Source: Octopus bimaculoides
Lineage: Eukaryota
NCBI RefSeq assembly: GCF_001194135.2
Contig: NC_068984.1
Span: forward strand, 73,535,438 to 73,569,334
Length of the DNA stretch: 33,897 nt
Direction: 5' to 3'
A model generated the notes under the pieces. It had not been told where the DNA came from, ran no database searches, and was given only the letters and a program-made list of their open reading frames with translations. Of this stretch, positions 1-33,897 are shown in pieces (the stretch's first letter is position 1; the number at the start of each line of letters is the position of its first letter). A program made the position numbers and the translations under genes.

Positions 1-88
1 TATATATATATATATATATGCATATATATAGTCTATGTATGTGTATATGCGTATATATAATATAAATATATACATATGTATGTGTATA

Positions 89-162
<74 letters not shown>

Positions 163-295
163 TATACACATATATATATACATATACATATATATACACA
201 AATATATATACATATACACATATATATATACATATATATACATACATATATATATATATATATGCAATTTATTATGTGTATATATATATATATAA
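1..295. repeat. (TA)n/(TATACA)n microsatellite
   Basis: Direct inspection; explains the Ile/Tyr ORFs in the track. Confidence 0.98.
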
Positions 296-954
296 AGCTT
301 TAGTAGCTAATATCACCTGCCCACCTCTCATTTTTTTCAAGGTGATAGTATGTTGTTTGGGAGAGGTCTACAGTTTTTTGTTTTTTTTTCTAGCTCGTCG
401 GTCATTGAACCAATATCTTTTTACTGATCATTGTATATACTCGACTACATAAGCTAACATGTCCTTTCTTTTGTTAGTTTTGTGGTGTATGATTTCCGAG
501 AAATATTTCTAAATATAAATCGCTACTAATCTTGCAGCTTCCATATTTCGGTTGGAGCAGTTACTATACACAAAAATCATTTCAGAAAGTTAAAAATATA
601 TGGTGTGATTGATTAGAAAACCATCAGTCATTAATACTAATATGTTAACCATTAAAATACTGTAATATCCCACTGTATTTTGCATTAACTTTCATCCTAA
701 ACATCTGACACAATCATAAAGGTATCTTTGTGACATACAACGTGCCTTGGGCGACTTTGCCTTTCATCCTTTTGGGGGTCGATAAATTAAGTACCAGTTA
801 TGCACTGGGGTTGATGTAATCGACTTAATCCCTTTGTCTGTCTTTGTTTGTCCTCTCCATGTTTAGTTCCTTGTGGGCAATAAAGAAATAAGAAACTAGT
901 GGAGCTCATCCCATTCCAGGCCTGCGACAGCCAATTTCTTTTGAAGAGAGTGAA

Positions 955-983
955 AAGAGGAATGAGAGAAAGAGAGAGAAGAG

Positions 984-1022
<39 letters not shown>

Positions 1023-1197
1023 AGAATGAGAGAAGAGAAGAGAGGGAAGAGGAGAGAGAGGGAAGAGGAGAGAGAGAGAGAAGAGGAGAGGAAAGAGAGA
1101 AGAGGAATGAAAGACAGAGAGAGGAGGAACAAAAGAGAGAAGTGGAATGAAAGAGAAAGAGAAGAGGAATAAGAGAGAGAGAGAGAGAAAGAAAGAA
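955..1197. repeat. (GA)n polypurine microsatellite
   Basis: Direct inspection. Confidence 0.95.
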
Positions 1198-3190
1198 GAA
1201 CTGATCTTAGTACTGGATTGGCATTTAATTTATCAGCTCCAGATAAATGAAACACAAAGCATAGTATGGTAGGATTTGAACTCAAAATGCAAAGAGCTAG
1301 AATAAATACTCTAACGACTCTGCCATTTCATAACCAGAATCGGCTCACTGTACTTCTACCAATAATACAGCCAACACTGTCTCTCTCTAATCCCAAAGAT
1401 CAATTAAACATATTTCTTCTGTTTCTGTCGACTGTATACTATATTTCCCAAACTCAGTATCAGGTACTTATTTTTACAAGTCTTTCTACTACAAAACTTA
1501 AAATCCCTTGAACATTCTACTAGCTCAATTTTTCCACTTATGGTATCAGCCTTCAGAAGTTTAAACATGTATTGTAACAACACCACCAATCTAAGAAGAT
1601 ATGTAATACAACAGAGCATTGTTCACCTCTTCCTTAGCTTATCTAATAAGACAAAAATGGAAAAGCATACATGTCTTCTGGTTTTGTATCTAAAAGAAAG
1701 ATAAGAAATGAAAAATCCAAGATTGTACTTGTATTGGTGTTTACTCTCTAGGATTAGCAGGAAATGAGATTGAATTAAATACTATTATGAGTAAGTACCA
1801 TCGATTTGAACATGATCCAACAATGGACTCTGTAAATGGGCATTTGACCAGCTGAAAATAGCAACAAAATCTCCTTTAATCATATTTTGCCATCTTCAAA
1901 AGGAAAAAAAATGTACTGATTAATGTAGTTTTAGATACACTACATTGAAAATATAATGTGAGAAAGTCATTGCTGGAATACTTTTCAACATAGACCTGCT
2001 CAATCAATGCTAATCTCATGCTAAACAACAAATGCTACCCACCGATCCACCACAAAGCCTCTACACAGCCATCAGCAAGCAACAATTAGCAACCAAATCT
2101 ATTTCAGAATGTGACTTCTATTTATATAAAAGGTAAAAATATATCTAGATCTACAAGATCGTAGCTAGCCATGGTTACAAAACAATAGCAAAATGTTTGA
2201 TCTACTATGTTATGATAAAAGTTGAGATAGAATCCAGTTTGAAATTTATATGTACAAGTCATTACCAGTTGCTATGCTACCAGGTAATGGACCTAGCCAA
2301 GATGAAATAGAATCCTTCAGCAGAAGCTTACTACAATGATCGTAACAATTTGTTTGTTATGATCATTGAAACAAATTTTAATTCTATCTTGTACATGCTC
2401 TTGCTCTTTTTCACTGTATTTCTCTCTCAACAACAACAACTGCCTGTAATTGTAGTGAATCTTCTTTTAAAGCTAGTGTTGCTTGTCTATGTTGAAAAAC
2501 ATACAAAAACACAGACACACAACCAAAAGCAACATGTATAATATGCGCATATATAGTTATTTTTTTGTTTGTTTTTGAAGTCTATGCTGCATTGTGTTGA
2601 CAGACTTGCACTTAAAAGTTTCTCATTTTTAATCAAAACTTGTTAGTTACTATGGTGACAATACTACCAATCTATCTCTCTATTATCTTTCTCTCTCTCC
2701 TCCTCCTCCTCCTCCCTCTCTGTCTCTCTTTCCCTCTCTGTATTTCTATCCGAACAACAACTTCTCTTCCCCTTCTTCTAAGTATATGTTGTAATAGGAG
2801 TTATTTCCCCTTTTGATTCCTTCTCTTCTTCTCTCCCTATAATAGATGATGAGACAGACAGACATACAGACAGGTGGAGATCAGCTTCTCTTTTAAAATA
2901 TAAGATTCCAAAAACAAGAAAACCCATAGACACTTTAATCATTAATCAATACGAGGTCTAGCTAATTGAGCTGCAACCATGTCTTCATTTTCTCACCACA
3001 TGAAACATCAGCCAACCCAAAGAATGACAGGACTGAACTGTTTTGGGCTTTTGTCAAAAAGAGTGAGATTCACGGTAAGATAAGCTCATAAGTTATTAGT
3101 CAGACAAGGGTCCGGTAATTGATATCTTGCCACTGAGACCACATTGTGTGACCAGACTAAATGCATTACAAAACTTGCATTCTCTAAAGG

Positions 3191-3380
3191 AGTGAGCTGG
3201 TAGAACCATTAACACACTGGGCAAAATGCTTAGCAGCATTTTGTCTGTCTTTACAGTCTGAGTTCAAATTCCATCAAGGTCGATTTGCTTTTCTTCCTTT
3301 TGGAGTCAATAAAATAAGTACCAGTTGAACACTAGGTTGATGGAATCATCTTACCCCTCCCCTAAAATTGCTGAGACCAA
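3191..3380 (+). mobile_element. tRNA-derived SINE, family B (other copies 745-895 +, 1200-1325 -, 14885-15040 -, 15085-15245 -, 15283-15437 -, 16128-16319 -, 17085-17200 -)
   Basis: Head GAGCTGGYAGAA..GAGTTCAAAT, body TTTCATCCTTT..ATAAAWTAAGTACCAGT; boundaries approximate. Confidence 0.75.
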
Positions 3381-4488
3381 TATTTTCATTATCTTAAATA
3401 CTAAGTTCAGTTCCCCTCTAAGGTTAAAATTACTTTTATTATTTATATAATACTTTTATTATTATTTTTTAGATTTTGTGTAGGCAACAATAACTCATGA
3501 GTAAGTATGGTTTGTTTTAGGTGCCTATAGTTGTGGACACCTATAGGCACTTAGATAGGCATCTATAGTTGTGGACACCTATAGGCATATAAATATGGAC
3601 ACCTTCTCAGTCTCTTCACACTTGACCAAGCAGAAATCAAAGATGTAACAGCTAGCGAGGAGAGACAAGAGGGCTACACCAACACCCTGTGTGATACCTG
3701 TTACACTTGAATAGACTGAGCCATTGTAAAATGAAGTGCTCTGCTCAAAGACGAAATGCACAGCCTAATCTAGTAATGAACACATAAACCCACACTAACC
3801 ACTACATCACGCACCTTCACATTAATGAAACAACAATACAAAAGTAATTTTCACAAAGTAATTCCTACTTTCTCTGCAGTCAACACAAAAATGGACTTTC
3901 TACACCCAAGCTGGTACTTTGCATCAATCATGTCTAAATATTGTACCTTAAAATGTAACAAAGCGGCCACAGAAAATAAAGTCAGTATATGTGAGGTGCA
4001 AGAAGAAATCAGCTGATTATCCCTCCCTTTTCCAAAGAGAAAGACTATGAGGTCATCGCTTGAACTGCTAGATACAGCAACTACAGCTATCACAAATCAG
4101 ACACATTGCCAATTGTTTCTTGGTTTTAGAATAAGCATAACATGTCCCAGGATGTTGTAGAAAGCAATTAAAAGAGCTGGCAATGAGAAGGGTATCCAAC
4201 TGCAAAATACAGCTTAAAAAAAAAACTGTCCAACTGATGCTGGTATAGAAAAGCAAATATGAAATGATGATGATGATTCTTAAATACACAATGTCCTCAA
4301 GTGAAAGATGGGAAGGTGATAGCTGGAATGCCTTTGACCATAGATATAACTTGTCTGCTTTTGCCAATAGTTACACAACAAAATAAAATTAGACTGGCCA
4401 TGTTCATGTAATATGCCCACCCAAGCAAAATGGAGCAAACGTTACTCAACTAAAACAACAACAACAACAATAGCTCCAAAATACTCAC

Positions 4489-4646
4489 ACGGCGGGATAT
4501 TCTCATCTTTTTTAGACATCCATGGTAAACTTCTTCAAGTGTTAAAACTAAGTCTCGCTCAATTGGGGGATCTTTTTTCTTTTGACTTCGGCCATGTAAT
4601 CCACCAAAACTCAGGCTCAAATCGCCATCAACTCTATCAAAGAATT
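4489..4646 (-). CDS. DNAJB13: DNAJB13 coding exon 4 ([53 protein letters not shown]); gene continues beyond position 1
   Basis: Acceptor ttccttatag, donor gtgagt; [20 protein letters not shown] start of the type II Hsp40 C-terminal domain; 158 nt. I found no next exon in 1-4488. Confidence 0.95.
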
Positions 4647-4822
4647 CTATAAGGAATAAAACAAGAAAAATATGAAATACCTGGATATTTAATTCTATCT
4701 CTCTCTCTGAGACTATCTATCTATTGATATATATATATACATACATATGTGTGTATGGGTGTGTGTGCATGTGTATGTGTGCATGTATGTATGAATGTAT
4801 GTATATATATATATATATATAT

Positions 4823-5546
4823 NNNNNNNNNNNNNNNNNNNNNNNNNNNNNNNNNNNNNNNNNNNNNNNNNNNNNNNNNNNNNNNNNNNNNNNNNNNNNN
4901 NNNNNNNNNNNNNNNNNNNNNNNNNNNNNNNNNNNNNNNNNNNNNNNNNNNNNNNNNNNNNNNNNNNNNNNNNNNNNNNNNNNNNNNNNNNNNNNNNNNN
5001 NNNNNNNNNNNNNNNNNNNNNNNNNNNNNNNNNNNNNNNNNNNNNNNNNNNNNNNNNNNNNNNNNNNNNNNNNNNNNNNNNNNNNNNNNNNNNNNNNNNN
5101 NNNNNNNNNNNNNNNNNNNNNNNNNNNNNNNNNNNNNNNNNNNNNNNNNNNNNNNNNNNNNNNNNNNNNNNNNNNNNNNNNNNNNNNNNNNNNNNNNNNN
5201 NNNNNNNNNNNNNNNNNNNNNNNNNNNNNNNNNNNNNNNNNNNNNNNNNNNNNNNNNNNNNNNNNNNNNNNNNNNNNNNNNNNNNNNNNNNNNNNNNNNN
5301 NNNNNNNNNNNNNNNNNNNNNNNNNNNNNNNNNNNNNNNNNNNNNNNNNNNNNNNNNNNNNNNNNNNNNNNNNNNNNNNNNNNNNNNNNNNNNNNNNNNN
5401 NNNNNNNNNNNNNNNNNNNNNNNNNNNNNNNNNNNNNNNNNNNNNNNNNNNNNNNNNNNNNNNNNNNNNNNNNNNNNNNNNNNNNNNNNNNNNNNNNNNN
5501 NNNNNNNNNNNNNNNNNNNNNNNNNNNNNNNNNNNNNNNNNNNNNN
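4823..5546. other. Assembly gap (further gaps at 15681-15774 and 29438-29959)
   Basis: Runs of N; the largest is flanked by (TA)n on both sides. Confidence 1.
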
Positions 5547-5929
5547 ATATATATATATATATATAACAGAGTTATTAGTGAGGGACTATCAATCTGAGTT
5601 AAATACTTTATAAGCTACTTGTTAGTATACCAGGTTAAAAATGCTGTTTAGATTAGTACAGAACTCCACATATTCTTGTGGCAGGGCCCAGGATTATTTT
5701 GCTCAACTGATCAACAGGCCAATTGAGTAAAACCAATCAATAACAAACCAATAATGACTACTGGAAACAGTTGTAAGTCAAATTTACTACAATAAAGTAA
5801 TATGTAATGACCATTACTTATGCCCTGGCCAAAGTGCTAGGATAAGAACAGGCTCGGCAAAGATCAGAGAACTTCTTCTTTTGTTGGTAACAAATGGCAG
5901 CACCTTCAGAGTGAAAGATAGATTGTATG

Positions 5930-6275
5930 ATACCTGTGTGGGTCTCATGGAGGTGATGACAAGTGATCGAGACCTTTGACAATTAATTGTGCTTGAGAAG
6001 ACTCATCAAGCCAACTGAAGTGAAATTGTAGTTGTGGCTGGCGTCAGTGACATGTAAAAGCACCTGTTCTGGTGACATGTAATAACATCCGTGCTAGTGA
6101 CATATGAAAGGCAACCACTACACTCTTGGAGTGGTTGCTGTTAGGAAGAACATCAAGCCATAGAAACCAAGCCAAAATCAAACTGGAGCCTGGTACAACT
6201 CTCCAGCTTACCAGTTTCAACCAAACTGTCTAACCCATCGCAGCATGGAAAGCTGATGCTAAATGATGATGATAT
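5930..6275 (+). mobile_element. RTE 3' UTR/tail family copy (other copies 9700-9925 +, 24755-24950 -, 26700-26790 +, 29200-29437 -, 30085-30305 +)
   Basis: Shared GGCATTAGGAAGGGCATCCAGC..AACCCATGC(C/T)AGCATGGA..GATGATGAT sequence, also found at the end of the 18735 LINE; boundaries approximate. Confidence 0.7.
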
Positions 6276-6305
6276 ATGCACACATACATACACATACATG
6301 TGTAC

Positions 6306-6348
<43 letters not shown>

Positions 6349-6359
6349 GAGGGTGTGTA

Positions 6360-7570
6360 AGATATTTGAGGACAGATTTACGCCCTGGTTATTTCTAGAG
6401 GAGCTAATGGCCACACACTAGACAGGCTTAGGAAAGATCTAATTAGCACACTTGCCTCCATAGGATTTTAAAAAAATAACCACTGAGATGAACCTCACTA
6501 CCATGAACTTTTTAGATGTCACGCTCGACTTGGGCTCTGGTACATACAGGCCCTACTGCAAGCCAAATGAGAGGCTGAAGTACATCAACACACCCTCCTG
6601 TCACCCACCCATCATGTTCAAAGACCTGGTGGATGGTGTTAGTAAGAGAATCATGAACCTCTCCTCCAGCCAAGAGATTTTTGACAACAGCAGCTTCCCT
6701 GATGGCTATATCTACAGCAGCAGGCCCAGCAGTTCCAATAGCAGTAGTAACATCACCAGCGATGACAACAACAACGACAGCAATGGAAGTATCCCTAACG
6801 GAAATAGCAGTAGAGACATTGCCAATGACATCTACAACAGCAATGACAGCACCTCCATCAATGGCAATAGACATAGTAACAACAACGGCACCTTCACCAA
6901 CATGGCAGTGACAGCACCAGCACCATCAGCGCCAGAACCAACACCACCAACACCAGTAGCAATAGTGGTGGCAGCAGCGCCAACACCAGCAGCAACAGTG
7001 CCGGTAGCAGTGCCAATACCAACAGACACGCTACTACCAACACCTGACCATGAAGATACATCAGCTGTTCTGAGAATTCCTTCAAACAATGCTTCTCCAA
7101 CCATAGATCCTTCAGAATACCAGAAAGGAAATTTGTCACATCATTAGCCAGCCATGTATGGCAGATAATAGACAATGGGATTCCATACAATTCCATACAT
7201 AATATCATGGAGTATCCAGGCCCTTACATTAATGGGACCAACCATTGTAAATTATGCATAGTGGAATGGATAAGGATCCTTACAGACTCCCTCAACCCAG
7301 AAAACATCCTGAACCCCAGAACAGAGACCTTTGGACCATGCTTGCATTTCAGGAAATTCCTGCTAGCCTACTGGAACCCACGAAATAGCAAGGCGACCGG
7401 TGATCGATAGCCAAAGAGAGTTAAACCCCTTTGTTGACATTGAGTAATGAGCTCATTTCCTCCTCCATATTCTAGAGAGGGCTTTAGCCAATAAGTTTTG
7501 AGATATGATGATATGCCATAAAGCCAGGCCCTTTATGGACATGAAACCTAAAGTAATCTCATAAACTAGT
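6360..7570 (+). mobile_element. Penelope-like retroelement fragment (RT C-terminus, GIY-YIG C-terminal half, 3' UTR)
   Basis: NFLDVTLDL..Y.PY.KPN..L.YI...SCHPP (6488 onward); RYIS..ENSFKQCFSNH..SFR..TSLASHVW..CKLC..E..LN.R.E...C.H..KFLL (7050-7370); frameshifts present. Confidence 0.85.
7495..7566 (+). ncRNA. Minimal type I hammerhead ribozyme motif, degenerate (C3 replaced by A)
   Basis: Stem I GTTTTGAGAT/ATCTCATAAAC, core (A)TGATGA, stem II ATGCCATAAAG/CTTTATGGACAT, GAAA, one-pair stem III C-ctaaa-G, GTA cleavage triplet; lies at the PLE 3' end. Confidence 0.65.
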
Positions 7571-7600
7571 CTTTATCCAACTTTAATATATATATATATA

Positions 7601-8205
7601 CTAGCAGCTAAGCTCGGTTTCACCCGGTCAGTTTGGAAGATGTGGCTATAAAACCTGCTCTGTGTAAGCCCTCGACTTGTTTGGGCATGCTTACATTAAA
7701 AAACAATTTTAGAATGACTTTCTTCTGTCAAAACGCTAAAAATAACTGACCAACAAAAAAAAAAACAACCAAGATTCAACCAAATCAAAAAATAAACCCA
7801 AATACTAAGCGGACAAAGATGAACCATCCCACTTCCATTGCACACACGCGTGCACACAAACGCACAAACACACACACACACACACATTCACATACCCCCT
7901 TTTGCATACACACATATATTTACAGAGCTGAAATGCTGTTTGATTTATTTTTTCAGCATACAAATTTCATCATCCCACTACCTAGTATGACATCACCCCT
8001 TCCTTTCTCATTCATAAACACAAGAGTATTACTATAGTAGATTATCTCGGTAACCATGGGAGCTATGAAAAATATATAAAGCCCAGCATCAGCACCGGAT
8101 CATTCTACACATCTGTGTAATTTTTCATGCAATTTCACCCAGGCATTTGATCGTGAATCCCAAGACAAGAAAAAATCGTCCATGTCAAATTTATATATAT
8201 ATAGA
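7601..8205 (-). mobile_element. Non-autonomous Helitron
   Basis: Minus strand starts TCTATATATATATAAAT and ends with a GC-rich hairpin then CTAG; inserted between A and T. Confidence 0.8.
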
Positions 8206-8222
8206 TGTATATATATATCTGA

Positions 8223-8255
<33 letters not shown>

Positions 8256-8502
8256 CGCGAAATTATTGACATTGTTATCTTAATGTTTACTTTTCCATTC
8301 TAGCATCAGGCAAAATTTGTTGAAACAGAATATCTATGAGTAGATAGATACTGTTCCTGTTGCCAATATCCTCACCTGTTTCCAGACAAGGTGATTTCTC
8401 TCCCCACCCGCTATCCATCCATTTTTATCATAAATGATTATGAAAAAATGATTCGGAATGAAGGTGACATTGATTTACAATTAGAATGTGATGTGAAGAC
8501 AA

Positions 8503-8544
<42 letters not shown>

Positions 8545-10198
8545 ACACAGAGTGTTTTTTAATGAAACTGGAAAGACTTGACTAACTATTACTCAGAGCT
8601 ATGCATAAGCAATCATTAGACAGCTGTGAGACATTTTTAACTATATAATCATTTATAAGTGCTTATAAATGGTGCAGTGATAATTATTTAATAACTTATT
8701 GAATAAACATTTGAAGCTGATTAGACCAAGTGTTATTACTTTTCTAAATAAGAAGAATCTGTTTGATGTAAGTGATTGACCTTTGATAAAAAAAAAATAT
8801 AAACATTAAAACACAAGTTGAAATTTAATTAAAAACTGAATAAGATAAATTGCCTGTATACATAGAAACAGGCACAAAAATAACCGTGACAGAAAATAAA
8901 AACACTTTTAGAAATCAAGATTTTGCAAAGTAACATAAAAAGTAAAATTTAAAGTTAAGACAAGGGCAAATGTTTATCACACATACACACAAATAAGAAA
9001 AAAGACAATTAAATATAATATAAGCATAAAAAGATAAGTGATGCTACACAGAAAGACGAAGGGGAATCCATGCCTGGCAGGAAAGAAAGAAATAAAACAA
9101 AGAAAATGAAAAACAGATGCAAAAGAGAAAGAGAGAAGAAAAAAGAAAAAGAAGAGTAGACGGAAGCTAAGTTAAAAGATACTATCACACCCGACAGATT
9201 GTATTAAATATCTTATTTATTTCGGTCATTAGATTGCAGCCTTGCTGGGGTACCACCTTGATGCATTTTTAGTCAAACAAATTGACCCCTGCACTTTGTT
9301 ATTTTTGTAAGATTGGTACTAATTCTATTGGACTCTTTTGCTGAACTGCTCAGTTAGAGGAATGTAAACAAACCAACACCAGTTATCAATAGGTGTAATG
9401 GTTAACTAGCACGGACTCAAAGGCATGCACACATAGCTATAATAAATATACATATATGACAAGCTTCTTTCAGTTTCCATCTATCAAATGCTCTCACAAA
9501 GATTTGGTTAGTCTGAGGCTATAGTAGAATGCATTTTCCCCAGGTGCCATGTAGTGGGACTGGACTCAGAACGATGTGATTGGGAAGCAAACTTCTTACC
9601 ACACAGCCACAAGTAAAATAAAGCATATGTGATAGTCAGAAATGGAAATATATTAATATATTAATCATTCAGTGGAAAAGGTTTTTGGCTTTTTCTGTCT
9701 TGCAAATTACATGACAACCTCACTAGTGTTGGTGCTACAGAAAACAAAAAGATACCCAATACACTTTGTAAAGTGGTTGGCATTAGGAAAGGCATAAAGC
9801 CATAGAAACTATGCCAAAATGACATTGGAGCTCAATGCAGCTCAGCAGCTTATTAGTTCCCTATCAAACTGTCCCAACCATACCGGCATGGAAATCAGAC
9901 AATAAATGACAATGATGATGATGATTATATATATATATATATAATCTATCTATCTATAAGAATATTTGTGTATGTGTGTATATATTTGCATGTCTACATG
10001 TACATGTTTGCATATTTGTGTGTGGATTTGAAATTTGTGTATATATATTGCATATATATATATAATGTGCATGTATATATGTACATGTGTGCATGTATAT
10101 ATGCACATGCATATGGATGTGAGTGAGCACATTTGTGTGTGCATGCGTGTGTGCACACATGTGCACTTTATGGCAAAAGTAATTTTAAAATATCAAAC

Positions 10199-10360
10199 CT
10201 TGAAATGGATTATCCATGCCAAAGAATTCTCTGAAAACCCTTTCTGCATCTCCATGAAATACATAGCCTTTAGTCCAGGGTTCTGGTTCGTTTCCTTTAG
10301 TAGGAATGCCATTTTTCAGCCCTTCTTCACCAAACTGGTCATATATAGCCTTGTGCTGCT
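10199..10360 (-). CDS. DNAJB13: DNAJB13 coding exon 3 ([54 protein letters not shown])
   Basis: Acceptor ttgtcttttcag, donor gtttga; [10 protein letters not shown] and the GYVFHG..VF.EFFG..NPF segment typical of DNAJB13; 162 nt, phase 1 to 1. Confidence 0.95.
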
Positions 10361-10730
10361 CTGAAAAGACAAAATGTCGAAAAAGTTAATGATATATGCA
10401 AAGTTAATGAAATATGCAAAACATAGACAAAAGTACAGCGGTTCAAATCTTATTGGCTCTGAGTAGAGTTCATGGCCATAGTCTACCTAGCTGTAAAATG
10501 GAAACCACAAATTAGGAGTAACTTAGCATTTGAAGCACAGAAACAACATTGTAACATATAAATGGTTTTTGTTAATGTTGTTGTTGTTTGCTGGGTAACC
10601 CCAGTTCAACCCTGATTAAGTATAGCTATGTCCAGATGTGTTCCAGCCTTGACCAGCTTGTCAATTTTATGGGGATGGGGATGCAAAGGACTATATTATC
10701 CATTAGTATCATCAATGTCAACATCACTAT

Positions 10731-10732
10731 TG

Positions 10733-10773
<41 letters not shown>

Positions 10774-10862
10774 GTCACCATCATCATCATCATCATCGTC
10801 ACCATCATCATCATCATCATCATCATCACCGTCACCATCATCATCATCATCAGCAGCAACAG
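10731..10862. repeat. (ATC)n trinucleotide repeat grading into (AGC)n
   Basis: Direct inspection. Confidence 0.97.
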
Positions 10863-11249
10863 CAGAGACTACAAGAATGCATTTGAGCCAACAAAGGAGT
10901 CTTTATGTAAACCACTCAATCTGCTAAACACAGCAGTTAAATTACACATTGTTTAAATCAGCAGGATGTATACCAAGGGAATTTGATTGCGTATTCTAGC
11001 TTGTTGAATAAGTGTATACATAATCTTTCTCTGTGAATTTACAATGCAGAGTTCAAATATTGTGGGCTGAAGAAAAGCCATGAGAATCCTCACTAGTGCA
11101 GGAATCAGTATGTGAACATGAGTTCTTCAGTGGTACCCTCAACAACCAAAACGGATCATGTTGTTGTTGTTGTCGTCATCATCATCATCATAATCCTTCT
11201 TGTTTAACCCATCATTGGGCAGAGGTATAAGCAGCATTATTAAGTAAAA

Positions 11250-11930
11250 ACCCTCTTCAGTTATGAATGATCATGGGATTGTACCTAGAAAGCTCCCCTC
11301 TGAGGCACAGGTCCAGGCAAAGTTGTTTATGTGAGACCAGTAGTCACCCATGCATACCAACCTCCCATCTCAATGCCACCGGTGTTATCCAAGAGAAAAG
11401 CAAAGGTTGATACAGTTTGGCACCAGTAATGTCACAACTCATTTCTACAGCTGAGTAAGCTGGAGCAACATGAAATAAAGTGTCTTGCTCAGGAAAATAA
11501 CACACAGCTCAGTCCAGGAATCAAACTCACTACCATCAGAGCAACAAACCACCTCTGGTGATTTCCATGATGTTTATTCTTCATTGTGGTCAGTTTGGAG
11601 AAGTCCTCAACGGTTAGTCTCAAGATTAGTTGCCTAATCACTGTTTCAAGCAATTAGTCCACTACCGATCTAGTCTTCCACACCAATACTTAAAAGGAGT
11701 TTACCAGGGTCCATTTCCTGGTTTCCATGGCATTTAAACACCCCACCTAGATGGGACACCAGTCCATTACGGGACTACTCATTCTTGTAAGTGGAGTAGA
11801 CTGGACTAATTTGAAGTGAAGTGTTTTGCTCAAGAACACAACACATCGCCTGATCCAGGAATTGAAACCACAATCTTATGATCATGAGTTCAACACCCTT
11901 ACCACTAAGCCATGCACCTCCACACAGCAA
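11250..11930 (-). mobile_element. Two adjacent tRNA-derived SINE copies (about 11250-11535 and 11660-11930)
   Basis: Shared GTGTYTTGCTCARGAAHAYAACAC..GGAATYRAA segment; tRNA-like head on the minus strand of the second copy. Confidence 0.6.
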
Positions 11931-12513
11931 CACTTGCCTAAGATATAACCAAACTTGAGGGTTCACTCAAGGGTGTCAAATTTCTAGCATCAAATATACC
12001 TACCAAATCCTACTCACATGACATTGCAGAATCTGAGACTAAAGCAGAAGAAAACATTTTCCCAATATGCTTTGCTTCACAGGGGGAATCGAACCTAAAA
12101 ACCACATAGTTGTAAAAAGAACTTATTAACTGTACGGCTATGCCTGCACAGTGGGTTGTCAAAAACAGCAGCAAACAAAATGTATTGTAAAATAAATTCA
12201 CACCAGAATAAGACAAGGAATAATAATTCGTAATGTAAAAAGTTTTTATAATAATCTGTGCTTCCACTTAACACCAATGTCCAATGTTTACATGGCATTG
12301 TTGTTCCAAATGAAGAGTGAGACTGACAGACCACAGAAATGTTTTACAGCTCAAATACTATTGCTCTAAACTCACTAGCAAATCAAATAAACGAGGTGGT
12401 GCATCTATTATAGAATCCTTAAAAATCATCATTTAAATTGAAACAAATAAACATTTCAAACTACATGTAAATTAAGCAAAGTCACAAATCAAAATATTAA
12501 TATTTAAACAAAT

Positions 12514-12629
<116 letters not shown>

Positions 12630-12756
12630 TTTTGCATGCATGAATATTTTTATCAAGTAGCCATGATTGATTTGTAGAACTTTCTTTTTTTGTATCTTAA
12701 TCAAAAAAACATACTCTCTCAGATTTATCCCTATTAATTCATCAAGACTTATTGGA

Positions 12757-12792
<36 letters not shown>

Positions 12793-15443
12793 TGCTGGAG
12801 GAAGTAGTTTTTGTTCTTTTTTTTTCTTTCGAAACACCAGTTTTTACATGGATTGTTGTAGGAGATATCATTTTCCAGTTGACTGGATGCCTTAATGCTG
12901 TTTAGCCAAACAACTATGAAATATAAAATGTAAAACATAAAATACAGAATATAAAATAAAGGTGAAGGGAGGTCATGGCATCTATTTTACCATTTTTTGT
13001 GAGTGAGAATGAAATTGTAAAAATTTACTGGCAGAATGCATGTCATATGCTTGGTTCAAGGACTCTGCAATTTTATGCACTCAACTACCATACATGTTTA
13101 TGTTGCTGCTTTTCTTCTTATTTTTCTGTATTACTAGAAAAAAATCCACCATATTGTCAAGGAAGTTGTTTTTAAAAAATTGGTGAAAAATAATATAACT
13201 CTGAAGGAAAATAGTAAATATCAGTAAAAAAAATTTTGTAATATTTTGAGAAGTTTTATTAAAAAAAAGAATTTTATGGAATAAACAAGAAAACTATAAA
13301 TATATGAATTCAACTTCTTGATTACTGGTAGAAGCCAAACTTTTGTAGTAATTAATGGAAAATATAAATTAGACATAACTTTCAGGGTGGAAAGGAGCTG
13401 TTATTGGTCTGTCCTAAGACAGTGACCCAGTGAACCAAGACGGCCTCTATGCATGGATGCTTTGCATGCTAGAAATGATTACCAAATCTCCAGCAAATCA
13501 CTTCTACTGTTTAAAAAAAATGGATTCGTTGGCTGTTATAAATATAAATAACTCTTTAAAACAACAGGATGGGTATGGCCGGAATACCTTTAGTAATAGT
13601 GCTGCTCAATCAGGGTTGAAAAGGGATTAAATAGCAAATTGTAGCAATGGTAAATCTGAGTGAATAAGAGAAATTTATGTGGTCACTCAATCTGCTAGAA
13701 ACAGCAGCCAAATACTCCTTACATCACATCCTTCTGTTTTGGAAACAAGAAGGACACATTGAATAATCTAGTCCCATATATCAGCAAAAGGATAAGAAAG
13801 TTCCCTGGTAAGAATGTCTTTGGCCATAAATATGCTCAATCAGAATTAAACAATAATAACACAGGGTTAAACAATAACAACAACAATAAAAGCCAGCAAA
13901 GAGTCACATTGAATTAAGATTTATTAGTTCAGAGATAAATGCCCTACAATGTTGTTACGGTTGCTTAATCCCAAGTCCATTTTTATATGATCATTGGCAT
14001 TCTAGCCAAGACCATCCTGCTTTCCTGTTTTAAGAGCCTACATTATCCAGTGTGTCCTTTTTTAAAAAGTGTTATGAACTACAATATTCTCTTATTAATT
14101 GTTTTCTATAATAGTAAATAGCAGATAAAAATATAGAAATCCTATTGTGAATTGAGTACAAAAGTGCAGCTCAGTATCAAATGGTGTTGATGGGTGGATG
14201 CTGTCTTTACTTAATATAAAATCATGTTTCGTAATTGTCAGGCAGCCATGATTGACTTATTAGTTGGTGAGCAGAAAAGTTTGAATAAAAGCTTCATTTT
14301 GAACTGGTTTACAACAAAGAGAGTAGGCTGTGATTAGCAGAAGATTAGGCTGTTATAACTAGCAAGTTAATCACTCATGTAAAACCTCCCTGCAATGCAT
14401 CACAGGAGAGTTAAGAATATTTGTGAACTGAAATATTGAAATTTTCCACACTCCCTCACACCATTCCTACCAATAACAAATCAAATAATGATTTTCATAC
14501 CCAATCTTTATAATATAAGGCAAAAAAATGGAGTGACAATAGAGCACAGTCCATCAATTTACCCCCAGTTTTTGACAGATATTTTTTTATCGACCCCAGA
14601 AAGATGAATAGTAAAGTCAGCAGTGGTACAAGGTTGCAAATTCTGAGGGTAAAGTACAGTGAATTCCATCATCCTCGATATTTGGCTTTTCTTTTATTGG
14701 CCCCAGAAGGGTAAGCAATATCAACCCCTGCAGTTTTAGCAATTGTAGAGATGCAACTGGACTGAAAAACCAAAAGGATGTAAATAAAGGCTGAAAATAT
14801 ATTGTACAGTATTTAACAAATTGCACCATCTTTTACCCTAGTGATAATATATTTCTAGCATAAATACAAGGCTTCAGGTTTAGTGAAAGAGTTTAGTCAA
14901 TATCATCAAACCCAGAGTATGACTGATACATTATTTTATTGACTTTGGAGGAATGGAGAGCAAAGATGACCTCGGCGAAATTTGAACTCTGAGCATAAAA
15001 ACTCAATACTGCAAGATATTTCTTTCACATACTCTAACACCTTAGGCACTTAATAATGTTTTCAAATTATGGCACAAAGCCAGCAACATCGATCCCAGTG
15101 TTCAACTGGTAACTTATTTTATCGACCCTGAAAGGATGAAAGGTAAAATCAATCTCAGCAGAATTTGAACTCAGAACATAAACACGGACACAAAATGCTG
15201 CTAAGAATTTTTCCAAGCATGCTTACATTTCTGCCAGCTTGTTGCTTATTTACAAAAAGTACAATACCTGGAATTTTTGAGAAGGGAACTAGTCAATTAC
15301 ATCAATCCCCACTGTTTCACTGGTACTTAATTTATCAACTCCGAAAAGATGAAAGGAAATGTCAACCTCGGTGGTGGAATTTGAACTCATAATGCTGCGA
15401 AGCATTTTGCCCAGTGTGCTTATGATTCTGCCAGCTGATCATC

Positions 15444-16108
15444 TTGCTGCACAAGACCAAAGCCTCCCCACCAGAAATTACCAAAAACATATAATGAAAA
15501 GAAACATAACAAGTAACTGTAGAATATGTGGAGATGGACAAGAAACAATAAATCATATTATCTCTGGCTGCCCAGTCCTGGCTAAGAAGGAATATATTCA
15601 CAGAAACGACAGAGCTGGGACCTATATACACTGGAAGCTATGCCAACATTATGGAATAGCAACAGAAAAAAGATGGTATANNNNNNNNNNNNNNNNNNNN
15701 NNNNNNNNNNNNNNNNNNNNNNNNNNNNNNNNNNNNNNNNNNNNNNNNNNNNNNNNNNNNNNNNNNNNNNNNNNAAATACAAAGACCTGGAAATAGAGGT
15801 AACTCGAATGTGGAATCTAAAAACAGAAACAATTCCTATCATACATAGTAGGTGCCTTAGGTACAATAAAAAAATATTCAGACAAATACATAACAAAAAC
15901 ACCAGGACTTACAAATATCTATAACATACAGAAAATTGCATTACTGGGCACTGCACACATCCTATGCAAAACACTTTCAATACAGTAACCATAAGAGCAC
16001 CACAGCAAACCACAGCACATACCCAAGGTGCACAGAGCTGCGCTCAGTAGTGAAGTGAAAGCACGTTATAAAAATAAAACTGCTGAACAAAAATAATAAT
16101 AATAATAA
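15444..16108 (+). mobile_element. R4/Dong-like (RLE-type) non-LTR retrotransposon 3' fragment, interrupted by a gap
   Basis: AAQDQSL.TR..CRICG..ETINHIISGCPVLA..Y..R (CCHC knuckle); KYKDL..EV.RMW..IPI..KIALLGTAHIL; (AAT)n tail. Confidence 0.85.
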
Positions 16109-16583
16109 TCCTTTCTACTATAGGCACACGGCCTGAAATTTGGCAGGGAGGGAACTTATCAATTACATTGACTCCCAGTGCTTGACAGGTACTTAATTTA
16201 TCGAGTCTGAAAGCATGAAAGGAAAAGTTGACCTCAGTGGAATTTAAACTCAGAACGTAAAGACAGACGAAATGCCACTAAGCATTTTGCCTGCCGTGCT
16301 AACGATTCTGCCAGCTCACCTCTTATTACTGCACTCAATAATAATAATAATTATAATAATAATTGGTGGAACAGTGGATCTCAAAGCACACATAAAGCTT
16401 GAAAGACTTTTTTTTTTGTTAGTGAGTAAGAGCAGTAGTAAATATTGGGTTGAAAACCGAAATTCATTTTGCATAGAAAAAGTTGAAGGCAGCCTTCAAC
16501 TTTTTCAGTTTGAAAAGGTTTTTCAACCTAATATTTACATCACATTATTTATAGCTTTATGTGTGTTCCAAGACCAGTTATTC

Positions 16584-16968
16584 TGTTGTTGGCACTCCGT
16601 CGCTTACGACGTCGAGGGTTCCAGTTGATCCGATCAACGGAACAACCTACTCGTGAAATTAACGTGCAAATGGCTGAGCACTCTACAGACACATGTACCC
16701 TTAATGTAGTTCTTGGGGATATTCAGCATGACACAGTGTGACAAGGCTGACCCTTTGAATTACAGGCACAACAGAAACAGGAAGTAAGAGTGAAAGAAAG
16801 TTGTGGTGAAAGAGTACAGCAAGGTTCACCACCATCCCCTGCCGGAGCCTCGTGGAGCTTTAGGTGTTTTTACTCAATAAACACTCACAACGCCCGGTCT
16901 GGAAATTGAAACCGCAATCCTATGACCACGAGTCCGCTGCCCTAACCACTGGGCCATCGCGCCTCCAC
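16584..16968 (-). mobile_element. Full-length tRNA-derived SINE, family A
   Basis: Reverse-complement match to 27470-27849 along its length. Confidence 0.85.
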
Positions 16969-17503
16969 ATCCAGTTATTCTAAACAAGAATTAACTAACA
17001 TTCTCTTGAACATTTATAAATTCTTATGATGTCAATCATAATTAATTATTTCTAAAATAGGCACAAGGCCTCAAATTTGTGAGAAGGAGTAAGCCACATA
17101 AATCAACACCAGTAATTGAATTAAATAATAATTTATTTTATCAACCCTAGAAAGATGAAAAGCAATGTTGACTTTAGGAGGATTTGAGCACAAAATGTAA
17201 AGCACCATAGTTCTGCTGAATATCCTAGAAAACCTTGCATAGGTGAAAACCTAGAAAATAACAACACTAAAAAGTGCCCATTTTCTGTATTGTGCAATAT
17301 GTATAAAGAAAAATAACAACAACCAAATCTTTTCTATTGCATCTCACACTGGAATTCCACATTTGTTAAAGGACAATATAACAAATAAACAATATGGAAA
17401 AATACATAAGATATTCAGCCTAAGCAACAGAAGTGTGAATGAAATAGGTGGTGAAGATATTAGAAACAAGAAAAAAAATAATAAAACCAACAAAATTTCT
17501 TAC

Positions 17504-17610
17504 TATTACTAAGGACTTCATAAGCCTCTGCGATTTGCATAAACATCTCTGCAGCCTTCAGACATTGATCAGTTTTGTCAGGATGGTACAACAGAGCCAG
17601 TTTCCGATAA
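17504..17610 (-). CDS. DNAJB13: DNAJB13 coding exon 2 ([36 protein letters not shown])
   Basis: Acceptor ttccatgcag, donor gtaaga; HPD motif and AYEVLS helix of the J-domain; 107 nt, phase 2 to phase 1. Confidence 0.95.
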
Positions 17611-18116
17611 CTGCATGGAAAAAAACAAGAAGAATACAATATATATATATATGTATGATTTATTTCTTCCTATCTCTTGCATATATTATATTTTGCATAG
17701 AGAAATAGTAGATCTTATGTTTAATAATCTACAAATGGAAGGATTACCAAATACCAGATTGAGTGAAAAATTAGCATATATGGATGATGCCATTTTCATG
17801 CAAGTTTTAAATAACCAGAATATCTTCTGATTGTGTCTTAGCATAAGTAAACTAAATTCCTACATTAAAGTTTAATGGATTCCTGTCAGTCATGATTTCA
17901 AGTATTCATACTTCAACATGTTATGCATGTTATTCATAACTCCATTTGTATTTGTCTTAAAGTAACATTTTCATTTTGCTTCAGCCTTAATTCTCCATGG
18001 AATTATTAGTTGAGAAATGGGTAAACTATATATAACTATGTATTTTATATTCTATACACTTAGGGTACAAAATCAATGCATGCATTCATACCACTTTCTC
18101 GAATATATATAAATTC

Positions 18117-18156
<40 letters not shown>

Positions 18157-18194
18157 CAATTTAGTCCAAACACCCTGTGTGTGTGTGTGTATAA

Positions 18195-18238
<44 letters not shown>

Positions 18239-18239
<1 letters not shown>

Positions 18240-18625
18240 CTCTTTACTCTTTTACTTGTTTCGGCCATTTGACTGCGGCCATGCTGGAGCACTGCCTTTA
18301 GTCGAGCAAATCGACCCCAGGACTTATTCCTTGTAAGCCCAGTACTTATTCTATTGGTCTCTTTTGCCAAACCGCTAAGTTATGGGGACGTAAACACACC
18401 AGCATCGGTTGTCAAGCGATGTTGGGGGGACAAACACAGACACACAAACACACATACACATATATATACATATATATATACGACAGGCTTCTTTCAGTTT
18501 CCGTCTACCAAGGCTTTGGTCAGCCCAGGGCTATAGTAGAAGACACTTGCCCAAGGTGCCACGCAGTGGGACTGAACCCAGAACTACATGGTTGGTAAGG
18601 AAGCTACTTACCACACAGCCACTCC
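18239..18625 (-). mobile_element. tRNA-derived SINE, family C (other copies 9205-9612 -, 24185-24545 -, 26465-26625 +, 31625-31825 -, 33015-33135 -)
   Basis: Head TGGCTGTGTGG..GGTTCTGGGTTCAGTCCC, internal CA/TA microsatellite, tail CAGTGCTCCAGCATGGCCGCAG; copy boundaries approximate. Confidence 0.8.
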
Positions 18626-18734
18626 TAGAAACATTGGTTATAGAACAAACATTAAAGATGCACAGATACAATAAACACCAAAAGTGTACAGAAAATAGAC
18701 TCCATCAACTGCCATTGGGGTAAGCTAGAGGAAT

Positions 18735-19740
18735 TAGATAGCTTCCGTTATCTAGGTGACCAAGTTAATAGCGGAAGTGGATGCTCCAAGAGCGTAGCTG
18801 TGAGAATAAGATTAGGCAGGGGAATGTTCAGAGAGCTCCTGCCTCTGCTGGCAACAAAGGCCTCTCCCTCAGAGTGAAAGGCAGACTGAATGATGCCTGT
18901 GTATGAACAGCTATGCTACACAGCAGTAAAACAGGGGCTGTGGCAGCAAAGGACATGTGTAGGCTTGAAAGAAATGAAACCACTATACTTCACTGGATGT
19001 GCAATGTCAGTGTGCATGTTCAACAGAGTGTAAGCACCTTGAGAGAGAAAGTTGGGCACAAGAGGCATCAGATGTGGTGTGCAAGAGAGAGGACTGTGCT
19101 GGTATGGTCATATGTTGCATATGGACGAGGACAGCTGTGTAAAGATGTGCCGATCTCTAACTGTGGTAGAGGTAGACCCAGGAAGATATGGGAGGAGATG
19201 GTAAAGCATGATCTTCGAACTTTGGGCCTCACAAAGGCAATGATCTGTGACTGAGACCTTTGGTGATACGTTGTGCTTGAGAAGACCCATCAAGCCAAGT
19301 GAAATCATAGTCATGGCTGATGCTGGTATCACGTAACTAGTACTTGTTCCGGTGACACATAAAAAGCACCTTTCAAGCGTTGGGCCTCATAGAGACAAAG
19401 TGGCTGACACACGTGAAAAGCTGCTTTTGAGTGTTGGGCTTCATGGAGGCAATGACCAAGACCTTTGGCATTATGTCATGCTTGAGAAAAAGACCCATCA
19501 AGCCAAGTAAAATCACAGTCGTGGCAGATACCAGTGTCATGCAAATGGCACCCATGCTGGTGGCACATAAAAGCACCTGTTACACTCTCAGAGTGGTTGG
19601 CATTAGAAGGGCATTCAGCTGTAGAAACCATGTCAAATAAGACTGGAGTCTGGTGAAGCCTTCCAGCTTGGCAGCTCTGGTCAAAACCGTCCAACCCATG
19701 CCAGCATGGACAACAGAATCTTGATGACAATAATGATGAG
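18735..19740 (+). mobile_element. RTE-clade LINE 3' fragment with 3' UTR and (GAT)n-like tail
   Basis: SFRYLGD..RIRL..FRELLPLL..LSLRVKGRL..RLERNE..L.WMCNV..GRGRPRKIW motifs with stops and frameshifts. Confidence 0.85.
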
Positions 19741-20208
19741 ATATATTGTTATGGCTATTTCGTGTGACGCCATTTGCACTTCAAAAATATATTTGCAATG
19801 ATATAAACCCCTTTGAATATTAATGTATCAATCTTTTTTCTTCTTTGTGTTGTAAACCATTTGCCATTTTTGAGGTGCCCTAAGCACGTGTTTATTATAG
19901 GCAGAGGTAAAGAATATGCACACCACCCGTTTTCGGCGTTTTTTATTTATTTTTTCCAAAAATTTCTTCGGATGTTCAATATACAATTTAAGTCCTGGTC
20001 ACAAAAACAACAAAAAAAAAACACAGCTTACTAGTTGTAATAAATGTGTAGAAAACGAATATGAAAACAAAAATTTGCGCAAATGAATGCGGTGGGTGGG
20101 GAAATGACTTTCTGAAAATTCACAAGATCCGATTTTTCCCTCATAACTTTCAGGAAAATGGATATATATTGTTGAAATTTTATAGAAATACCGTTCAAAT
20201 AGCACAAA

Positions 20209-20817
20209 GGTAAATATGAAGAATCTTTCCCAACGACAGATTAAAAAGATGTATACATTACGAAAAACGTATTAAAAAATAGGGCAAACTAGCCATTTCA
20301 GAGATATTCGCATTTTAGGAGGGTTCCGAGTACAATTTGTGAAGGAAATGGTTCGGAGACATGGGATATGGTGTAAGTACCTCAAGCAGTATATGGCGAG
20401 ATATCTGTTCATTTAGTCTATTCCGAGTCATGCTGAACGTCTCCAACGCTTTCTTACAGAGAGCAGCATAACTGTGCTCGGGACCCTCTTAAAAATGTGA
20501 ATATATTTGAAACGGTGAGCTTGCTCTATTTTTTGTTACGTTTTTTTGTAATATACACATTTATTTTGCCGTAGAACGTTGGGCGACGGCAAAGCGCGTA
20601 CACACTGGTTAGGGTTAGTATTAAGAGTTAGTTTCAGGGTTAGTTTTAGGCTTAGTTTTGGGTTTAGAGTTAAGTGATGTGTACACGTTTTACCTTAATC
20701 CATAACACTCATAGTTCCCCTATTTTTATAGTGTTTTTCGTAATCTACACGTTGATTTTACTGTAGAAAACTGCGTTTATTTAAATTTGTCATTGGAAAA
20801 GATTCTTCACATTTACC
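20209..20817 (+). mobile_element. Internally deleted Merlin/IS1016-like DNA transposon with transposase C-terminal remnant
   Basis: GGTAAAT-ended imperfect TIRs (about 20209-20290 and 20711-20817); 20315-20490 translates to VKEMVRRHGIWCKYLKQYMARYLFI*SIPSHAERLQRFLTE; degenerate TTAGGG tract at 20607-20672. Confidence 0.55.
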
Positions 20818-20849
20818 AATTAAAATGTGAAAAAAATATTTCCAGATTC

Positions 20850-21013
20850 GTACTTAAATACAGAGGTCTCGATGCATCAACATAACGATATGATTTTTAC
20901 AGTGCACACTCGTTAGGGATAGGGCTAGTTTTTAGGGTTATGGTTACGTAAATGCGTCGAGACCTCTGTATTTAAATACTACCATTAAGGGACCTCTCTA
21001 TTTCAGTAGTACC
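20850..21013. mobile_element. Small foldback MITE related to the 23529 element
   Basis: 28-bp IR (20850-20877 / 20952-20979, 2 mismatches); internal GCACACTCGTTAGGGATAGGGCTAG; second terminus GTAGTACC at 21006-21013. Confidence 0.65.
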
Positions 21014-21485
21014 TATTTTTCTGCAAGGATTTTTAAAAATTCGTAAAAAGTTAAAAATTAAAGGTGGTGGGAAATAGAAAATTTGAAAACGTGATTTTTG
21101 TGCAAAATTGTATTCTATATCGAAAACAGAAATCCGAAGAAATTAAAAAAGCAAACAAACAAATAAAAACGTCGTAAATGTGTAGTGTGCGCATTCTTTA
21201 CTTCCGTCTTTTATTTTGCTTAATGTTTTATCCAGCGCTGTGTTGTGTGCTTGGGTGTCTTTGTGTTGACATCAAATGATAGTTATAAACGAGCGTCACC
21301 ATCATTTAAGTAGTATTGGTCATTTTCAGTCTTCTATGAAAGCAAGTTCCCCCATGGGGAAATCTTACTTTATTTGGAAAGTAGTGAGGCGTGGGGATAG
21401 AAGGAGCATCGGGCCAGCCCTAGAAAACTTGCATCAACGAATTCTGTCTGACCCAGACGACGACGACGACGACGACAGACAGACA

Positions 21486-21695
21486 TAGATAGATAGATAG
21501 ATAGATTTCTTTTATTAGTCACACAGGGCTTTACACAGAGGGGACAAATACAATGTAGAGCTTTTCTTTTTGGGAGGGGAAACGAGAGAAAAAAAAGGAG
21601 GCGGTCGATCAAAAGGGATCGTAGGAAAGAAAAAAGTGGGGAGTTCGATCAAAAGGAATCGAGGAAAAAAAAAAAGCGATCAATAGGGATCGTGT
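21486..21695 (-). mobile_element. Probable non-LTR retrotransposon 3' UTR with AATAAA and (TCTA)n tail
   Basis: Minus strand: three CGATC-N6-GATYG units, T-rich tracts, CTAATAAA, then (TCTA)n; family not identified. Confidence 0.45.
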
Positions 21696-21939
21696 GCGCG
21701 CAAACGCACAATATTTCTATCACATATACAGCTTTCACTATGGGACATGCTTTCCGTTATCAGCCCAGACGTAGATCACAATAATTTCATCACTTTGCAA
21801 TTTATTTTTTTTCTAACGTTCTATCATTGCTACAACACTCGTTAATCTTATTCAAAAGGAATATTAAATAATACAATGTAATTTATGCCTCTATGTCAGC
21901 AACTGCATACGATTCGACATTACAATTGAACTAACTTGC

Positions 21940-22007
21940 CTTTTCTTTATCTCAGCATCTGTTGCACTCCTGGTAATATTTAGTATGTCATAGTAATCGA
22001 CTCCCAT
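21940..22007 (-). CDS. DNAJB13: DnaJ homolog subfamily B member 13, coding exon 1 (MGVDYYDILNITRSATDAEIKK-), GC donor
   Basis: ATG at 22007-22005; J-domain N-terminus DYYDIL..EIKK; 68 nt, phase 2, donor AAG|GCAAGT; joins in frame to exon 2. Confidence 0.92.
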
Positions 22008-22090
22008 GTTAATTTGATGAGTAAATTGGATTAAGGTGTAGTGAAAAAGAGAGAAGAGGAAAAAATATTACTATAACATTTTATATGTAC

Positions 22091-22098
22091 GTAAACAA
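22091..22098 (+). promoter_or_regulatory. Forkhead (FOXJ1-type) motif GTAAACAA next to the X-box
   Basis: RTAAACA core 17 bp from the X-box; short motif with high chance of random occurrence in AT-rich DNA. Confidence 0.45.
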
Positions 22099-22114
22099 TA
22101 ACTTGCTAGTGACT

Positions 22115-22128
22115 GTTGCCATAGTAAT
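22115..22128. promoter_or_regulatory. RFX X-box (GTTGCCATAGTAAT)
   Basis: Matches GTNRCC-N0-3-RGYAAC except the last base; 108-121 bp upstream of the DNAJB13 ATG. Confidence 0.65.
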
Positions 22129-23178
22129 TTTAGAGCTAGCCACATAACTGATAGTTACGCATTATGTAAGTCGTATTATAATCGATACATACATGTGTGT
22201 GGGGGGGGGGGTACATAACTGATTTCGAGAATTTCTCCTAATAGTTTTATAGAAGCTGAATTATTTCTTCGTTTACTTTAGTGTTAGAACCAATTAATTT
22301 TCCAGCTTTTTCTACAACCGGTTTGAAAAAAGTTAAAGTTTGTCTGCTGTGAGAAATACTAAAAACTAGCCCCCTTTTTTTTTTCAAATTTATTTCAGTG
22401 CTATCTTATATAAATAAATTCATTAAAAAAAATAGAAAGACTATTTTATATTTACAATCAGGGAATCTATGATACGCGCGGATTTTACATATCGGCTTGT
22501 TTTTCCGTAATAAAAACAATTTTAGTTATTTTTTCTATATATATTTTTTTATTAATTCTACCTCACCAACCTTTAGATATAAAATATGACTGACACAGTT
22601 TTAAAATATACACTAAGAAATACTATATTCTTTATAATTCGTTTTCTTTTATTCATTTCTATCTCTCCAATGTGTGTGCGTTATTGTTTGTTTTTATGTT
22701 CAATTATAATAAAAAACAATTTTACATTAATCTGATAGGTTTCTTTATACTTTTGTAGAGCAAAATTTTATCATTCTTTAACAAGAATTTTGTTGTCAGT
22801 AACTTCGAAGTGTCGGCCGTCAATGGACTGGCTGCCCTACGACGGCTTAACTGGCTGATACTTCGAAGTCACTATCAACAACATTCGTGTTTAAGAATAA
22901 CGTGCGCGCACAGACACACAGATAGATAGATAGATAGAAGTCGAGGTCAACTTTGCCTTTAAATTATTCCATCGGGTCGTAAAAATAGTACCTGTTATGT
23001 ACTGGCATACATTTTATATTTCTATAAAACGTCCAGGGTGTGAATGGTAGGGTTATATAGCAGAAGACTGAGACGAAAAATAATTTTTGGTCGAGATACA
23101 TATACGAAACTAATTGAATGAATAGACGAATATCTCGCAACCGTAAACCACTCAGCGAAGTTTGAAAACATTCAATGT

Positions 23179-23185
23179 TGTTTAC
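23179..23185 (-). promoter_or_regulatory. Forkhead motif TGTTTAC just upstream of the CFAP47 ATG
   Basis: Reverse complement of GTAAACA, 25 bp before the ATG (could be in the 5' UTR). Confidence 0.35.
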
Positions 23186-23209
23186 TTGTCAACGCGGATT
23201 GTGTACAAA

Positions 23210-23353
23210 ATGGCCAAGACCGACGGTAAAGTCATATCAATTCACCCACCGTATATTAGTTTCATAAGCGATAGGTGGCACGAAGAAAACGTCCTAGTTA
23301 CCAATGTCAGCAATAACTTAAGAACAATCGAGTTACATCCACCGAAATCAGAC
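23210..23353 (+). CDS. CFAP47: Cilia- and flagella-associated protein 47, putative first coding exon (MAKTDGKVISIHPPYISFISDRWHEENVLVTNVSNNLRTIELHPPKSD)
   Basis: ATG in aaaATGG context, donor gac|gtaagt, phase 0; resembles the start of the first ASH/Ig-like repeat of CFAP47 and joins in frame to exon 2. Confidence 0.8.
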
Positions 23354-23528
23354 GTAAGTAAAGTCTTTACGGTATTTATTTATTTATTTATTTGTTCATT
23401 CATTCATTTATTTATTTGTTTGTTTATTCACTCATTTATTTCTTTATTTTTGTTTTCATTGGTTTTGATGAAGGTGTTATATCTATGGCTTCTGCAGGTC
23501 CTCCGGGTTTAGAGAAATCGATATATTT

Positions 23529-23771
23529 GGTACTACTAAAGCAGCACGGTCCCGAACGCGCAGTCGCGCGTCCGCGCTAGCTAGTCGTGAGTGGTCGATC
23601 CTAACCCTAACCCTAAACACGTATTCATTTGCACACGCGGGTTAGGGATAGGGTTAGGGTTAGGGACAGGGCTAGGGTTAGGGTTAGGGTTAGGGTTAGG
23701 ATCGACCACTCAAGACTAGCTAGCGCGGACGCGCGACTGCGCGTTCGGGACCGTGCTGTTTTAGTAGTACC
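23529..23771. mobile_element. Young foldback MITE (Merlin-like) with 88-bp TIRs and internal TTAGGG repeats
   Basis: Arms 23529-23616 and 23684-23771 are reverse complements with 2 mismatches; GGTAC termini; 9-bp TSD GATATATTT/GATATATGT. Confidence 0.85.
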
Positions 23772-25980
23772 GATATATGTGGGGTCCTTGAAGAAATGAA
23801 AGTCAACAAATGCAGCAAGGAAGAAAATGAGAAGGGGAAGGGAAATCTCAAATTTCGACGTTCTATGAAGAAAAGACTGGGCATGTGGTGTAAGTGGGGG
23901 GGGGGGGCATAGGATAGGAAGAGAGTTAACTCATAAGGCATAATGGAAAGGAGCTTAGTGGTAGGCACAATATAGATGATGAGAAGAGGAGCGGATGGAC
24001 GCACGGATAACAAGAGGAGAGAAGAACCTGTCAAGTGGACCAGGGTGGTGGCGGCATGTCACTAGTCACCTGCCAACAACCAAGTCCATTGTAGTTATGT
24101 TCTTATGCAAAGCGACTTAAGGATGGCGTAGCACATCTGTCGGTGATTGTAGTGCATAGATGCTGTGCATCATGTGGCCATGGTAAGGCATCGCCTTGAC
24201 GAAATTTTAGTCGGGTGAATCGAATCCAGTACTTCTGCTTTTATTTTAAGCCTGTCATTTATTCTATCAGTCTGTTTTGACGAACTGCTAAGTTACGAGG
24301 GTCGTGGGGGAGACACTGACAAACAGGCGCACACATACACACACGCATATATACGGTGGGTTTCTTTCTCTTTCTGTTCACTAATACAAGCACATACACG
24401 CATGTATACCAGATCCACTCACAACGCTTTGGTCAGCCCGAAGCTTTAGTAAAAGAGACATGCCCAAGGTGCTATGCAGGGAGACTGAACCTGGAACCAT
24501 GCAGTTGAGAAGCAAATTTCTTACCAAGCAGCCTTACCTGCACCTGCTGTTGATAATGTTTTCCTCACTGCAGATAAACTATTCAACTTTCTATGAACTC
24601 TTTTTTCCATAAATTATTGCTGGTGTAGATACTTATCAGCCTCCTTGGATTCCAGACTCTAACAAGTTTAATTTAAGGTTGTTTCTTCCTTAAGATCTAA
24701 GCTTTCAGAGGATTGAAAGGTTTATGATGCATCTTTAAGATAGAGACTTGAAGTATCATCATCATCATCGTCGTCGTTTAACTTCCGCTTTCCATGCTAG
24801 CATGGGTTGGACGATTTGACAGGGAACTAGTGAACCAGATGGCTACACCAGGCTCCAATCTGATTTGACAGTGTTTCTACAGCTGGATGCCCTTCCTAAT
24901 GCCAACCACTCCGAGAGTGTAGTGGGTGCTTTTACGTGCCACCGGCACAAAGCTTTTATTTTATTTTGTTTCATTTAATTTTTTCATTGCTTAGTCACAT
25001 GAAGAAGACCAGTACATATAACCATTTGTTAGAGTTTCCAAGGGTCGTGGGTGGAAGAGAAGGTATCCTCAGACTGAAAACCGGACTCAAATGCTTACAA
25101 CAGAGTAATGTATTTATCAGGGCTGTGGAGTCGAAACAAAAAACTATGACTCCGACTTGTCTACTCTTGGCACCTCTAACTCCTTTATGTAATTAAGTGA
25201 TTGTAGTCCATTTTACCGATTCCTACTCCACAGCCCTGTTATTTATTCGATGATGAATTAAGTCCCCTAGCTAAAGTGAAATGAAAGTCTCAACCAGAAT
25301 GTGAAACACGAGACATTAACTTTACACATTACTCTGAGCAAGAGACTGATAGAACAAGAATCAGACTTCAAAAAGATTTTTTCCAACTAAACCCTTCAAG
25401 GTTGAGTGAGCTCCAGTATGGCTGCTGTCCAATGACTGAAATAAGTAAAAGATAAGTTCCTAAAGATAGTTATCTTAATGGATTGGTCTGATAGTGGGGA
25501 AGTGGGGAGTAGTTGTGCTCATGATGGTCTTCACAAGCCCTTTGATACCTGTTAGGTCAGCTGATGTAACTGATGTTCTTCAACAACTGCCCACTTATTG
25601 TTGCGGGCTGTCTTCACCAATATTTAAAACTGTTTGTTAAGTAAAGTGTAAGACCACTTCAGAAGTACACACACACACACACACATATATGAAGTAACTT
25701 TACATTAAGGAGTGGAACTTGCAATTTTCTATAAGTCAGACTGCCTCATGGCCCCAGCAGACAAAATGGAAAAGGTTTTACCCAGGAGGATGGCTAGGGA
25801 GATGCACTGGAACAGCCACTCTGACTCACACTTGCAGACAACTATCTCTTCCCCAACAGTGGTGAGCAGGGAAAAGACTTAAGAAGATGAAGGAAACTCT
25901 AGAGGGAGGACATTCTTAGGAAGAAGTATTGGATAAAGTTGATAGTTTAGGCTTCCACCTCCTCATTTTCCCCCTCCTCC

Positions 25981-26057
25981 CTTCACCACCCTCCTCTTCC
26001 CTTCACCACTCTCCTCTTCCCTTCACCACTCTCCTCCTCCCTTCACCTCCCTCCTCC
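25981..26057. repeat. 20-bp pyrimidine minisatellite (CTTCACCACTCTCCTCTTCC), about 4 copies
   Basis: Exact 20-nt period visible at 25981, 26001, 26021 and 26041. Confidence 0.85.
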
Positions 26058-26221
26058 AACCATAGCAAATCTAAGGTTGCATCCTCCCTTCACCCTCCCT
26101 CACCCACATCATTGATGCTCATTTCAAATGCTTTATAAATGTGAAAATCCTAAAAAAAGATGAAATAAAATTATTGCTTTCATTTTGTTAGACTGTTTGA
26201 CTTTTGTTTTTCAACATACAG

Positions 26222-26379
26222 GAATTTGAAATAAAATCCAAAATCTCGGAGAAAGTCCTAGCTGCAGGTTTGACTGTGAATATACCAGTTATATACAGGG
26301 GTACATTTGATGGGTACTCTTTGCAGGACAGATTGACTATTTGCAGTGGAGAACACAGAGTCGAAGTTCCACTCTTTGT
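26222..26379 (+). CDS. CFAP47: CFAP47 exon 2 (EFEIKSKISEKVLAAGLTVNIPVIYRGTFDGYSLQDRLTICSGEHRVEVPLF-)
   Basis: Acceptor caacatacag, donor gtaagc; LAAGL..DRL..EVPL matches recalled CFAP47 LASGL..DRL..EIPL; 158 nt, ends in phase 2. Confidence 0.9.
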
Positions 26380-27031
26380 GTAAGCATTTTCTTCTCTTCA
26401 CATATGACCGACATAAAACCACTGTTCTCTATTCACTTACCATTTTTTTACCTTCTACAACATAGGTGCTAGCATTGCTCTATGGTAAGAAGCTTGCTCC
26501 TCAACCATGTGGTTCCACATTCAGTCCAACTGTGTGGAACCTTGAGCAAGTGTCTTCTCACTACAGCCTCAAGCTAGCCAAAGCCTTGTCAGTGGATTTG
26601 GTAGACGAAATATGAAAGAAGCCCATCATATATCATTCAACCATGGTAGTGGTTGAATATATTCTTAAGTCTACCATTTCATTAATCACAGCAGCTTTCA
26701 AGCTTCACCACTAACTCAGTCAAATCGTCCAACCCATGCTAGCATGGAAAGTGGACGTTTAACGACGATGATGATGATGATGATGATGGTTGTTGTCGTC
26801 ATCTTGATGCTCACATATTTTCAGGAGAAGAATCACTATCCACCTCTTCACCTCCTCACCATCATCAGCATCAGCATCAGTGTCATCAACTTTGTCATTA
26901 TCACCATTATCATCCGTATCAGCATCAGTGCTCACTTCAAAACCTATTTCTGCATCAACCATCATCCCTAAAACAATTTGGTTGCTATTTCCCTTGTTTT
27001 TTGTCATTTTTTTTTTCTCTGTCAACAACAG

Positions 27032-27239
27032 GTCTTCTCCATGCTGTATCTTGTCTGTTAGTGGAGAAGTAGACTTTGGCTGCATGGTGGCCAACAATGA
27101 GGTGAACACAAGGTCTTTCGAAATTAGAAATGAAGGCCTTATCCCAGGAGAGTTCAAGGTCAAGTATTCTGGAAACACACCTTTGTTAATGAGCCCAAAA
27201 GAAGGGGTTGTGCCTGCACTATCAGCCTGGTTGATTACT
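27032..27239 (+). CDS. CFAP47: CFAP47 exon 3 (V-SSPCCILSVSGEVDFGCMVANNEVNTRSFEIRNEGLIPGEFKVKYSGNTPLLMSPKEGVVPALSAWLIT)
   Basis: Polypyrimidine tract plus cag, donor gtaagt; VDFG.MVAN..N.G..PG.F matches recalled CFAP47; 208 nt. Confidence 0.93.
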
Positions 27240-27469
27240 GTAAGTCTATTTTCATCATTATTATTTTATTTATACCAAAAGGTAATATTGCGCATTTTGC
27301 ACCAAAACCCATTATGGGACAATATTACCTTTCTATATTAATGCTTCTTTTGTTGTTAATATATACTAATACTATCTTTCAGTATTTGTACTGCCTCTAT
27401 TGCTAAAATATATATTATTTTATTTGTTTCCTTTTCTGGTGTCAAAAAGTAAGTACTAGTCCAACACTG

Positions 27470-27849
27470 GAGGCGCAATAGCCCAGTGGTTAGGGCAGGA
27501 TCATAGGATCGTGGTTTCGATTCCCAGACCGGGCGTTTTGAGTGTTTATTGAGCGAAAACACCTAAAGCTCCACGAAGCTCCGGCAGGGGATGGTGGCGA
27601 ACCCTGCTGTACTCTTCCACCACAACTTTCTCTCACTCTTACTTCCTGTTTCTGTTGTGCCTGTAATTCAAAGGGCCAGCCTTGTCACACTGTGTCACGC
27701 TGAATCTCCCCCGGGAACTACGTTAAGGGTACACGTTTCTGTGGAGTGCTCAGCCACTTGCACGTTAATTTCACGAGCAGGCTGTTCCGTTGATCGAATC
27801 AACTGGAACCCTCCGCGTCGTAAGCGACAGAGTGCCAACAACAACAACA
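27470..27849 (+). mobile_element. Full-length tRNA-derived SINE, family A
   Basis: A box TAGCCCAGTGG, B box GTTTCGATTCC, (CAA)n tail; near-identical inverted copy at 16584-16968. Confidence 0.85.
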
Positions 27850-28649
27850 GTCAAACACTAGAGAGTTGCTCATGTCTTTGACTAAACGAACTAAGGAATC
27901 CTTTCGACCAAATGATTTCTCCTCATTTGCCAAGCATTGGGCTCTATGTATCTGGTGCATTTTACTGTTGCACCAATTAAATAAGTTGCTTTGCACCCTC
28001 CAGGACAGAAAAGAATCCTCAATATTCTATGTTGTCTACATTTGGTCCGGAAAACATAAATGGTAGTGAGGGTAGAAGAGAGGGCAATTGTAGATGAAGT
28101 ATATTAAGAGTGAGAAGGAAAAGATAGTTTGACAGAGGAGGAACAATGATAATGTGGAAGAAGAGGGTAAATAAAGAGAGACAGTTTGATAGGAACAATA
28201 AGGGAGGCTGTAATGATAGCTATATGTTTGCAAGTTAAAGGAGAGTGAGTGATAGTCACAGAAATTGTTTAGTGTTGAGAAAGAAAGTGTGATGGATGTT
28301 CATGATCTGGTAATAATGGAGTTGGAGTAGCAGTCTGGAGGGATGTGATAATGCTAGCTGAAGAGAGAGAGAGAGAGAGAGCACAGATGATAAGTAGTTG
28401 AGATGATGGTGGCAAGAAAGTACTGAATGTCAATGAAAGAGTGACCTAAGTTAGAGGGGGAGGGGGAGAGCAGGATAGGGAGAAGGTAAACAGAGTTATA
28501 CACTGGCTATCAAATGATTCAATGAAATTCCACACTACTCAACCATCATAGTAAAAGAGAAACAGTAGCAGTGGTAGACACATGAGACATATGCCTGCTA
28601 GCTTAGAGAGAAAGAGAGAAATGAAGTTATGTGTGTGTTATCATTGTCA

Positions 28650-29150
28650 TCATCATTCTTATATCAGTTTTTCTATGCTTCCATAGATTGGATGGGTCCT
28701 TTCTGATACAGTCTTCCACCATTTATCATGTTTCTTTGTTGTCTCCTTGGTGAGGTTCCATATCTTGAGGTCTGCTTTCACCCCTTTCACCCCATATCTT
28801 CCTTGGTCTCTCTTTCCAGGGATTTCTTCCTCTAGGATTTCCTGGCACTTCTTCGTCCATCTACCATCCTCCATGTGCATTATATATCCATATGTAAGCT
28901 GTTCTATTTTTATTCTCTACAACTGAGTCCTCTTATATTATGTTTATTTCTCAATTAATTTGACTCGTATCATTTACACACACTAATATGACTCAGCTTG
29001 TGGAGCATGCTCATTTCATTTCTCCCCCAACTTAAGCACATTTACAATCATTATCCATATGTCATTACTACACACCATTGAACTTTGTACACAAGCAGCA
29101 TACAATCTGCTCTTCATGCAAGAAGAGAATTTCCTTGTTCCAAGAAGCAG
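28650..29150 (-). mobile_element. Old RTE-clade LINE ORF C-terminal fragment
   Basis: HMEDGRWTKKC..GKRDQGR..V..DL motifs; heavily decayed. Confidence 0.6.
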
Positions 29151-29965
29151 TTAATAGCTCCCTTAACTTTTTCTACATACTTATGTGTTAGTATATATAT
29201 ATCATCATCATCATCATCATCGTTTAACGTCCGCTTTCCATGCTAGCATGGGTTGGACGATTTGACTGAGGACTGGTGAAACCGGATGGCAACACCAGGC
29301 TCCAGTCTGATTTGGCAGAGTTTCTACAGCTGGATGCCCTTCCTAACGCCAACCACTCAGAGAGTGTAGTGGGTGCTTTTACGTGTCACCCGCACGAAAA
29401 CGGCCACGCTCGAAATGGTGTCTTTTATGTGCCACCCNNNNNNNNNNNNNNNNNNNNNNNNNNNNNNNNNNNNNNNNNNNNNNNNNNNNNNNNNNNNNNN
29501 NNNNNNNNNNNNNNNNNNNNNNNNNNNNNNNNNNNNNNNNNNNNNNNNNNNNNNNNNNNNNNNNNNNNNNNNNNNNNNNNNNNNNNNNNNNNNNNNNNNN
29601 NNNNNNNNNNNNNNNNNNNNNNNNNNNNNNNNNNNNNNNNNNNNNNNNNNNNNNNNNNNNNNNNNNNNNNNNNNNNNNNNNNNNNNNNNNNNNNNNNNNN
29701 NNNNNNNNNNNNNNNNNNNNNNNNNNNNNNNNNNNNNNNNNNNNNNNNNNNNNNNNNNNNNNNNNNNNNNNNNNNNNNNNNNNNNNNNNNNNNNNNNNNN
29801 NNNNNNNNNNNNNNNNNNNNNNNNNNNNNNNNNNNNNNNNNNNNNNNNNNNNNNNNNNNNNNNNNNNNNNNNNNNNNNNNNNNNNNNNNNNNNNNNNNNN
29901 NNNNNNNNNNNNNNNNNNNNNNNNNNNNNNNNNNNNNNNNNNNNNNNNNNNNNNNNNNATATATA

Positions 29966-30023
<58 letters not shown>

Positions 30024-30457
30024 CATACATACATACATACATACATAAGACTGAGATATCTGGTGCCATGGTGTACTCAAGAGGACCTGTCTGTCACAGC
30101 AAAATTGGTACCACTGCTAGTGCCACATAAAAAGTGCCCAGTTACATTCTATAAAGTGGCTGGCATTAGGAAGGGCATCCAGCTGTAGAGACCATGCCAG
30201 AACAGACAATAAAGCTTGATGCAACCCCAGCCTTACCGGCTCCTGTCAAGCTATTCTACCCATACCAACATGAAAAATGGATGTTTGATGATGATGAGGA
30301 TGATAAAATACACACACACATGCGCATGCACGCAATTTGCTTGTGTTTGTAGGAAGGCAAACCTTTATATGTGCCTGCATACACATAATACTATGCTATC
30401 TCACATTACCAAGCATACTTTTTTAACATACTTTGTATTTATACATTCTCATGACAG

Positions 30458-30504
30458 ATTCAGTATTGTGCAACTGAGCCAGAACAATTTCAAGAAGTAG
30501 CAAG
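30458..30504 (+). CDS. CFAP47: CFAP47 exon 4, 47 nt (IQYCATEPEQFQEVA-R), GC donor
   Basis: Acceptor ctcatgacag; donor AAG|GCAAGT; aligns without gaps to recalled human VDFCADQPRIVDEEAI and restores the frame into exon 5. Confidence 0.85.
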
Positions 30505-31883
30505 GCAAGTATTTTGATTTTGCATTTAGTTATTTTAAAGCCTTCGGCTTTAAATTTGTTGTAAGTCTGAATCATCATCAGTATCAACAAATAAAACAAA
30601 TAAAAACAGAGCCTGGGGAATGTGCTTGATTGTCTTTTTAGGCATAAATAATTTCAGTAAGGTTTTTAAATTCATTGAGTTTTAAATGCTGTGGGTAGTC
30701 AAGTGTGTTAATGTTCCGAGCAAAAACCATTCAAAGAAGGATATTTTATTGTTATAGTCTTCATCCTTAGCTGCCAATTGTTCTATTTACTTGTTGCTTA
30801 ATAAGCCACTGAATCTCTACATAGTCACTTCACTTGCAACATATAACTACCAAATTCCATTAATTGATATGATTTCATTCTTTCACTTTTCTCTGTTCAT
30901 TGGACTGTGAGTACCCTAAGACAACCTTTTATAGGACTGCATTTACTATATGAACCACTAAAAGCAGTGGTTTGGCAGAATCATTAAAGCATCAAACAAA
31001 ACACCTTGTGATATTTTTTCTGATTCTCTTCATTATGAATACAAACCCTGCCAGAGGCAATGTTGCCTTCCATTCTTCATAGATTGGTGAAATGAAGTAT
31101 GAATCCAGGACAGCAGAGCAATGTAACTGTTTGAGTATGAAACCTGATGTCTTGCAGTATTTATTTCAGCTCAGATTTGCATTCTGAGTTTGTTCATAAC
31201 AGCACTGGTGACAGGGTATATCAGCTCCCTTGCCTTTCCCTTTGACAACTTTGGTGGCATGGATCGAGAATGTTTACATGGGCAGCATCCAGTCCTCCAG
31301 GGTAAAAGTTGTTCTGGTCTCTATCCAAAAGAAGAACTTTCCATGTGCTGAAATATGGTCAATCAGGATCAAAGGAGGCCCTAGAGGTCAAGCCAAGTGA
31401 CATTTCTGCTTCTGGTTCTCATTTTAGTAACATCATAAGGTAAAAATGGCAAAGTCAGCCATAAAGGGACATGATAAATGGAATGAAATACCACATGATA
31501 CCATTGTGTGATGCATTTATTCTGCCATTCTTTGATGATACATACTCACATGCATACATAAACACATATATTATACATGCAAACACACAACTAAATAGAA
31601 AGAAACAAAGATAGATTAATAGACAGACAGATAGATAAGTTTATAAGTCCAGTTGATACAAGATATGATGGCTCCCACACAGATTCTATCTTTCAAATTT
31701 CACTCTCATTAAACTCTTGTGACTTCAAGGTTTGGTAGAAGATACTTATCTCAGGTACCAACCAGAGGTATTGAAACTAGAACCATCTAGTTAAAAAAAG
31801 AAAATTCTTAAACGCACACTTGTACCTTTGCCCTTATATAATCACTTTCCCTTTTTCTTTTCTTTTTTTATTTTTGTTATTAG

Positions 31884-32112
31884 AGTGAAACTTGAAAACA
31901 GTGAAACACGTCATGTAATCATATCAGGTCGTGTGATATACCAAGAATTGGAACTCTTGGACCCAGAAACAGAGAAAATTACTGAAAAGATTCAGTTTGG
32001 TTACTGCTATTATGGCTGTGATTTAATCCAGTTTGCCACTTTGTACAACAATAGTCCAATTCCTGCAAAGTTTGTTGCTGTTGTTGATGAAAAGGCAGAT
32101 GGGGAAGAAGTT
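31884..32112 (+). CDS. CFAP47: CFAP47 exon 5 (VKLENSETRHVIISGRVIYQELELLDPETEKITEKIQFGYCYYGCDLIQFATLYNNSPIPAKFVAVVDEKADGEEV); gene continues past window end
   Basis: Long T-rich tract plus tag, donor gtgagt; I.FG...YNNSP.P..VA....A.GEE matches recalled CFAP47; 229 nt. Confidence 0.95.
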
Positions 32113-32182
32113 GTGAGTTCTAATGATATTTCTTTGAATTTTTCCACTACTACCCATTTGTTCTTCTCTAACTCCTCCTTCT

Positions 32183-32215
<33 letters not shown>

Positions 32216-32218
32216 CAT

Positions 32219-32586
32219 AACAAGAGCACTCAGAGAGCACAAACCTCTGCTAAGGCAATACCAATGTCCTCTCAACAATTAGCCAGAGATGATTTTTAAA
32301 ATGAGAATATCTGAAATAAACTTGACTGCTCTCATAAATGAGAATACTAAAAATGAACCCAACTGCTCTCCAAAATTAAGTAAAAAAAAATGGATAAATA
32401 ATCCAAATTCCTTGTTCGGTACCAGATTGATCCCAAAATCTAATCAGTTCATGCAAGTCATGAGATCAAACATCCCTGAAAGTGTCATCTGAATCCATCC
32501 AGTGCTTCCTGAGATATCTTGTCCACGGACAAACAAACAAACATGACTGAAAACAATACCTCCACCTTCGCTAAGATGGAGGTAAT
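32219..32586. mobile_element. Helentron/DINE-like non-autonomous element
   Basis: Subterminal ACCTC repeat, short ACAA microsatellite and terminal stem-loop ACCTCCACC-TTCGCTAA-GATGGAGGT; inserted in an (AAT)n tract. Confidence 0.5.
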
Positions 32587-32599
32587 GATAACAATATCA

Positions 32600-32991
32600 A
32601 GACCAAATAGCCAGGAAAACGGAAGAAGGGATGTTATTTCATAAGGACAATGCTCCAGCACACAAGTCATTGGCTTCAATGTCTGTTGTATGTGACAGTG
32701 ACTTTGAACTGGTTGATCACTCTCACAATTTGACTATCATTTGTTCCCCAGCATGGAAAAATATTTGCTGAGAACTAATACCACCGTAATGATGATGCCA
32801 TATCTGCTCTTGGTCATTTGTTTTGACCAATAGGCTGAAAGCTTCTTCACCACTTTGATCCAAGCACTGCAACACCAATGGATGAAGTGTGTGGCCTGCA
32901 ATGAGGACTATATGTTGAAAAATAAGCCTTATTTGGTTATATTCCATCAAAGCAGCTTGGTCAGCCTATGAACTTTTCAGCTGACCATCAT
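32600..32991 (+). mobile_element. Decayed mariner transposase C-terminus with right TIR
   Basis: LFHKDNAPAHKS..FELVDH..HLFPSM..LQHQWMKCV..DY motifs across frameshifts; TIR-like GGTCAGCCTATGAACTTTTCAGCTGACCATCATA. Confidence 0.75.
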
Positions 32992-33228
32992 ACATGCATG
33001 CATATATCTTTTACCTTGTATGCTTTACCTATTTCAGTTGTTTGACTGCGGCCATGCTGGAGCAATGCCTTGAAGAACTTTAGTCAAATGAATTGACCTC
33101 AGTACTTTGTTTTTCAAGCCTCGTACTTATTTTATCAATGTCTTTTGCTGTACTACTACCTTAATAATAATGTTTACATCCCCGTAAGTTAACAGTAATA
33201 ATAATAATAATAATTATAATAATAATAA

Positions 33229-33897
33229 CTAGCAGTATATCCTGGCGTTGCCCGGGATTAAGCTAGGATTATGAAGTGATCAAGTGCTTTATTTCAAACC
33301 AAAATAAGTAACATTGACATCAGATTTGCGCTGAATCCGTTGAAATTGGTTGGTTGAAAATGGTTTGCTGGCAATTTGATTGTGAAATCCCATAAGGAAT
33401 CAGTTTATTGGTTATTTCCACTCATTGACTGCTTTTTTTAAGTTGCATTAGAGATCTGCATAAGAGAAGGTTGATCTGAATGTCTGCATTGGGGATCTGG
33501 ATTGGAGCAGCTTAGGAAAACTTACCACAGCTTTAACCAAAAAATAAGGGGCCTGTCCCTCTAGGTTACGTTTATGAGCAACTTAGCCAATCACTGATAT
33601 CAGCCGAGTGAGCATTGTTGTTGGAGAAGTCAGCATTGTCCAATAAAAAAGTGGAAGAGTCCATAAGTCATGTTGCCATGATTTGCGAATATGTCCAGCC
33701 AATGCTTCCGGATCACTGTTTATAACCACATCGGCTGCAATGACAACTTGTCTATAAAACTTCGCTATAGACAACATTGCGTGTTCTGCCCTGAGGAGCA
33801 TACACAAAAAGAGCGTTTCTACTACCCACACGGGAGCAGGCCACATAAAGTTGCCCATGTGAAAAGCATGGCTCCCCCAAATGGATGCCTTCCACCG
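33229..33897 (-). mobile_element. 3' end of a Helitron with RepHel helicase C-terminus (runs off window)
   Basis: 33895-33752 reads VEGIHLGEPCFSHGQLYVACSRVGSRNALFVYAPQGRTRNVVYSEVL*; terminal hairpin CCCGGGCAACGCCAGG then CTAG|T. Confidence 0.9.

What the first reader, a model, noticed from the sequence alone, without database searches (positions are those of the whole stretch)
21940..23353. Head-to-head pair of motile-axoneme genes (DNAJB13 / CFAP47) sharing a 1.2-kb spacer with an RFX X-box and forkhead sites
Seen: divergent ATGs at 22007 (-) and 23210 (+), GTTGCCATAGTAAT at 22115, GTAAACAA at 22091 and TGTTTAC at 23179. Established: DNAJB13 is a radial-spoke Hsp40 (RSP16 orthologue), CFAP47 is an axonemal protein linked to sperm flagellar defects, and RFX plus FOXJ1 drive motile-cilia genes. 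Inference: one bidirectional RFX/FOXJ1 promoter co-regulates both genes in sperm or ciliated epithelia. As I recall, the two genes are unlinked in human, so this could be a lineage-specific or ancestral ciliary gene pairing.
Basis: partly seen in the sequence, partly recalled or inferred. Interest (0 to 1): 0.7.

Follow-up and report, generated by a model that had tools for sequence, protein, structure and literature searches.

The report
Ancient head-to-head DNAJB13/CFAP47 cilia gene pair

Summary
The window is Octopus bimaculoides chromosome CM046604.1. Every stated coordinate and motif is correct. The minus-strand gene is DNAJB13 and the plus-strand gene is CFAP47, with start codons 1,202 bp apart.

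The same head-to-head pair occurs in Argonauta, Mytilus, the annelid Ridgeia, Lingula, the sea star Asterias and the acorn worm Ptychodera. Outside the octopods the spacers are 350-667 bp. The pair therefore predates the protostome/deuterostome split. It is absent in a ray, amphioxus, a land snail and two cnidarians.

In the window alone the X-box and forkhead motifs are no more than chance. Across species the X-box is not chance: 7 of 12 animals carry a strong one within 200 bp upstream of the DNAJB13 ATG (P about 4e-12), whoever the neighbour is.

So the X-box at 22115 belongs to the DNAJB13 core promoter. CFAP47 has its own conserved proximal block, although its RFX half-site is degenerate in O. 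bimaculoides. In Argonauta a retrotransposon stretches the spacer to 9.9 kb, so the two promoters can be separated. The forkhead sites are not supported statistically. Transcription starts and co-expression remain untested.

This is a new, apparently unreported member of a known kind.

The parts
21940..22007 (-). DNAJB13 exon 1: ATG at 22007, 22 codons plus 2 nt, GC-AG intron donor GCAAGT
   Evidence: The translation is 100% identical to residues 1-22 of the annotated O. bimaculoides DNAJB13 (P0121). Ser23 is split AG|T across the intron.
17504..17610 (-). DNAJB13 exon 2, the rest of the J domain including the HPD motif
   Evidence: tblastn of P0121 against the window, plus the splice context. 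Pfam DnaJ 7e-24.
10199..10360 (-). DNAJB13 exon 3
   Evidence: tblastn of P0121 and the splice context.
4489..4646 (-). DNAJB13 exon 4 (3' boundary approximate). The C-terminal half of the gene lies beyond the window start.
   Evidence: tblastn of P0121 residues 113-166 at 100% identity. The annotated gene spans 39 kb.
22008..23209 (.). 1,202-bp spacer between the two start codons, 31% G+C, no assembly gaps
   Evidence: Exact reverse-complement match to L003:8799-10000 of GCA_001194135.2.
22115..22128 (-). X-box of the DNAJB13 proximal promoter. It reads ATTACTATGGCAAC in the DNAJB13 sense: a perfect RFX monomer site GTTGCC plus a weaker second half, 108-121 nt upstream of the ATG.
   Evidence: It scores 13.7 bits, the top site in the spacer. 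Argonauta has GTTTCTATGGCAAC at -96 with the shared flank GCTAGCT. Seven of 12 animals have a site of 12 bits or more in -200..-1, P 4e-12. Consensus taken from PMC10530576 and PMC2375033.
22091..22098 (+). Forkhead-type motif GTAAACAA (TGTTTAC in the DNAJB13 sense), 17 nt downstream of the X-box
   Evidence: Present. Not kept in position or orientation in Argonauta. Cross-species enrichment is weak: RYAAAYA P 0.04, GTAAACA core P 0.16.
22079..22085 (-). TATAAAA on the DNAJB13 strand, 72-78 nt upstream of the ATG. Possible TATA box, by inference only.
   Evidence: Read directly from the sequence. No transcript data.
22773..22898 (.). 126-nt hairpin-forming inverted repeat in the middle of the spacer. 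Probably an inserted MITE-like element that lengthens the spacer.
   Evidence: Arms of 46 nt, 83% complementary. Folding energy -55.9 kcal/mol, z -7.8. No Rfam match. No counterpart found in Argonauta by blastn.
23103..23209 (+). CFAP47-proximal block conserved between Octopus and Argonauta: putative CFAP47 core promoter and 5' UTR
   Evidence: A blastn HSP of 75% identity over 218 bp covers this block plus exon 1. See also the sequence comparison.
23134..23142 (+). Degenerate RFX half-site CTCGCAACC. Argonauta has CTAGCAACC, which fits RGCAAC.
   Evidence: RGCAAC in the CFAP47 sense lies within 200 bp of the CFAP47 ATG in 5 of 7 species (P 3e-5), but O. bimaculoides itself misses the consensus by one base.
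23179..23193 (+). TGTTTAC (23179-23185) overlapping an X-box-like GTTTACTTGTCAAC (23180-23193), 17-31 nt upstream of the CFAP47 ATG
   Evidence: Both are conserved in Argonauta, which has GTTTACTTGACAAC. The X-box score is only 6.6-7.8 bits.
23210..23353 (+). CFAP47 exon 1: 48 codons, phase 0, donor GTAAGT
   Evidence: It is the annotated CDS start. The N-terminus is homologous to exon 1 of Mytilus, Asterias, Ridgeia, Lingula and Ptychodera, M..D..GVRI.PP..F.
26222..26379 (+). CFAP47 exon 2, the rest of the first Ig-like domain
   Evidence: Weak tblastn hits of CFAP47 homologues at residues about 51-103. Splice sites and phases fit exons 1 and 3.
27032..27239 (+). CFAP47 exon 3 (VDFG... Ig-like domain)
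   Evidence: Match to PDB CFAP47 9ijj, tblastn, sequence.
31884..32112 (+). A later CFAP47 exon with approximate boundaries. One small exon between 27240 and 31883 was not located.
   Evidence: The reading phases of the flanking exons do not join directly.

Best explanation
The locus is an ancient divergent pair of motile-cilium genes: DNAJB13, the radial-spoke Hsp40, and CFAP47, a central-apparatus protein. The pair was already head to head in the last common ancestor of protostomes and deuterostomes.

The ancestral state was a compact intergenic region of 350-670 bp. It carried two RFX sites, one close to each gene, each with its strong half-site RGCAAC pointing at its own gene. GCCATnTT-type elements often accompany them.

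It most likely recruits an RFX dimer just upstream of the DNAJB13 transcription start, which I infer lies about 50-100 nt upstream of the ATG.

CFAP47 is driven mainly from its own conserved block of about 107 bp next to its ATG. The octopod spacer has been stretched by insertions: a hairpin element in Octopus and an LTR retrotransposon in Argonauta.

Co-expression in sperm and ciliated cells would then come from both promoters answering to the same RFX (and possibly FOXJ1) programme, not from one shared element.

Shown: the gene identities, the synteny and the motif conservation. Inferred: RFX binding, the positions of the transcription starts, and the independence of the two promoters.
For: Identity:
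- DNAJB13 scores 1e-50 against 2e-25 for DNAJB1.
- CFAP47 scores 1.4e-17 and Chlamydomonas FAP47 3e-10, against HYDIN at 2e-6.
- The annotated neighbour is 3,105 aa with Pfam CFAP47, Ig_CFAP47 and CH.

Synteny:
- CFAP47 lies head to head with DNAJB13 in Octopus at 1,202 bp and in two Mytilus assemblies at 350 bp.
- The same holds in Ridgeia at 525 bp, Lingula at 536 bp, Asterias at 442 bp and Ptychodera at 667 bp.
- In Argonauta the spacer is about 9.9 kb.

DNAJB13 X-box:
- Seven of 12 species have a site of 12 bits or more within 200 bp of the ATG, against 0.0093 expected. Binomial P is 4e-12.
- This includes species whose neighbour is MDN1, TFIIE-alpha or nothing annotated.

CFAP47 side:
- RGCAAC in the CFAP47 sense is within 200 bp of its ATG in 5 of 7 species, P 3e-5.
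- CYGCCATnnTGTT is present in 4 of 7 species and absent from all background sequence of those loci outside the two promoter-proximal zones.

Separability:
- The Argonauta spacer contains gag and pol (RVT_1, RNase H, integrase).
- Both proximal regions still keep their motifs there.

Literature:
- RFX motifs are concentrated within +/-100 bp of the starts of motile-cilia genes from cnidarians to human. Forkhead motifs at promoters are poorly conserved and may be dispensable (PMC5245798).
Against: - No transcript, CAGE or chromatin data were available, so transcription starts are inferred from ATGs.
- In O. bimaculoides itself the CFAP47-side half-site is degenerate (CGCAAC). The only strong X-box in the spacer is the DNAJB13-side one, so CFAP47 could depend on it over 1.1 kb.
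- The X-box matrix was written from my own knowledge of the consensus. The thresholds and the GCCATnTT and CYGCCAT patterns were chosen after seeing the data.
- Only 12 species were sampled.
- Lingula, Mytilus and Ptychodera have only half-sites upstream of DNAJB13.
- The DNAJB13 upstream regions of the two octopods do not align by BLAST beyond 7 bp. Conservation there is at motif level only.
Confidence: 0.7

Rival explanations
1. A single bidirectional RFX/FOXJ1 promoter drives both genes in octopus: the X-box at 22115, with the flanking forkhead sites, controls DNAJB13 and CFAP47 together.
For: - It is the only strong X-box in the 1.2-kb spacer.
- The O. bimaculoides CFAP47-side half-site misses the consensus.
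- Head-to-head order with short spacers has been kept in five phyla, as expected if the regulatory DNA cannot be split.
- RFX2 can bridge distant sites and stabilise FOXJ1 (PMC5245798).
Against: - The X-box is about 1.08 kb from the CFAP47 ATG.
- The same X-box position is conserved upstream of DNAJB13 where CFAP47 is not the neighbour.
- Other bilaterians have two X-boxes, one per gene.
- Argonauta tolerates a retrotransposon and 9.9 kb between the genes.
- Forkhead motifs are at chance level.
Confidence: 0.17
2. The adjacency has no regulatory meaning. The pair persists only because a break inside a short intergenic region would damage one promoter or the other. The octopus X-box and forkhead matches are chance matches in AT-rich DNA.
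For: - In the window alone the motif counts are at chance level.
- The pair has been lost without obvious harm in chordates, a land snail and possibly cnidarians.
Against: - X-box enrichment upstream of DNAJB13 across 12 species has P 4e-12.
- The Octopus and Argonauta sites share their flanks.
- Both genes belong to the motile-axoneme gene set, whose promoters are typically RFX-bound (PMC5245798).
Confidence: 0.08

Closest known systems
RFX (X-box) promoters of ciliary genes: DAF-19 in C. elegans, dRfx in Drosophila, RFX2/RFX3 in vertebrates, cRFXa in choanoflagellates
   Same: There is a palindromic GTNRCC N0-3 RGYAAC-type site, with a perfect GTTRCY monomer half, about 100 nt upstream of the ATG of a motile-cilium gene. 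Its position is conserved across species. That conservation is the criterion Laurencon et al. found predictive (PMC2375033; PMC10530576; PMC5245798).
   Different: The second half-site is imperfect in O. bimaculoides (ATTACT instead of GTNRCC). No binding or expression data exist for cephalopods. I found no paper naming DNAJB13 together with an X-box.
Bidirectional (divergent) promoters and conserved head-to-head gene pairs or microsynteny in metazoans (from my own knowledge: Trinklein 2004, Li 2006, Irimia 2012)
   Same: Two functionally related genes are transcribed divergently from a short intergenic region. Their order and orientation are kept across phyla.
   Different: The usual definition needs transcription starts less than 1 kb apart. 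In Octopus the ATGs are 1,202 bp apart and in Argonauta about 9.9 kb, so in octopods this may be two neighbouring promoters. Each gene has its own X-box in most species. I found no report of this particular pair.
RFX-forkhead cooperation at motile-cilia genes: Rfx2-Foxj1 in Xenopus, Rfx-Fd3F in Drosophila
   Same: An X-box has a forkhead-type motif 17 nt away at the DNAJB13 promoter. Loosely similar pairs occur in Asterias, Ridgeia and Lingula.
   Different: Forkhead motifs are not enriched beyond background here. The published Xenopus data show that FOXJ1 is often held at promoters by RFX2 without its own motif. The forkhead matches therefore add little.

Membership tests
DNAJB13 / RSP16 (radial-spoke type II Hsp40) | N-terminal J domain with the HPD motif | tested here: met
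   Pfam DnaJ 7.4e-24 over residues 4-67. YHPDK is encoded in exon 2.
DNAJB13 / RSP16 (radial-spoke type II Hsp40) | Closer to DNAJB13 than to other DNAJB paralogues | tested here: met
   DNAJB13 chains score 1e-50 to 3e-50. RSP16 scores 2e-26 and DNAJB1 2e-25. The window exons are 100% identical to the NCBI-named O. bimaculoides DNAJB13.
DNAJB13 / RSP16 (radial-spoke type II Hsp40) | C-terminal DnaJ_C substrate-binding domains | tested here: met
   These lie outside the window. The annotated 316-aa product carries PF01556.
CFAP47 / FAP47 (central-apparatus protein) | Pfam CFAP47 and Ig_CFAP47 domains plus a CH domain in a protein of about 3,000 aa | tested here: met
   The annotated 3,105-aa product has PF24529, PF26579 and PF00307 (weak). 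Only the first 180 or so residues lie in the window.
CFAP47 / FAP47 (central-apparatus protein) | N-terminal Ig-like repeats best matched by CFAP47 rather than HYDIN, CFAP65 or CFAP74 | tested here: met
   CFAP47 (9ijj) scores 1.4e-17 and FAP47 3e-10, against HYDIN at 2e-6. The Pfam hits of the fragment itself are below threshold.
RFX X-box | Match to GTNRCC N0-3 RGYAAC, or at least the monomer GTTRCY | tested here: met
   The monomer GTTGCC is perfect. The full palindrome has 1 mismatch. It fits the degenerate RYYNYY N1-3 RRNRAC and misses GYTRYY N1-3 RRHRAC by one base (consensus).
RFX X-box | Conserved in orthologous promoters at a similar distance from the ATG | tested here: met
   Sites lie at -64 to -137 in 7 of 12 species at 12 bits or more, P 4e-12.
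RFX X-box | Bound by an RFX protein, with expression that depends on RFX | not testable with these tools
Bidirectional promoter | Divergent transcription starts less than about 1 kb apart | tested here: inconclusive
   The ATG-to-ATG distance is 1,202 bp in Octopus and about 9.9 kb in Argonauta, with transcription starts unknown. It is 350-667 bp in Mytilus, Ridgeia, Lingula, Asterias and Ptychodera, where the criterion is very likely met.
Bidirectional promoter | Shared cis-element needed for both directions, and correlated expression | not testable with these tools
   This needs reporter or expression data.
FOXJ1 / forkhead site | RYAAAYA core present and enriched or conserved at the promoter | tested here: not met
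   The motifs are present but at chance level. In the window there are 10 against 7.25 expected. Across species RYAAAYA gives P 0.04 and the GTAAACA core P 0.16. Only TGTTTAC at 23179 is kept in Argonauta, inside a block that is conserved as a whole.

The most novel reading that the evidence does not exclude
The divergent DNAJB13-CFAP47 pair is an ancestral bilaterian cis-regulatory unit. Under this reading it is a compact dual-X-box intergenic region with GCCATnTT-type elements, held together in at least five phyla because the two RFX-bound promoters work as one regulatory module. It was then broken up in chordates and loosened in octopods. That would make it one of the few motile-cilia gene pairs with a traceable promoter grammar across Bilateria, and a natural system for asking whether RFX sites act directionally.
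Probability: 0.35. Interest if true: 0.6.

Novelty: new member of a known kind. Interest (0 to 1): 0.45.

Why it matters
Both genes cause human motile-cilia and sperm-flagellum disease. Their regulation is assumed to be RFX/FOXJ1-driven, but it is rarely traced outside model organisms.

The pair gives a concrete, deeply conserved piece of ciliary promoter architecture. It consists of two short promoters, each with an oriented RFX half-site, and it can be compared across phyla.

It also offers natural experiments. The spacer is 350 bp in a mussel, 1.2 kb in Octopus and 9.9 kb with a retrotransposon in Argonauta, and the pair is broken up in chordates. These cases can test whether neighbouring RFX promoters are coupled.

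For genome annotation, the result confirms both octopus gene starts. It also shows that a motif match in one AT-rich sequence is not evidence on its own.

Tried and rejected
1. The first homologue search, with the 182-aa CFAP47 fragment, found nothing. All hits in the later searches were no longer than 1.75 times the query length. I therefore infer a length limit in that tool rather than an absence of homologues. PDB and the exhaustive HMMER search did find CFAP47 relatives.

2. Enrichment of the X-box and forkhead motifs inside the window is not significant.

3. A BLAST alignment of the DNAJB13 upstream regions of Octopus and Argonauta reaches only 7 bp beyond the ATG. The X-box had to be compared as a motif.

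4. I looked for a strong CFAP47-side X-box in O. bimaculoides. There is only a degenerate half-site (CGCAAC) and a 6.6-bit X-box-like site.

5. An Rfam scan of the whole window found no RNA family, so the spacer hairpin is not a known RNA.

6. Literature searches for the pair, for DNAJB13 with X-box, and for CFAP47 with synteny found nothing on the arrangement.

7. I considered that the conserved AACAWYATGGCRG upstream of CFAP47 might be the true start codon or a conserved upstream ORF. The short ORFs differ in length and sequence between species, so this is left open.

8. One small CFAP47 exon between 27240 and 31883 could not be located.
Full report
**Origin and observation**

The 1,202-bp spacer is an exact reverse-complement match to Octopus bimaculoides assembly GCA_001194135.2, chromosome CM046604.1, near 73.5 Mb.
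- The minus-strand ATG is at 22007 and the plus-strand ATG at 23210.
- GTTGCCATAGTAAT lies at 22115-22128, GTAAACAA at 22091 and TGTTTAC at 23179.
- The finding's end points, 21940 and 23353, are the true ends of the two first coding exons.

**Gene identities**

I joined the minus-strand exons in the window: 22007-21940, 17610-17504, 10360-10199 and 4646 to about 4489.
- They carry a J domain (Pfam DnaJ 7e-24).
- They match solved DNAJB13 chains at 1e-50. Chlamydomonas RSP16 scores 2e-26 and DNAJB1 2e-25.
- They are 100% identical to the NCBI-named O. bimaculoides DNAJB13, P0121.
- The C-terminal half lies beyond the window, since the gene spans 39 kb.

The plus-strand exons match mammalian CFAP47 (9ijj) at 1.4e-17 and Chlamydomonas FAP47 at 3e-10. 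HYDIN scores only 2e-6.
- The annotated product that starts at this ATG is 3,105 aa with Pfam CFAP47, Ig_CFAP47 and CH.
- The exon chain 23210-23353, 26222-26379 and 27032-27239 is consistent in reading phase.
- The N-terminus, MAKTDGKVISIHPP..F, is homologous to the first exon of CFAP47 in Mytilus, Ridgeia, Lingula, Asterias and Ptychodera.
- The start codon at 23210 is therefore sound.

**Chance in the window alone**

X-box-like matches with up to 1 mismatch number 4 against 2.0 expected. TGTTTAC occurs 10 times against 7.25 expected. On this evidence alone the regulatory reading would be weak. Laurencon et al. reached the same conclusion for Drosophila: an X-box upstream of one gene is not predictive, but a conserved one is.

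**Microsynteny**

I took DNAJB13 orthologues and read their genomic neighbourhoods.

A gene with the Pfam CFAP47 domain lies head to head with DNAJB13 in:
- two Mytilus assemblies, at 350 bp;
- Lingula, at 536 bp;
- Asterias, at 442 bp;
- Ptychodera, at 667 bp.

In the annelid Ridgeia the upstream divergent gene, at 525 bp, contains CFAP47-homologous exons. In Argonauta hians, CFAP47 exon 1 and 107 bp of its upstream DNA lie about 9.9 kb from the DNAJB13 ATG.

The pair was not found within 10 kb in:
- the land snail Candidula, where arginine kinase lies upstream;
- Branchiostoma;
- the ray Mobula, which has a mitochondrial-carrier gene downstream, as with UCP2 in human from my own knowledge;
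- the coral Pocillopora, where MDN1 is head to head at 187 bp;
- the jellyfish Rhopilema, where TFIIE-alpha is at 131 bp.

Human CFAP47 is X-linked, and DNAJB13 is autosomal from my own knowledge.

By parsimony the pair existed in the protostome-deuterostome ancestor and was lost in chordates and at least one gastropod. Whether it is older than Bilateria remains open. I found no paper describing it.

**The X-box**

I scanned with an approximate palindromic RFX matrix written from my own knowledge of the consensus. Background rates came from the same loci. The best sites within 200 bp upstream of the DNAJB13 ATG were:

| Species | Site | Position |
|---|---|---|
| Octopus | ATTACTATGGCAAC | -121 |
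| Argonauta | GTTTCTATGGCAAC | -96 |
| Candidula | GTTGCTACGGCGAC | -72 |
| Branchiostoma | CTCACCATAGCAAC | -137 |
| Mobula | GTTGCCGCAGCAAC | -88 |
| Pocillopora | GTTTCCAAGACAAC | -64 |
| Rhopilema | ATTACCGTGGCAAC | -93 |

- Ridgeia and Asterias have weaker sites. Mytilus, Lingula and Ptychodera have half-sites only.
- Seven of 12 species reach 12 bits, against 0.0093 expected per 200 bp. The binomial P is 4e-12.
- The site is present whether the neighbour is CFAP47, MDN1, TFIIE-alpha or nothing annotated.
- It is therefore a feature of the DNAJB13 core promoter. This fits the reported concentration of RFX motifs within +/-100 bp of the starts of motile-cilia genes from cnidarians to human.
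- Octopus and Argonauta share the flank GCTAGCT. Otherwise their DNAJB13 upstream regions do not align.

**The CFAP47 side**

In the CFAP47 sense, an RGCAAC half-site lies within 200 bp of the CFAP47 ATG in 5 of 7 pair-bearing species (P 3e-5).
- Ridgeia has a near-perfect GTTCCCCGGGCAAC.
- In Mytilus, Ridgeia, Asterias and Ptychodera the half-site is followed by a shared 13-mer. It reads CYGCCATnnTGTT on the DNAJB13-sense strand, and it is absent from all background sequence of those loci outside the two promoter-proximal zones.
- The compact ancestral spacer thus held two X-boxes, one per gene.

In octopods a 107-bp block next to the CFAP47 ATG (window 23103-23209) is conserved at 75% with exon 1.
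- It holds CTAGCAACC in Argonauta but CTCGCAACC, one base off the consensus, in O. bimaculoides.

**Forkhead motifs**

Across species RYAAAYA is barely enriched upstream of DNAJB13 (9 of 12 species against 0.61 expected per 200 bp, P 0.04). The GTAAACA core is not enriched (P 0.16). Published Xenopus data indicate that FOXJ1 is often held at promoters through RFX2 without a motif of its own. The forkhead matches are therefore neither evidence for nor evidence against FOXJ1 input.

**Spacer growth**

The Octopus spacer contains a G-run, a GATA microsatellite and a 126-nt hairpin-forming inverted repeat at 22773-22898 (z -7.8). Blastn found no counterpart of the hairpin in Argonauta, and Rfam has no match for it.

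The Argonauta spacer contains an LTR-retrotransposon gag and pol, with reverse transcriptase, RNase H and integrase. I identified that element only from its reading frames and did not extract its sequence.

Both insertions lie between the two conserved proximal regions. This argues that the two promoters can work apart.

**Conclusion**

The gene identities, the reality of the X-box and the 'ancestral pairing' option are supported.

The specific mechanism, one shared RFX/FOXJ1 bidirectional promoter, is not supported as the best reading. More likely there are two adjacent RFX-type promoters in an ancient divergent arrangement.

The shared-promoter model is not excluded for O. bimaculoides, because its CFAP47-side half-site is degenerate and no transcript or chromatin data were available.

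**Caveats**
- ATGs stand in for transcription starts.
- The matrix and several patterns were defined by me, some after seeing the data.
- The species sample is small, and neighbour calls depend on public annotations within 10-kb flanks.

Noticed in passing
window 23529-23771 (CFAP47 intron 1): A near-perfect inverted repeat: 88-nt arms, 98% complementary, 67 nt apart. The inner parts are telomere-type repeats, (CCCTAA)n facing (TTAGGG)n. It could be an interstitial telomeric palindrome, a foldback element or an assembly artefact.
   Followed up: partly
window 22773-22898 (spacer): A 126-nt hairpin-forming inverted repeat with folding energy -55.9 kcal/mol and z -7.8. It is single-copy in the window and has no Rfam match. 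Blastn found no counterpart in Argonauta. It looks MITE-like, and an unannotated small-RNA precursor cannot be excluded.
   Followed up: partly
window 21934-21939 (minus strand): DNAJB13 intron 1 uses a GC donor (GCAAGT), so it is a GC-AG intron. Ser23 is split AG|T across a 4.3-kb intron.
   Followed up: yes
window 2646-2659 (minus strand): A perfect match to the X-box consensus (GTCACCATAGTAAC) lies deep in DNAJB13 intron 4. It could be chance, since 2 near-matches are expected in the window, or an intronic RFX site.
   Followed up: no
L004:3989-7914 (Argonauta hians spacer): Intact-looking gag (DUF7041) and pol (RVT_1, RNase H, integrase) reading frames of an LTR retrotransposon lie between DNAJB13 and CFAP47. 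They account for most of the 9.9-kb spacer.
   Followed up: partly
L006:20167-24566, L010:19789-22822, L007:15371-24406, L011:22054-23225, L009:16201-25387; P0212: A gene with the TFIID-18kDa domain (TAF13- or SUPT3H-like) lies just downstream of DNAJB13 in Mytilus, Lingula, Branchiostoma, Ptychodera and the coral Pocillopora. It is fused to DNAJB13 in a Pomacea gene model. This second linkage may be older than the CFAP47 one.
   Followed up: no
L005:9705-9717, L002:9590-9602, L008:9651-9663, L011:9418-9430; DNAJB13-proximal sites in L005, L002, L010, L007, L009: GCCATnTT (YY1-like) elements accompany the X-boxes. CYGCCATnnTGTT sits next to CFAP47 in four phyla. GCCAT(C/A)TT lies 36-103 nt upstream of the DNAJB13 ATG in 5 of 12 species (P 5e-5, pattern chosen after seeing the data). 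All are on the same strand. Read in the CFAP47 sense they contain an ATG in a strong Kozak context that opens short, non-conserved ORFs.
   Followed up: partly
L001:11050-11546 (Candidula unifasciata, DNAJB13 intron 1): Six tandem copies, 91 bp apart, of a fragment resembling the start of DNAJB13 exon 2 (..YRKLSLKYHP) lie just upstream of the real exon 2.
   Followed up: no
window 6047-6229(-), 19479-19748(-), 24820-24975(+), 29270-29400(+); and 16552-16869(-) vs 27542-27878(+): There are several copies of at least two interspersed repeat families in the introns of both genes. They were recognised from shared reading-frame translations. There are also three assembly gaps, at 4823-5546, 15681-15774 and 29438-29958.
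   Followed up: no
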